From the NCBI GenBank assembly GCA_963675245.1, contig OY775910.1, positions 480,001 through 544,000 on the forward strand: a DNA stretch of 64,000 nt, read 5' to 3'. The DNA is from Acholeplasmataceae bacterium (GTDB taxonomy: Bacteria > Bacillota_I > Bacilli_A > Acholeplasmatales > Acholeplasmataceae). Of this stretch, positions 1 to 64,000 are shown piece after piece. Each line of letters starts with the position of its first letter. The first letter of the stretch is position 1. Under the pieces are notes generated by a model. The model saw only the letters and a list, made by a program, of their open reading frames with translations, was not told the origin of the DNA and did no database searches. A program made the translations under genes and the position numbers.

Positions 1-1
1 T

Positions 2-418
2 TCTCCCACAGGATTCCCATTCAAAGTCGTTGAACTTTCAAACACCACTGGTGTTGAAAAGACATACAAAGAAAGAAAACGTGTATGTGATATAGGTTAT
101 CTTAGAGAAGCTTATCTCAAAGATGATGGTAAGATTGGTTATCGCTGTCCATCCGAACCAGTCGATGCATATGTCAGAAAAGGTGGAAAATTAGAAGACA
201 CTGTTGGTCGTAAATGTTTATGTAACGGTTTAATAGCAACCATCGGTTATGGCCAAGAACGAAAAGATTCAAAGGAAATGCCAATTGTTACAGCCGGTGA
301 TGACTTGAAATATATATTAGCATTCCTTAAGCCCGGTGAATTAATATATAGTGCCTTAGATGTGTTAAAAACTATTTTAGGCCAAGCGTTCTCTCCTACG
401 AGTCTTAAAATAGCTTAA
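2..418 (+). CDS. Nitronate monooxygenase / 2-nitropropane dioxygenase family protein, C-terminal part (5' end outside window)
   Basis: Hand translation of the frame starting at 2: SPTGFPFKV...RVCDIGYLREAY...GYRCPSEP...GRKCLCNGL...IVTAGDD, TAA at 416-418; motifs recalled from this family. Confidence 0.7.
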   Translation, partial: SPTGFPFKVVELSNTTGVEKTYKERKRVCDIGYLREAYLKDDGKIGYRCPSEPVDAYVRKGGKLEDTVGRKCLCNGLIATIGYGQERKDSKEMPIVTAGDDLKYILAFLKPGELIYSALDVLKTILGQAFSPTSLKIA

Positions 419-421
419 AGA

Positions 422-459
422 AATGTCAGTTGCGAATTGCAACTGACATTATTTTTTTT
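422..459. terminator. Intrinsic terminator between convergent genes
   Basis: 12-bp stem AATGTCAGTTGC-gaatt-GCAACTGACATT followed by a T tract. Confidence 0.85.
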
Positions 460-467
460 ATTCTTTT

Positions 468-1475
468 TTAATGCTTTAAAAACTTCTTTTCATTTGAACC
501 ATAACGTTCTCCAATATCAGGATACTTAACCAATAATTCATCAAGCACTTTCATATCATCATCTGTTAAGCTAACATCCACAGCACCTATATTATCTTCT
601 AAGTACTTAACGTGTTTTGTTCCTGATATAGGGATAATAAATTCGCCGTGATGTAGTACCCAACTAATGGCGAGTTGTGCTGGTGTGCATCCTTTCTTTT
701 TAGCGAATGCGCCAAACGCTTCTGCAAGCATTAAATTATTTTTTAAATGTTCACCATGAAATCGTGGTAGCCCTTGTCTAAAATCGTTACTATTTAGTTT
801 ATTAATGTCTTTATTCTTAACTATGAGTCCTCTTGACAACGGTGAGAAAGGTATAAATGCGATGCCCATTTCTCGACAATAATCAAGAATACCATTTGTT
901 TCAACTTGTCTTGTTAAAAAAGAATATTCAGATTGAATGGCGGATATGGGCCAAACCGATTCCGCTTTTTTTAAATCCTCTAATGTACATTCCGATAACC
1001 CTAGAAACTTAACCTTACCCATTTTAACAAATTCAGCCATCACCTTAACACTTTCTTCAACTGGCACATTTGGATCCACACGATGAAGATATAATAAATC
1101 AATATATGGTGTATCCAATCTTTCCAATGAAGCCTCAACTGCTTGTCTAATATATGAAGGTTTTCCACATACTTCTGTTTGTGCGGAAACGCTCTTACCT
1201 AAAACGTTTCCCTTTCTTTTGAATCCAATCTTTGTCGCGATAAAAAGATCTTCTCTGTTGTGCTTTTTAATGAATACACTTAAGAGTTTTTCATTATCAC
1301 CAAACCCATAAACATCAGCCGTATCAAAAAAATTAATACCCTGTTCATATGCATACGCTAATGTTTTTAAACTCTCCTCATCATTTCTATCTCCATAGGC
1401 ATGACTCATGCCCATGCATCCTAAACCGATACTTGATAGCTGAATATTTGTATTTGCAAACTGTCTTTTTTTCAT
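468..1475 (-). CDS. Aldo/keto reductase
   Basis: GLGCMGMS, FFDTADVYG, IDLLYLHRVD, SAIQSEYS, PFSPLSRG motifs. Confidence 0.93.
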   Translation of the reverse strand: MKKRQFANTNIQLSSIGLGCMGMSHAYGDRNDEESLKTLAYAYEQGINFFDTADVYGFGDNEKLLSVFIKKHNREDLFIATKIGFKRKGNVLGKSVSAQTEVCGKPSYIRQAVEASLERLDTPYIDLLYLHRVDPNVPVEESVKVMAEFVKMGKVKFLGLSECTLEDLKKAESVWPISAIQSEYSFLTRQVETNGILDYCREMGIAFIPFSPLSRGLIVKNKDINKLNSNDFRQGLPRFHGEHLKNNLMLAEAFGAFAKKKGCTPAQLAISWVLHHGEFIIPISGTKHVKYLEDNIGAVDVSLTDDDMKVLDELLVKYPDIGERYGSNEKKFLKH

Positions 1476-2152
1476 ATGGTCTTCTCCTTCATTTCTGCAA
1501 TGACTGTTTGATAATCTTTTAATGCTTGTTCGCCTTTATCTGTGAGATGATAAACACCTCTTCTAATCCGTTCGAACCAACCTTCATAATTTTTTTGTAA
1601 CACACTCGTCACTTTATTTTCCTTCAACGCTTCTTTTAAATACGCTGTTGTTCTTGGACCGTCTTTTAATTCTTCCGCGATCAAAAGGGTAAGTTCTTTA
1701 TATGCAGTAATAATTTTTGTCTTCGTCACTCCACCTGTATTGAGTGATGTCTTTCTCATATTAAATTCTTTTAAGAGTCTTTCTTTTTTCTGATGTTGTT
1801 TTTTAAAATGATAGGGTGCTGGATCAAATAATACGTCTAATGTTTCATGTGTCATATCCACTAAAATTAATCCTAATTCTAATCGTCTCGTGATGGACTT
1901 CTTCTCGTGAAAGTTATCTGATTTTAATACTTTACTTGAAGGTCTTGGAATAGCGAGATAAACATTATCTGATAAGTGTTCTCTTTTCAATCCTTGATAA
2001 ATGAGTGATATTGTAAAAGATGTCTTCATCTCAATGATGATGACATCTTGATCTTTTTTGGCAACAATATCAGCATGCATCACTTCTGCTTTCACATCAT
2101 AGCCATGCTTAACCAAATATGCTTTTATAATCGGAAACATTTCTTTTTCCAT
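1472..2152 (-). CDS. DUF2161-family putative PD-(D/E)XK protein
   Basis: GYDVKAEV..ADIVA..IIIEMK, TAYKE, LQKNYEGWFERIRRGVY; start placed at ATG 2152 after AGGAG. Confidence 0.75.
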   Translation of the reverse strand: MEKEMFPIIKAYLVKHGYDVKAEVMHADIVAKKDQDVIIIEMKTSFTISLIYQGLKREHLSDNVYLAIPRPSSKVLKSDNFHEKKSITRRLELGLILVDMTHETLDVLFDPAPYHFKKQHQKKERLLKEFNMRKTSLNTGGVTKTKIITAYKELTLLIAEELKDGPRTTAYLKEALKENKVTSVLQKNYEGWFERIRRGVYHLTDKGEQALKDYQTVIAEMKEKTI

Positions 2153-2159
2153 AATACTC

Positions 2160-4169
2160 CTATTTAATGTATTCAAATAATGCTAATTGTGAATTAAGTG
2201 GTTTATGATTACCCGGTTTAACTTTCTCATACTCATCCATATGATTCACATACGATTTCACATTATCTGAAAGTTGTAGATTGAGGAGTTTGATCAATAA
2301 TTGTTTCGAATCTTCATTTGTCACAGGCAACGCTGTTTCAATACGTCGTTCCATATTTCTAGTCATTAAATCAGCTGATGTAATAAATACATCTTCCTTA
2401 CCGTTGGCGTGAAAATAATAAATACGCATATGTTCTAAATATCGACCGACGATTGATTTTACATGAATGTTCTCACTAAAACCTTCAATACCAGGAATCA
2501 AACAACAAATCGATCTAATAATCATATCAATTCTCACGCCTTTTTGAGACGCTTTGATAAGTTCATTCATCACTTCAATATCTGTTAAAGAATTAATCTT
2601 AACAATGATGTGACCGTTCTTATATTTTTCTTGGTTCTTAATTTCTTTTCTGACGTTATGTATGAACATCTCTTTTATAGAATATGGAGACGCGATTAAT
2701 TTCTTATAATCTGGTTTTGCTGTATAGCTAGAAATATAATTAAAAAACTGAATAACATCGCTACCAATGACTTCATCTGTTGTAAACAAACTAACATCTG
2801 TATAAATCTTCGCGTTGTTTTCATTATAATTACCCGTGCTAAAGTGAACATAGGTCTTTACGCCATCATTTGAATTTTTAACGATCAACATTAATTTAGA
2901 ATGTGTTTTTAAATCGGGCACACCATAAATCACGTGTGCACCAACACGTTCTAATTCACTTCCCCAGTGGAGGTTATTCTCTTCATCAAAGCGCGCTCTT
3001 AATTCAAATAACACCGTGACTTGTTTTCCTGCCTCAGCTGCTTTAACAAGTGTTGACATAATCCTTGAATCTTTATTGGTACGATAAATGGTTTGTTTAA
3101 TCGCGACAACATCTGGATCATTCGCCGCTTCTACCATTAATCTCACCACAGGGTCATATGAATGATGTGGATGTAAAAGAATAATCTCTTTCTTATCCAT
3201 GACCTCCATAATCGACGGTTTTAAAAAAACTTCTGGTTCTACAGGGGTTTGATGATCATAAATTAAACCTCTTGTACGATCTTTAACAATATCATAGAGT
3301 TCACTCAAAAAGGATAAATCAACCGGTCCATCTACGAGGAACACATGTTTCTTTGGCAACTTGAGATGTGTATTTAAAAAAGTAATCACATCATCAGATA
3401 CGTGCGTATCAATTTCAATTCGTACTGCTGCACCACGTTTTCTATTTTTTAATTCTTGAGTGACACTCACAGCAAAATCATCAGACTGATCATTATATTC
3501 AATATCAAAATCTCGTGTGATTCTAAAAGGGTATGCTTCAACCACTTCAATACCCTTATAGATATATGCCATATGTTCAACAATTAAATCTTCTAACAAA
3601 ATAAATGTGTCTTTTTTGACTTGTACCACACGTTTAATATTTTTTGGTACTGTCACAACACTATATGAAATACGATCATCTTTATCTTTTAACATACTGA
3701 TAATATAGACACTTAAATTAGGTAATAACGGAAAAGGTAAATAGGGGCTGAACCTAATTGGTGTTAATACGGGATAGATAAAGTTATGAAAATAACTTGT
3801 CATCCTTTTCTTTTGATTATCGGTTAACGCTTTATAGGTCGTAAAATGAATGTGTTCATGTAATGCGTTTATTTTTTCTTTATAGATTTCATATTGTTTT
3901 TTAACAAGTTTTTGTGTTGTTTTTAAAATATCATTGATATATTCTCTTGGCAACATCCCTGACTTAATATCAATTTCTGTCATTCTTAATTTCGTTTGTG
4001 AGTAAATACCACTCACTCTAATCATGAAATACTCATCTAGATTCGTTGAGAATATGGATAAAAAGCGCAGTTGTTCCAAAAGGGGATTTGCATCATCTAG
4101 CGCTTCATTAAGTACTCTTTCATTAAATTTTAACCAACTGGTTTCTCTACCTGTGTAAACTCGGTTCAT
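2160..4169 (-). CDS. ppk1: Polyphosphate kinase 1
   Basis: RETSWLKFNERVL, NLDEYFMIRV, ELRARFDEENN, KTHSK, SIVGRYLEH, SADLMTRN; start at ATG 4169 after AGGTG. Confidence 0.96.
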   Translation of the reverse strand: MNRVYTGRETSWLKFNERVLNEALDDANPLLEQLRFLSIFSTNLDEYFMIRVSGIYSQTKLRMTEIDIKSGMLPREYINDILKTTQKLVKKQYEIYKEKINALHEHIHFTTYKALTDNQKKRMTSYFHNFIYPVLTPIRFSPYLPFPLLPNLSVYIISMLKDKDDRISYSVVTVPKNIKRVVQVKKDTFILLEDLIVEHMAYIYKGIEVVEAYPFRITRDFDIEYNDQSDDFAVSVTQELKNRKRGAAVRIEIDTHVSDDVITFLNTHLKLPKKHVFLVDGPVDLSFLSELYDIVKDRTRGLIYDHQTPVEPEVFLKPSIMEVMDKKEIILLHPHHSYDPVVRLMVEAANDPDVVAIKQTIYRTNKDSRIMSTLVKAAEAGKQVTVLFELRARFDEENNLHWGSELERVGAHVIYGVPDLKTHSKLMLIVKNSNDGVKTYVHFSTGNYNENNAKIYTDVSLFTTDEVIGSDVIQFFNYISSYTAKPDYKKLIASPYSIKEMFIHNVRKEIKNQEKYKNGHIIVKINSLTDIEVMNELIKASQKGVRIDMIIRSICCLIPGIEGFSENIHVKSIVGRYLEHMRIYYFHANGKEDVFITSADLMTRNMERRIETALPVTNEDSKQLLIKLLNLQLSDNVKSYVNHMDEYEKVKPGNHKPLNSQLALFEYIK

Positions 4170-5076
4170 CATATTCACCTATCATCTGTAATAAGACGCC
4201 TTCTCTTAATCCGGTGACACTACAAACATAATATGTCGCGTGAATAAATTCAAAGATTGTTTCAAAAACAATCAGTGATGGGACAATCAAATCTGCACGA
4301 CTTGGTGTAAAGCCATTGATTTTTTTTATTTCTTCAACTGTTAACAATTGTAATATTTTTCTAGTTCGATTTAATTCTCTAAATCCTAGAATATAACCAT
4401 GCGTGTCCTCTTCTCTGCTTGAGAAGAAACGATCTAATCTAACGAGATTACGACTTGAACCACCAACCACAATCAATGGTAACTGAATACCTGTTAACCA
4501 CGGTAATGTCATTAATTTAGAACGCACATACTCTCTGATTTGATAGCTTTCAGCATCCGTTGGAATCGCTGAAGAAATCATCTGTCTTAAAACAACCGAT
4601 CCAAAATCAAAGAGTGCGTATTGGACTGGTTTATTATGCTCAAAGTGAACAATTTCAGCAGAACCACCACCTAGGTCTAAATAAACGCCTTCTTCTTCAT
4701 GTTTCAAATAATGGTTCATGCCTTGAAAGCCTAAAAGCGATTCTTGTTCCTCTGATAACATATCAATCTTGATGTCTAACGTTTCATACACACGGTTGAG
4801 AATATCCTTTTGATTATCAACCATACGAATTGTTTGGGTTGCGAAATACTTAACCAGATGTGCATCCTTCTTTTTAATGATTTTTTTATAAGTTGAAAGA
4901 ACATTAATTAACGCGCTTATACCGTCGTCTGTTAAAACATGATCTTTTACGTGATTACGTAACCGAACACTTTCTTTGATATTTAAAAGTAGTTGGTACT
5001 TTTTTCCCTTATTTACTTTGTATAGACAAAGCCTTACTGTATTAGAACCAATATCAACAAGTGCTACTTTCTTCAT
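4147..5076 (-). CDS. ppx: Ppx/GppA exopolyphosphatase (short form, no C-terminal HD domain)
   Basis: VDIGSNTVRL, DLGGGSAE, GLREG; adjacent to ppk1; ATG 5076 after AAGAGGA. Confidence 0.9.
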   Translation of the reverse strand: MKKVALVDIGSNTVRLCLYKVNKGKKYQLLLNIKESVRLRNHVKDHVLTDDGISALINVLSTYKKIIKKKDAHLVKYFATQTIRMVDNQKDILNRVYETLDIKIDMLSEEQESLLGFQGMNHYLKHEEEGVYLDLGGGSAEIVHFEHNKPVQYALFDFGSVVLRQMISSAIPTDAESYQIREYVRSKLMTLPWLTGIQLPLIVVGGSSRNLVRLDRFFSSREEDTHGYILGFRELNRTRKILQLLTVEEIKKINGFTPSRADLIVPSLIVFETIFEFIHATYYVCSVTGLREGVLLQMIGEYDEPSLHR

Positions 5077-5201
5077 AAAGTGTCCTCTTTTCAACATGTC
5101 TGTTACCCCCATTATAATACAGTAAATCACAGAAAGTAAAATGGAACCCTATTTATCGAAATAAACATCGTTTTTTGTCATAAAAAATTGATGTGTAAAT
5201 C

Positions 5202-5230
5202 TTGACAACACCAAAATCCAGTATTATAAT
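5202..5230 (+). promoter_or_regulatory. Consensus sigma-A promoter of the hsp20 gene
   Basis: TTGACA(5202-5207)-N17-TATAAT(5225-5230). Confidence 0.9.
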
Positions 5231-5239
5231 ATAGATGTA

Positions 5240-5266
5240 ATGGCACTTAATACAGTAGAGTGCCAA
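5240..5266 (+). promoter_or_regulatory. CIRCE element (HrcA operator)
   Basis: ATGGCACTT-N9-GAGTGCCAA versus consensus TTAGCACTC-N9-GAGTGCTAA, between promoter and RBS of a small heat-shock gene. Confidence 0.85.
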
Positions 5267-5285
5267 TCATAAAGGAGGTATAGTT

Positions 5286-5729
5286 ATGTTTGGAGTAACG
5301 CCATTCAATGGGCATGTTGTTAAGAGAAACAATGAACCAGATGCGTTTCGTGATTTGATTGATGATTTCTTTAGAGATGACTTCTTCCCATTTAGAAGTC
5401 TCAAGTATGACACATTCAAAGTAGACATTCAAGAAAAGGATGATAACTACTTGATTGAGGCTGATATGCCTGGTATTAAAAAAGAAGATATTCACCTAGA
5501 ATATCATGACGGTTTATTAAATATATCAATAAGTCACGAAGAAAACAAAGAAGAAAAAGATAAGAATTACATTCATAGAGAAAGAAAACAATGTGCTATG
5601 CATCGTACATTAAATCTAGGCGATTTAGATGAGGAGCATATTGAAGCTCAATTAAAAGATGGTATATTAACCATTAAAGCACCTAAAACAACGATTGCCC
5701 AAACAACAAAACAAATCGAAATTAAGTAA
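5286..5729 (+). CDS. Hsp20/alpha-crystallin small heat-shock protein
   Basis: FKVDIQE, ADMPGIKKEDI, YIHRER, IEAQLKDGILTIKAPK; RBS AAGGAGG. Confidence 0.95.
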   Translation: MFGVTPFNGHVVKRNNEPDAFRDLIDDFFRDDFFPFRSLKYDTFKVDIQEKDDNYLIEADMPGIKKEDIHLEYHDGLLNISISHEENKEEKDKNYIHRERKQCAMHRTLNLGDLDEEHIEAQLKDGILTIKAPKTTIAQTTKQIEIK

Positions 5730-5732
5730 AAG

Positions 5733-5756
5733 AAAAGAGCGATTATCGCTCTTTTT
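5733..5756. terminator. Bidirectional intrinsic terminator
   Basis: AAAAGAGCGA-tta-TCGCTCTTTTT between convergent genes. Confidence 0.8.
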
Positions 5757-5761
5757 GCTTG

Positions 5762-7003
5762 TTACGCCTTACTTCTTGCTGGCTTATATGTTTTGTTTGT
5801 ATGATAGTAAAACTTCTTTTTCGCCTTCGGCTTATAAGACTTGGTTTGCATCTTCGTCTTTTTAGGTTGTTCTTGAACAAATGGGTGATAACCAACCACA
5901 TTAATTGTTTGTTTAATGTGACGTTCAACACTCGCTAATAGTTTTCGTTCATTGATATCGCAAAACGACATCGCTATCCCAGATAATCCTGCACGACCTG
6001 TACGGCCAATACGGTGAATATACGTTTCCGCTTCTTCAGGTAAATCATAATTGATCACGAATGATAAATTCTTAATATCAATCCCACGTGACGCGACATC
6101 CGTCGCGACTAATACACTTGTTCTTCTCTTTTTGAAGTTAGCAAGTGCACGTTCACGTGCATTTTGTGATTTATTACCATGAATGGTTTCTGCTTTAATA
6201 CCCGCTTTAAGCAACTCTTTCTCAAGATGATCTGCACCATGTTTCGTTCTTGTGAATACCAAAAGATTGTCTATTTGCATCTCTTCAATTAAATGTAATA
6301 ACAATTCAGTCTTTTGTTTCCTACTCACATAGTAAAGATGTTGAGAAATCTGTTCTACTGTTTCAGTGACGGGTGCGATCGCGATACGTTCAGGATCTTT
6401 TAACAACTCTTTTGCTAACGCTTCAATTGCTTTTGGCATCGTTGCAGAAAATAGCATCGTTTGTCTTTCTTGATGCATGTATTTCACAATCTCTTTCACA
6501 TCGACAATAAATCCCATATCAAGCATACGGTCAGCTTCATCTAAAACGAAATACTTAATATCGTTTAATTTTAAAACACGTTGTCTTAATAAATCAAGAA
6601 GTCTACCTGGTGTTGCGATAATGATATCGACACCTTTTCTAATCGCTTGTTCTTGTTTCTTTTGAGAAACACCACCAAAAATAACGGTGTGTCTTAATCC
6701 AGTATGTTTACCATAAAGTCTGAAGCTTTGCCCTATCTGATTCGCCAACTCTCTTGTTGGTGTTAAAATAAGCGCTGCTAACTTATGTTTTTTATCTCTT
6801 TTTTTGTCTTCGTAAATGTGCTGTAATATCGGTACTGCAAATGCAGCTGTCTTACCAGTACCCGTTTGTGCACTACCTAATACATCATTTCCACCCAATA
6901 ATAATGGAATGGCTTGTTCTTGTATTGGTGTTGGTGTTACATAGCCCTTTTCCTCGATTGATTTGAGGATGTTAGGGATAATACCTAAATCATAAAATGT
7001 CAT
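5762..7003 (-). CDS. DEAD-box RNA helicase (RhlE-like)
   Basis: PTPIQ, AQTGTGKT, PTRELA, TPGRL, LDEADRM, SAT, HRIGRTGRAG; basic C-terminal tail. Confidence 0.95.
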   Translation of the reverse strand: MTFYDLGIIPNILKSIEEKGYVTPTPIQEQAIPLLLGGNDVLGSAQTGTGKTAAFAVPILQHIYEDKKRDKKHKLAALILTPTRELANQIGQSFRLYGKHTGLRHTVIFGGVSQKKQEQAIRKGVDIIIATPGRLLDLLRQRVLKLNDIKYFVLDEADRMLDMGFIVDVKEIVKYMHQERQTMLFSATMPKAIEALAKELLKDPERIAIAPVTETVEQISQHLYYVSRKQKTELLLHLIEEMQIDNLLVFTRTKHGADHLEKELLKAGIKAETIHGNKSQNARERALANFKKRRTSVLVATDVASRGIDIKNLSFVINYDLPEEAETYIHRIGRTGRAGLSGIAMSFCDINERKLLASVERHIKQTINVVGYHPFVQEQPKKTKMQTKSYKPKAKKKFYYHTNKTYKPARSKA

Positions 7004-7142
7004 TCAATTTTCCTTTTTCTTTCCAAAACTCATAATAAAAGAGGCATGCTATTAAACTAGCAGCCCCTTATAAGAATCTGTTTCGCATTAACTACTTAAA
7101 CAGTATACCACATTTGTGTCATATTGTTTATTTAAAACGTTA

Positions 7143-8498
7143 TCAATCATATTCTCCATATGAATCTTCACGCTCTTCTTTAGATACGAACCTAGAATAT
7201 TCAGTATCAAATCTAAACGATAGACGAATACCAGCCATACCTTGCCTGTTTTTCGCAATCGACAATTCAACGTCACCTGTCTTCTTTTCAATATCATGAA
7301 TGTAATAATCACCACGATATAAAAACATTACGATATCGGCATCCTGTTCAATCGATCCTGATTCACGAAGATCAGCTAAGACCGGTCTCTTATCCTCACG
7401 TTTTTCAACGTCACGTGATAACTGCGATAACGCTAAGACTGGCACGTGTAATTCTCTCGCCATTTGTTTTAAAGCCCTAGAGATTTTAGCCACTTCTTCT
7501 TGTCTGTTACCTGATCTTGTGTCTCCTTTTATCAACTGGAGATAGTCAATGACGACGAAATCAAGTTTATCTTCTTGTTTTAATTTACGACATTTAGCTC
7601 GAATATCCGCGACTGTCACCGCAGATGAATCATCAAATGCGATATTTAATAAAGATAGTGTTTGAATACCACCTTCTAAGTGTTGCCACTCAGCTGCAGA
7701 TAGACTACCAGTTTTAATTTTATTATTTTCAACATTCGCTTCACTAGACAACATTCTAGCAGCTAATTGTTCATTACTCATTTCTAGTGAGAAAATAGCG
7801 ACCCCTGCATGTCCTTCTTTATTCAGTTTGGACACATTTAATGCAAGGTTCATTGCGAGTGCGGATTTACCCATTGAAGGACGTGCAGCAAGAATGATTA
7901 ATTCTTCTGGTTGTAAACCTGCTGTAATACGGTCTAAGTTATCAAACCCAGTACGTAAACCGGTAATACCGCCTTTTTTATTTTTATTACGTTCTGTCTT
8001 TTCTTTCACTTCAATAATAACTTCTGATAAATAAGAAAATTCAGTTGTTTTTCTTTTTTGTGCGAGTGCAAAAATTTCTTCTTCCGCACGCGTGATATAA
8101 TCAGCCGCATTTTCATCATTTAAATAGCCTTCATTTACAATATCTGATGCGAGCTTAATGACCTGTCTTTTTAGTGATCCATCTCTGACTAAATCCACAT
8201 ATGTGTTTAAGTTTCTAACAGACGGTACTGCATCTGATAAATCAAGGAGATAAGGCATACCACCAACACGCTCAAGATGACCTGCTTGCTCAAGCATCGC
8301 AGCCACACTTGCAAAGTCGACTTTAAGGTTCGCCTCATCAACGTCTTTCATTGCTTGAAAGATGAGCATATGCGCCTCTTCAAAAAAGTCTTCATTATGA
8401 AGTTGGTCTTTAACAGCAACCACTTTTTTAGGATCTAGAAATATAGCACCTAAAACTGACCGTTCTGCTTCTTGATGATAGGGTAACGACTTCGGCAT
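7143..8498 (-). CDS. dnaB: Replicative DNA helicase
   Basis: EAERSVLG, LAARPSMGKS, FSLEMS, IDYLQL, DLRESGSIEQDAD, AKNRQG. Confidence 0.97.
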   Translation of the reverse strand: MPKSLPYHQEAERSVLGAIFLDPKKVVAVKDQLHNEDFFEEAHMLIFQAMKDVDEANLKVDFASVAAMLEQAGHLERVGGMPYLLDLSDAVPSVRNLNTYVDLVRDGSLKRQVIKLASDIVNEGYLNDENAADYITRAEEEIFALAQKRKTTEFSYLSEVIIEVKEKTERNKNKKGGITGLRTGFDNLDRITAGLQPEELIILAARPSMGKSALAMNLALNVSKLNKEGHAGVAIFSLEMSNEQLAARMLSSEANVENNKIKTGSLSAAEWQHLEGGIQTLSLLNIAFDDSSAVTVADIRAKCRKLKQEDKLDFVVIDYLQLIKGDTRSGNRQEEVAKISRALKQMARELHVPVLALSQLSRDVEKREDKRPVLADLRESGSIEQDADIVMFLYRGDYYIHDIEKKTGDVELSIAKNRQGMAGIRLSFRFDTEYSRFVSKEEREDSYGEYD

Positions 8499-8548
8499 GT
8501 TTACTCTCCTTCTTTTCTACTTAACAAGTGTTCATATTATACCACAAT

Positions 8549-9478
8549 TTATATATCGATTTCGAGTGTTAAAAGGTGATTATAATATTCTTTATCATAC
8601 TCTTTTAATACCTTTAACATTCTAAGCGTATTAAAGCGTCCATATGTCTCTTCTTCGAGTGTAAAATGAATCAATCCAGAATGTTGAGAACCTCTTCTTG
8701 AAAGTGGTCCTTTCATGTGGCTTTTGAGCTCGTCTAGTGCTTCATCCAAGCGTGGATCATAAGGATACTTGATGCTTGCGAAAAATTCTAAAGCTTTCAA
8801 TATATCATATTTCCAACGAGGTGGATAAGTGGGACTTAAAATACCATTAAATAATGGCCTTCCATCTTTAAACGACTTAAAGAGTTCTCTTTCTAATAAT
8901 ACTTCTATACCGGCTTGCATCGCTTTTTCAAGTTCTGACGCTTTATATCTATAGCCATTATCCAAGTAATCTCTAATCGCTTCTAACATCGTTAACGTTG
9001 TGTGAACAGAAGATATTTTCGACGTTACTTTTCTGTCCCATTCACAGTTCCATCCGCCATCACGCATGCGATATCTTAAAATATAGTTAACGATCTCATT
9101 TATTTTAGGACTTTTTATTTTCGCATAGCTTGCCATAGATAACAACATACCAGATATACACATATCTTGATGTCTTCTTTTAATGACTTGATCTGGTAAA
9201 TCCCACAAGTGATCAAGTAATGTATGAATAGCTTTAAAATAAACGTGGTGACTCGGTCTAATCTCCATATACTTCAATTCTTTTAATGTATAATGTGTTG
9301 AGATCCACTTTTTACTGTAGACCGTATGACTCCACATGCCTGATTTCACATCAAAAAGAGCGAGATAACGACCAATATAACCCGTTTCTATATAGGTAAC
9401 TCTTTCTCCTAACAAATACTTTTTCGTTAATCGTTTAATGACAGGATCTCCTGTCATTAAATAGTCAATCACATTCAC
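8549..9478 (-). CDS. Hypothetical protein with prenyltransferase/terpene-cyclase-like alpha-barrel features
   Basis: RMRDGGWNC, SSVHTT, YPPRWKYDILKAL, DPRLDEAL motifs; GTG start after GGAGG. Confidence 0.55.
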   Translation of the reverse strand: MNVIDYLMTGDPVIKRLTKKYLLGERVTYIETGYIGRYLALFDVKSGMWSHTVYSKKWISTHYTLKELKYMEIRPSHHVYFKAIHTLLDHLWDLPDQVIKRRHQDMCISGMLLSMASYAKIKSPKINEIVNYILRYRMRDGGWNCEWDRKVTSKISSVHTTLTMLEAIRDYLDNGYRYKASELEKAMQAGIEVLLERELFKSFKDGRPLFNGILSPTYPPRWKYDILKALEFFASIKYPYDPRLDEALDELKSHMKGPLSRRGSQHSGLIHFTLEEETYGRFNTLRMLKVLKEYDKEYYNHLLTLEIDI

Positions 9479-9502
9479 TATTTAACCCTCCCCAGAAGTT
9501 CT

Positions 9503-11950
9503 TTATTTCTCTACGACATTAATCTCAAACTGTGCTTTAATATCTTTATGTAACGTGACAAATGCTGTATAAATACCTACAGAGTTTATTTCGCTTTGTA
9601 GTTCTAGTTTCTTTTTATCGATGACAATACCATGTTCTTCTTGGAACTGTTCAACGATTTGTTTGGTTGTAATAGATCCAAACTGCTTACCACCTTTACC
9701 AAGCTGAATACCTACTGTAATGGATTTACCATTAATTTCTGATTTTAGTTTCTTCATTAATTCAAGATATCGTTTTTGTTCTTGAACTCTTTCTGCTTTT
9801 TCTTTTTCTAATGCTGTAACATTTTCATCTGTAGCAGCTACAGCCTTCTTTTGATTTAAAAGGAATTGTCCATAACCGTTCGCGACATCGATAATGTCAT
9901 CTTTCTTTCCTTTTCCTTTCACGTCTTCTGTTAAAATAATCTTCATCTGTTCGCCTCCTCCGTATTCTAATTCAACATATTCTTTAATTTTTTCATAAAC
10001 ATCCATGATAGATGTGTTTTTAATTTGTGCAGCGGCACTTGAAAAGTGACCTCCACCACCAATCATTTCCATCAAAACTTGCACATTCACTGTTTTCCAA
10101 CTTCTTGCGGATACAGCTACGGTTTCTTCATCCATTCTCGCTATCGTGAAGGATGCGTCAATACCATTGACCTGTAATGCTGCTTCTGAAACTTGAGCCA
10201 ATAGTGCACGATCATCATATATGTCTGTCGTAACAACAAACGCGAATCTCGCATCAACGATTTCCATTTGATCTAAGAGTTTATTGATTTCCATGGTTCT
10301 AACATAATCTTTTCTTAACCAAATCTTAACTTCTGCTGGATCAGCACCAAATTCTTTTAATTTGGATGCTACTTCAAATGTACGAGATGTCGTACGATAC
10401 ACGAAATCAGATGTGTCCATGACTAATCCACCATACATGATGGATGCTTCTAATTGACTTATTTGAAGGGGACTATCTGACATATTATAGAAACTCATCA
10501 TATCGATTAATAATTCGATCGTTGAAGATGCTGAAGGCTCGATGACAGAAAAAGTCGCGTGGAATCCTTCATCACCTGCACGATGATGATCAATCACAAT
10601 TTTAGGTGTTTTTTTCTTACAAAGTTCTGGTGCCATAGCGAGTGCTGGTGATTGTGTATCTAATAAGATTATCAAACTCCTATCATCCACATTATCTTTG
10701 ACTTCGTTGCTTGTAACTGTATCTTCAATAATATTTTTAGAGTCTTGTTTAATGCGATTAAAAACAATCTGTGTCGTGTGATCCAATTGTTCTTCATTAA
10801 CAATCATCTTGACATTTTTTTGTGTTGTCTTTGCCATATAATACATCGCTAGCATAGATCCATATGCATCCAAGTCAGCAGAATGGTGTGCCATGATATA
10901 AACTTCATCCGCTTTTTCAATATAATCTTTTATCGTTAGCGCATTGATTCTGACACCAACTCTTGAATTTCTAATCGCTGCATCACTTTTCGCACCAAAA
11001 TAGGCAATCTTTTGGTCTTGGACGTTAACAACCGCTTGATCACCACCACGCTTTTCAGCAAGTTCAACGGCATTTTGTGCATACACACCTAATTCTTCAT
11101 AGCTTATATCCCAACTTGCAATCCCCATAGAGACAGATACTCTAACTTTGTGTGTGTTTGAGATTTGTCTCACTTTATCTAACAAATCAAATTTATGTTC
11201 AATCATCATATCGAGATTGTGACGATTCGAAATAAAGACTAATTTGTCATCATCATATGGTTTTAAGTACCCATCATATTGATGTGCCCAATCATTAATC
11301 GCAGCTAAATACATACCTTGAAGAGATGATTGTTCAGAAACATCTAACATCGATAACGCTTCTTCTAAGTTATCTAAATATATCGTTCCTAATGCCGGTA
11401 TTTGTTGTTGATAACGGTGACTCATTTGTTCTCTTGAAGTTACATCAAACAAATAAAAGAACTTTAAATCTGGGCGATATGAGACATCATAATAACTTTG
11501 ATCGATTTGAATGGTAAAGTTTGTTTTTGTGCCAGACGTTGCTTCATAAAGTTTATTACTTACATCTTGTAGTCTTCGGCCGGTCACTCTATTTGAAAAA
11601 ATATGTTGTGCATGAGGATTAGCCCATTTAATTTCCAAATCCTCATCACATGCAATAATACCAATTGGTAATTCATTAAATATTTCATCGCCAACTTGTG
11701 AGACATGATATGATAATTTTGTCCACATGGATAGTCTATTTTGAAGGGTCGCTATTTTATGTCTAGATTGTTCATTAATCACAAACGTAATCGCGACAAA
11801 CATAAAAATAATACCTATGACTAAAAAGACGAATGCTGATATCGATCCGCCCGATGATAAATCAAGATATTGCCAATATAAGACGATACTGAGCAAGAAA
11901 ATAATTACTGCTACCGCCAATATAATCCAACGTTTCACGGTTTCACCCAC
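9503..11950 (-). CDS. rplI: GdpP-like c-di-AMP phosphodiesterase (2 TM, PAS, degenerate GGDEF, DHH/DHHA1) fused in frame to ribosomal protein L9
   Basis: KRGGDQAVV, IDHHR, SASST, GGGGHFSSAAAQ, then MKIILTEDVKGKGKKDDIIDVANGYG...FGSITTKQI (L9, 9503-9946) with no intervening stop. Confidence 0.92.
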   Translation of the reverse strand: MGETVKRWIILAVAVIIFLLSIVLYWQYLDLSSGGSISAFVFLVIGIIFMFVAITFVINEQSRHKIATLQNRLSMWTKLSYHVSQVGDEIFNELPIGIIACDEDLEIKWANPHAQHIFSNRVTGRRLQDVSNKLYEATSGTKTNFTIQIDQSYYDVSYRPDLKFFYLFDVTSREQMSHRYQQQIPALGTIYLDNLEEALSMLDVSEQSSLQGMYLAAINDWAHQYDGYLKPYDDDKLVFISNRHNLDMMIEHKFDLLDKVRQISNTHKVRVSVSMGIASWDISYEELGVYAQNAVELAEKRGGDQAVVNVQDQKIAYFGAKSDAAIRNSRVGVRINALTIKDYIEKADEVYIMAHHSADLDAYGSMLAMYYMAKTTQKNVKMIVNEEQLDHTTQIVFNRIKQDSKNIIEDTVTSNEVKDNVDDRSLIILLDTQSPALAMAPELCKKKTPKIVIDHHRAGDEGFHATFSVIEPSASSTIELLIDMMSFYNMSDSPLQISQLEASIMYGGLVMDTSDFVYRTTSRTFEVASKLKEFGADPAEVKIWLRKDYVRTMEINKLLDQMEIVDARFAFVVTTDIYDDRALLAQVSEAALQVNGIDASFTIARMDEETVAVSARSWKTVNVQVLMEMIGGGGHFSSAAAQIKNTSIMDVYEKIKEYVELEYGGGEQMKIILTEDVKGKGKKDDIIDVANGYGQFLLNQKKAVAATDENVTALEKEKAERVQEQKRYLELMKKLKSEINGKSITVGIQLGKGGKQFGSITTKQIVEQFQEEHGIVIDKKKLELQSEINSVGIYTAFVTLHKDIKAQFEINVVEK

Positions 11951-12049
11951 TTTACAATCATTATATCATAATGATTTTGTTATGCAATCAATGATCACCC
12001 GATTTGATTAAAGAAAAACCGCTAGCAAGGCTGCGGTTTTATGTTTTAA

Positions 12050-12292
12050 TTAGTCTTTGACAAATGGAATTAATGCCATGTGTCTAGCGCGTTTGATTGC
12101 TACTGCCAATGGTCGTTGCCATTTAGCTGACGTACCTGTGACGCGTCTTGGTAAAATCTTACCTCTATCGGTAATGAATTTCTTTAGTAATTCAACGTCT
12201 TTAAAATCGATATGTTCAACTTTATTTTGTGTGAAGTAGCAAACTTTTTTACGGCGTCTAAAACCGCCGCCTTTATTATTGCGATATGCCAT
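12050..12292 (-). CDS. rpsR: 30S ribosomal protein S18
   Basis: [26 protein letters not shown]. Confidence 0.98.
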
Positions 12293-12307
12293 TATGTGTC
12301 CTCCTCG

Positions 12308-12745
12308 TTAGAATGGTAAATCTTCTTCTGCAGCGAGTTGTTTACTTGTTTCGTAAAACTCATCACTGTCATTTGATGATGGCTCAGGTTGTGAGTATGC
12401 ATCATCATTATTGTTATTCGAGCTGTCGCCCCTCGTCTCTAAGAACTGTACAGAATCACAGACAACTTCCGTGATATAGCGCATATTGCCATCGACTTCG
12501 TAAGAACGCGTTTGAATTCGTCCTTCTATGCCAAGGAGTGCACCTTTACGGATGTATTGTGCAAGATTTTCAGCTTGTCTACGCCAGACAACACATTGAA
12601 TGAAGTCTGCTTGGCGTTCGCCTGATTGATCTGCAAATTGTCTATTGACTGCGAGTGTGAAGTTAACGAAATTAACGTTAGATTGAGTTGATTTAAGCTC
12701 CGGATCTTTTGTAATTCGACCCACTAGAATCACGCGATTAATCAT
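12308..12745 (-). CDS. ssb: Single-stranded DNA-binding protein
   Basis: [17 protein letters not shown]; acidic tail ending DLPF; between rpsF and rpsR. Confidence 0.98.
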
Positions 12746-12748
12746 CGG

Positions 12749-13036
12749 TTACTCTCCTTCCTTCACAACGATGTAGCGAATTACTGGTTCAGTAATTCTG
12801 ACAACACGGTTGAACTCTGCAACAGCTTCTGGAGTCGCATTAACGAGTAGCCACACATAGTAGCCTTTCTTGTAATGGTTGATCTCATAAGCTAAATCTT
12901 TTAGTCCAAGTTCCTTAAGTTCAAGAACTTCCGAATTAAGATTAACGAAAATATCGTTAAAACTGTTTACGATTGTTTTAATGTTCTCGCTCTCTTCGGT
13001 TGGACGGATGATATACATGATTTCATATTTTTTCAT
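12749..13036 (-). CDS. rpsF: 30S ribosomal protein S6
   Basis: MKKYEIMYIIRP...LAYEIN; ATG 13036 after AGGAGGTG. Confidence 0.97.
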   Translation of the reverse strand: MKKYEIMYIIRPTEESENIKTIVNSFNDIFVNLNSEVLELKELGLKDLAYEINHYKKGYYVWLLVNATPEAVAEFNRVVRITEPVIRYIVVKEGE

Positions 13037-13041
13037 CTTTT

Positions 13042-13092
13042 CCACCTCCTTCTGGTCTATGGTCTTTATTTGCATAAAGACAAGGATAAAAT
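13042..13092 (-). promoter_or_regulatory. S6:S18 ribosomal protein leader RNA
   Basis: Minus strand UCCUU-GUCUUUAU-gcaa-AUAAAGAC-cauagaccag-AAGGAGG: outer helix sequesters the SD around an inner hairpin, as in Firmicutes rpsF leaders. Confidence 0.7.
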
Positions 13093-13143
13093 CTCATGCT
13101 AGGTCATTATATCATAGAACCATCTATAATACAATAAATCACA

Positions 13144-13614
13144 TTAGTTTTTAAGTATGATTTTCTCGATTAAACGGTATGCAAGTGCAACCGTTTCTTC
13201 AATCGCTTCAACACGTGATTCATTTTCAAACGAAATGACTTCAACAAGGCATTGATTGCCATCGCTTACAGCCACAAAAGCCTCTCTTTTATCAGAGCCT
13301 TCTTGTAGGGTTGGACCAGCATTACCTGTAATCCCAACACCGATGTTTGAACAGAGTTCTAAGCGCACACTTTCTGCCATTGCTTTCGCAACTGGCGCAC
13401 TCACAATACCATGTTCGTACATGAATCTATAATTAATACCCAACACATCATATTTTACAGATTCGTTATAGGTCACTAAACTACCTTTTAATACTTTTGA
13501 AGCACCTGGATTTTCCACAATTTTGTAACTTGCGAGTCCCCCTGTCATGCTTTCTGAAAACCCTACTGTTAAATCATAGTCCAAGAGCAGTTGAAATACG
13601 TCTTTACCCGTCAT
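13144..13614 (-). CDS. CinA C-terminal domain protein (nicotinamide-nucleotide amidase, PncC-like)
   Basis: SESMTGG, GSLVTY, VSAPVAKAMAE, GITGNAGP. Confidence 0.88.
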   Translation of the reverse strand: MTGKDVFQLLLDYDLTVGFSESMTGGLASYKIVENPGASKVLKGSLVTYNESVKYDVLGINYRFMYEHGIVSAPVAKAMAESVRLELCSNIGVGITGNAGPTLQEGSDKREAFVAVSDGNQCLVEVISFENESRVEAIEETVALAYRLIEKIILKN

Positions 13615-14705
13615 GATAGTTCAATATCGTAAGTATGCGTTACAAACGATGTGCCTTCCTTTCGTACGATTGTCACCGATAGTATATCACCAAAATCTGC
13701 ATTTTGGATAAAACCACTTATTTCAGCAATCGTCGTCACAGATGTGCCGTTAATCGCAACAATTAAGTCTAATTCTTGTAACACTTCAACAGCTTGTCTT
13801 GTATAATCAAATCCAACGACAACAACACCAGCAGCATCGGTATCAAATTGGTCAGCATTTTCAGGATATTGTTCTAAATAATCCGTTAATTCCACAACAG
13901 TTACACCAAACTTAGGACGTCTTTCAACATTAATATAATCTTCTTCTGCATAGTTTCTAATGATTGGTGCAATCGTATTGATATTAAGTGAATAATTCAA
14001 TCCTTCTGCAGCGATATCGCCAGATTCTGTTGTGATCCATGTGTCTTTAGCAACATTAATCGCGATCACATCACCATTTAAATTGAATAATGGTCCTCCA
14101 CTATTCCCTGGATTTAATTCCGCATCATGCATGATTGCTAAATTATCGATACCATTATAGGATTGTGATGCTTTACTGACAACGCCTTGTGTCACATAAT
14201 TATAGTTCATTAAATCATTTGGTGTACCAATCGCATAAACATCTTGACCAACAATGATTTCAGTGGTTGTATTTTCACTAATTGGTTTAATATCTTTCAC
14301 TGCGAAATTTAAATCAGATACAAATCTCACAACGGCGATATCATAAAGTGAACTAGCTTGATAATCTTGTGCAGGAATCACTGTTTCTTCACTGCCATAA
14401 TAAATTCTAAGTTCATCACCGTCTGTCGCAACAGAATCAATGACGTGATAGTTTGTTAAGACATAATAAAGGAATTCACCTTCAACATCAGTCGCGTCTT
14501 TTTGGAAAATAACGCCTGATCCAAAGCCACTGTCCGTTTCAACAACGACAACCGTCGGTATAACCGATTGAAGCATATTGATTCTGGTTTGTTCATACGT
14601 GTCTGGTGATTCATATGGTGTTTCAGCTCGTAGATCTAAACATCCTACAAGAGCGAATACCATGAATAAAGTTAAAACGAGTAATAATAGTTTTCTTTTC
14701 ATCAT
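13611..14705 (-). CDS. HtrA-like serine protease lipoprotein (trypsin + PDZ domains)
   Basis: Lipobox LVGC; GSGVI, LTNYHVI, DIAV, NPGNSGGPL; C-terminal PDZ-like region. Confidence 0.9.
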   Translation of the reverse strand: MMKRKLLLLVLTLFMVFALVGCLDLRAETPYESPDTYEQTRINMLQSVIPTVVVVETDSGFGSGVIFQKDATDVEGEFLYYVLTNYHVIDSVATDGDELRIYYGSEETVIPAQDYQASSLYDIAVVRFVSDLNFAVKDIKPISENTTTEIIVGQDVYAIGTPNDLMNYNYVTQGVVSKASQSYNGIDNLAIMHDAELNPGNSGGPLFNLNGDVIAINVAKDTWITTESGDIAAEGLNYSLNINTIAPIIRNYAEEDYINVERRPKFGVTVVELTDYLEQYPENADQFDTDAAGVVVVGFDYTRQAVEVLQELDLIVAINGTSVTTIAEISGFIQNADFGDILSVTIVRKEGTSFVTHTYDIELS

Positions 14706-14706
14706 A

Positions 14707-15462
14707 TCAGTCTCCTAAATGAAATAGTTGATTTGCATTTCTAGTTGTTTGTCGGATGACTTCTTCTTCCGATAAATCTCGTAATCTTGCAATTTCTTTT
14801 ACAATGTAAGGTAAATATTTTGGTTCGTTACGTTTACCACGAAAAGGCGTTGGTGCTAAGTAAGGGCTATCTGTTTCTGTGAGTAACCATTCAAGTGGTA
14901 TACGTTTCGCGATATCAATCGCGTTTCTTCCATTTTTGAAGGTCACTGGACCATCAAGTCCTACATAGAAGCCTAAGTCAATCGTCTTTATAACATCGTT
15001 AAAATCTGAGCTAAAACAATGGAAGACACCTTGCACTTTATCCTTATATGGTAATACGGCTTCATACGCTTCTTCAAATGAACTTCTTGTGTGAATGATG
15101 AGTGGTTTGTTGTATTCAATGGCTAATTCGATTTGTTCTTTAAACACGTTTAATTGTGTTTCAAGATTATCCTTTCGCCAATGAAGATCAATCCCACATT
15201 CACCAATCGCGACCACCTTCGGATGATTGAGATAGGGTATTAATGTTTCAACACCACCATTATCTGCAACACTTGGATGGATACCTACGGTCGCATATAA
15301 ACCATCATATTGTTCAGCAAGTTCAACTGCTCTTTTATTTGACGCTGGATCAATACCAATCACAATGATTGGCTTTACGCCTGCAGCAAACGCATCCTTA
15401 ATGACTTGGTCGACGTCTGTTTCAAATTCTTCGATGTTAATATGGCAATGTGTGTCGATCAT
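14707..15462 (-). CDS. tatD: TatD-family deoxyribonuclease
   Basis: IDTHCH, GIHP, AIGECGID, IIHTR, HCFS, ETDSPYL. Confidence 0.95.
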   Translation of the reverse strand: MIDTHCHINIEEFETDVDQVIKDAFAAGVKPIIVIGIDPASNKRAVELAEQYDGLYATVGIHPSVADNGGVETLIPYLNHPKVVAIGECGIDLHWRKDNLETQLNVFKEQIELAIEYNKPLIIHTRSSFEEAYEAVLPYKDKVQGVFHCFSSDFNDVIKTIDLGFYVGLDGPVTFKNGRNAIDIAKRIPLEWLLTETDSPYLAPTPFRGKRNEPKYLPYIVKEIARLRDLSEEEVIRQTTRNANQLFHLGD

Positions 15463-15555
15463 CAAATCATCTCCTTACCTTGATAATATTATAACACTAT
15501 CGTGTTAAATTGTAATCGGTGAGACAGTTTCACGATATTTTAACATATAGTCTAT

Positions 15556-15581
15556 AAAAAAAGAGGCTTTTCAGCCTCTTT
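15556..15581 (-). terminator. Terminator downstream of tuf
   Basis: AAAAAAGAGGCT-tttc-AGCCTCTTT. Confidence 0.8.
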
Positions 15582-15600
15582 AAATATATGTTTTTGGTTA

Positions 15601-16785
15601 TTATTCAGTAATCTTAACAACTGAACCAGCACCAACAGTACGTCCGCCTTCACGAATTGAGAACTTAGTTCCTTCTTCTAAAGCGATTGGGTGGATCAAT
15701 TCAACGTTCATCACAGTGTTATCACCAGGCATAACCATTTCTGTGCCAGCTGGTAATGTAATCACACCAGTAATGTCTGTTGTATGGAAATAGAATTGTG
15801 GGCGGTAGTTTGAGAAGAATGCAGTGTGACGACCACCTTCTTCTTTTGATAAGACGTAAACTTGTGCTTCAAACTTGAAGTGTGGGTTAACGCTCTTTGG
15901 TTTAGCTAATACTTGTCCACGTTCTACTTGTTCACGGCTGACACCTCTTAATAAGGCACCGATGTTGTCACCAGCTTCTGCATAGTCAAGAAGCTTTCTG
16001 AACATTTCAACACCAGTTACAACTGTGCTCTTTGTTTCGTGAATACCAACGATTTCAACGTTGTCACCGACTTTTAATTGACCACGGTCAACACGTCCAG
16101 TAGCAACTGTACCACGTCCTGTGATTGTGAAAACGTCTTCGACTGGCATTAAGAAAGGCTTGTCAGTTTCACGTTTTGGTGTGTCGATATATTCATCAAC
16201 AGCAGTCATTAATTCTTCGATTGATGCAATCCATTTTGCATCACCGTTTAATGCACCAAGTGCAGAACCACGGATAACAGGTACGTCATCGCCTGGGAAG
16301 TCATATTCTGATAATAATTCACGAACTTCCATTTCAACTAAATCTAATAATTCATCATCGTCAACCATATCTGATTTGTTTAAATAAACAACCATCTTAG
16401 GTACACCAACTTGACCAGCAAGTAAGATGTGTTCGCGTGTTTGTGGCATAGGGCCATCAGCAGCTGAAACAACGAGGATCGCTCCGTCCATTTGAGCAGC
16501 ACCAGTGATCATGTTTTTAACGTAGTCAGCGTGACCTGGGCAGTCAACGTGCGCATAGTGACGGTTTTCAGTTTCGTATTCTACGTGCGCAGTGTTAATT
16601 GTAATACCGCGTTCCTTTTCTTCTGGAGCGCTGTCGATTGACGCGTAGTCTTTGATTTGAGCAAGACCTTTACCAGCAAGTACTGTAGTGATTGCTGCAG
16701 TTAGCGTCGTTTTACCATGGTCAACGTGGCCAATTGTACCAATGTTAACATGTGGTTTGGTTCTTTCAAACTTTTGTTTTGCCAT
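15601..16785 (-). CDS. tuf: Elongation factor Tu
   Basis: [21 protein letters not shown]. Confidence 0.99.
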
Positions 16786-16847
16786 TTTAATGGTTCCTCC
16801 TAAATTGTTTTATATCGAGTATTTTTATAGTATTTTTTTACATACAT

Positions 16848-16876
16848 ATTGTATATGATAAACTTGTTTTTTGCAA
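16848..16876 (-). promoter_or_regulatory. Internal sigma-A promoter for tuf
   Basis: Minus strand TTGCAA-N17-TACAAT in the fusA-tuf spacer. Confidence 0.65.
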
Positions 16877-16886
16877 GCAAGTACGA

Positions 16887-18959
16887 TTAATTCGTACCAC
16901 GTTTCTTCATTATTTCTTCCATAATAGACTTAGGTGTCTTATCATAGTGAGAAAATTGCATAACGAAGTTTGCACGACCTTGCGTATTTGATCTTAAGCT
17001 TGTCGCGTATCCGAACATTTCAGCTAGTGGTACTAACCCTCTGATTGCGATGGCGTTTCCGCGTGTTTCTTGACTTTCAAGATGTCCACGACGCGATGTA
17101 ATGTCGCCGATAACGTTACCTACATAATCATTTGGCGTAACTACTTCAACGTCCATGATTGGTTCTAGAAGCACTGGATTACCTTTGCTCTTTAATTCTT
17201 TTAAAGCCATTGAAGCAGCAATCTTAAATGCCATTTCTGAGGAGTCAACTTCATGGTATGAACCGAACTTAAGCGTAGCTTTTAAGTCGATGACTGGATA
17301 ACCAGCAATAATACCATTTGGAAGTGATTCTTCAATACCTTTTTGAACGCCAGGAATGTATTCTCTAGGAATAACACCACCAACGATTTTATCCACAAAC
17401 TCAAATCCTTTACCAGGGTTTGGTTCAAAGTTGATGACGACATGTCCATATTGACCACGACCACCAGATTGGCGAACGAATTTAGATTCAATTTCAGCAT
17501 CTGTATCAATTGTTTCACGATAGCTTACTTGTGGTTGAGCAACGTTAGCTTCCACTTTGAATTCACGTTTCATTCTATCAACGATAATGTCAAGGTGTAA
17601 TTCACCCATACCGGCAATAATCGTTTGACCTGTTTCATGATCAGTAAATGTTCTAAATGTTGGATCTTCTTCAGCTAATTTAACGAGCGCGACATTCATC
17701 TTGTCTTGGTCTTGTTTTGTCTTAGGTTCGATTGCTACGTTAATAACTGGTTCAGGGAAGACCATAGATTCAAGAATAATATCACCACCAACAACTGTTA
17801 GTGTGTCGCCTGTTGTTGTGTTCTTTAAACCAACAACAGCTGCGATGTCTCCTGCATAAATCTCTTTGATTTCTTCACGGGAGTTCGCATGCATTTGCAA
17901 AATACGTCCGAATCTTTCTTTTTGGTCCTTATTGGTGTTCATCACATATGAACCTGCATCAATATGTCCTGAATAGACTCTGAAGAACGTTAAACGTCCA
18001 ACATAAGGGTCTGTCATCACTTTAAATGCTAATGCTGTGAATGGTTCATTGTCATTTGGATGACATTCAACTTCTTCACCATCATCATTATGTCCCACTG
18101 TAGCTACGACATCCGTAGGTGCAGGTAGGTAACTGATGACTGCATCAAGCATTAACTTGACACCTTTGTTTTTAAATGCAGTACCACAGATGACCGGGAA
18201 GAACTTAACAGCTAGTGTTCCTTTACGGATTGCTGCTCTAATTTGATCATTAGAGATGTCTTCACCTTCTAAGAATGCGATCATGATGTCTTCATCGAAA
18301 TCTGCAACAGCTTCAACGAGTTCCATTCTCTTTTCTTCAACGATGTCAACTAAGTTAGCAGGAATCTCAATTTCAACTGCATCCTCACCTGGTTCACCAT
18401 CATAGTGATATGCTTTTCTTTCAATAATATCGATAATGCCATCAAATTCAGCTTCAGCGCCAATGGGCCATTGAACAGGCACAGCTTTAACACCTAAGCG
18501 ATTATGTATTGTTTGAATAGAGTGAGCAAAATCAGCACCGATTTTGTCCATTTTATTAATAAATACAATACGTGGAACTTTATATTCTGTTGCTTGACGC
18601 CAAACAGTTTCTGTCTGTGGTTCAACACCAGCTTGGGCATCAAGTACCGTAACAGCACCATCTAGTACACGTAGTGAACGTGATACTTCAACGGTGAAGT
18701 CGACGTGACCAGGTGTGTCGATAATGTTGACTTTGTGGTCTTTCCAATATGCTGTCGTTGCTGCTGATGTAATGGTAATACCACGTTCCTGTTCTTGCGC
18801 CATCCAATCCATTGTTGCAGCACCTTCATGTACTTCACCAATTTTATGGATTTTACCAGTGTGATATAAAATTCTTTCTGTCGTTGTCGTTTTACCAGCA
18901 TCAATGTGCGCCATGATACCGATATTACGAACTCTGTTAAGCGGGTATAGACGAGGCAT
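16887..18959 (-). CDS. fusA: Elongation factor G
   Basis: [23 protein letters not shown]. Confidence 0.99.
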
Positions 18960-18970
18960 GATAATTCCTC

Positions 18971-19441
18971 CTACCAGCGATAGTGAGCGAATGCTTTATT
19001 CGCTTCAGCCATGCGGTGCACGTCTTCGCGCTTTTTCACTGCTGCACCTTGTCCTTGAGATGCTTCAATGATCTCTTTTGCAAGTTTTTCTTCCATGGTT
19101 TTCTCATGACGAAGTCTTGCATAATTGATAAGCCATCTTAAACCTAATGTTGTTTTACGTGAAGGTCTGACTTCAACTGGTACTTGGTAGTTTTGACCAC
19201 CAATACGGCGTGAACGGACTTCTAATACAGGCATAATGTTATTTAAGGCTTCATTAAATACTTCAATTGGTTCGCGTCCTGTTACTTCTTTGACACGATT
19301 AAAAGCACCATATAAGATACTTTGAGCTGTTCCTTTTTTACCATCTAACATAATTGTATTTACGATTCTTGTTACAAGTTTTGATTGGTAAATTGGATCA
19401 GGTAATACGTCGCGTTTTGCGATATGTCCTTTACGAGGCAT
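18971..19441 (-). CDS. rpsG: 30S ribosomal protein S7
   Basis: MPRKG...[12 protein letters not shown]. Confidence 0.99.
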
Positions 19442-19482
19442 GGTTTCACCTTCTTCCTTTCAAATGATATGTCAATCTTGAA

Positions 19483-19899
19483 TTATTTTTTCTTTGGTCT
19501 CTTAGTACCATACTTGGAACGTGCTTGTTCACGGTTTTGAACACCTGAAGCATCAAGTGTGCCACGAACGATATGATAACGTACACCAGGTAAGTCTTTT
19601 ACACGTCCACCACGGATTAAGACGACACTGTGTTCTTGAAGTGAATGTCCAATACCTGGGATGTATGCTGTAACTTCTGTTTGATTTGATAAACGAACAC
19701 GTGCATATTTACGTAATGCTGAGTTTGGTTTCTTAGGTGTCATGGTTGTAACACGTGTACATACACCACGTTTTTGTGGGGAGCTATAAACAGATATTTC
19801 TTTTTCTTTAGAATTGTATCCGTAGCCTAAAGCTGGTGACTTTGACTTATAGTTTTTTGTTGATCTTCCTTTTTTTACTAACTGTTGAATAGTAGGCAT
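19483..19899 (-). CDS. rpsL: 30S ribosomal protein S12
   Basis: [22 protein letters not shown]. Confidence 0.99.
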
Positions 19900-20022
19900 A
19901 TCAAGCGGTTCTCCTTTCTTTCACACATATCCATGTGTTTCTTTTTTCTGTCTCAAAATTTTTTTTGGCTTAACAAAGCCAATTTAATGATTTAACTTAC
20001 GTGCAAATTGCACAGCGTTTTT

Positions 20023-20051
20023 ATTATATAATAAAGGGGTGTTATTGTCAA
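20023..20051 (-). promoter_or_regulatory. Consensus sigma-A promoter of rpsL-rpsG-fusA-tuf
   Basis: Minus strand TTGACA(20051-20046)-N17-TATAAT(20028-20023). Confidence 0.88.
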
Positions 20052-20094
20052 CATTTTTTGATTTAATTTTCGTATTTTTTTAATTTACCTTTCA

Positions 20095-20123
20095 TTGACA
20101 AAACCCTTATATCACTTTATAAT
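20095..20123 (+). promoter_or_regulatory. Consensus sigma-A promoter of the 20163 lipoprotein operon
   Basis: TTGACA(20095-20100)-N17-TATAAT(20118-20123). Confidence 0.85.
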
Positions 20124-20162
20124 TGAATTACATAAGGGGTCATATCATAGAGGAGCGTTACA

Positions 20163-21038
20163 ATGATAAAAAAAATATTAGTAACAGCATTTGCATTTCT
20201 GGTGTCACTATTGTTAGTTGCTTGTGATCATTTAGCCACAAACCCTAATGATTTTACGAATTGGCTGGATTCAAATGACGCTACAGATTTAAATAATGAT
20301 GACGTCATTGATGAAACAGATTATTCATTATTCCTTCTTTTGAATGATTACACCCTGTGGTTAAATTCAGATGATGCTGCGGATTTTAATGACGACCGTG
20401 TGATTAATGAAGATGATTATGTGTTGTATCGTCTACAAAACAGCTATACTTATTGGTTATCGTCAAGTGAAGCTGCTGATTTAAACAATGATGACATCAT
20501 TGATGAAGACGATTATGATTTATATCTATATCCCACCATCAGTGACTATAGCATGTGGCGCGATACATTAGACGCGATGGATCTCAATGATGACCAAGTC
20601 GTTGATGAAGACGATTATGCAATCTATTTAACATATCTTGAATTCGCTGGTGATTATGAGATTACAAATTTCTCATATACTGGATTAGCAAATGATTATA
20701 TTGGCGATTATATCTTTTTAGTTGATTTTGAAGACTATCTATCTGATATCACAATTACTGTAGATCATGCAGGTCAAGTTTCCACCACATTATCAAATGC
20801 ACTTATAGATAAACTGGATTATACCTATAGTATTATCTTAGAGGCTTTATCCAATATGACTATTACCAAGTTGTCAGCAAGTTTAGTTGCGATTGATACT
20901 GCTACTACCATTGATAGTTTAACCGTTAATTTCTCACTCTATTTAACACCGATTGAGGGTGGCTTTTCAACTTCTTATACCATCAGTGCCTATGAAACAA
21001 ATCCCGTAATGACATTCAATTTAATGAAGGTATCGTAA
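20163..21038 (+). CDS. Acidic lipoprotein with four dockerin/EF-hand-like Ca-binding repeats
   Basis: Lipobox LVAC; four ~32-aa repeats W-x6-D(L/F)N(N/D)D-x2-(I/V)(D/N)ExDY. Confidence 0.75.
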   Translation: MIKKILVTAFAFLVSLLLVACDHLATNPNDFTNWLDSNDATDLNNDDVIDETDYSLFLLLNDYTLWLNSDDAADFNDDRVINEDDYVLYRLQNSYTYWLSSSEAADLNNDDIIDEDDYDLYLYPTISDYSMWRDTLDAMDLNDDQVVDEDDYAIYLTYLEFAGDYEITNFSYTGLANDYIGDYIFLVDFEDYLSDITITVDHAGQVSTTLSNALIDKLDYTYSIILEALSNMTITKLSASLVAIDTATTIDSLTVNFSLYLTPIEGGFSTSYTISAYETNPVMTFNLMKVS

Positions 21039-21628
21039 TGAGCGTTAAACCAATTGAAACGAATATCAATATTTTGTGGGTTAAAACGATACTTTATGCA
21101 TTCATTTTGGTTTTAGTGATTGTAAGTGTCATCTTAATACCTAAAGTGATATTTAAACGTGATGCTGCTACAACCTACGCGATATCTTTGGCAAGCACTG
21201 ATGACGTTAATCTTCTTCTTTACGATTATGATGTTTATGCCACTACGACACGTTTTAACGAAGGATTGATTGCAGCTGTAGACATTGTAAAACAAGCATT
21301 TGATGAGAGAAATGAAGTCTTAGCAATTAAAGTTTATGGTGAAACAAAAACCATTGAGCGACGAAATGATTATATTTATATCACAGATCCAAACACATTA
21401 ATGTTAAATATAGAATATTATCTGGTAAAAGATGTTGCGCTAAATGATATCACCATTCCAGCTAGAACATTCATTATGTTATTTGATGATATTGCACCTA
21501 TTATAAATGGCATTTACATTGGATTATATACAATCGTCTTCATAAGTATTTTTACACCTTTTACGATTAAAGTAACGAGACAATCATTATATCTATATAA
21601 CTATTATCAAACAGAAAAAAGCGAATAA
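21038..21628 (+). CDS. Hypothetical membrane protein (2 predicted TM segments)
   Basis: Hydrophobic stretches near both ends; TAATG overlap with the upstream gene. Confidence 0.65.
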   Translation: MSVKPIETNINILWVKTILYAFILVLVIVSVILIPKVIFKRDAATTYAISLASTDDVNLLLYDYDVYATTTRFNEGLIAAVDIVKQAFDERNEVLAIKVYGETKTIERRNDYIYITDPNTLMLNIEYYLVKDVALNDITIPARTFIMLFDDIAPIINGIYIGLYTIVFISIFTPFTIKVTRQSLYLYNYYQTEKSE

Positions 21629-21686
21629 TCGCTTTTTTTATTAAAAGAAAAAGGAAAAATGCCACTGCTGAGCAATGGCATTTTAT
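21615..21686. terminator. Pair of intrinsic terminators between convergent operons
   Basis: AAAAAAGCGA-ataa-TCGCTTTTTT and AAAATGCCA-ctgctgagcaa-TGGCATTTT. Confidence 0.7.
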
Positions 21687-21709
21687 GTTTTTTTACTAGT
21701 TTATCTCAA

Positions 21710-22912
21710 TTATTTGTATAGATCGAAATCAATATTTGAGAATGTTGATGTAGTTTCATCTTTATAACCTGTAGCGAAAATGAGGTCATAAGTTGCTTGT
21801 GGTGTGCTAGCAAGTAATACGTCGATTGGTGAGTATGCTGTATCAGCACCATCAATTGAAGGACCACTTGATAAACCTTCTAGACCGTCAACGCCATCAA
21901 CGATATTCTTAGCGATTGCTACTGAGTCAGCACATAATTTAGATGTGTCTTTGAAGACTGTCATTGTTTGTGTGCCTTTACCATTAACTTCATCACCCAT
22001 TAAGCTTGCTAATGCAACGTCAGAAGCATCTTGACCTGTTGTCCAATATGCTGAATAAGGTGTTGTCATCAATGCAAATTGTTGACGAATAGCAGCTGAT
22101 GTATCATCATTTGGAGCAAGTACGAATACATCATCAGATGGATCAGTAATGTTTGTTTCTGCCCAAGTAACTAAAGCAGCAGCTTTTTCTTCAGCAGTTT
22201 GTGCATTCCAGTCAGTGTCTATTGGAAGCATTGCAGCTTGAAGAGCAGTTTTAGCAGCTTCGTTAAATGTCGCTTCAGTATAAAGTGCTAAACCTTCAAA
22301 TGGTGCTGGGTTTTGGTTAATAATACGGAACATATCTAAGTGTGGTTGAATTTCTTCCATTGCACCACCAAAGAAATATGTAGCGTTTGGCCAGTCAGCA
22401 ACACGACCAGCAAATAATGCTAAGTCAGCTTTATTAGTTGATGAATAACCTTCAGCGATTGCCATGTCAACTAAGTGTTTACCCATAGCTTTACCAACAT
22501 TCCAACTGTTGAATGTTGTATAGTAGTCAGCGTGAATATCTGCATCTTTCTTAGCCATACGGTCATGAGCGATTAGAATAACACCTTCATCGTTACATAA
22601 TTGTGCTACACCAGCACCTGAACCTTCTGCAGTTAAGATAATAACTTCAGCGCCTCTAGCGATAAGTGCTTCAGCATTAGCAACTTCTTTAGATTCGTCG
22701 CCTTCTGAGAATAGAATATCATATTCATATCCTGCACCTAATGCATCAAGTTCTTCTTCAAAGAAACGACCATCTTGGTTAGCCCAACGTTCTTCAGAAG
22801 CATCTGGTAAAATGACACCAATCTTAATGCTGTTTCCTGAACAGCTTGCCAGCGTAATTGATAACGCTGCAAATGCAACTAGCAATAAAACAGATAAAAC
22901 TCTTTTTTTCAT
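21710..22912 (-). CDS. Sugar (xylose) ABC transporter substrate-binding lipoprotein, XylF/ChvE-like
   Basis: Lipobox LASC; IGVILP..ERW..DG, IAHDR, LAPND, TGQDA, QTMTVFKDT. Confidence 0.85.
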   Translation of the reverse strand: MKKRVLSVLLLVAFAALSITLASCSGNSIKIGVILPDASEERWANQDGRFFEEELDALGAGYEYDILFSEGDESKEVANAEALIARGAEVIILTAEGSGAGVAQLCNDEGVILIAHDRMAKKDADIHADYYTTFNSWNVGKAMGKHLVDMAIAEGYSSTNKADLALFAGRVADWPNATYFFGGAMEEIQPHLDMFRIINQNPAPFEGLALYTEATFNEAAKTALQAAMLPIDTDWNAQTAEEKAAALVTWAETNITDPSDDVFVLAPNDDTSAAIRQQFALMTTPYSAYWTTGQDASDVALASLMGDEVNGKGTQTMTVFKDTSKLCADSVAIAKNIVDGVDGLEGLSSGPSIDGADTAYSPIDVLLASTPQATYDLIFATGYKDETTSTFSNIDFDLYK

Positions 22913-22967
22913 TTTTAACTCCCTCTCTTTCTATGTGATAAAGGTACAATTATACCTGAATCCCTAA

Positions 22968-25025
22968 TTAAACAAAATCTTCTTCTTTAGAACCACGAAT
23001 CATATCTTTAATACGTTTGAGTTGTCCTTCTGCATTCATATGACGATATTCGTAATCAATAAGGTTTTCTGCAGCTTCTTTTTTAGCAGCACGTAATTCT
23101 TTACGTGTCTGTTTAAACGCCATCCTAGCTTCAATTAGTCGATCCTTATTATCAACTTTCGCCATATAGACGCCAACCATGTCAACCGTTCTGACATTTC
23201 TAGTGTAAATATCAAAGACAACAGCTAGTAATAATACACTACCTAATACAACAGGTTCAATATTTGAATCGAATCCTGCTAACGCCATACCATTCTTCAA
23301 ACTCATGATAACTACTGCACCAACTACTGAGTTAACTATCTTACCAGATCCACCTTCAGCGGATGTACCACCAATGAAGGCAGCAGCAATCGCGTATAAT
23401 TCCCAGAATGGTCCATGGTTTGGTGAAGTGTTTTGTGTTCTTGTGACATACATAACCCCTGAAATCATCGCTAATATACCCATGCTAACCATAACGAAAA
23501 TAATGATTTTCGCAACGCTTATACCAGATAATTCAGCCGCTTCAGGATTACCACCAACAGCGAACACACGTCTACCAATAACTGTTTGTGTTGTCAAGAA
23601 TACATAAACGATAACGACAACGATTGTGATTAATAGTAGATATGAAATACCACGGAATGCTGCTAGCGTATATGTTAACCAAACGATAATACCTGACATA
23701 ACAAGAAGTTTTGTCATGAAGATTGGTATACCTTCAAGTCTTAAACCTAATTTTTGTTTCTTTTGTCTTCCTCTTATAAAGCTATAGATAACTGCGATTA
23801 ATAAGATCATACCAACTTCAACAGTTAATAAGTTGAAGTTACCAAGTGCGATTTGTTGACCAAGCCATCCAGTGATTAATGAGAATCCCAGCACAAAGGC
23901 GACCACAACAAGACTGCCAACCACTTTAGTAATAAAAATAATCACGTTTAATACTTTATCAATAAAGTTACTCTCAGTGTCACCTTTTGGCTTGTTAATT
24001 TCAATAACAAGACCAGGAATAATAATTGCGTAAGCTAACACAATACCAATTTTCTTTAATACGACGCTAACAAATGAATCGATTTGATCATTTTGTTTTG
24101 CATATACTTTATGAAGTGCATATAAGAGACCAACAATCACAAGTATTTCAAAGATTAAACCATAGATACCTATATTAGCTACGTTCATTGGATGAATAAC
24201 CACATACGCAAGTATTAATGTAACAATACCGACCATTGCTGTAATAACAACTGATCTAAATAAGAATATTAGAATTGCTTTATAATGTTTGAACCATTTA
24301 AGTAAAATGACATATAACACACTCTTTACGATAACTTTAACAACATCTTTAACAATGGTCCACCAAGAGACAGATTCCTTCACTTCTATTTTTTGTTTAT
24401 CATCCGTCACTGGTGCTCTTTTTTTGCCATATTTGAAAATCAAATATAAAGCAGCAATTGCGCCAAATATAATCATAGTAGCATCAAACGGTCCCCAAGA
24501 GGTTGAGGTTAAGTATTCAATACCAATGCGATTAAAAAATGTATTAGCTGTTGGTATCGTTCTCGTGTTTGTTTCTAACATGAGTAATCCTTTGAAGATA
24601 AACATCCCTGCGAGGGTAACAACAAATGCGGGTACATGAAGTTTCGCTACAGCAAATCCTTTAATAATACCAACGAAAATAGCGATAACCAGTGCACCCA
24701 GTAACGCTACACCAATGGATTGACCGTTAACTTCAACTGATACCACCACATATGCTCCCATGAATGCCCCTAAATACCCAACGGAGAGGTCAATCATCCT
24801 CGTAACAATAACGAGTGTCATCCCAACCGCTAGAACTGCAACATATGCTGTTTGATCTAATAGATTACTAAAGTTTCTTGGTTGTAAGAATAAACCACCT
24901 GTCATTATTGAGAAGGCAATCGCGATTACGATGAACGCGATGTACATCCCATAATCTCTAATATTTGATCGAATCATCGACCATACTGTAAGGAAATACT
25001 TTTTAATAGGGTGTATTTGTTTCAT
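22968..25025 (-). CDS. Sugar ABC transporter permease, XylH/GguB-like, unusually long
   Basis: IDLSVG, VPAFVVTLAG, GRRVFAVGGNPEAAELSGI, ELYAIAAAFIGG; 685 aa. Confidence 0.88.
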   Translation of the reverse strand: MKQIHPIKKYFLTVWSMIRSNIRDYGMYIAFIVIAIAFSIMTGGLFLQPRNFSNLLDQTAYVAVLAVGMTLVIVTRMIDLSVGYLGAFMGAYVVVSVEVNGQSIGVALLGALVIAIFVGIIKGFAVAKLHVPAFVVTLAGMFIFKGLLMLETNTRTIPTANTFFNRIGIEYLTSTSWGPFDATMIIFGAIAALYLIFKYGKKRAPVTDDKQKIEVKESVSWWTIVKDVVKVIVKSVLYVILLKWFKHYKAILIFLFRSVVITAMVGIVTLILAYVVIHPMNVANIGIYGLIFEILVIVGLLYALHKVYAKQNDQIDSFVSVVLKKIGIVLAYAIIIPGLVIEINKPKGDTESNFIDKVLNVIIFITKVVGSLVVVAFVLGFSLITGWLGQQIALGNFNLLTVEVGMILLIAVIYSFIRGRQKKQKLGLRLEGIPIFMTKLLVMSGIIVWLTYTLAAFRGISYLLLITIVVVIVYVFLTTQTVIGRRVFAVGGNPEAAELSGISVAKIIIFVMVSMGILAMISGVMYVTRTQNTSPNHGPFWELYAIAAAFIGGTSAEGGSGKIVNSVVGAVVIMSLKNGMALAGFDSNIEPVVLGSVLLLAVVFDIYTRNVRTVDMVGVYMAKVDNKDRLIEARMAFKQTRKELRAAKKEAAENLIDYEYRHMNAEGQLKRIKDMIRGSKEEDFV

Positions 25026-25028
25026 TGT

Positions 25029-26549
25029 CTATACCGTCGCTTTCTCCATAATTTTCTCAGGGGTTGCTTCTGAAATATCAAATTCTGCTGTTTGGACACC
25101 TTCTGCAATGACATATATACGATCACACATGCCAAGTACTTCAGGTAGTTCCGAAGAAATCATCACAATACTCATCCCTTTAGCAATGAGTTCATTAATG
25201 ATGGTATACATTTCGAACTTAGCACCAACATCGATTCCTCTTGTCGGTTCATCTAAGAACAAGATTTCCGGTTCTGCACAAAGCCATTTACCCACCTGAA
25301 CTTTTTGTTGGTTCCCACCACTTAGATTTTTAACGGTTTGAAATATTGATGGTGTTCTAATCCCTAACTCATCAACATATTTATTTGTTAATTTATCCAT
25401 TTCTGAAAATTTGATAACACCTGTTCTTGATATTCTATTGAGTGCGGCTAATGTAACGTTTTGGCTGATGGTTTCTTTTAAGATTAAACCATTTCCTTTT
25501 CTATCTTCAGACACATAAGCAATCCCATTTTTGATGGCTTTACTTGGTGTATTGAATTTTACTGGTTTACCAAACGCTACAATATTACCTGATAATTTAT
25601 ATTTAGGTGTATTACCAAAAATAGATAATGCGAGTTCAGTTCGGCCAGCACCCATTAGTCCAGAAATACCAACGACTTCACCGCGTCTTACTTTAATGTT
25701 GATATCTGTTAAGATATTTCTACTCTTTTCAGGATCAAATGCTGTCCAGTGAATCGTTTCAAACACCACATCTTGAGGCACATATTTTGGTCGTTTTGGG
25801 AAAATATCCTCAATTTCACGACCGACCATATGACGAATGATTTCTGCTTCATTAATATCCGCTTTTTCCATTCGTTTCACTGTCTTACCATCTCTCAAGA
25901 TGGTTAAGGAATCTGCAGCGACTTCAACCTCTTTCAATTTGTGAGAAATCATAATAGATGTAATACCATCCTTCTTAAGTCCCTTGAGTAGGTTTAGGAG
26001 GTTTTCACTATCATCTTCGTTTAACGCGGATGTTGGTTCATCTAGAATGAGTAATTTAACATTATGTGCTAATGCTTTAGCGATTTCAATGAGTTGTTGT
26101 TTACCAACTGATAATTTACCAACAATTTCATGAATGTCAATTTCCAATCCCACCATGTCTAAATACTTTTTAGCCAAAGCTTGGGTTTCATTCCAATCCA
26201 TCAACATTTGACCACGTCGTTTTTCATTTCCCACAAAAATATTTTCATAAATAGATAAGTTAGGGAATAGTGCGAGTTCCTGGTTAATAATGACAATACC
26301 ACAACCTGTTGAGTCTTTTGTCCCATGAAAATGTCTAATCTCATGATCGAAAATAATGTCGCCATTAAAAGACCCTGAAGGATGGATACCTGATAATACT
26401 TTAACGAGTGTCGATTTACCTGCACCGTTTTCACCAACGATGAAATGAATTTCATTTTCACGAACATTCAAATTTACATCATCAAGTGCTACAACACCAG
26501 GGAATGTTTTTGTTATACCTTGCATAACGAGTAAGTCTTTTTGTTCCAT
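25029..26549 (-). CDS. Sugar ABC transporter ATP-binding protein, XylG/GguA-like (two ABC domains)
   Basis: GENGAGKST, LDEPT, LSGGNQQKV, DEPTRGIDVGAK. Confidence 0.95.
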   Translation of the reverse strand: MEQKDLLVMQGITKTFPGVVALDDVNLNVRENEIHFIVGENGAGKSTLVKVLSGIHPSGSFNGDIIFDHEIRHFHGTKDSTGCGIVIINQELALFPNLSIYENIFVGNEKRRGQMLMDWNETQALAKKYLDMVGLEIDIHEIVGKLSVGKQQLIEIAKALAHNVKLLILDEPTSALNEDDSENLLNLLKGLKKDGITSIMISHKLKEVEVAADSLTILRDGKTVKRMEKADINEAEIIRHMVGREIEDIFPKRPKYVPQDVVFETIHWTAFDPEKSRNILTDINIKVRRGEVVGISGLMGAGRTELALSIFGNTPKYKLSGNIVAFGKPVKFNTPSKAIKNGIAYVSEDRKGNGLILKETISQNVTLAALNRISRTGVIKFSEMDKLTNKYVDELGIRTPSIFQTVKNLSGGNQQKVQVGKWLCAEPEILFLDEPTRGIDVGAKFEMYTIINELIAKGMSIVMISSELPEVLGMCDRIYVIAEGVQTAEFDISEATPEKIMEKATV

Positions 26550-26567
26550 AGTTTGCCTTTCTCGTAA

Positions 26568-28028
26568 CTAGAATAGTGATTTAACAGTTGGATAAATTTT
26601 TACGAACTGTTTATATTTTTCTTGATATAATGCCACTTGATCCAATTGAGGTTCAAATACTTTTTCGATTTTAATCATTTGTTGACAAGCTTCTTCTACG
26701 TTTTGATAAACGCCTGATCCTACCATCGCTAAGATCGCAGCACCATAAGCTGGTCCTTCGTTTGAGGTGGTTCTAACCACTCTTGCATCCATGATGTCTG
26801 AAACAATCTGACACCATATATCATTTTGTGCACCGCCACCTGTTATTTTTATTTCTTTTATGTTGATTCCTAAGTCTTTAATCAGGCACATAGAATCATT
26901 TAAAGCAAATGTGACACCTTCAATTAAAGCTCTCCCCATATCAAATATGGTATGTTTTGCCGATAGACCCAAAAAGACGCCCTTAGCATTAGGATCGTTG
27001 ATTGGTGCTCTTTCTCCCATTAAATATGGTAGGAAAAATAAGTGTTCTTTGGGATCGGCATTTTCGATACCATTATACATCTCTTTAAATGAAATGTCTT
27101 TTATTATTTTTCTAAACCAACTCACTGATCCAGCTGCACTAAGCATAACAGCCATCAAATGATACTTACCGTTTGCGTGAGCATAACTCTGTAAATGACT
27201 CTTATAATCTGGGAAAAATTTGTTTGATGAGACAAAGATAACACCGGATGTGCCAAGTGAAATACTCACATCACCATCATTAACAACACCAAGCCCTATA
27301 GCACCTGCTGCTTGGTCACCTGCACCAGCAATAACATTCACATGTTGCGTGATTTTTAAATAACCTTTAACTGATTCCGTTAAATCACCTACAACATCAC
27401 TGCTTTCAACAATCGTTGGGAAACATGATAAATCTAATCCCGTAAGTGAAATAATATCTTTTGCATATTGTCTGTGATTAACGTCATACCATAACGTACC
27501 TGATGCGTCACTGACTTCTGAAACAAACTTTCCTGTTAACTTGTACACTAAATAATCTTTAGGTAACATGATTTTTGCAATCCGTTTAAAATGTTCAGGT
27601 TCATGTTTTTTAACCCATAACAATTTAGGTAATGTTAATCCAGTAACAGCGATATTTCCAGTTGACTTCATTAGCTGATCAATACCAAATTCATTATTTA
27701 GAAAATCAACTTCTTCTACAGTTCGTTGATCATTCCATAAAATAGCTGGTCTAATAATGTCATCATTTTCATCTAGTAAGGTCAATCCATGCATCTGTCC
27801 AGAAAAACTAATCCCTTTAATCACTGGTTCATTTCCTTGAATGATTTCTTTAAGTGCTGAAAATGTTTGATGATACCATTGATGAGGATCCTGTTCACTC
27901 CAGGAAGCTTTTTCCATGTTGACATCGAAACTTCTACTGACTGTATTTAGTATGTTGCCTAAGTGATCCACAAGGATTAACTTGACGCTTGATGTGCCTA
28001 GATCGATACCAACGAACATGTATTTCAC
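26568..28028 (-). CDS. xylB: Xylulokinase
   Basis: GIDLGTSSVK, SGQMHG, ILWNDQRT, GDQAAGA, FLPYLMGER; adjacent to xylA. Confidence 0.95.
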   Translation of the reverse strand: MKYMFVGIDLGTSSVKLILVDHLGNILNTVSRSFDVNMEKASWSEQDPHQWYHQTFSALKEIIQGNEPVIKGISFSGQMHGLTLLDENDDIIRPAILWNDQRTVEEVDFLNNEFGIDQLMKSTGNIAVTGLTLPKLLWVKKHEPEHFKRIAKIMLPKDYLVYKLTGKFVSEVSDASGTLWYDVNHRQYAKDIISLTGLDLSCFPTIVESSDVVGDLTESVKGYLKITQHVNVIAGAGDQAAGAIGLGVVNDGDVSISLGTSGVIFVSSNKFFPDYKSHLQSYAHANGKYHLMAVMLSAAGSVSWFRKIIKDISFKEMYNGIENADPKEHLFFLPYLMGERAPINDPNAKGVFLGLSAKHTIFDMGRALIEGVTFALNDSMCLIKDLGINIKEIKITGGGAQNDIWCQIVSDIMDARVVRTTSNEGPAYGAAILAMVGSGVYQNVEEACQQMIKIEKVFEPQLDQVALYQEKYKQFVKIYPTVKSLF

Positions 28029-29342
28029 CTACCCTAGTAAATACTGATTTATAATTGACTCCAATAATTCTTGACGACCAGATTCATTCGGTTCCAAATC
28101 GCCTTTTTCTAAGACATATTTTTCAAGTTTCTTGAAGTCGACTTTACCTTCTTCAATCGCTTTACCAATGCCATCATTGTATGATGCATAACGTTGATCT
28201 ATCAATTTTTCTAATACTTTATCTTCCCAAAGCTTCGCTGCAATTTTTAAACCTGCTGCGAATGCGTCCATACCAGCGATATGTGACAAGACTAAGTCAT
28301 CTAATTCGAATGAAGCTCTTCTTGGTTTTGCATCAAAGTTTAAACCACCAGAAGATAGACCACCACCACGAATAATTTCATACATCGCCATCGTCGTATC
28401 ATAAATGTTTGTAGGAAATTGATCGGTATCCCAACCAAGTAACATATCTCCTTGATTGGCATCAACACTACCTAACATACCCGCATCAACTGCTAGTCTT
28501 AGTTCATGTTGCATCGTATGTCCTGCAAGTGTTGCATGATTCGCTTCAATGTTTAACTTAAAGTGTTTATCTAATCCGTGTTGTCTTAAAAATGATAAGA
28601 CGGTTGCACTGTCATAATCATATTGATGTTTTGTTGGTTCTTTTGGTTTAGGTTCAATATATAACTGACCCTTAAATCCGATTTCTTTTTTATAGTCTAC
28701 TGCTAACCATAACAATTTAGCAAAATGTGCTTGTTCGCGTTTCATATCTGTATTTAATAATGTTTCATAACCTTCTCGACCACCCCAGAATGTATAACCA
28801 CTACCATTCAAACGGTGAGTAAGTTCCATGGCTTTTTTAATTTGAGCAGCCGTAAATGCGAAGACATCAGCGTTAGGAGATGTGCTTGCACCATTAACGA
28901 AACGTGCATTAGAGAATGTGTTTGCAGTTCCCCATAATAGTTTAATACCCGTTTCTTTCATCTTCTTTTCGATTTTGTCAGCAACAACATCTAATCGTCT
29001 GTTTGTTTCAGCTAAAGAGTCCGCTTCTGGTGCGATGTCACGGTCATGAAAACAAAAATATTCAATGCCTAACTTTTGCATAAACTCAAATGCTGCGTCG
29101 ACTCTATTTAAAGCTTGATCCATTGGATCTACATCTTTATTCCAAGGTCTATCAAAGAAAGGATCACCAAACATGTCTATCCCTAACCATTTGAATGTAT
29201 GCCAATAAGCGACTGAAAATTTCAAGTGATCCTTCATTGGTTTACCTAAAACGATAGCGTCTTTATCATAAAACTTAAACGCGAAAGGGTTCTTACTGTT
29301 TTTTCCTTCATACTTAATTTCTTTAATTTGATCAAAATACAT
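28029..29342 (-). CDS. xylA: Xylose isomerase (class II)
   Basis: [49 protein letters not shown]. Confidence 0.98.
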
Positions 29343-29387
29343 GGTTAATGCTCCTTTTTAAAAAATTTTAATGTTTGAGATTTATGC

Positions 29388-29419
29388 ACATTGTTTAATC
29401 ATAAAACTTTATGTATAAT
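29388..29419 (+). promoter_or_regulatory. xylR promoter overlapped by a XylR-operator-like site
   Basis: TTGTTT(29391-29396)-N17-TATAAT(29414-29419); ACATTGTTT-N7-AAACTTTAT at 29388-29412. Confidence 0.6.
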
Positions 29420-29442
29420 GAGAGAAAGCGAGGTAATCACTT

Positions 29443-30603
29443 ATGAAAACGGGTAATGCTCAATCGATCAAATTAATCAATACACGTCTTGTGCTTGAAC
29501 AACTCATCGAACATCATGAGACAACACGCATTGAAATTGCACGTCGTACAACACTTAATAAAGCAACTGTTTCTTCAATTGTTGCCGAACTCGTCGACAG
29601 ACAATTCGTCTTAGAAACATCTAAGATTATTAAGACGGCTGGTCGAAGTGCCAACATTCTCGCTTTAAATAAAAATGCAGGTCGAATCTTCTCTTTAGAA
29701 TTACTTCCTAGAAGCATATATGCGATTATCACAAACCTTTATGGGAAAATCGTTTATGAAACGACGAGGCCAGTGGATAATCCAGAATTTAGTGCATATA
29801 TTAACGTCGTTTTCGACGTCATCGATGAATTGAAAGGTCAGACATTTGATTCTGTCTATGGTGTCATCGGTATTGGTGTCGGTGTTTATGGCATCTTATC
29901 CAAAGATAAGAAAATTAAATTTTCAACATTTAACTCATGGCGAGACATTGAACTTAAATCCATTATCGAAAACCATACTGGTATCGATACGTATATTGAA
30001 AATGAAGCGAATATCTCTGCATTAGGTGAACGAATCGTTTATCCTAATTTTGATAACATCGTGTCTTTAAATATTGGCGCCGGTGTCGGTACAGGTATTA
30101 TCATTAACAATAAATTATATACAGGCAATGATGGATACGCTGGTGAATTTGGTCATACGATTGTTGTTCCTAATGGAAAGCATTGCATCTGCGGTAACTA
30201 TGGCTGCTTAGAACGTTATATTGCTGATGATGCTGTCATTGAACGTTATTTTGAACTTGCCAATGAAACAGTGACCTTAAAGACATTAATTGATAAATTC
30301 AAACAAGGTAATCCTTATGCCATTCAAGTATATGATGAATTTATTAACTATTTGTCAATCGCTGTTAATAATCTAGCCCAAACTTTAAACCCTAAAGCAC
30401 TTGTGATCAACAGTCTCATTGTAGAAATGATTCCAGAAAGTATTCAACTCATTAAGGGAAATCTTCATTCAAAAATATTGAACCTAGATTTACTCACAAC
30501 ATCTACTTTCAAGTCAAAACGGAATGTTTTAGGATTAACACATCTACTCATTCAGCATTTTTACGATATCGTTAATTACTCTCCTAAACTCGCAAAAAAA
30601 TAA
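29443..30603 (+). CDS. xylR: ROK-family xylose repressor
   Basis: N-terminal HTH (TTRIEIARRTTLNKATVSSIV), ENEANISALGE, GEFGH, CICGNYGCLE; divergent from xylA. Confidence 0.9.
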   Translation: MKTGNAQSIKLINTRLVLEQLIEHHETTRIEIARRTTLNKATVSSIVAELVDRQFVLETSKIIKTAGRSANILALNKNAGRIFSLELLPRSIYAIITNLYGKIVYETTRPVDNPEFSAYINVVFDVIDELKGQTFDSVYGVIGIGVGVYGILSKDKKIKFSTFNSWRDIELKSIIENHTGIDTYIENEANISALGERIVYPNFDNIVSLNIGAGVGTGIIINNKLYTGNDGYAGEFGHTIVVPNGKHCICGNYGCLERYIADDAVIERYFELANETVTLKTLIDKFKQGNPYAIQVYDEFINYLSIAVNNLAQTLNPKALVINSLIVEMIPESIQLIKGNLHSKILNLDLLTTSTFKSKRNVLGLTHLLIQHFYDIVNYSPKLAKK

Positions 30604-30636
30604 CAAGTCTTTAATTAACGATACCGTTTTAATTTA

Positions 30637-30684
30637 AGTTAGCGCTTTCAAAGTTAGTTTAACACTTATACTATGTTTTGTCAA
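30637..30684 (-). promoter_or_regulatory. Minus-strand sigma-A promoter with XylR-operator-like palindrome and cre site, downstream of xylR and pointing towards xylA
   Basis: TTGACA(30684-30679)-N17-TAAACT(30661-30656) with extended TG; AGTTAGTTT-N7-ATACTATGT (30652-30676); TGAAAGCGCTAACT (30650-30637) fits cre TGWAARCGYTWNCW. Confidence 0.7.
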
Positions 30685-30712
30685 TGTTTTTTTGTTGATA
30701 TTTTTTTTCATA

Positions 30713-30739
30713 ATAAAAGGCCTTTATAAGGCCTTTTAT
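30713..30739. terminator. Bidirectional intrinsic terminator (xylR / spt-SDR operon)
   Basis: ATAAAAGGCCTT-tat-AAGGCCTTTTAT. Confidence 0.85.
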
Positions 30740-30778
30740 CTTTCATAATATCAACTATTCATCCGTGTTTTCATGTTT

Positions 30779-31591
30779 TTAATTCTGCTTTAAATTCGTA
30801 AATCCATATAATTTATCAATGAGCCAGTGCACAAAACGTGAAGGCAATAAGCGATTAAGCAACAAGAATACTTTGTACTTAAAACCTATAATTTTATGAA
30901 GCGGCATTCTTCTTCTCTCAACCAATCTACCAATAACCTTACCCGCATCACTCGCATCAATACCATTTTGTTCATCCGTTTCCATAACTTTCAGTGATTT
31001 GATAAATCGTCTTCGATATTTAGAACTTTCTTCTTTGTTTTTAACGCGATTTTGTGTGAATCCCGTTTTAATATCTCCTGGGAAAACTGTGCACACTTGA
31101 AAACCAAAAGGTTTTAATTCTATATCAAGTGCATCTGATAAAGCTTCTACTGCAGCTTTTGAACTACTATAAAATGCCTGAAAAGGAATAGAAAATCTTC
31201 CAGCCACAGATCCTAGATTAATGATTTTAGGCTTTTTCACAACGTGCATATAAGGCAGTGCGGCTTTTACAGAATAAAAAACACCCATGAGATTGACATC
31301 AAAAATATAATTGGCATCTTCAATGGTCGTTTCTTCAACACTACCTGCAATACCCATGCCTGCGTTATTGATTAAAACATCAATACGACCTTCAACATCA
31401 AATATATCTTTATAAGCTAATTTAAGTTGTTCAAAATCTTTCACATTTGCTTGAATGGCATTCACACCTTTAGCAACCGTTTTTGATCTAGCTACACCAT
31501 AAACAATATGGCCTTTATTTGCTAGATAAGCTGCAGTTGATAACCCAATGCCTGAAGATGCGCCTGTGATTACAATGACCTTTTGTTTCAT
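30779..31591 (-). CDS. Classical SDR oxidoreductase, probable 3-ketosphinganine reductase
   Basis: TGASSGIG, NNAG, S...YSSSK catalytic residues, PGDIKTGF; basic residue after beta2 suggests NADP(H); TAATG-coupled to an spt-like gene. Confidence 0.7.
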   Translation of the reverse strand: MKQKVIVITGASSGIGLSTAAYLANKGHIVYGVARSKTVAKGVNAIQANVKDFEQLKLAYKDIFDVEGRIDVLINNAGMGIAGSVEETTIEDANYIFDVNLMGVFYSVKAALPYMHVVKKPKIINLGSVAGRFSIPFQAFYSSSKAAVEALSDALDIELKPFGFQVCTVFPGDIKTGFTQNRVKNKEESSKYRRRFIKSLKVMETDEQNGIDASDAGKVIGRLVERRRMPLHKIIGFKYKVFLLLNRLLPSRFVHWLIDKLYGFTNLKQN

Positions 31592-32778
31592 TAATCTAAT
31601 ATATCCTTCGTTTCTTCTAAGACTTCTACAATATGTTTGATGGCTTCATCCATGAGTTCTTTTGTATGTGTTGCAGTATAAGATGTTCTAATTAAACATT
31701 CCCCCGCAGGTGCTGCAGGTGGCACAACAGGATTGACATAAACCCCACGTTCAAATAACATATTGCAAGCGATGATTGTTCGCATTTGCGTATAGGTATA
31801 TATCGGGATAATTGGTACTTTTGATTCTCTCATTTCAATCCCTTTTTCATGAAGTCCTTTACGCATATAATCAGCGATATTTAAAAGATTATGTGCACGT
31901 TCTGGTTCTCTTTTTAAAACCCTTAGTGCAGCAAGCGCAGCTGCTGTATTTGGTGCTGGAATCGCAGCAGAGAAAATATAGGGTCTTGAATTGTGTCTAA
32001 TATATTCAACAACATCATATTCAGCTGCGACATATCCACCAATGCTTGCGAGTGATTTAGAAAATGTCCCCATGATGATATCGACTTCTTTTTCTAGTCC
32101 AAAGTATTCTGCAGTTCCTCTACCACCATGACCCAACACACCAAAACCGTGTGCATCATCTACCATCACACGCGCTTCATATTGTTTTGCCAGTCTAACA
32201 ATTTCTGGAAGTTTCGCAATATCACCAGACATGGAGAAAACACCGTCAGTGACGATCAATTTCCCTTTATTTGGATCTGCACTGGCTAATCTTTGTTCTA
32301 AATCAGACATATCAGAGTGATTATATCTGACAACTTCAGCATATGATAGTCTGTTTGCATCATAAATACTCGCGTGATTTTCTTTATCAGAAAAAATGAT
32401 GTCGTTACGTCCTGCAATCGCAGAAATAATACCTAGATTAGATTGAAATCCAGTTGAAAAGATGGTGCAATCTTCTTTATTCAAAAACGCTGCGAGTTCT
32501 TTCTCTAGCGTTTCATGTAGGTCAAGTGTACCATTTAAAAACCTAGACCCCGAAACACCTGTACCATATTTTTTGACTGCATCCACAGCAGCCTGAATCA
32601 CTTCTGGATGAGATGTAAGTCCTAAATAATTATTAGAGCCTATCATGATTTCTCTATGACCTTCCATTTCCACGACGACATCTTGTTTTGATGTTAATGT
32701 GTGAAAATAGGGATAATATCCTGATGCTTTCGCTTTCTTAGCTGCGTCATATGCATAGCACTTTTTAAATAAGTCCAT
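31591..32778 (-). CDS. spt: PLP-dependent alpha-oxoamine synthase, probable serine palmitoyltransferase
   Basis: GYYPYF, GSNNYLGL, GSRFLNGTLDLH, STGFQSNLG, NHAS, DGVFSM, DDAH, GTFSKS, VNPVVPPA; pattern fits Bacteroidota-type SPT better than KBL or BioF (by eye). Confidence 0.78.
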   Translation of the reverse strand: MDLFKKCYAYDAAKKAKASGYYPYFHTLTSKQDVVVEMEGHREIMIGSNNYLGLTSHPEVIQAAVDAVKKYGTGVSGSRFLNGTLDLHETLEKELAAFLNKEDCTIFSTGFQSNLGIISAIAGRNDIIFSDKENHASIYDANRLSYAEVVRYNHSDMSDLEQRLASADPNKGKLIVTDGVFSMSGDIAKLPEIVRLAKQYEARVMVDDAHGFGVLGHGGRGTAEYFGLEKEVDIIMGTFSKSLASIGGYVAAEYDVVEYIRHNSRPYIFSAAIPAPNTAAALAALRVLKREPERAHNLLNIADYMRKGLHEKGIEMRESKVPIIPIYTYTQMRTIIACNMLFERGVYVNPVVPPAAPAGECLIRTSYTATHTKELMDEAIKHIVEVLEETKDILD

Positions 32779-32939
32779 GTAAATCCTCTCTTTATATAAA
32801 TACGTTTTATTCTATTATACTGTATTTTATTAAAATATGACCTTACACATTACCACTGTGTGGTAACAATAAATGTCTTTCAACGATTTATTGGCTTTAT
32901 ATCAATATTTCATCTAAGAATAGTATCATTCAATAAATA

Positions 32940-32970
32940 AAAAAAGCTTGACAATTATGTCAAGCCTTTT
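32940..32970. terminator. Intrinsic terminator after the vWA lipoprotein gene
   Basis: AAAAAAGCTTGACA-atta-TGTCAAGCCTTTT. Confidence 0.8.
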
Positions 32971-32989
32971 CTTAATGTCACATTTATCA

Positions 32990-34453
32990 TTAATTAGCAA
33001 CAATTTCATATTGTATAATCGTCTTTAATAAATCGACAAATTCTGATTTATACATATCTTCGGTTACTGTGTTTAAATGTTCAATTCTTGAAAGTGCATT
33101 TGCCAGGTTAGCCTCATTCAAATATACACTTTCTCTTAAAATTAAAACCGTTTCAATTAGACTAGAAATAAATAATGCATCTTCACTTGGTTCTGATGTA
33201 ATTGCTGTTGGTAAAATTTCAGATACTTGTTCAAGTTGTGTATCATCAGACGTATCTGGACTTTTATATTTAATAGTTATATCTGCTAGTTTACTGTCAG
33301 AAATTGATTCACGTAATTTGATTTCAAAGACAACCGTAACCATCAAATCTGAACCTATCTCACCGGCATCTGTTTCTTCATTCGTGAACTCTTCTTCTGT
33401 TAATAAGCCGTGCTCATACCCTACTAAACGATATGATTCAACATTATCAGAATTAAATATAATTTGTGCTTTTGCATCTCTTGCTACAGTGTAAAGTGTC
33501 CCATTTATACCTTCCGAAAATGCACGATTAGCTTCTTGTACACTATCAATATACATATAGATACCATTACCATGTCTTGCTAGCGTCTCAAGATTGTCAT
33601 CTTGCAAATTACCACGACCAAAGCCAAATACCGAGAAATAAATACCAGACTGTCTTTTTTCTATGATAAATTCTTCGAGTTCTCCTCGTTCAACAATACC
33701 AAAATTAAAATCACCATCTGTGCATAATATGATACGGTTATTCCCCCCTTCAATGAAATGGTCAGTCGCTACGCTATAAGCACGCTCAATACCATCAGAT
33801 CCATATGTTGATCCAGATGCTTCTAATGCATTAATATAACTCATCATTTGATTACGATTTTCTCCTGATAAACCAGAAAATACTAATTTTGTCACAGAAG
33901 AATATGTAACAAGACTGATGGTATCACCATCTGATAAGTTTTCCACTAAAATATTTAAGGATTGTTTGACTAAATCCAGTTTTAGTGGATCATCCATTGA
34001 ACCAGATACATCAACTAAGAATACATAGTTATTACCAATAAGTAACTGTTCTGTTACTACTGCTTTCATGCCTACTATTAATAGTTTCGTCTCAGTATTC
34101 CAAGGTGTATCAATAACTTCAAAGGATGTACCTAACACATCATCACCGCTAGGATCATCGTAATCATATTTGAAATAATTAATAAATTCTTCAACACGAA
34201 GACTATTTCTATCAATGAATCCACCTTGATTAATAGTCGATCTAAAATTTGTATATGCAGCTGTGTTCACCGTTAAAGATAATTGTGATGTAGGGTTTTC
34301 TGATGTTAAGATAAAAGGATTCTCAACGATTCCTTGATAGGTATCCGTATAATTATAGTTAGCGTCTGGATCACTATTGTAATTTTCCATTGAAGAACAA
34401 GCCGTTAAAAAAGATAAACAACAAATCATAAATACAAATATCAATTTCTTCAT
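32990..34453 (-). CDS. von Willebrand factor A domain lipoprotein (YfbK-like)
   Basis: Lipobox LTAC; RVEEFINYFKY, MIDAS DVSGSM, TDGDFN, YRLVGYE, DAGEIG. Confidence 0.9.
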   Translation of the reverse strand: MKKLIFVFMICCLSFLTACSSMENYNSDPDANYNYTDTYQGIVENPFILTSENPTSQLSLTVNTAAYTNFRSTINQGGFIDRNSLRVEEFINYFKYDYDDPSGDDVLGTSFEVIDTPWNTETKLLIVGMKAVVTEQLLIGNNYVFLVDVSGSMDDPLKLDLVKQSLNILVENLSDGDTISLVTYSSVTKLVFSGLSGENRNQMMSYINALEASGSTYGSDGIERAYSVATDHFIEGGNNRIILCTDGDFNFGIVERGELEEFIIEKRQSGIYFSVFGFGRGNLQDDNLETLARHGNGIYMYIDSVQEANRAFSEGINGTLYTVARDAKAQIIFNSDNVESYRLVGYEHGLLTEEEFTNEETDAGEIGSDLMVTVVFEIKLRESISDSKLADITIKYKSPDTSDDTQLEQVSEILPTAITSEPSEDALFISSLIETVLILRESVYLNEANLANALSRIEHLNTVTEDMYKSEFVDLLKTIIQYEIVAN

Positions 34454-34482
34454 TTTTCATTCCTCTTTTCTATTTTGACCAT

Positions 34483-34538
34483 AGTATACTTCTCAATTTT
34501 GTCAAATATTTGAAGAACTTGTGACAATGTTGTGACAA
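34483..34538 (-). promoter_or_regulatory. OmpR/PhoB-type direct-repeat box array plus -10 for the vWA lipoprotein gene
   Basis: Minus-strand heptads at 11-bp period TTGTCAC, TTGTCAC, TCTTCAA, TTGACAA, then 10 nt, then TATACT. Confidence 0.65.
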
Positions 34539-34609
34539 TTAACTTGGCGTAGTCATGTTATTATGATAATGTGATATCATAACATTAAGAAAACCAAGGG
34601 GTGGTAGAC

Positions 34610-35278
34610 GTGCGAATATTAATTGTTGAAGATGAAAAACACTTAAACGATTTATTACATGATTACATTGAAGAATCTTTTTCTGATGCCGAAATTGATC
34701 AAGTCTTTGATGGTATCACTGCTCTAGATGCAGTACATAATGCCCTATATGATTTGATCTTACTTGATGTTATGTTACCGCATATGAATGGATTTGATGT
34801 CTGCAGACATATTAGAGAAAATTCAGATGTTCCCATTATGATGCTCTCTGCATTAAGTGATGAAGAAAATCAATTAAAAGGATATAATCTCGGTATAGAT
34901 GATTACGTTACAAAACCTTACAGTCCTAAAATTGTGATTCAAAAGATATCTTCTGTCTTATCTCGATATGATCATAAATCGCCTAATCAATTAATGACTT
35001 ATGGCATCATATCGTATAATTTCGAGCAATACAAACTTACTATCAATCATCAACTTGTGTCTTTAAATAAAAAAGAGTGGGAATTATTTGTACTGTTTGT
35101 TCAACATATTGGTCGTGTTTTTTCAAGAGAAGAATTACTGAATCTAATTTGGGGATATGATTATTATGGTTTTGAAAGAACAGTCGATACCCATATCAAA
35201 CGTCTAAGACAAAAAATGGGTGACGCTTCATCCTACATTAAAACAGTTTACAAGTCTGGTTATAAATTCGAAAAATAA
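34610..35278 (+). CDS. OmpR-family response regulator
   Basis: ILIVEDE, LLDVMLP, DDYVTKPY, FSREELL..IWG, RTVDTHIKRLRQK; GTG start at 34610 (34601 also possible). Confidence 0.95.
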   Translation: MRILIVEDEKHLNDLLHDYIEESFSDAEIDQVFDGITALDAVHNALYDLILLDVMLPHMNGFDVCRHIRENSDVPIMMLSALSDEENQLKGYNLGIDDYVTKPYSPKIVIQKISSVLSRYDHKSPNQLMTYGIISYNFEQYKLTINHQLVSLNKKEWELFVLFVQHIGRVFSREELLNLIWGYDYYGFERTVDTHIKRLRQKMGDASSYIKTVYKSGYKFEK

Positions 35279-35299
35279 TCAATATAGGGAGGCGAACAT

Positions 35300-36703
35300 A
35301 TGAAAATAAACATTTTTTTCAAAACTTTTTTTGCATTATTTATTTCATTTTCGCTCGTTTTTATATTGAATTTATATATATCCTATCAACGCTTTTCACC
35401 TTTATATATCGAAGAAAATATTAGTCATGTAAAATCCATCATATTATCATCTGTTCCAGATATTTCAAATAGCACTCCTTTATCTGATACCGACCTTAGT
35501 CGTCTTTCAAGCGAAACAACGTTCTTACGTTATGATGGTACAATTACAGAAATGATTGGCCCAAATTATCTAGGTTTATCAGATATGCTTGATTTTGTTA
35601 TTGGCATTTATGATAGTGAAGATGCCATTGTTGAAGGTAATTTAATCTATCATACACTGAAGGTTGATGACATTTATCAAATCAACTATATTTATCAATT
35701 TGATGTCGGTGATTACTTAATTGTACAGACCCGTGTACAATCACTTGAAAATGTTGATGCAATACTTAATCGTATCAACTTTTCTCAATCAATCTATGCA
35801 TTCATCATCATCACTGCCATATCTATTATCATTTCATTGAATATTTCCAGACCCATCAAGAAAATTAACGATTATGCTAAAAAAATATCTAATTTAGATC
35901 TTCAAGGACAATTAAAACTGAATAGACGTGATGAATTTAAAGAGCTTGTCACTTCACTTAATGAAATGACATTCAATTTGAAGACAACTTATGTTAGTCT
36001 TCAAGAAGCTAATGATAAATTGTCTATAGATATTGATTTTGAAAAACAACAAGAAGAAAAAAGAAAGCAATTAATCATGATGATCAACCACGAAGTGAAA
36101 ACACCGCTAGCGGTGATGAAAGGCATGATTGAAGGTATGATTGATGGTGTTGGTAGATACAAGAACAAAGATAAGTATTTACGTGAACTTCTCACACAAA
36201 TTAATGTCATAGAAAGTATCACACAAGATTTAACATATTCATTACGACTTGAAGATAAAGTAAATAAAGAAACTGTTACGAATGCTACCTTGATAAATGA
36301 GCAATTGGATTCGCTAGAATTGTTTGCCCAACAACATCATGTTAAAATAAATAAAGATATTGATGCTTGCACTCTTTTGATTAATGAAGAATTATTTCTG
36401 ATTATGTGCTCTAATCTAATTAAAAATGCAATTATTTACAGTCAAGATAGGTTGATACATGTTTCTGGTAAGTCTATAGGTAATCAATATATTTTCACCG
36501 TTAAAAATAAAGGTGAAATTCCTGAATCAGAAATCCAAAAGCTTTTTGATCCCTTCTATCGTCTCAAACAAACTAAATCAAAAGGAACTGGTTTAGGTTT
36601 AAGCATTGTAAAACAAATTGCAGAATTATACAGTTATCCTTATAAGTTATTTAATGATAATGGAGAAGTTGTTGCAAAAGTACAAATTAAAATCAAAAAA
36701 TAG
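35300..36703 (+). CDS. HAMP-domain sensor histidine kinase
   Basis: 2 TM, HAMP (RRDEFKEL), H-box NHEVKTPL, NLIKNA, FDPFYR, GTGLGL. Confidence 0.95.
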   Translation: MKINIFFKTFFALFISFSLVFILNLYISYQRFSPLYIEENISHVKSIILSSVPDISNSTPLSDTDLSRLSSETTFLRYDGTITEMIGPNYLGLSDMLDFVIGIYDSEDAIVEGNLIYHTLKVDDIYQINYIYQFDVGDYLIVQTRVQSLENVDAILNRINFSQSIYAFIIITAISIIISLNISRPIKKINDYAKKISNLDLQGQLKLNRRDEFKELVTSLNEMTFNLKTTYVSLQEANDKLSIDIDFEKQQEEKRKQLIMMINHEVKTPLAVMKGMIEGMIDGVGRYKNKDKYLRELLTQINVIESITQDLTYSLRLEDKVNKETVTNATLINEQLDSLELFAQQHHVKINKDIDACTLLINEELFLIMCSNLIKNAIIYSQDRLIHVSGKSIGNQYIFTVKNKGEIPESEIQKLFDPFYRLKQTKSKGTGLGLSIVKQIAELYSYPYKLFNDNGEVVAKVQIKIKK

Positions 36704-36704
36704 A

Positions 36705-36738
36705 TTGTCATGACTTTGTCATAAGTTACTGATAAGAT
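36705..36738 (+). promoter_or_regulatory. OmpR/PhoB-type direct-repeat box plus -10 for the downstream lipoprotein gene
   Basis: TTGTCAT(36705)-N4-TTGTCAT(36716)-N10-TAAGAT(36733). Confidence 0.65.
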
Positions 36739-36758
36739 AGAATTAGAGGAGGTGTGAT

Positions 36759-37442
36759 ATGAAAAAGTTAATCGTGTTGTTTGTGTCCATTTTCTTACTA
36801 TTTTCTATTTACGGCTGCGCTTCTGAATACATAGATGATCCCGATCCTGGTTTATCTAATGTTTTACGGTTTGATTCAAATCAGTTAATTTTTTATGTGC
36901 AATCCGGTTTAGATGTTTTATATGGCATACCCAATCCTTCCGATGATGTCATTATTTTAAAAACCGTATATTTTGAGGAATCTCTTTCTGAAGATCAACA
37001 AAATGCTTATCGGCATATACTTGAACATATTGAAACATTATCAGAGGAAACATCTGTTTCAATATCTGATATATTACAATATGATTCACAAACGCTTAAC
37101 GATGCTTTAGAGGCACTCCAATTAGACGTAACACTAAACGATATTGTTATCTTCAATGAATTAAAAACATTAAGTGAAGACTGGAATATGATTCCAGTAA
37201 TGACGCGTTTTGAATATATCGAAGCAAGATTACAACGTACCTTGACTATGGATGAAGAGTCAAATATTAATTACTTACAGTATCTATATATTGATTTAAG
37301 AGATATTGATGATAATTATCGCCTTTTTGATCACACTGATCTATTCCTAATAGAAACATTAGAATCATATGGTATAAGACTTGCAGATGATAATAAAGAT
37401 GCAATTACGAATGCTTACGAATTATTACTTCAATTAAATTAA
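36759..37442 (+). CDS. Hypothetical acidic lipoprotein
   Basis: MKK + hydrophobic stretch + IYGC lipobox; RBS GAGGAGGTG. Confidence 0.7.
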   Translation: MKKLIVLFVSIFLLFSIYGCASEYIDDPDPGLSNVLRFDSNQLIFYVQSGLDVLYGIPNPSDDVIILKTVYFEESLSEDQQNAYRHILEHIETLSEETSVSISDILQYDSQTLNDALEALQLDVTLNDIVIFNELKTLSEDWNMIPVMTRFEYIEARLQRTLTMDEESNINYLQYLYIDLRDIDDNYRLFDHTDLFLIETLESYGIRLADDNKDAITNAYELLLQLN

Positions 37443-37485
37443 AAAAAACATCTCAACTGAGTAATACCAGTAAGATGTTTTTTTT
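37441..37485. terminator. Bidirectional terminator
   Basis: A-tract-CATCT...AGATG-T-tract hairpin between convergent genes. Confidence 0.7.
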
Positions 37486-38386
37486 ATTTACTCAATTCAA
37501 CGGCAATTTGTGCAGCTAATTTCGCATTATTATAAACTAATTCAAGATTCGCTCTTAACGATTCTCCATCGGTTTTATTCTTAATATAATCTAGTAAAAA
37601 TGGTGTCGTATCTTTGCCATTAATACCGCGTTTATTTGCTTCATCAATCGCAATATCAATGACATTGTTTATCACTTTAGGATCTTGGCTAAACGCTTCT
37701 GGTATTGGATTTGCAACGACAACACCACCACTTAAACCTAGTCCCCATTTCGCATGTAATAAATCTGCAATCTCCTTTGGTGTATCTAATTTATAAGTAA
37801 CCTTATGTCCACTCGTTCTTGTATAAAATGCGGGGAGTTCTTCGGTTTGATACCCAATGACTTCAACACCTTTGGTTTCCAAGTATTCCATCGTTAGACC
37901 TAAATCTAGAATGGACTTCGCGCCCGCACAAACCACACACACTTCAACAGTTGCAAGTTCTTCTAAATCTCTTGAGATATCAAAGGTTTCTTGTGCGCCT
38001 CTATGCACGCCACCAATCCCACCAGTAGCGAATACTTTGATCCCTGCCATCTTCGCGATAAGCATAGTCGCAGATACGGTAGTCGCACCGTTAAGCTTTT
38101 TCGAAACAGCATATCCAAAATCTCTTTTACTGACTTTCAATACACCTTTCGCTTTTGCAAGCATGTCTAATTCTTCATCACTTAAACCCACTTTAATTAC
38201 ACCATCAATAATAGCGATTGTAGCAAGTACTGCACCTTCACTTTTGATAAGCCCTTCAACATGTTTTGCCATCTCAACATTGACAGGATAAGGCATCCCA
38301 TGAGAAATAATCGTTGACTCCAAAGCGACAACTGGTTTTCCCTCGTTTAATGCTTTTTTTATATCATGTTTTATATCAACTGTCAT
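37484..38386 (-). CDS. psuG: Pseudouridine-5'-phosphate glycosidase
   Basis: [48 protein letters not shown]. Confidence 0.96.
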
Positions 38387-39267
38387 AGTTCAACCTCTTC
38401 TAATGCTTTAACAGACATCTTATTAGAAACAGCTTTTTCGCTTTGTACGGTTAGAACAGCGGCTTTTCTTGCATATTCAATCGGATCTAATCCTCTTATT
38501 TTACCGTAAATTATACCTGCAAAAAAGGCATCTCCCGCACCTGATGTGTTTTTAGCAACAATCGGTGTAGATGGATATATCTCAGCATGATCTTTTGTCA
38601 TAAAGAAAGATCCTTCTTTACCTAACGTAATATAAATTTCTTTAACGCCTTTTGATAAAAAATATTTACCGAGTACTTCCGGGTTATTTTCTTCAAACAT
38701 GCCAGATAAATACTGCGCTTCTAACTTATTCATCTTAAGTGCGGTTAAGTACCTTAAATATGGCTTAATACGATCCGCTTTTCTAGCGGAAATAACATCC
38801 ACATAAAATGGTTTTTTATATGTTTCAAAAATATAAGAAAGTGTCTCTTGATTTAAGTTGGTATCTACAACGATAATATCAGCATTTTGAAAACTCGCAT
38901 CTCTTACTTTGATATCGTCTTTCGTGACAAGTTCGATTTCATCCATCGCAGCAATCGCCACGACATTATCATTTTCCTCATTCAAAATAGACACATATGT
39001 TGGTGTGTTCTCCGTTTGAATGATAGATAATTTTAACATGACATCTTGTGCGTTTTGCATGACGAGTTTACGACCTTCATCTTTACCGACAGGTGTGATG
39101 AGGGTTGTATCTATGCCAAGTCTTGCTAAGTTCTCAGCGATATTTCTTCCAACTCCACCGAGTGATTGTTTTAAATAACCTGGATTAGAATCACCAAGTA
39201 TGATTTTTTCTTTTGGGTATGCAAAAAGATCTATAACTGATCCACCAACAACGAGTACTTTTTCCAT
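38383..39267 (-). CDS. psuK: PfkB-family carbohydrate kinase, probable pseudouridine kinase
   Basis: [26 protein letters not shown]; overlaps psuG; start at ATG 39267. Confidence 0.85.
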
Positions 39268-39355
39268 AGAATTTTCCCTTTCATGATTGTTACTATTATA
39301 ACAAAATTCTCTCAAAAAGAGAAGAAAGAGCACGAGTAACTCGCGCTCTTGTTAA

Positions 39356-42300
39356 TTAATAATTAAATGGTTCTTCCGGTTCTTCTTGATACGTATTAGA
39401 ACGATCAAACTCAAATGAAGATTCCTTTAGAATACCCGTACCAGCAGGGATTAAACCACCGATAATGACGTTTTCTTTAAGACCATGAAGTTCATCTATT
39501 TTACCCTTAATCGCCGCGTCAGTCAAGATTCTTGTTGTTTCTTGGAATGATGCTGCTGATAAGAATGAATCAGATCTTAGTGATGCACGCGTGATACCTA
39601 ATAAGATAGGGCGACCAACCGCAGGTCTCTTACGTGCAAGGAATGCTTTCTTGTTTTCACGTTTGAATTCAGATACGGATACTTCAGTACCTGGTAATAA
39701 TTCTGTTTCACCTTCAGTGACGATGGTGATACGACGTAACATTTGTCTGATGATGAGCTCGATATGTTTATCAGAGATTTCAACACCTTGCGCACGATAA
39801 ACCTTTTGAACTTCTTCTAAGATATAGAGTTCAGCTGCTTCAGCAGAAACAACTCTTAAGAGTTCTTTAGGATTAATAGAACCAAGTGTTAGACGTTGAC
39901 CAGCTTTGACACTCGCATTCTTACGAACAAGAGATTCAACGTTTGGATCAATGGTGTACTTGTACTCTTTATCGTGTGCATCTGTGATCGTAACGATAGA
40001 TGAACCACCCCGTTGACGATCAATTGATTTAACCTTACCATCAACTTCTGATAGCACAGCTTTACCTTTAGGATTACGTGCTTCAAATAATTCTTGAATA
40101 CGTGGAAGACCTTGGGTAATATCTGATGCAGATGCCACCCCACCCGTGTGGAATGTACGCATGGTTAACTGTGTACCAGGTTCACCAATAGATTGCGCTG
40201 CAACAACCCCAACTGCTTCACCGACTTCAACAGGTGTGTTTGTAGCGAGGTTTCGACCGTAACATTTCGCGCAGACACCATTGTCTGAATTACAGGTTAA
40301 GTTTGATCTAATTTCAACTGCTTCAACACCGGCTTGAATCACTTGAGCACCAAGTTCATCAGTCACTAAACCGTTTCTTGGAACGATCATTTCTTTCGTC
40401 TTAGGATTAACAACGTCTTTCGCAACATAACGACCAACAATACGGTCATATAGTGGTACGATTTCTTTTGTTTCATCTTCTAAGATGGATCTCATGACAA
40501 CACCACGTTCAGTACCACAATCATCTTCAACAACGATGACATCTTGTGAAACGTCAACTAAACGACGTGTTAAGTATCCTGATTCAGCTGTTTTAAGCGC
40601 TGTATCGGTAGAACCTTTACGCGCACCGTGCGTTGAAATAAAGAATTCAGACACGGTTAAGCCTTCTCTAAATGACGCTTGGACAGGGACTTCAATAATA
40701 TCACCACGCGGGTTATTCATGAGTCCACGCATACCTGCTAATTGTGAGAAGTTTGAGGCATTACCACGGGCACCAGAGTCAGACATCATATAGATGTTGT
40801 TATCCGGATCAAATTCGCCCATTAAGCCAACTTGGATATCATCACGAGCTACTTGCCATTCTTTAATGACTAAGTCTTTACGTTCTTTATCTGTTAACCA
40901 ACCTTCATCGTACCATTCATTGACTTTAGCGATTTCTTCGTTTGCTTTTTCAATACGTTCATGTTTACCTGAGTAAACGTTAATATCAGCAAATGATACC
41001 GTTATACCAGCAACCGTTGAATATTTAAAGCCTAAGTCTTTTAATCTGTCAAGCATCTTTGATGTTTCAGAGATGTGTAGTTGCTTGAAGACTTGAGCAA
41101 TGATTTGTGATAAGAATTTCTTCTTGAATGGTGAAGGTACAGGTGTACTTTCTAAGAACTTTTTAGGATTCGTGCCTTTAGGCATGAAGTATGTATCAGG
41201 TGTCTTATTTTCTAAATTCGTGATCGTTGGTTCATTCAAATAAGGGAATGAAGAAGGTAGAATTCTGTTGAAAATAAGTTTACCAAATGTGGTGAGTAAA
41301 TATTTATCTCTTTGATCAGCAGTAAAGACTTGATTGATTGATTTAGGATCCACTAAAATTCTTGTATGTAAGCCGATTTCTTTGTGTTCAAAAGCCATTT
41401 CAGCCTCTGAAAAATCAAAGAAGAAATGTCCTTCATTTCTGTGTTTATGTGCATGTTCTTTTTGTTTCTCATCAGCACGATAACCACCAAATGGACGGTG
41501 AGCTTTTTCTTCAATCGTTAAGTAATAGTTACCTAAGACCATATCCTGTGATGGTGTAACAACTGGTTTACCATCTTTAGGGTTAAGAATATTGTTAGAG
41601 GCTAACATGAGCAATCTAGCTTCTGCTTGTGCTTCATTTGATAGTGGGACGTGAACAGCCATTTGGTCACCATCGAAGTCAGCGTTAAACGCTGGTGTAA
41701 CGAGTGGATGAAGGCGAATTGCTTTCCCATCAATTAATTTAGGTTCAAATGCTTGAATACCTAATCTGTGAAGCGTAGGTGCACGGTTAAGTAAGACTGG
41801 ATGTTCTTTAACAACCTTTTCTAAAGCTGCCCAAACATCATCATCCATACGGTCATACTTAGAGTTTGCATTCTTCTTAGAGTTTGCGTCTAAACCTAGT
41901 TGTTGTTGTAATTCTCTTAAGACGAATGGTTTGAAAAGAATAATAGCCATTTCACGTGGAATACCACATTGATACATTTCTAGGTCAGGACCAACGATAA
42001 TAACAGAACGACCAGAATAGTCAACACGTTTACCAAGTAAGTTTTGTCTGAAACGTCCTTGTTTACCACGTAACATATCAGATAATGATTTTAAGTGTCT
42101 ATTACGTTCAACTGCTGCTTTCTTACCACGTTTCGCGTTATCGAATAATGCGTCAACAGCTTCTTGTAACATACGTTTTTCATTCTTTGTGATGAGTCTT
42201 GGTGCCATTTGTTCTTTTTGTTTTTTAAGACGGTTATTACGGTTTAGAATACGACGGTATAAGTCATTTAAGTCAGTTGTTGCGAAACGACCACCATCTA

Positions 42301-43525
42301 AAGCAACCATTGGTCTTAAGTCTGGTGGAATGACTGGAATGACATCCATAACCATCCATTCAGGTTTGTTATCTGAGTTGTTGAATGATTCAACAACTTC
42401 TAAACGTTTGATAATGCGATCACGTTTTTGTTTAGAAGCAGTCTTTAATTTACGACGAAGAATACGAACTTCTTTATCAAGATCTAATTCTTGTAATAAT
42501 TTCTTAACCGCTTCAGCACCTGTGAGCGCTGTAAACTTACCCCAGTATTCTTCTGAAAGCATACTGAAATCTTGTTCTGATAAGATTTGTTTCTTTTGAA
42601 GTGGTGCTTGACCAGGATCTGTAACGATATATGATGCATGATAAACGACTTCTTCTAACGCTTTTGCTTTAATCCCCAAAAGGATGGCTAAGCGTGAAGG
42701 TGAGTTTTTTAAATACCATGTGTGAACAACAGGTGCTTCAAGTTCAATATGACCCATACGTTCACGGCGTACTTTAGATTCTGTAATTTCAATACCACAC
42801 TTTTGACAGATCTGACCCTTATTACCAGATTGTTTTTTACCGCAAGCACATTGATAATCCCTTGTAGGACCAAAGATGCGTTCGCAGAATAATCCGCCTG
42901 GTTCAGGTTTAGATGTTCTGTAGTTAATCGTTTCGTGTGTTAAGACTTCACCATAACTCCATTGTCTGATTTCATCAGGAGAAGCTAAGCGAATCTTAAA
43001 GTGTGAGAAGGTTCTTGAACCATAACCTTTACGAATAGGTTGAACATGACGATGAATACGTTCTGATAAATCCATGTCAAGTGCACTTTCTTGTGCGACA
43101 AGACCTTCAACTACTTCTTCGCCTTCAATGACGTGAACATGTGTGTGTTCTTTTAATGCGTCAAATCCGTAAAATTCTAAGAGATCGTTAATTTCTTTTC
43201 TTAATAGTTCATCACCTTCAAATAAGTGATATAAGGTGTGACGATCAAAATCGATGAATTCAGGTAAATCGTGGATGCTAGCTGTTTTTAAGATCGAGAT
43301 AGTTTCATCACTTAAGTTAAGATTATCCAAACTTCTTGGTAGGCTATAACGTCTTAAAACTGTTTTAATTTCATCAAATGATTCGCCAAGTAACATCTTC
43401 AACTCTTTTAGGTTAAAGGTGTTAAAGTCTTCTAGTTGTTCAATACCGGAGAGTTTTAAATGGTTTAAGGCTTCTTCTGAAAGTTTTAATGATTCAACGT
43501 GCAATGTGAGTTTTTCTTTTGCCAT
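39356..43525 (-). CDS. rpoC: RNA polymerase beta' subunit with ~170-aa N-terminal extension
   Basis: [42 protein letters not shown]. Confidence 0.99.
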
Positions 43526-46500
43526 TAGCGGAACCCTCCTTTCGTAAATCTCGATGGATTGTTATTAACAAGTGATTTTTCTGCTTCATTTTCGCCAGTC
43601 GTTGCGTCAATTAATTCAACGTGCAATCCTAATGCTTGGAATTCTCTTGTTAAGACCCTAAATGATTCTGGGATGCCGGCTTGTGGAATTGGTTTACCAT
43701 GCGTAATGGCACTATAAACTTTATTTCTACCGAGCATATCATCAGATTTAACCGTTAACATTTCTTGTAAGGTATGTGCTGCACCGTAAGCATAGAGTGC
43801 CCAAACTTCCATTTCTCCGAAACGTTGACCACCGTTTTGGGCTTTACCACCCATCGGTTGTTGTGTAACGAGTGTATATGGACCAACAGCACGCGCATGA
43901 AGTTTATCGTCAACCATGTGTGACAGTTTAATCATGTACATGACACCAACAGAGATTCTGTTCTCATATGGTTCACCGGTACGTCCATCATATAATGTAC
44001 GTTTACCATCTGGTTCAAGACCAGCTTCACTCATAATCGATAATAAGTCTTCATCACTAACCCCATCAAATACTGGTGTCGCGATTTTAATGCCTAATTT
44101 TTTCGCAGCCATACCTAAATGAATTTCTAGGATCTGACCGATATTCATACGTGATGGTACCCCAAGTGGGTTTAACATGATGTCAATAGGTGTCCCATCT
44201 TCCATGTAAGGCATATCTTCACGTGGGAGAATTTTTGAAATAACCCCTTTATTACCGTGACGACCAGCCATCTTGTCACCTTCAGAAATCTTACGTTTCT
44301 TAGCAACATAGACACGGATGAATTCATTGACGCCGCTTTGGAGTTGATCACCATTCTTCTTAGAAAAATACTGAACAGATTGAACAACACCGCCACCACC
44401 GTGTGGGACGCGCATGGATGAATCACGGTATTCGCGTGATTTTTCACCGATGACTGCGTGAATAAGTTTTTCAGATGGTGTTGGTTCAAAGACACCCTTA
44501 GGTGTAATCTTACCAACTAAAATATCATTTTCTTTCACTTCAGAACCTGGAATAATAATACCGCGTTCATCAAGATTCTTAACGGCTTCATAACCAGCAT
44601 TTGGTACTTCACGTGTGATTTCTTCACGACCAGAGCCGCTCTTTAATTCACGTGTTTCAACTTCATATTCATCGATATGAATCGATGTATAAACGTCTTC
44701 TTTAACAAGGTCTTCACACATGATGACAGCATCTTCATAGTTATAACCTTCCCATGTCATGAACGCAACAGTAACATTTCTACCAAGTGCTAGTTCACCT
44801 TTGTTTGTTGAAGGACCATCTGCTAAGACATCTCCAGTATCAACGAACTCACCTGATTTAACAAGTGGTTTTTGAAGCACTAATGTATCTTGGTTAGAAC
44901 GCATAAAGTTTGTTAATTCATAAGTGACTGTATCACCCATACCATAATCTCTTAAGACTTTTGCACTCTCAAATGAGAAGCCTTTCTTAGGATCGTATAA
45001 AACATTGTTGCCGACGACAACACGTTCAGTTGGTTCTGGTGTGATTTCAATTCTCTTACCATCAGCATATGTGACATAGCCTGATACGTCAGATACAATA
45101 ACTGATCCAGAGTCTTTTGCTGCTCGGTATTCAATACCTGTACCAACGATAGGTGAATCTGTTTTAAGTAGTGGCACAGCCTGACGTTGCATGTTCGCAC
45201 CCATGAGTGCACGAGACGCGTCATCGTGTTCCAAGAATGGAATCGTTGATGTTGCGACCGATACGATTTGCTTTGGACTGACGTCCATAAAAGTAACTTC
45301 ATCAAGGTCAAACATAGATGTTTCACCACGATGACGACCGATGACTTTATCTTCAGTGATTTCACCATTTTCTGCCAAGTGAGTCGCAGCAGACGCGATG
45401 ATTTCATGATATTCTTCATCAGCAGTTAAGTATTTAAATTCTTGTGTAACCACAGGTCTATCTCCAGATTTATCAACAATCAAGTATGGTGTTTGAATAA
45501 AACCGTATTGATCCACTTTACCATAAGTAGCAAGTGAACTGATTAACCCGATAGATGGCCCTTCTGGTGTTTCAATTGGACAAATACGTCCGTAGTGAGA
45601 GTTATGTACGTCACGGACTTCAACGCCTGCACGGTCTCTTGCAAGACCACCGGTACCTAAAGCAGATACACGACGTTTTTGAGTTAACTCAGCTAGTGGG
45701 TTAATTTGATCCATGAATTGTGATAACTGTGAACTACCGAAGAATGTCTTAATCGCACCAGCAAGTGGCGTCATATTAATGATGTTTGACGGTGTCGCAT
45801 CCGCGAACGTCGTCGTTGACATCTTGTCTTTAATATTCTTTTCAGCTCTTGCAAGACCAATTCTAAATTGGTTCTTTAAGAGTTCACCAATAAGTCTTAA
45901 ACGACGGTTACCTAAATGGTCGATATCATCTGTCGCACCAAGACCTTCATATAAGTTTAAGTAGTAAGAGATGGATGCAACCACATCAGATAGCGTAATA
46001 TGTTCACGCATTTCACGTTGGTCGTTACCTAATACTCTAACCGTATAAATCTTATCTGTTTCTTCGTCCTTAACAGTGACGTCAATCGCTTCAACTAAAA
46101 CACCAGAACGTTCTTTTTCTTTCTCATGAAGGTCTCTACCATCAAAGAAATACTTAATGACTTTTTCATCTAACGCATTACGATTTCTACGTAAAACATT
46201 TAATGATTCTTCATTGATTTCTGTGTTCTTTGAAATAAGGATTTCGCCTGTTTTTAAGTTAACGATGTTTTCTTTCGCATATAATGCATCGCCACCATCA
46301 GGAAGATAAGTTGCTAAAATTTCTGCAGGTGGTTCGTTTTGAAGTGAATCTTCTTTAGAGATAACTTCAACGCGTAATGCATCGCGATGATCTTTTAAGA
46401 CATTGATGACGTCTTCTGTAATTTTTGTCTTTTCAGCAACAATCACTTGACCCGTTTTAGGATCAACGATATCTGTTGCTGTATATGTGCCTTCAATACG

Positions 46501-47352
46501 TGAAAGTACATCTAATTTTTTATTGAATTTATAACGACCAACAGCCGCTAAATCATAACGACGTTTTTCGAATAAACGCATTCTGACGAATTCACGTGCA
46601 GCATCTGCTGGCACTTTTTCGCCTTGTCTTAATTTTGAATATAAATCGATGATTGCTTCATCAGCATTTTTTGTATCATCTTTTTCAAAGGTAGAATCAA
46701 TATAGTTTGATTTACCAAAAATTTCATAAATATCTTTTTTCTTTTGAATACCTAAAGCACGCATTAAAGTTGTTAGAGGTACTTTTTTACTTCTGTCAAG
46801 CTTCGCATAGACAATACGTTTAGAACCAAGTTCATATTCTAACCATGCACCACGTGTTGGGATGATTTGCGCAGAATATTTAATCTGATTCATCTTCTTG
46901 TCCATTTCGCTCATGTAATAAGCGCCAGACGAACGAATAATCTGGGATACGACCACACGTTCAGCACCGTTAATGACAAAAGTCCCCGACGGTGTCATAA
47001 AGGGGATTTCACTCATTAAGATGACGTTCTCTCTAACTTCTCCGGTAATCGCGTTTTCGAGTTTAACTTTTGCAGAAAGCTGCTTAGCATAGTTAACATC
47101 TCTTAACTTCGATTCATTAATACCAAATTTTGGTTCGGTAAGGTAATGTTCTTCAAAATATAACTTTAAATCGCCGTTGTGACCTTCAATTGGCGAAATA
47201 TCTTGCAACAAACCCTTGATGCCCTCATCGATAAACCATTGGAATGATTTTGTTTGTATCTCGATCAGGTTCGGCAAATCAATGTCATAACGCATTCTTG
47301 AATAATTTCTACGTTCCGCTTTCTTGCCGTATTTCACATTCCGATATCCCAT
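43525..47352 (-). CDS. rpoB: RNA polymerase beta subunit
   Basis: [42 protein letters not shown] 47352 after AGGAG. Confidence 0.99.
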
Positions 47353-47472
47353 GTTCCACACTCCTATCATTTCTAGAAAATCACGTCACATAACCGATTA
47401 AATTATATATTAAAACCATTATTATGCATTTTAATATATTATCACAAAGTATGCAACAAGTCAATCACTTTT

Positions 47473-48063
47473 TTACTTTTTAGCTAAAAGAACCCAATAT
47501 CCCTTTGTTTTTGTCACAATTTCACAGTTTCCAAAAATTTCTTCAAGTTTTGCTACCGATGATGGTGCACCTTGCTTTTTTTGAATAACGACATATAAAG
47601 AACCACCATCACCTAAGTGGTTATATGATTCCTCATAGATTTTAAAAACCGTATCTTTACCCGCTCTAATTGGTGGGTTTGTAACAATTAAATCAAATGT
47701 TTCCGTAATACTGTCAAACACGTCACTAATGGCTGTTTTTGCATTAGAAATTTTATTGTTTTTTATATTCATATCAACAAGCGCTATAGCACGTTCATTG
47801 ACATCAACTAACGTCACATCTACATTCTCATTATAAGATGCAATAAACAGCCCAATTGGGCCATAACCACACCCTAAATCAAGGGCTTTCTTGACGTTAT
47901 CCAAATCAATATAATCCAATAAAACACGTGTGCCGAAATCGATATAATTCCGACTAAAAACACCACGATCCGTGGTTAGTATTAAACGCACACCACGCAA
48001 CTCAAGTTTGACGTTTTGATAACCGTGTTCAAGACTTTTATCTGTTGTAAAATAGTGGCTCAT
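47473..48063 (-). CDS. RsmC-like SAM-dependent methyltransferase (YbxB-like)
   Basis: MSHYF, GVFS..IDFGT, LDLGCGYG, TNPPIRAGK; conserved position between rplL and rpoB. Confidence 0.9.
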   Translation of the reverse strand: MSHYFTTDKSLEHGYQNVKLELRGVRLILTTDRGVFSRNYIDFGTRVLLDYIDLDNVKKALDLGCGYGPIGLFIASYNENVDVTLVDVNERAIALVDMNIKNNKISNAKTAISDVFDSITETFDLIVTNPPIRAGKDTVFKIYEESYNHLGDGGSLYVVIQKKQGAPSSVAKLEEIFGNCEIVTKTKGYWVLLAKK

Positions 48064-48132
48064 AAAAAGTCCCCCAATAACAGCGAAAAAACCCAAGAGT
48101 AGTCCCTGGGTTGTTTACGCTAGTTAAGTCGC

Positions 48133-48507
48133 TTATTTAACTTCAACAGTAGCTCCAGCATCCTGAAGTTGTGTCTTAAGTTCTTCCGCTTCTTCTTTGC
48201 TGACTTTTTCTTTAATCACTGCATCAGCAGTTTCTGTTAATTTCTTAGCATCTGCTAAACCAAGACCAGTTACTGCACGTACAACTTTAATAACTGCGAT
48301 CTTGTTATCGCCAAATGTCTTAAGGATTACATCAAATTCTGTTTGTTCATCAGCTGCTGCTGCGCCTGCGCCAGCTGCTGGTGCTGCTGCGACTGCAGTT
48401 GGGTCAATACCGAATTCTTCTTTTAATCCATCTACTAAATCTTTGATTTCGAGTAATGTCATCTCTTTAAGAGATGCTACAAATTCTGCTTTTGTAAGTT
48501 TTGCCAT
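48133..48507 (-). CDS. rplL: 50S ribosomal protein L7/L12
   Basis: [26 protein letters not shown]. Confidence 0.98.
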
Positions 48508-48527
48508 GATATGGTTCCTCCTATTTT

Positions 48528-49016
48528 TTAAGCTTCTTCACTAATCATGTGAAGGCCAACCGTTAGTTCTCTAACTGGTGTCAATAATCCTACTGCTAAC
48601 ATTGTTAACATCGTTTCGTATGATGGTAATGTAGCCAATTCATTGATTACATCTAATGATGCAACCTTTCCTTCAACAACGCCAGATTGAATAGCAACTT
48701 GTTTGTTTTCCTTAGCAAATTCGTAAACGATCTTTGCAGGAGCAACAACATCTTCATAACTCAACGCGATAGCTTTCGCACCAACTAATGTGTCTGCGAA
48801 CGCATCATATCCAGCCGCGATTGAGGCACGACGTGAGATGTTGTTCTTGTAGATTGCCACTTCACAGTCAGCTTCTCTTAACGCAGTTCTGAGTTTTGTA
48901 AAAGCTTCAACTGTTAATCCTGGGTAATCAAAGGCAACGACCGTTTTGGCACGACCAAGCTTTTCAGCTAGGACTTCTACCTGTTCGGCTTTACGTTTAA
49001 TCATTTCTTTTTGCAT
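48528..49016 (-). CDS. rplJ: 50S ribosomal protein L10
   Basis: DYPGLTV, YKNN, LATLPS; ATG 49016 after AAGGAGG. Confidence 0.95.
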
Positions 49017-49029
49017 CGTATGCCTCCTT

Positions 49030-49125
49030 GAAAAAATCTCTCTTATGCCACAAGACAAAAGAGAGAAATTAATTAAATTTCACCTCGGTAGGAAATTAAG
49101 CTTTCGCACCCACTGTCTTTGGCAT
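49030..49125 (-). promoter_or_regulatory. L10 ribosomal protein leader with attenuator hairpin
   Basis: Minus strand CCAAAGACAGUGGGUGCGAAAGCUUAAUUUCCUACCGAGG followed by UCUCUCUU...AAGAGAGA-UUUUUU. Confidence 0.8.
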
Positions 49126-49144
49126 CTTAAAATTTGTTTTTTTA

Positions 49145-49846
49145 TTAAGCGTGGAAGTTCTTTAATGAATCTTCGTCTACGCGAACACCAGGTGCCATAC
49201 TTGATGTCACTGTGATGTTTTTAATGTAAGTCCCTTTAACTGTTGATGGTTTAATTTGAACCAAACGATGATAGAGAGCTACAAGGTTTTCAGCTAATTT
49301 ATTAGCATCAAATGATACACGACCGATTGGCGCATGAATGTTACCAACCTTGTCAACACGGTATTCAATTTTACCGTTTTTAATTTCATGGACTGCTTTT
49401 TCAACATCCATAGTCACTGTTCCAGTTTTAGGGTTTGGCATTAAACCTTTAGGTCCTAGTAAACGTCCAAGTTTACCAAGTTGTGACATCATATTAGGTG
49501 TCGCAACGATGACATCAAAGTCAAACCAACCGCCTGCAATTTTATCGATGAGTTCTTTATCACCGACATGATCTGCACCAGCATCAGTCGCTTGTTTCGC
49601 TTGCTCACCTTGAGCAATAACGACAACACGATTGACTTTACCGGTTCCGTGAGGTAATACGAGCGCACCTCTTAAGTTTTGTTCCGCTTGTCTTGGATCA
49701 AGATTTAGGCGGAATGCCGCTTCAACGGTTGCGTCGAATTTCACGAATGACGTCTTCTTAACTAGATCAACGGCTTCGTTCACAGCATAATGATTGAATT
49801 TTTCAATCAGCTTTGCTGCTTCAACGTATTTCTTTCCTCGTTTCAT
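49145..49846 (-). CDS. rplA: 50S ribosomal protein L1
   Basis: [30 protein letters not shown]. Confidence 0.98.
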
Positions 49847-49860
49847 ATGTTTCCTCCAAA

Positions 49861-49890
49861 ATGTGGTCTAGCGGGATATCCTCCCACAAT
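49861..49890 (-). promoter_or_regulatory. L1-binding leader upstream of rplA
   Basis: UGUGGGAGGAUAUCCCGCUAGACCACA hairpin with L1-type internal loop just before the rplA SD. Confidence 0.65.
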
Positions 49891-49912
49891 TTAGACAGCT
49901 AATGATCTAAAT

Positions 49913-50338
49913 TTAGTCTTTTACTGCAATACCCATATTACGCGCTGTACCTTCAACAATCTTAGCTGCTGCTTCTACGGTATAAGCGTTTAAATCAGGC
50001 ATTTTTCTTTCTGCGATCTCATTAATTTGCGCTTTTGTTAAAGTTGCGACTTTATTCTTTAATGAATTGTCTGATCCTTTTTGGATGTTTGCCGCTTTCT
50101 TTAATAGATCGCTCACTGGTGGCATCTTAGTTACAAACGAGAATGTACGGTCATCGTATACTGAGATAACGACTGGTACAACGAATCCCATTTGATCCTT
50201 CGTTGCTTCATTAAATTGAGAACAAAATGCTTGGATATTAACCTGAGCTTGACCAAGTGCTGGACCAACTGGTGGCGCTGGGTTTGCTTTCCCTGCTTGG
50301 ATCTGCAATTTAAGAACACGAACTACTTTTTTTGCCAT
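49913..50338 (-). CDS. rplK: 50S ribosomal protein L11
   Basis: [31 protein letters not shown]. Confidence 0.98.
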
Positions 50339-50417
50339 GCACACAACCTCCTTCTTTTACATAAGTATGTGGTATGAATCACTTCTTCCACTATGGTGTG
50401 CTTTCACACGCGAATAT

Positions 50418-50446
50418 ATTCTATCATTAAGGGTGGGGGTTGTCAA
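50418..50446 (-). promoter_or_regulatory. sigma-A promoter of rplK-rplA
   Basis: Minus strand TTGACA-N17-TAGAAT with extended TG. Confidence 0.8.
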
Positions 50447-50502
50447 TGAAAAAAGACATTATTGTCAAAAAAAGAGGTTCTCCTTAAGAGAACCCCCATT
50501 TA

Positions 50503-52716
50503 CTAGCCAATATAACCCCAAATAACCGGTCTTGCACTTGGATTCCAATTCACATGCCAACTTACTGGTTGTGAACTTGCTCTCGCATAAATGGTGATTG
50601 CTGAAGCATCTAAAAATGCGTTATCTCCCATATTTATCACTGTGTTAGGAATAACAATAGATACCAAAGAAATCGTTTGTCTAAACGCATTCTCGCCAAT
50701 CGTCATTAGTTGGCTTTCGGACTCTAATGTGAATGATGCCATATTGATAGCGCCATAAAATGCATAAGCACCTATTAACGTTACACTATTTGGTAAATCA
50801 AAACTTGTTAATGCATTTGCACTATAAAACGCATAGTCTCCAAGCATTTCTAATTGACTGTCCGCTTCAAACGCAAATGTTGTCATATGTGATGTGTATG
50901 AAAATGCAAAATCTCCAATCGTTGTCACACTTGCAGGAACAGTAAATGTCACGAAATCACAACTACTAAAAGATGAATATCCGATACTATCCAGTTGACT
51001 GTCTGCGTCAAACGTGATTTCGGTTAAATCGGTACCTGAGAATGCACTGCTACCAATGGATTGAACTGTGCTTGGTATTAATATGGATGTTATTCCGGTA
51101 CCCACAAAAGCTTCATCACCAATCTCTGTAATTCCATGATTTAATGTGATGTTTGAAATGGTATTTGCGTTTAAAAATGCTTGATCACCAATAGTTGTTT
51201 CATCTGTAATGATGACCGTGTTAAGCAACTCAGGAATAAAGTAATTATTTGCTGGATAACTACCAAACGATTCATCTCCAAAGATATATTCTAAATGACC
51301 GAATTGTGCTGAATAACTACTTCCATCTCTCACTCTTCCAACAAAAGGTAACGTGATAGATGTTAGACTACCCATGCCTGCAAAAGCACCAAATTCAATT
51401 GTTTGAACGCTGTTTGGTATGACTAAAGATGCGATAGATATATCCATGTTAAACGCATATTGTCCAATGTGTTGCAATTGTGAGTTTTCTTCGAATGTCA
51501 CAGATGATAAATTAATCGTATATGCAAGTGCATAATTACCAATATATAGAACTGTATTAGGAATAACAATCTCAGATAATCCAGCACAATGTATAAAGGC
51601 TGATGCTTCTATATTTACCAGTTGTGATCCTGTTTCAAGAGAAACAGCATCAGCTTTGTTAACATCATAAAAAACTTCAGAACCTAATGTTTTAGTGGTT
51701 GCTGGAATGACAAAATCTTCTATATTAGTGGCTTGATAAAAAGCTTGTGTACCAATTTCTTCTAATTGTGTTCCTTCAGCAAACACAACATTGACCAATT
51801 TGCTATTTTGGTAGAATGCTCTACTGCCAATCTTTTTAACATTCGCTGGAATCAATACGGATTCTATGATTGTATTATTTGAAAAGGCTTCTTGTCCAAT
51901 TTCTGAAACCGGATATCCATTATAGACGTTGGGTATTTCTACATAACGATCATTACCCATATAACTGACCAAGTAATAGGATTGGCCATCTGAATTAACA
52001 GCAAACTCAAAATTCCCGGTTTGTTGTATCGTCAAATCGGTATAACCTGCAAAAACACCTGTATCGATATCACCTATCCACCAATTGCCATTATTTCCGA
52101 TAAAAGGCGTTAAACCGTTTATACCATCTGTACCATCAAAACCGTTTGCTCCGTTCACGCCATCAATACCATCAGCACCGTCAACTCCAGGATCACCTTG
52201 AGCACCAATTAAATCCTCAATCGCATACAAATTCACCCAAATGGAATCTCCAACGAGTTGCCATTGAATGTATCCTTCAGCGACTCTTAATGCAACATTC
52301 TTTCCGTCATTGCCTTGAATGGATTCAAGCCAATCCTCGTATGTTCCTGTGACTAAATTCGCCTCAAAACCTAGCAGATAAATTTGTTCCATGGTTGCGT
52401 CTAATTCACTCACTAAAGAAATGGTTAATTCGGTTGATAAACCTTCATAATAAACCGTCAAATCATGCACACCAACTATTGAAAGTAGCGCTAAATCATT
52501 CGTGCTTAAAAGATCTTCCGATAGCATTACTAAGTCATTTGATCCATCCGAATAATGAACAACCAACTGAATGTTTTCTAGTTCAAATTCATCTATCATA
52601 TATGTATCCAATACCGTGGCATCATTGACTACAATAGATTCAATAACTGTTTCTTCACTACATCCAGACACAACAAACAACAATAAAAACACCAACAATA
52701 TAAACATTCTCTTCAT
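50503..52716 (-). CDS. Surface lipoprotein with Ig-like N-terminus, collagen-like Gly-X-Y stretch and BspA-type leucine-rich repeats
   Basis: Lipobox VSGC; GAQGDPGVDGADGIDGVNGANGFDGTDGING; many IPxxVxxIGxxAF repeats. Confidence 0.85.
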   Translation of the reverse strand: MKRMFILLVFLLLFVVSGCSEETVIESIVVNDATVLDTYMIDEFELENIQLVVHYSDGSNDLVMLSEDLLSTNDLALLSIVGVHDLTVYYEGLSTELTISLVSELDATMEQIYLLGFEANLVTGTYEDWLESIQGNDGKNVALRVAEGYIQWQLVGDSIWVNLYAIEDLIGAQGDPGVDGADGIDGVNGANGFDGTDGINGLTPFIGNNGNWWIGDIDTGVFAGYTDLTIQQTGNFEFAVNSDGQSYYLVSYMGNDRYVEIPNVYNGYPVSEIGQEAFSNNTIIESVLIPANVKKIGSRAFYQNSKLVNVVFAEGTQLEEIGTQAFYQATNIEDFVIPATTKTLGSEVFYDVNKADAVSLETGSQLVNIEASAFIHCAGLSEIVIPNTVLYIGNYALAYTINLSSVTFEENSQLQHIGQYAFNMDISIASLVIPNSVQTIEFGAFAGMGSLTSITLPFVGRVRDGSSYSAQFGHLEYIFGDESFGSYPANNYFIPELLNTVIITDETTIGDQAFLNANTISNITLNHGITEIGDEAFVGTGITSILIPSTVQSIGSSAFSGTDLTEITFDADSQLDSIGYSSFSSCDFVTFTVPASVTTIGDFAFSYTSHMTTFAFEADSQLEMLGDYAFYSANALTSFDLPNSVTLIGAYAFYGAINMASFTLESESQLMTIGENAFRQTISLVSIVIPNTVINMGDNAFLDASAITIYARASSQPVSWHVNWNPSARPVIWGYIG

Positions 52717-52786
52717 TTATAAACCCTCCTTTATATCAAAAGAAAAAAGGCTGAGTTTTATTATCCTCAGCCTCTGTTAAAGTGTC

Positions 52787-53143
52787 TTATTTAATTTTCG
52801 CACCAAATGGGAATAATGCCAGTATAGCTAACTTAAACCATTGCAGCCCAAAGGGAATACCGATGATCGTCATACAATAGAAAACACCAACACCAATATA
52901 GAGAATAAATGTTTCCCAACCACCGATGATAATCCAAATAATATTCATAATCGAATGTTTACCAAAATCGGATACGACATCGGATCCAAATGGCCATAAA
53001 ACAAATCTTGAGAACTTAAAGAATTGTAGACCAAACGGAATACCAATAATGGTGGCACATAACACCAATCCGACAACAAACCACGCTAGTGCCGCCAACA
53101 ATCCTCCAAAAAGAACCCAAATTAAATTGCCAATTAATCTCAT
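52787..53143 (-). CDS. YccF-domain membrane protein
   Basis: Internal duplication N(L/I)IW..(F/I)GG...TIIGIPFGLQ.FK...L(W/F)PFG. Confidence 0.9.
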   Translation of the reverse strand: MRLIGNLIWVLFGGLLAALAWFVVGLVLCATIIGIPFGLQFFKFSRFVLWPFGSDVVSDFGKHSIMNIIWIIIGGWETFILYIGVGVFYCMTIIGIPFGLQWFKLAILALFPFGAKIK

Positions 53144-53179
53144 ATATCCACCATCGTTTTCTTTTATCTTATCACATCA

Positions 53180-54904
53180 TTATCCAATTAACGTATATCT
53201 TATCACAAATGGTGTAGCTGGATATCCCATACTCTTATTAAAGTGTATAAAATATTGTCCTTGTTCCAAATACAATATGATTGAATGATTATTTTCACCA
53301 AGGAACAAGTTTACATGCTCTATGGTTGTTGTTTCTAAAGGAAAGTATAATACTGCATTAAGGGGTTGTTCATATAAGAGATAGTCAACTTCGATAAGAT
53401 ATGTTCCAGATGTAGGTACATCAAAATTTATTCTTTGTTTTAAGTCATAGGAAATAAATATTTGATCATAATTTTCTGTGAGTTCCAGAAAATCACCATC
53501 ATAATTATGAACATCATAATATGTACTTCGAATAATTTGGATTGTACCTTCATTCACTTGATCATTTAAATTCCTAAGATATAATGAATCTCCACTATGC
53601 AAGAGTAAATCATAATATCTCTCATCGTTGTAAAGATATGCGTATACATCCTCTGGGTAAAATGCATCTCTACTCACCAATAAGTCGGTATTTTCACATA
53701 AATCGTATATAATAACCAATTGTGTTTCATCATAATTGTGTGAAAATCTAACATAATCATAATATCCATCTAAACGATAATCATACGATTCAATACTCTC
53801 TAAACTAATGTTTTCATGGGTTTTGAAAGCTTCTTCTTCGTCCTTGCTAATCATAAAATAAGTTTCTGTGAAAGAGTTCAAATTGACTTCAACATAGTAA
53901 ACGCCTGATGATGGGATTTTAATACCACTTCTAATTCCAAATACTCCAAGAACATCAATTGGAATGTTGGGATTAGCGTCTGAGTAAAATCTTGGAACAA
54001 CATTATAATCATTTGATTCCACTTGATAATAACCTTCATCTAAATAAATGCAATAATATACATGGCCGTAATAATCATAAGGATTTTTGCTAAGATCAAT
54101 CTTTTGATCTAATTCAATGTTTTCTGCCCGTGAAATACTGCTGTTATCTAGCATTATAAACCTTTGCTCATTGTTTACTTCTATTGGTGATTCACCTGGA
54201 GTAAGTCTAGAGATAATTTCTATCTCAAAAGTGTCAGTAACTGTGATTTCTCCTTGAATAGCATCAATATGAGTATATTCTAAATCACACACGGTTTTAA
54301 TTGAGATTTGAATATGTCCATCAAAATTAAACTCTAAAGTTGTATCCGAATTCATAAGTTTATATAGTGTTTCATCATCAACACCATTAAGAATTTGATC
54401 ATACTCTTTGAAGATATCTATTTCAAGAAGTTTGGAAAGTTTCATCCGTGATTCATATGTATTATTATCAATTTTACGAAGATTGGGTAACTCGAACCTA
54501 ACTTGTCCAATGACATCTTCTTTCGTGATTAGATTTAAATCTAATAATTCTTTTTCACTTATCTCTTCTGATAAATATAGTTTATCTTCATCATATTCTT
54601 CATTTAAATAAGTTTTATAATATTTATCGTTTTCATCTGCATAAACAATATAACTACTTTCTCTATCTTCCATATATATATAAAACGGATCAATTCCCAT
54701 TTCAAACTGTTTTGATGTCGTAATTGTATATCCTGCAAACCTTGTTGAAATCTCTTGATAAACATAAAGAACATTTTGTTCCATAATTTGAAGTTCCATT
54801 GAGGTTATATCATCTTGTAATTCTCTTACTGCAATACCTGTGCAACTAAATAAAGTTAAAACAAGTATAAAAGATATACAAAGTAACAATATTTTCTTAG
54901 CCAT
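53180..54904 (-). CDS. Hypothetical lipoprotein, Tyr/Asp-rich
   Basis: Lipobox LFSC; C-terminal half has repeated G(Y/V/T/Q)Y(Y/Q/L/F) motifs resembling beta-sandwich units. Confidence 0.6.
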   Translation of the reverse strand: MAKKILLLCISFILVLTLFSCTGIAVRELQDDITSMELQIMEQNVLYVYQEISTRFAGYTITTSKQFEMGIDPFYIYMEDRESSYIVYADENDKYYKTYLNEEYDEDKLYLSEEISEKELLDLNLITKEDVIGQVRFELPNLRKIDNNTYESRMKLSKLLEIDIFKEYDQILNGVDDETLYKLMNSDTTLEFNFDGHIQISIKTVCDLEYTHIDAIQGEITVTDTFEIEIISRLTPGESPIEVNNEQRFIMLDNSSISRAENIELDQKIDLSKNPYDYYGHVYYCIYLDEGYYQVESNDYNVVPRFYSDANPNIPIDVLGVFGIRSGIKIPSSGVYYVEVNLNSFTETYFMISKDEEEAFKTHENISLESIESYDYRLDGYYDYVRFSHNYDETQLVIIYDLCENTDLLVSRDAFYPEDVYAYLYNDERYYDLLLHSGDSLYLRNLNDQVNEGTIQIIRSTYYDVHNYDGDFLELTENYDQIFISYDLKQRINFDVPTSGTYLIEVDYLLYEQPLNAVLYFPLETTTIEHVNLFLGENNHSIILYLEQGQYFIHFNKSMGYPATPFVIRYTLIG

Positions 54905-55007
54905 AAATAATTCCCCGCGATTATCTTTTAACTAATTATATCATATTAAAATTCGTGAAAGTTACATGTTTATAAATATAAAAAAAAAGAACCCTTATCA
55001 GGATTCT

Positions 55008-55703
55008 TTAAAATGTGCACTCACCTTCATCTGTACAGGTTTCACCTTCACCCATCGTTTGGATTGGGTTTTCTTCTGTCCAAATTTGCCGTAACGCTTG
55101 TAAGAAATAATCTGTTTGTTGTGCACCAGATACACCATATTTTCTGTTAATCACGAAGAATGGGACACCTTGAACACCAATTTGCCTACCTTCATCCATT
55201 TGATCCTTGACAGCATCACCGTATTTGCCTGATTCAAGGACATCTTTCGCTTCTGTTTCATCAAGTCCTACCTCTACTGCAAGTTTAACTAAAGTGTCAA
55301 TATCAGCTAAATTAAGGCCATCTGTGAAGTAAGCTTTCATTAAACGTGATGTGAGTTTATCTTCTAACCCTTTTTCGTTTGCAAGTTTCGCTAAGCGATG
55401 GGCATCAAATGTGTTCGTCATTTGAATGATATCGTAATTGTATGTTAGACCTACTGTTTTAGCGTTTTGAGCAAACATCTGAAATCTTTGTTTCGCATCG
55501 GCTGGACTCATACCATGTCCTTCTGCAAACGCCTCATGAGCAGATTTTGTCATCACCTTTGGTGCATAAGGATTTAATTGATATGCTTTATAATCAATTT
55601 CTATTTGATCTTTGTGTTCGAATTGACTTAACGCTTGTTCGAATCTTGTTTTACCAATATAACAAAACGGACAAGCAAAGTCTGACCATATTTCTATTTT
55701 CAT
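55008..55703 (-). CDS. DsbA/FrnE-family thiol oxidoreductase
   Basis: IEIWSDFACPFCYIG, NTFDAHRL, GVQGVPFF. Confidence 0.93.
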   Translation of the reverse strand: MKIEIWSDFACPFCYIGKTRFEQALSQFEHKDQIEIDYKAYQLNPYAPKVMTKSAHEAFAEGHGMSPADAKQRFQMFAQNAKTVGLTYNYDIIQMTNTFDAHRLAKLANEKGLEDKLTSRLMKAYFTDGLNLADIDTLVKLAVEVGLDETEAKDVLESGKYGDAVKDQMDEGRQIGVQGVPFFVINRKYGVSGAQQTDYFLQALRQIWTEENPIQTMGEGETCTDEGECTF

Positions 55704-55830
55704 GATAAATACCTCCTATTTGGTTCGACATTATTATAACACCGACTTTTTATAACATGATTAATTTTGCTTAAATTTTTGCGTTTATTTAACTATTATA
55801 TTCAAAGTAAAGCGCCAATGGCGCTTAACC

Positions 55831-56370
55831 TTATACTTCTCTAATATCTATAGCGTCTACTTCTGTAGGTGTTGAACGACCGAATACATCGATATTGACA
55901 GTGATCTTTTCCTGATCATTATCAACGAATGTGACTTCGCCTTTCATCCCTTGGAATGCGCCGTTTAGAATTTCAACATGTTTTCCAATAAGGTGATCGT
56001 ATGTTGGTTTTTGCATTACACCAATCTTTAACAAGATTTGGTTGATTTCATCTGGTGCAAGCGGTACAGGTTTTGTCCCACCACCTGATGAACCCAAGAA
56101 CCCTGTAACACGTGGTGTATTTCTGACAACGAACCATGATTCGTCTGTAACCATCATTTCAACAAATACGTAACCAGGGAAAATTTGTTTTACTTTTTCT
56201 TTTTGTTTACCATCCGCTTTTGTTTCTATAATTGTTTCTTCAGGAACAATCACACGGAAGATGTAGTCTGACATGCCCATTGAGTCAACGCGACGTTCCA
56301 AGTCGAGTTTAACGGCATTTTCATAGCCGGAATACGTTTGGATGATATACCAACGTACTTTCGGGGTCAT
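55831..56370 (-). CDS. nusG: Transcription termination/antitermination factor NusG
   Basis: WYIIQTYSGYE, FPGYVFVEM, VRNTPRVTGF, KOW-like C-terminus. Confidence 0.98.
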   Translation of the reverse strand: MTPKVRWYIIQTYSGYENAVKLDLERRVDSMGMSDYIFRVIVPEETIIETKADGKQKEKVKQIFPGYVFVEMMVTDESWFVVRNTPRVTGFLGSSGGGTKPVPLAPDEINQILLKIGVMQKPTYDHLIGKHVEILNGAFQGMKGEVTFVDNDQEKITVNIDVFGRSTPTEVDAIDIREV

Positions 56371-56789
56371 ATGATATTACCTACTAATAATTGAGTAATC
56401 AGGAAGTCGAATAGTAATAAGAAGCCTGTTAAGATGATTAAGAAAACGACGACACGTGCTGAGTTATCAGCAAACTTCGCCCAACCTGCCCAAGAAATCT
56501 TCTTTAATTCTGGAATTGCTGGTAAAAAGAATGGATAAACAACCAAAACAATCCCAAAGAGTGATATAACGAGTAATACCCATGAGAAAATGAAGAAATT
56601 GGTTCCGCCAATAAGTGGGAAATCTTCACCAGGGGGATTAATCCAAGGAACACCTACTAAGATTGCTACTGCAAGAGCTGCAGAAATAACTGCTAATACA
56701 CCTAGCAGTAAATTTTCCCAACGATATTCTTTTGTTAGGACTTCAATGAGCTTTCCTTTTTGCTCAGTTGATTTTTGTTTAATTGCCAT
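56367..56789 (-). CDS. secE: Preprotein translocase SecE (long, 3 predicted TM)
   Basis: ELKKISW motif before the last TM; between rpmG and nusG. Confidence 0.85.
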   Translation of the reverse strand: MAIKQKSTEQKGKLIEVLTKEYRWENLLLGVLAVISAALAVAILVGVPWINPPGEDFPLIGGTNFFIFSWVLLVISLFGIVLVVYPFFLPAIPELKKISWAGWAKFADNSARVVVFLIILTGFLLLFDFLITQLLVGNII

Positions 56790-56801
56790 GGCTATGGCCT
56801 C

Positions 56802-56951
56802 CTATTTACTTTCTTTGTGCACGGTGTGTTCGTTGCATTTAGGACAATATTTTTTCACTTCTAATCGTTTTGTCTGAGTCGCTTTGTTCTTCGTTGTCGT
56901 ATAATTACGACTTAAACATTTCGTACACACCAATATAACTTTTTCACGCAT
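56802..56951 (-). CDS. rpmG: 50S ribosomal protein L33 (four-Cys form); not in the ORF track
   Basis: Hand translation [49 protein letters not shown]. Confidence 0.96.
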
Positions 56952-57026
56952 TAAAAAACCACCTCTGTGGTCATTTGCAAATGTATTTTAACACTATTAA
57001 ATGACCTAAGTCAACTCTAATCTACA

Positions 57027-57527
57027 TTATAGCATATTTTTATACTTTTCTTTGATACGATATATCGTATTGTATACCTGTTTTTTTGATCTACCAAGTT
57101 CAGTTGCTATCTTGCTGATTGCTCGTTGTTCAATAAAATAGGCTTGATAAACATCTTTTTCAACATCTGAACACATCATCAAAAAACAATCAATTGTTTC
57201 ATCAATATAATACTTGCCTTGTGTAAAAGCAGATTCATCTTTAAGTATGTATTTCGGTAACTTTCTAATTAAATAATAAAAATGTCTTTTCAAGATAAGT
57301 TCGAAGTAACGCATGAATGTTTTATTTCTTGTTTCATTAAATGTTTTTACCGCTTTATAGAGCATTAAAATGCCTTCTTGAAAAAAATCATCATGCTCGT
57401 GATAATCAACATTTAACAAATGGACTTGTTTCCAAATAAATCGATAATATTTTGAATAAAGAAAATCTAATGCGATGTAACACTTTTCAAATTGGATAAG
57501 ATAGATCAGTTCATAATCATTCATCAA
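57027..57527 (-). CDS. Alternative sigma-70 factor, SigH/ComX-like
   Basis: DDFFQEGILMLYKAVKTFN (region 2), ISKIATELGRSKKQVYNTIYRIK (region 4); sigH position between rlmB and rpmG. Confidence 0.8.
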   Translation of the reverse strand: MMNDYELIYLIQFEKCYIALDFLYSKYYRFIWKQVHLLNVDYHEHDDFFQEGILMLYKAVKTFNETRNKTFMRYFELILKRHFYYLIRKLPKYILKDESAFTQGKYYIDETIDCFLMMCSDVEKDVYQAYFIEQRAISKIATELGRSKKQVYNTIYRIKEKYKNML

Positions 57528-58215
57528 GTGTTTGATACATCATTAAAGCTGCTGCTACACTTACGTTTAAGGAATTAATTTTGCCATACATTGGAATTTT
57601 AACTAAATAGTCGCAATTTTGTTTAACGAGTGGACGCATGCCGCTTCCTTCATTTCCCAATATGATCGCTGTTGATTGATCTTTAGGAATGTCGTTATAT
57701 AACTTGTCGGTATTGCCATCCGTACCAATGACCCATATGTTGTGATCTTTAAGTTTCTTAATGGTATTGTTAATATTTGATACTAAGATAATAGGTACAT
57801 GCTCAATCGCTCCAGATGACACTTTCGCAACAGTCGCGTTTAATGGTACTTGATTATTTTTAGACAAAATAATCGCGGTGAGTTTTGTCGCCTCTGCTGT
57901 TCTTAAAATTGCGCCAAGATTATGAGGATCTTCAATACCATCTAAAACCACAAAACGTTTCTTACCTTCTTTTTCTAAATACGGTTCCAGTTCAGCATAC
58001 TGATAATCATCAACATCAGCAACCAACCCTTGATGTGTAGCATTTTTCGACAAATGATTTAGTTTTTCCTTATTAACGCGTGTATAGCGAACATCTTTAT
58101 CCGCTAAAAATTTCAAAAAATACTGATCGTTAAATCGTTCATCTACATATAAAGCATGAAACTTACGATTTGCGAACACAGCTTCTCTGATGACGTTTTT
58201 ACCATAAACAATCAT
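57517..58215 (-). CDS. rlmB: 23S rRNA (G2251-2'-O)-methyltransferase
   Basis: LDGIEDPHNLGAILRTA, GNEGSG, IPMYGKINSLNVSVAAA (SPOUT). Confidence 0.93.
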   Translation of the reverse strand: MIVYGKNVIREAVFANRKFHALYVDERFNDQYFLKFLADKDVRYTRVNKEKLNHLSKNATHQGLVADVDDYQYAELEPYLEKEGKKRFVVLDGIEDPHNLGAILRTAEATKLTAIILSKNNQVPLNATVAKVSSGAIEHVPIILVSNINNTIKKLKDHNIWVIGTDGNTDKLYNDIPKDQSTAIILGNEGSGMRPLVKQNCDYLVKIPMYGKINSLNVSVAAALMMYQTLDE

Positions 58216-58278
58216 AATCTATCCCTCCATCAAGAGTATATATTTTTTTATATCATGAAATCCAATATTTTTTTGAAC

Positions 58279-58302
58279 AAAAGAGCGCTGAGCGCTCTTC
58301 TT
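58279..58302. terminator. Intrinsic terminator after the P-type ATPase gene
   Basis: AAAAGAGCGC-tga-GCGCTCTT. Confidence 0.7.
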
Positions 58303-58303
58303 A

Positions 58304-60940
58304 TTATTGCATATCAGCTAATTTATTAATAACAACCCTAATAAATTCTTTAACCCATCTGACAATATTTGATGTGATATACATGAGTGGATACGTTGCT
58401 TGAATAAGTACAATCATCAATAAGATTTGTGGTGCAGTTAGGCTTTCTGGTGTACCACCAAAGTAATCAAAATAGAAGATTGGTGTCAAATTAAGCATGT
58501 ATGGAATGAGGAATATCGTCATAATGAACGCACCAGCCATCGCGAAGAATAAGATACGTCTGACCTTATTAAATGGCGTTGCAACTCTATATAACACCAT
58601 GAGTGATGTAAATGTAGCAACGATAACCACCAATGTGGTTGTCACATTGTCAGTCATACCTAGACTAGCTTCTAATCCAAAGATAATTAAACTGTTTATT
58701 ACAACGACTATCGCGCCAGGTAATGCAGATTTTAAAATGTTACTTAAGAATTTACCAGTCACTTGTTTATTATTGTGTTCAAGTGCTAAGAAGAAACCTG
58801 GAATACCAATCATAAAGACTTCAATCATTGATAACTGTAATGGACTGATTGGATAATATCCTTGTCTAATAATCGCGATCAAAGCGAGTAAGAAACTAAA
58901 AATTGTTTTTGTTAGAAACAACGTTGATACACGTTGTACGTTATTAATAACACGTCTTCCTTCAGCAACCACTTTAGGCATTGAACTGAAATTTGAATCC
59001 AACAATACTAAGTGTGATACGTTACGTGCTGCTTCAGATCCTGAAGCCATCGCGATGGATGTATCCGCCTCTTTAAGCGCTAAAATATCATTAACACCAT
59101 CACCAGTCATCGCGACTGTCTTACCATTATTTTTTAATGCTTCAATTAAAATTCTCTTTTGTTGTGGAGATACTCGTCCAAAGACCGTATATCTTGAAGC
59201 AATTCTAACAATTTCTTTATCGGTCATCTTTTCAAGAGAAATATACTTATCAGCACCTTCGACGTTTGCACGTTCTGCAATTCGTGAAACAGTGGCTGGA
59301 TTATCCCCTGAAATAACTTTGATATCAACGCCATATTCTCGGAAATAATTAATTGTTTCAACAGCATCAGGTCTAATTGTATCTTCAATCATAATGAGTG
59401 CCATTGGTGTGACTACACCTTTGACTGTTTGTCCTTCAATATCACCTGAAGCATAGGCTACGACTAATACACGATATCCTTCTTTAGATTGTTTTTCAAC
59501 TTCTTGATCAATTTTTGAAAAGCCATCTTTCATAACATATTCAGGTGCACCTAATAAGAACGTACCATAACGATCAAATTGGACGGCACTAAACTTACGA
59601 GCACTAGAAAATGGAATAATTGCTTTATGACGAAAACGTTTGGCTGTACCAAAACGTTCTTTTAAGGCTTGTGAGGTTAAATTATCATCTGATTGTGCGT
59701 TAAGTAACGCCGGAATTAAATTCTTAAGTGGAATCTTAGAGTCATGCTTATATTCAATAATGGATTTAACAGACATCGTACCATCGGTAATCGTTCCTGT
59801 CTTATCCAAACATAACGTGTCAACTCGTGCTAACATTTCAATACAGTAAATTTCTTGAACAAGTGTGTTATTTTGAGCAAGTCTAATAACACCAACTGCA
59901 AGTGCCATAGATGTTAACAAGAAGAGTCCAGAAGGAATCATTCCGATCATCGCACCGGCGGTTTTCTCAACAATATTCGAATATTCAGCCATACCACCTT
60001 GTTGATACATTAAATAGAATAGTACGCCACCAATCGGAATAATAAGTGCGCCACCTACGCGAATAATCATGCGAAGTGAATTTAACAATTCAGATTTTGG
60101 TTTACTATATTTTTTCGCTTGATTCGTTAACTTTTGAATATAAATATCTTTTCCTACTGCTGTTACTTGTGCATGTGCACTACCAGAAATGACATAAGAC
60201 CCTGAATATAACGTATCACCAGCACGTTTAATTATCGCGTCAGATTCACCCGTTAAAAGGGATTCATTGACTTCTATTAAGCCATCTCTTACAACAGCAT
60301 CTGCAGGAATTTGTTTACCTGAAGTTAATCTTAAGATATCGTCAATAACCACATCTGTAATGGCAATCTCAACTTCATCACGGTCTCTAATCACTACCGC
60401 AGTAGGCGCTGATAAGAGTGATAACTGATCAATGGTCTTCTTCGCTCTAATTTCTTGAATAATACCAATCGTGATGTTTAATGAAATAACCGTCATGAAC
60501 GGTACTGCTTGGAAAAATGAGACACCTGAGGCTAACATCCATATTGCAATACCAAACGTTAATATATTGAATAGCGTGAGTAAATTACCGAAAATGATAG
60601 CAGGAATACTCTTCGTTGATCCCATATCTCCAGTATTAGCCATACCAGCCATTTGTCTATATTCAACCTCTTCTGTTGTTAAACCTTTATCAACATCAGG
60701 GTTATATCTTTCAACAACGATATCATCTCTAGATCTTATTTTATCTTTCACATCTAGACCTGTTTCTGGTTCATCATCAAGTGGTACGTGCAAGCCTAAA
60801 GGATCGCCCTTCATTTGGACGAGTTTTTCTTTAACAACAGTCTTAGGCCCTTTTTTCTTTTCTTCAGGTTTGTCTTCTAAAAGACTATCTAGTGACTGTT
60901 TCTTCAGTTGATCATCAACTGTTTTTTCCATATTAAACAC
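58304..60940 (-). CDS. P-type ATPase (CtpE-like, substrate unknown)
   Basis: LTGES, DKTGT phosphorylation site, SGDN, GRVSP, TGDGVND; TM4 reads IPSGL. Confidence 0.92.
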   Translation of the reverse strand: MFNMEKTVDDQLKKQSLDSLLEDKPEEKKKGPKTVVKEKLVQMKGDPLGLHVPLDDEPETGLDVKDKIRSRDDIVVERYNPDVDKGLTTEEVEYRQMAGMANTGDMGSTKSIPAIIFGNLLTLFNILTFGIAIWMLASGVSFFQAVPFMTVISLNITIGIIQEIRAKKTIDQLSLLSAPTAVVIRDRDEVEIAITDVVIDDILRLTSGKQIPADAVVRDGLIEVNESLLTGESDAIIKRAGDTLYSGSYVISGSAHAQVTAVGKDIYIQKLTNQAKKYSKPKSELLNSLRMIIRVGGALIIPIGGVLFYLMYQQGGMAEYSNIVEKTAGAMIGMIPSGLFLLTSMALAVGVIRLAQNNTLVQEIYCIEMLARVDTLCLDKTGTITDGTMSVKSIIEYKHDSKIPLKNLIPALLNAQSDDNLTSQALKERFGTAKRFRHKAIIPFSSARKFSAVQFDRYGTFLLGAPEYVMKDGFSKIDQEVEKQSKEGYRVLVVAYASGDIEGQTVKGVVTPMALIMIEDTIRPDAVETINYFREYGVDIKVISGDNPATVSRIAERANVEGADKYISLEKMTDKEIVRIASRYTVFGRVSPQQKRILIEALKNNGKTVAMTGDGVNDILALKEADTSIAMASGSEAARNVSHLVLLDSNFSSMPKVVAEGRRVINNVQRVSTLFLTKTIFSFLLALIAIIRQGYYPISPLQLSMIEVFMIGIPGFFLALEHNNKQVTGKFLSNILKSALPGAIVVVINSLIIFGLEASLGMTDNVTTTLVVIVATFTSLMVLYRVATPFNKVRRILFFAMAGAFIMTIFLIPYMLNLTPIFYFDYFGGTPESLTAPQILLMIVLIQATYPLMYITSNIVRWVKEFIRVVINKLADMQ

Positions 60941-61301
60941 CCTCTGTGATGATCTTTATAGCCTGATTCACAATGTCATTTGCACGTTCGAGATTTGATA
61001 AATACAATCCCCCAATTAACGCTTCAAATCCAGTTGCGTAACTATAAGTTTGTCGATCAACGTTTTTTCTACCGCTGCCGCTTGCATTCCTACCACGTTT
61101 GTAGAAATCGAGTTCAGCTTCTGTTAATACTTGATTGTCAATCATTATTTGAATGATTTTCGCTTGTGCTTTACTTGATGTATAAGCAATCGCTTTTTTA
61201 TGTAATTGATTCACGTTGGTGAAATTCTCGTTAATAAGATGTTCACGGACACGATATTCAAAATATGCATCGCCTAAATAGGCTAAAGTTAGTCCATTCA
61301 C
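60933..61301 (-). CDS. mrnC: Mini-ribonuclease III
   Basis: LAYLGDA, KRGRNA, ATGFEALIG; follows cysS; GTG start. Confidence 0.93.
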   Translation of the reverse strand: MNGLTLAYLGDAYFEYRVREHLINENFTNVNQLHKKAIAYTSSKAQAKIIQIMIDNQVLTEAELDFYKRGRNASGSGRKNVDRQTYSYATGFEALIGGLYLSNLERANDIVNQAIKIITEGV

Positions 61302-61304
61302 ACG

Positions 61305-62618
61305 TTATAACCAACCTTGTTCTGTCAATTTAGAACGCAGTTGATCTGCTAATCTAAAGTTCTTTTCAGATCTCGCAATTTCCCATTCACGGTACATTGC
61401 TAATACATCATCTTGTAATTCAAATCTAGGCATAATACCTAAAATTTCCAATATACGTTTGACCGTATTGTAATACATGCTTATTTCTTTTGGATCAATC
61501 GTCTTATTGATTTGTTTCAATTGGTCATACACTAAAGTCATGACATTTGGTGTGTTAAAATCATTGTCCATGATTTTCATAAACGATTTCATCGTTTGAT
61601 CATCGACCATCTTCGAATTGACACCTTCTAATGATAATGATAGATATGCCTTCTTTAGTGTTCTTTTTATTTTATCATATTCTCGAGAGAATTGAATCAT
61701 CAACTCTTCGGAATACCCAATTGGTTGACGATAATGATGACTGATGATTAAAAGTCTAAATGCGAGTGGATCATAGACGTGTAATAAATCTTTCACCAAC
61801 ACGATGTTTCCTAACGATTTACTCATCTTTTCGCCACTCATGTCAAGTCTGCCGACATGCATCCAATACCGTGCTAAATGATGATGATCATGCGCTTCAG
61901 TTTGTGCAATTTCGTTTTCATGATGTGGAAATTTTAAATCTGAACCACCACCATGAATATCAATTTCACCGTGGAATATTTCTCTATTCATCACTGCACA
62001 CTCTGTATGCCAACCTGGTCTACCATTTCCCCAAGGTGAATCAAAGTTTAAGCCAATGGTTGTTCTTTTCCATAAACTAAAATCTCTTGGATCTTCTTTA
62101 TCTTCATCAAGTTGAACACGAACACCTTGATTTAATTCATCCGCTTTTTGATTTGATAAAATGCCATAATCCTTTACTTTAGACACTCTAAAATAGACGC
62201 CAGTATCCGTTTGATAAGCGTATCCTAAATCAATAAGTTCTTGTATATATTCAACCATTGAAACGACATATTCAGTCGCTTTTGGCATTTGATCTGGTAC
62301 ATTTGAACCGAGCATGATTGTCATATTAACAAATGCTTCTTCATAACGTTTAGAAAGTTCGCTTTCTTTCACATTCATCTCAAATGCTTTGTCTATAATT
62401 TTATCATCAACATCCGTCACATTTGACACGAGCTCAACGTCATAATCACATGCTTTTAAGTAGTTCTTAACGACGTCAAAAAAGATGATCGGTCTCGCAT
62501 TTCCGATATGAATATCACCGTAAACTGTAGGACCGCACACATATATAGAAACCCGATTTTTATGAACCGGAACAAACGCTTCAATTTGGTCAGTTAAAGA
62601 GTTATAAATTTTAAGCAT
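61305..62618 (-). CDS. cysS: Cysteine--tRNA ligase
   Basis: CGPTVY, HIGN, GRPGWHTEC, FPHHENE, KMSKS. Confidence 0.98.
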   Translation of the reverse strand: MLKIYNSLTDQIEAFVPVHKNRVSIYVCGPTVYGDIHIGNARPIIFFDVVKNYLKACDYDVELVSNVTDVDDKIIDKAFEMNVKESELSKRYEEAFVNMTIMLGSNVPDQMPKATEYVVSMVEYIQELIDLGYAYQTDTGVYFRVSKVKDYGILSNQKADELNQGVRVQLDEDKEDPRDFSLWKRTTIGLNFDSPWGNGRPGWHTECAVMNREIFHGEIDIHGGGSDLKFPHHENEIAQTEAHDHHHLARYWMHVGRLDMSGEKMSKSLGNIVLVKDLLHVYDPLAFRLLIISHHYRQPIGYSEELMIQFSREYDKIKRTLKKAYLSLSLEGVNSKMVDDQTMKSFMKIMDNDFNTPNVMTLVYDQLKQINKTIDPKEISMYYNTVKRILEILGIMPRFELQDDVLAMYREWEIARSEKNFRLADQLRSKLTEQGWL

Positions 62619-62707
62619 ATCTAACCCTCACCCTTTCACATCCATTATAATTCATTAGCTAGTCTAAAACAAGTAATAGACCGATATTCCACAACTTATA
62701 CTCAATA

Positions 62708-64000
62708 TCAATTCACAATTTTTCTAAGGTTTTCAAGAATTTCAACCATCGCCCACGTGTCTTGTTTACAGTACTCAAGTAAATCATGATAAGACGTCTC
62801 GAACATCTTTTTATTCATATCTGGAAAACGTGCATAAGTCACTAACGCTTCCGTCCCATTACCAACTGCCATACCTTGATAGGTTAAATGACTAAAAATA
62901 GGTAGTACTTTTTTGATTGAAAATGACCCATTAAGCTTATTATCATAAAAGTTAATCATACTCTTTTCATCATTAAATCCTAGCGCTTTAAAGAGTGTTT
63001 TATTGCCTCTTAGAAAGTACATTAAATCTACTAAACGATCCGCCATATGAAGTAATCTTTCACGATACTCTGGAAATATGTCCGCCAGTTCTTTTAATCT
63101 CGTTTTTTCAAATGAAATATTGTACGCCATAATAGAACCACCATCATCTTTAATGACATCAAGCATGCCTTCAACAAGCGCTCTTCTTTCATCGTTATGT
63201 GTGGTCGCGATAAAACTGTAATTATCCTCGTTTTTATCACATACACCCGGCTTACGTTCAATATGAATTGAATATTGAAAAAGCGATTGTGCATATGGTT
63301 TTTCGCCTTTAAAGCGCGGTAATGGACAAGGAAAAGACTCAAAATCTAAATGATAAATTGGGTAAACTAGCGACGCAATCGCCGCTTTTATTTTTTCATA
63401 ATCAAAATAAGGGTTACCAGAATCAATCACGTCGCGTTGTATTTTATTATTATCTCTTGTTAGCCAACTTACAGGGATGTCAGTCGCCTTTACTTTACCT
63501 TCATTAATTAAATCAAACCTGTCATGTTTAACACCTGTTTCATCCGTGAATCCGTTATGTCCACCAAGATAAACAAATAGGCTATTCTTTTCAGGAATAT
63601 CTTTATAACAGATATCATAAAATACACACTGTCTCGTGTCTTTTCTTTGACAATGTTTTCCTAGACTAACAGGACTCGCATCATTTTGATCTAATCGATG
63701 TAAGACAAGTTCAATATCAGATTCAATGACGGGCATGAGTGATTCAGTCAACTTTGTTACATCAATAAAAACAATCGTGTCATCTGGATAAATAGGATTC
63801 CCAAGTGCGTCCACTTTCCCATCATGGACATACTCACTATTTAAAATACTTAAATAATATTTTCGTTTCTTATCTGTTTCAATTGCGTGTTCTAAGACAT
63901 ATCGCTGATATAAGACGTCATATATATATCTGCCTTCACTAGACAACCTATCTTTTAATCTTAAGACCTTTTTGTGATAAGCATCATTGACAGGGTAACC
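62708..64000 (-). CDS. DUF2779-domain protein (RNase H-like fold), N-terminus outside window
   Basis: Frame stays open to the window edge (GYPVNDAYHKKVLRLKDRLSSEG...); YHLDFES, FQYSIH, AYNISFEK, GSFSIKKVLP, LLEYCKQDTWAM. Confidence 0.75.
   Translation of the reverse strand, partial: GYPVNDAYHKKVLRLKDRLSSEGRYIYDVLYQRYVLEHAIETDKKRKYYLSILNSEYVHDGKVDALGNPIYPDDTIVFIDVTKLTESLMPVIESDIELVLHRLDQNDASPVSLGKHCQRKDTRQCVFYDICYKDIPEKNSLFVYLGGHNGFTDETGVKHDRFDLINEGKVKATDIPVSWLTRDNNKIQRDVIDSGNPYFDYEKIKAAIASLVYPIYHLDFESFPCPLPRFKGEKPYAQSLFQYSIHIERKPGVCDKNEDNYSFIATTHNDERRALVEGMLDVIKDDGGSIMAYNISFEKTRLKELADIFPEYRERLLHMADRLVDLMYFLRGNKTLFKALGFNDEKSMINFYDNKLNGSFSIKKVLPIFSHLTYQGMAVGNGTEALVTYARFPDMNKKMFETSYHDLLEYCKQDTWAMVEILENLRKIVN

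Follow-up and report, generated by a model that had tools for sequence, protein, structure and literature searches.

Sphingolipids and ceramide-type lipids in bacteria are usually credited to Bacteroides and Proteobacteria. Ceramide-type lipids were also reportedly found in Acholeplasma (Haploplasma) axanthum, in chemical reports that go back decades. Our literature search found no paper in which spt or KDSR genes are attributed to Mollicutes or Christensenellaceae. The serine palmitoyltransferase (SPT) of the Bacteroidota type, to which BT_0870 and the structurally solved Sphingobacterium multivorum enzyme (PDB 3A2B, 8GUH) belong, is a soluble, stand-alone enzyme without a dedicated ACP gene alongside. 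The next step is assigned to BT_0972, a classical SDR that reduces free 3-ketosphinganine in vitro and whose gene is not linked to BT_0870 (PMC9278070). The Proteobacterial ceramide pathway uses Spt, bCerS and CerR together with AcpR/AasR (Caulobacter CC_1162/1154/1164; E. coli BL21 spt-yghO-epi), and E. coli BL21 YghO, the orthologue of aca/CC_1154, is needed for dihydroceramide, according to PMC9386255. The CFAT/SulA/CapB enzymes and their ketocapnine reductase likewise combine an SPT-like enzyme with a following SDR-type ketoreductase to yield a long-chain amino alcohol, and KBL (glycine C-acetyltransferase) and BioF are members of the same alpha-oxoamine synthase superfamily.

The locus described here lies in the window, by which we mean the whole stretch of 64,000 nucleotides that was analysed, and it resembles these systems in its two enzymes while differing from the Bacteroidota type in that synthase and reductase share an operon. 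Its features are:

32939..32972, reverse strand: intrinsic terminator of the gene upstream, which encodes a VWA/YfbK-like lipoprotein, with a 15-pair stem, a 4-nt loop and a T run; 5' boundary of the operon
32779..32938, reverse strand: region of 160 nt upstream of the synthase, presumed promoter; carries a Shine-Dalgarno
31591..32778, reverse strand: serine-palmitoyltransferase-like alpha-oxoamine synthase (AOS), 395 aa, PLP-dependent, Schiff-base lysine K241
30779..31591, reverse strand: SDR of the classical type, 270 aa, resembling 3-ketodihydrosphingosine reductase; translational coupling with the synthase through TAATG
30712..30740, reverse strand: hairpin resembling a terminator, with a 13-bp stem, in the gap between the SDR gene and the convergent ROK-regulator gene; 3' boundary of the operon

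An earlier sequence-only reading had given the positions and lengths of both reading frames and their TAATG overlap, all of which proved exact: base 31591 is common to the stop TAA of the synthase and the start ATG of the SDR, a one-base overlap. The synthase motifs named in that reading (GYYPYF, GSNNYLGL, GSRFLNGTLDLH, STGFQSNLG, GTFSKS and VNPVVPPA) are all present in the translation, and its statement that BT_0870 and BT_0972 are unlinked agrees with PMC9278070. Of the terminators that it had placed on either side of the pair, the upstream one stands (32972-32939), and the downstream one is a hairpin (-16.1 kcal/mol, z -5.2) that the consensus terminator scan did not call because its tail is poor in T, with just 4 T in 8. 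The strong Shine-Dalgarno AGAGAGGA lies 5 nt ahead of the synthase ATG, and the 160-nt upstream region also contains the short inverted repeat ACCAC-ACA-GTGGT; promoter-like matches in this region were no more frequent than in shuffles, and zero Rfam families matched in 30500-33100. The neighbouring psuK/psuG (PfkB, Indigoidine_A), GntR regulator, GGDEF, NERD and tRNA methyltransferase genes were considered as lipid genes and rejected.

The synthase has the fold-type I PLP AOS architecture and the length of S. multivorum SPT, BT_0870 and the NF047600 family, and is likewise a soluble, stand-alone enzyme. Its best NCBIfam model was NF047600 SerpalmtaseCFB (Bacteroidota serine palmitoyltransferase) at 526.2 bits, with SerpalmtaseBetaP (407), KBL (402), BioF (386) and ALAS (266 bits) scoring lower; the score lies under the curated equivalog cut-off of 640 bits, which was reached in none of the 101 family genomes and none of the 399 class genomes. 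It is of the CFB rather than the rhodobacterial type, since model NF047599 gives E. coli BL21 Spt 599 bits and the window synthase 407. The closest solved relative was S. multivorum SPT (3A2B/8GUH), which aligned without gaps at 420 bits, against 277 bits for another SPT and up to 268 for KBL. Of the 14 residues to which PLP and L-serine binding is ascribed in the S. multivorum enzyme (PMC10196870), 13 were identical: the PLP-binding lysine K241 and the PLP cage H135, D207 and H210 correspond to Lys244, His138, Asp210 and His213, the L-serine and water-network residues Asn52, Gly80, Ser81, Ser185, Thr241 and Ser243 are all kept, and the sole exception is a main-chain carbonyl contact, Met271, which is replaced by Ile268.

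A quick LG+G4 tree of 58 rows placed the synthase within a separate and well-supported Bacillota/Mycoplasmatota clade (99% SH-aLRT) inside the group whose best model is the CFB SPT, with E. coli BL21 Spt further out and BioF, E. coli Kbl and the genome's own KBL paralogue basal. Among 38 scanned 50%-cluster representatives the best score on NF047600 was 625 bits and none reached 640, and the tree therefore contains no equivalog-grade Bacteroides anchor. Cluster P0123 was rejected as the S. multivorum cluster. The HMMs, the solved structures and the tree bear out the earlier expectation that the synthase groups with SPT and away from KBL, BioF and ALAS, and they support reading it as an SPT-like enzyme, nearer to characterised SPT than to KBL, BioF, ALAS, CqsA or CFAT.

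The SDR encoded directly downstream compares in a similar way with BT_0972, as had been judged by eye beforehand. It is a classical SDR of equal length with the same motifs, TGASSGIG at 9 (TGxxxGxG), NNAG at 75 and YSSSK at 141 (S-Y-K), and with Arg-Ser directly after the second strand, which supplies a basic residue as in NADP-type classical SDRs; the latter was read by eye, as was the lack of a signal peptide, and hydrophobic and basic residues are frequent in the last 80 positions. Its best model was NF049977 KdsR, the BT_0972 type, matched over positions 1-267 of 267 at 257.7 bits, about 54 bits ahead of the next family (203.8) and well under the curated cut-off of 400. This model is unspecific and also matches SDRs of organisms that have no SPT, such as Lactococcus lactis at E 1e-50 or better and Bacillus subtilis and Haloferax volcanii at 1e-40; the synthase-free genus g14 likewise has an SDR at 212-233 bits, yet this is only 34-36% identical to the window SDR. 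As KDSR activity occurs in SDRs that diverge from one another (PMC11211663), the substrate is not fixable from sequence alone. The similarity to BT_0972 supports a fit to the 3-ketodihydrosphingosine reduction step, and the putative activity, unlike that of BT_0972, would be coupled translationally to the synthase.

Conservation of the operon was also apparent from the wider sample. Among 101 family genomes, 56 were synthase-positive and 45 synthase-negative, and in 51 of the 56 the SDR gene follows the synthase immediately, on the same strand; in the remaining 5, the synthase lies at a contig end. The SDR also adjoins the synthase in 56 of the best 80 named loci of the contig scan, including all uncut loci from Acholeplasmataceae and Izemoplasmatales, so that the pair is conserved across both groups; Haploplasma (Acholeplasma) axanthum is not among these 80 loci. 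The pairing is far from chance, and together with the translational coupling it ties the SDR functionally to SPT. The same synthase occurs in 80 of 399 sampled Bacilli genomes and in many gut or rumen Clostridia MAGs. Cultured carriers are known as well (Peloplasma aerotolerans M4Ah, strain MO-XQ).

A ceramide synthase was sought elsewhere in the genome. No enzyme of the TLC (eukaryote) type, PF03798, was found, and the search did find a homologue of bCerS/YghO:

C1:1567016-1568137, outside the window: YghO/CC_1154-like GNAT-type N-acyltransferase homologue, unlinked, 1.05 Mb from the synthase

This ORF of 373 aa was the one match to E. coli BL21 YghO, at 28% identity and E 1e-33 across about 300 residues. 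Its matches to Pfam and NCBIfam are weak GNAT ones at most, and in the ESM Atlas it falls only into generic "GNAT family N-acetyltransferase" clusters. A YghO-like gene stood in an operon with the synthase in only 2 of the best 80 named loci, both of them Clostridia MAGs. One is a Christensenellaceae MAG (locus L090) with SPT, SDR and YghO-like genes in this order, whose YghO-like homologue aligned over 373 residues (E 9e-40), and the other is a Papillibacter MAG (locus L113) with SPT, YghO-like and CerR-like epimerase genes in order; in both, the YghO-like copy is the single one in the genome. The unlinked GNAT is the best candidate for dihydroceramide formation. Each of the computational checks suggested in the sequence-only reading came out in its favour. 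That reading had suggested a minimal two-gene sphinganine module that may stiffen a wall-less membrane; the coupling of synthase and SDR holds, and the module is probably not limited to these two genes because of the bCerS/YghO homologue elsewhere in the genome.

Family placement, active-site conservation, operon conservation and the presence of the bCerS homologue were computed; we infer the substrates, step order, acyl donor, final lipid and membrane role. In the pathway that we propose, the PLP enzyme would condense L-serine with a long-chain acyl thioester to 3-ketodihydrosphingosine, and the co-translated, cytoplasmic NADPH-type SDR would then turn it into sphinganine by reduction, before the unlinked YghO/CC_1154-type GNAT N-acylates sphinganine to dihydroceramide; this "reduce-first" order is that of Bacteroides and eukaryotes. 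The acyl chain probably comes from acyl-ACP, since the search for ANL-type acyl-CoA synthetases found none: the genome yielded no AMP-binding enzyme at E 1e-10 or better, and it contains one KAS and one ACP. We consider it likely that both genes belong to a single operon that serves to make a sphingoid long-chain base in the reduce-first order, with the GNAT as the best candidate for the dihydroceramide step. Since two overlapping SPT- and reductase-like genes occur together with a likely third enzyme, this Acholeplasma-family group probably makes ceramide-type membrane lipids.

The proposed pathway would share its first-step chemistry and a YghO/CC_1154 homologue with the Proteobacterial pathway of PMC9386255. 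It differs from that pathway in that its reductase is an SDR, its acyltransferase is unlinked and also occurs in synthase-free genomes, and neither a CerR-type reductase of the epimerase family nor a dedicated ACP or acyl-ACP synthetase turned up; the genome searches covered CerR, AcpR and FAAL homologues, and no dedicated ACP gene lies beside the synthase. Compared with the Bacteroidota type, the host is a wall-less monoderm without an outer membrane, and the acyl donor is probably acyl-ACP.

Other readings of the same genes have to be weighed against this pathway. The pair may make a sphingoid base while the final product is something other than a classical dihydroceramide of the membrane, for instance a free or modified (phosphorylated, glycosylated or otherwise N-acylated) base or one with a role in signalling or antagonism; the YghO-like GNAT would then have another job. 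The distribution of this gene leaves some room for such a product: it is enriched among synthase-positive genomes (49 of 56 against 17 of 45 synthase-negative genomes in the family), yet it occurs in many synthase-free ones, including 10 of 10 in genus g14, and at class level 48 of the 399 genomes had both genes, 32 of the 80 synthase-positive genomes lacked a YghO-like match at E 1e-15 or better (our threshold for absence), 59 had the YghO-like gene only and 260 had neither. A DAGK_cat lipid kinase just behind the cassette in 3 of 21 family regions would also suit another product, as would the result that no head-group gene could be identified. Against this, the YghO-like gene matches, along its full length, a protein that genetic evidence shows to be needed for dihydroceramide, it comes immediately after the synthase or after synthase and SDR in the two Clostridia MAGs, and a strong copy was present in 4 of 5 tested synthase-positive Clostridia or Bacteroidota-labelled MAGs; we regard a different end product as unlikely. 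A related question is the order of the last two steps, because even in known bacteria it is debated (bioRxiv 10.1101/2023.11.08.566215). In the acylation-first scheme put forward for Caulobacter, 3-ketodihydrosphingosine would be acylated by the GNAT before the SDR reduces the oxidised ceramide, and the Caulobacter-type gene set of locus L113 is in keeping with that order in Clostridia. The present reductase, however, is of the type that acts on free 3-ketosphinganine in vitro (PMC9278070) and is coupled translationally to the synthase, whereas the acyltransferase gene is 1.05 Mb distant. Searches for a CerR homologue found none, and without a wall the cell lacks a periplasm to part the steps. 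All this makes acylation first rather improbable here.

The nature of the amino acid can be questioned as well, as CFATs are SPT-like and paired with SDR-type ketocapnine reductases (PMC13692747 and PMC11211663), and SPTs weakly accept Ala and Gly (PMC10196870). The use of cysteate (as by CFAT/SulA), alanine or glycine would lead to a capnine-type sulfonolipid or a 1-deoxy or 1-desoxymethyl base instead of sphinganine. We find this very improbable: the solved cysteate acyltransferases are far more distant from the synthase, at 239-244 bits where a true SPT reaches 420, and their substrate pocket is remodelled (PMC13692747), whereas the serine pocket of SPT is kept here at 13 of 14 residues. 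Finally, many close homologues are labelled "8-amino-7-oxononanoate synthase" by JGI, and the KBL and BioF models still give 386-402 bits, so that the synthase might be read as a housekeeping BioF or KBL beside an unrelated SDR. The SPT model is nonetheless ahead by 120 bits, the tree sets the synthase apart from Kbl and BioF, to which it is 33-38% identical in E. coli, and its linkage to the SDR is invariant in the family. The sequence-only reading had argued against BioF and KBL from the lack of adjacent bio genes or threonine dehydrogenase, and the genome as a whole strengthens this argument, as it has its own tdh-kbl pair at C1:995576-997790, where a Tdh homologue (43% identity) directly precedes a second AOS paralogue with 40% identity to E. 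coli Kbl, and E. coli BioA, BioB, BioC and BioD had zero matches at E 1e-3 or better. A housekeeping role is hardly credible on these grounds.

If the proposed pathway works, it would provide a genetic basis for the old chemical reports of ceramide lipids in Acholeplasma and give evidence that wall-less and Gram-positive-derived bacteria make sphingolipids; it would also offer a small sphinganine cassette of two genes for use in expression studies and a test of the YghO family as a general bacterial ceramide synthase. The occurrence of the synthase in Bacilli and in Clostridia MAGs from gut or rumen is relevant to the question of which gut bacteria provide host-active sphingolipids. More tentatively, as something we hold possible rather than probable, Acholeplasmataceae, Izemoplasmatales and many Christensenellales and other Clostridia may make complete dihydroceramides by a hybrid pathway used by no studied organism, in which an acyl-ACP-fed SPT of the Bacteroidota type and a cytoplasmic reductase of the BT_0972 type, acting first, would be followed by a bCerS of the Caulobacter/E. 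coli type (YghO family); the cassette, with rpoBC on one side and the str operon on the other, would date back to the ancestor of the family and have been lost in reduced lineages, and would underlie the old reports of Acholeplasma sphingolipids. Sphingolipids would then be a normal membrane component in much of the monoderm and wall-less Bacillota, including the Christensenellaceae of the human gut. In 16 of 21 regions the pair is flanked by rpoB-rpoC and by rpsL-rpsG-fusA-tuf, in favour of vertical inheritance. Because tblastn with one representative query found no copy in this genome, we place outside the core a 207-aa formate/nitrite-transporter-like membrane protein that is encoded after the SDR in 30 of 81 loci.

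The two genes proposed as a sphingoid-base operon lie where the sequence-only reading had put them, and the overlap it described is borne out, as the TAA stop of the alpha-oxoamine synthase and the ATG start of the short-chain dehydrogenase/reductase (SDR) share base 31591 (TAATG). Of the terminators by which that reading had bounded the pair, the upstream one stands, and the downstream one is present as a hairpin that was not called in the consensus terminator scan because its T tail is weak. The pair and its neighbors are as follows:

26568-28028, FGGY kinase
28029-29342, 437-aa protein, xylose isomerase-like by eye, with no Pfam family at E 1e-10
29443-30603, ROK-family regulator, convergent with the SDR gene
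30712-30740, 13-bp hairpin between the SDR gene and the ROK regulator (-16.1 kcal/mol, z -5.2)
30779..31591, minus strand, SDR gene (270-aa ORF)
31591..32778, minus strand, synthase gene (395-aa ORF)
32972-32939, intrinsic terminator with a 15-pair stem, at the end of the preceding VWA/YfbK-like lipoprotein gene
32990-34453, VWA lipoprotein gene
34601-36703, two-component system
36759-37442, 227-aa ORF

The last three separate the pair from psuG/psuK/rpoC; rpoC is followed directly by psuG-like (Indigoidine_A) and PfkB kinase genes (37484-43525), and a sugar-use block occupies 26568-30603. A strong Shine-Dalgarno sequence (AGAGAGGA) precedes the synthase gene, the GC content of the pair region resembles that of the remainder of the window, and no Rfam elements were found in this region. 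The source genome is a single contig of 1,626,300 bp (99.96% complete), of which the window covers C1:480001-544000.

Pfam assigns the synthase only to Aminotran_1_2, and close homologues are annotated at source as "8-amino-7-oxononanoate synthase" or as a generic PLP aminotransferase. Its top NCBIfam model is the Bacteroidota serine palmitoyltransferase (SPT) NF047600, at 526.2 bits against a cut-off of 640, followed by beta-proteobacterial SPT (407), glycine C-acetyltransferase (KBL, 402), BioF (386) and ALAS (266 bits). The best solved structure is the SPT of Sphingobacterium multivorum (3A2B and the 8GUH series), which aligns without gaps over residues 6-390 (420 bits), with weaker matches to another SPT (277 bits), KBLs (at most 268) and cysteate acyltransferases (239-244). 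The pocket is conserved: 13 of the 14 PLP- and L-serine-binding residues described for S. multivorum SPT (PMC10196870) are identical (N49, G77, S78, F80, H135, S182, D207, A209, H210, T238, S240, K241 and F269 in synthase numbering), and the sole change is Met271 to Ile268, a main-chain contact. In a maximum-likelihood tree of 58 rows (quick search, LG+G4, SH-aLRT only), the synthase falls in a clade with 99% support, made up of Acholeplasmataceae, Izemoplasmatales and Clostridia sequences and one Paludibacteraceae-labelled MAG, which is nested among representatives whose top NCBIfam model is the CFB SPT; no representative reaches the 640-bit cut-off, and the tree therefore has no equivalog-grade Bacteroides anchor. 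E. coli BL21 Spt lies farther out, and BioF, E. coli Kbl and the genome's own KBL paralogue are basal, so that the phylogeny proposed as a check puts the synthase within the CFB-SPT-type group, apart from Kbl and BioF. The nearest homologues (76-88% identity) are from Acholeplasmataceae MAGs, "Mariniplasma sp. M4Ah" and "Tenericutes bacterium MO-XQ/MZ-XQ".

The housekeeping roles of this enzyme family were checked across the genome. The genome holds exactly one further alpha-oxoamine synthase, scoring 395 bits on NF047600 and lying directly 3' of a zinc alcohol-dehydrogenase-type gene, and E. coli Tdh and Kbl match this gene pair (C1:995576-997790) at 43% and 40% identity; the KBL role is therefore already filled. 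E. coli BL21 Spt finds the synthase as its best match (43%, 241 bits), and the paralogue at 190 bits. E. coli BioA, BioB, BioC and BioD had no match in the genome at E <=1e-3. A BioF or KBL role was rejected on these grounds, in line with the sequence-only argument from the neighboring genes.

The SDR is of the classical type (TGASSGIG, NNAG, YSSSK, and Arg-Ser following the second strand). Its top NCBIfam model is NF049977, the BT_0972-type 3-ketodihydrosphingosine reductase (KDSR), matched over the full model length at 257.7 bits (cut-off 400), with generic SDR subfamilies next at 204 bits. This model is unspecific, since control genomes lacking SPT also match, and SDRs of the synthase-free genus g14 (genera of the family bear g numbers) reach 212-233 bits on it with 34-36% identity to the window SDR. 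No close solved structure was found (best 96 bits), and researchers have found that mutually divergent SDRs have KDSR activity (PMC11211663). The probable assignment as KDSR therefore rests mainly on linkage to the synthase.

This linkage is strong within the family. Among 101 sampled genomes, the window genome included, 56 carry an SPT-type match (54 at >=509 bits, and two truncated at a contig end, with 447.6 and 342.6 bits), and one additional genome has a KBL-type match alone. In 51 of these 56 the synthase is followed immediately, on the same strand, by the SDR; in the remaining five it sits at a contig end or is truncated by one. Every sampled member of genera g1, g5, g9, g13 and g20 has the synthase, which was not found in the sampled members of g2, g14 and g15 (0/10 each), g4, g8, g10, g17 or g19. 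Across 21 regions of at most 20 kb (20 relatives and the window), the pair lies 3' of rpoC in 16 and 5' of rpsL-rpsG-fusA-tuf in 16, the stretch that separates it from rpoC often holds pseudouridine genes (PfkB kinase, Indigoidine_A), and identity to the window proteins is 67-87% for the synthase and 45-77% for the SDR. The conserved rpoC/rpsL placement, the distribution and these identities fit vertical inheritance with losses rather than recent transfer. In most relatives the cassette stands immediately behind the psuG-like/PfkB genes and ahead of rpsL; in the window genome it is detached from the str operon, which is elsewhere.

Beyond the family, 80 of 399 scored Bacilli genomes, spanning 8 of 30 families, have the synthase (E <=1e-130). 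The best 80 named loci include Peloplasma aerotolerans M4Ah and strain MO-XQ, Izemoplasmatales MAGs (synthase identity 70%), and MAGs of Christensenellales, Oscillospiraceae, Lachnospiraceae and other Clostridia (61-69%). The SDR adjoins the synthase in 56 of these 80, including every uncut Acholeplasmataceae and Izemoplasmatales locus, so the synteny, for which the sequence-only reading had proposed a survey, extends past the family; three Clostridia loci have the SDR upstream instead. Among the 24 without an adjacent SDR, 23 bear Clostridia or other Bacillota labels, and the last is a cut Mycoplasmatota locus. All five synthase-positive genomes checked beyond the family have a KdsR-like SDR (223-252 bits), which in the three without one at the synthase locus lies apart from it. 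An SPT-SDR pair also occurs in L108, a Paludibacteraceae-labelled rumen MAG (Bacteroidota), which the tree places among Clostridia sequences, away from the CFB-type representatives, a placement suggestive of gene transfer or a binning error.

A genome search for a ceramide synthase, also proposed from the sequence, found no TLC-type enzyme and yielded one candidate of another type. The E. coli BL21 sphingolipid cluster (yghO, FAAL, epimerase, ACP, spt) served as query source; as reported in PMC9386255, yghO (ECD_02850) is the orthologue of Caulobacter CC_1154, an acyl-CoA N-acyltransferase needed for dihydroceramide. The sole YghO match (28% identity over ~300 residues; E 2.5e-29 in the genome search, 1e-33 pairwise) lies outside the window:

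C1:1567016-1568137 (L117:1501-2622), divergent from tig and lon, 373-aa YghO-like GNAT protein

Pfam gives it a weak GNAT domain only, and no CerR, AcpR or FAAL homologues were found in the genome. The position beside tig/lon is retained in several relatives, including one genus without the synthase, and a second, distant paralogue (26-28% identity) occurs in part of the genus to which the window genome belongs. Two Clostridia loci join such a gene to the synthase. In a Christensenellaceae MAG (L090, 2501-5678), SPT, SDR and YghO-like genes follow one another, 2 and 62 nt apart; a Papillibacter-labelled MAG (L113, 2492-5862) has SPT, after 4 nt the YghO-like gene, and then an epimerase-family protein with 27% identity to the E. 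coli CerR-type gene, a Caulobacter-type trio but in a Clostridia genome. Their YghO-like proteins, single-copy in each genome, are 34% and 39% identical to that of the window genome, and a strong copy is present in four of five further MAGs that carry the synthase. Within the family, 49 of the 56 genomes with the synthase also have the YghO-like gene (the seven that lack it are 67-93% complete), and it is likewise present in 17 of 45 synthase-negative ones, including 10/10 of g14. In the class sample, 48 genomes have both genes, 32 the synthase only, 59 the YghO-like gene only and 260 neither, in counts that are not independent because the genomes are related. The spread in synthase-negative genomes speaks against a strict partnership. 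One g14 genome has a YghO-like fragment with two in-frame TAA stops (G031:C1:464202-464627), and the gene is intact in the nine others.

From these assignments we infer a pathway in which the synthase would join serine and acyl-ACP to 3-ketodihydrosphingosine, the translationally coupled SDR would reduce this with NADPH in the cytoplasm to sphinganine, and the YghO-like GNAT would N-acylate sphinganine to dihydroceramide. Computation supports the family placement, the conserved pocket and the linkage, while the substrates, step order, donor and product are inferred. Acyl-ACP is the likelier donor than acyl-CoA, since no AMP-binding (ANL) enzyme was found in the genome at E <=1e-10, and it encodes a single ketoacyl synthase and a single acyl carrier protein.

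Ceramide-type lipids have been reported chemically from Acholeplasma axanthum. The enzymes are of known kinds, and their setting, a wall-less Acholeplasma relative and a wider Bacillota clade, was described in none of the papers found on SPT or sphingolipids in Acholeplasma, A. axanthum and Christensenellaceae. Black Sea MAGs from 38 phyla have been reported to encode Spt-like proteins, but Tenericutes, Mycoplasmatota, Firmicutes and Clostridia go unmentioned in the main text of that paper (PMC11334938).

Other genes accompany the cassette in some relatives. A 207-aa formate/nitrite-transporter-like membrane protein is encoded 3' of the SDR in 30 of the 81 loci listed (e.g. L062:4497-5120 and L015:11681-12304), and a tblastn search of the window genome with one representative as query gave no match. 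Three of the 21 family regions (L026:11876-12787, L030 and L034) have a DAGK_cat lipid kinase of the YegS/DgkB/sphingosine-kinase superfamily just behind the SPT, SDR and transporter-like genes; it is possibly a long-chain-base or ceramide kinase, and a copy with 49% identity lies away from the pair in the window genome (C1:848512-849381).
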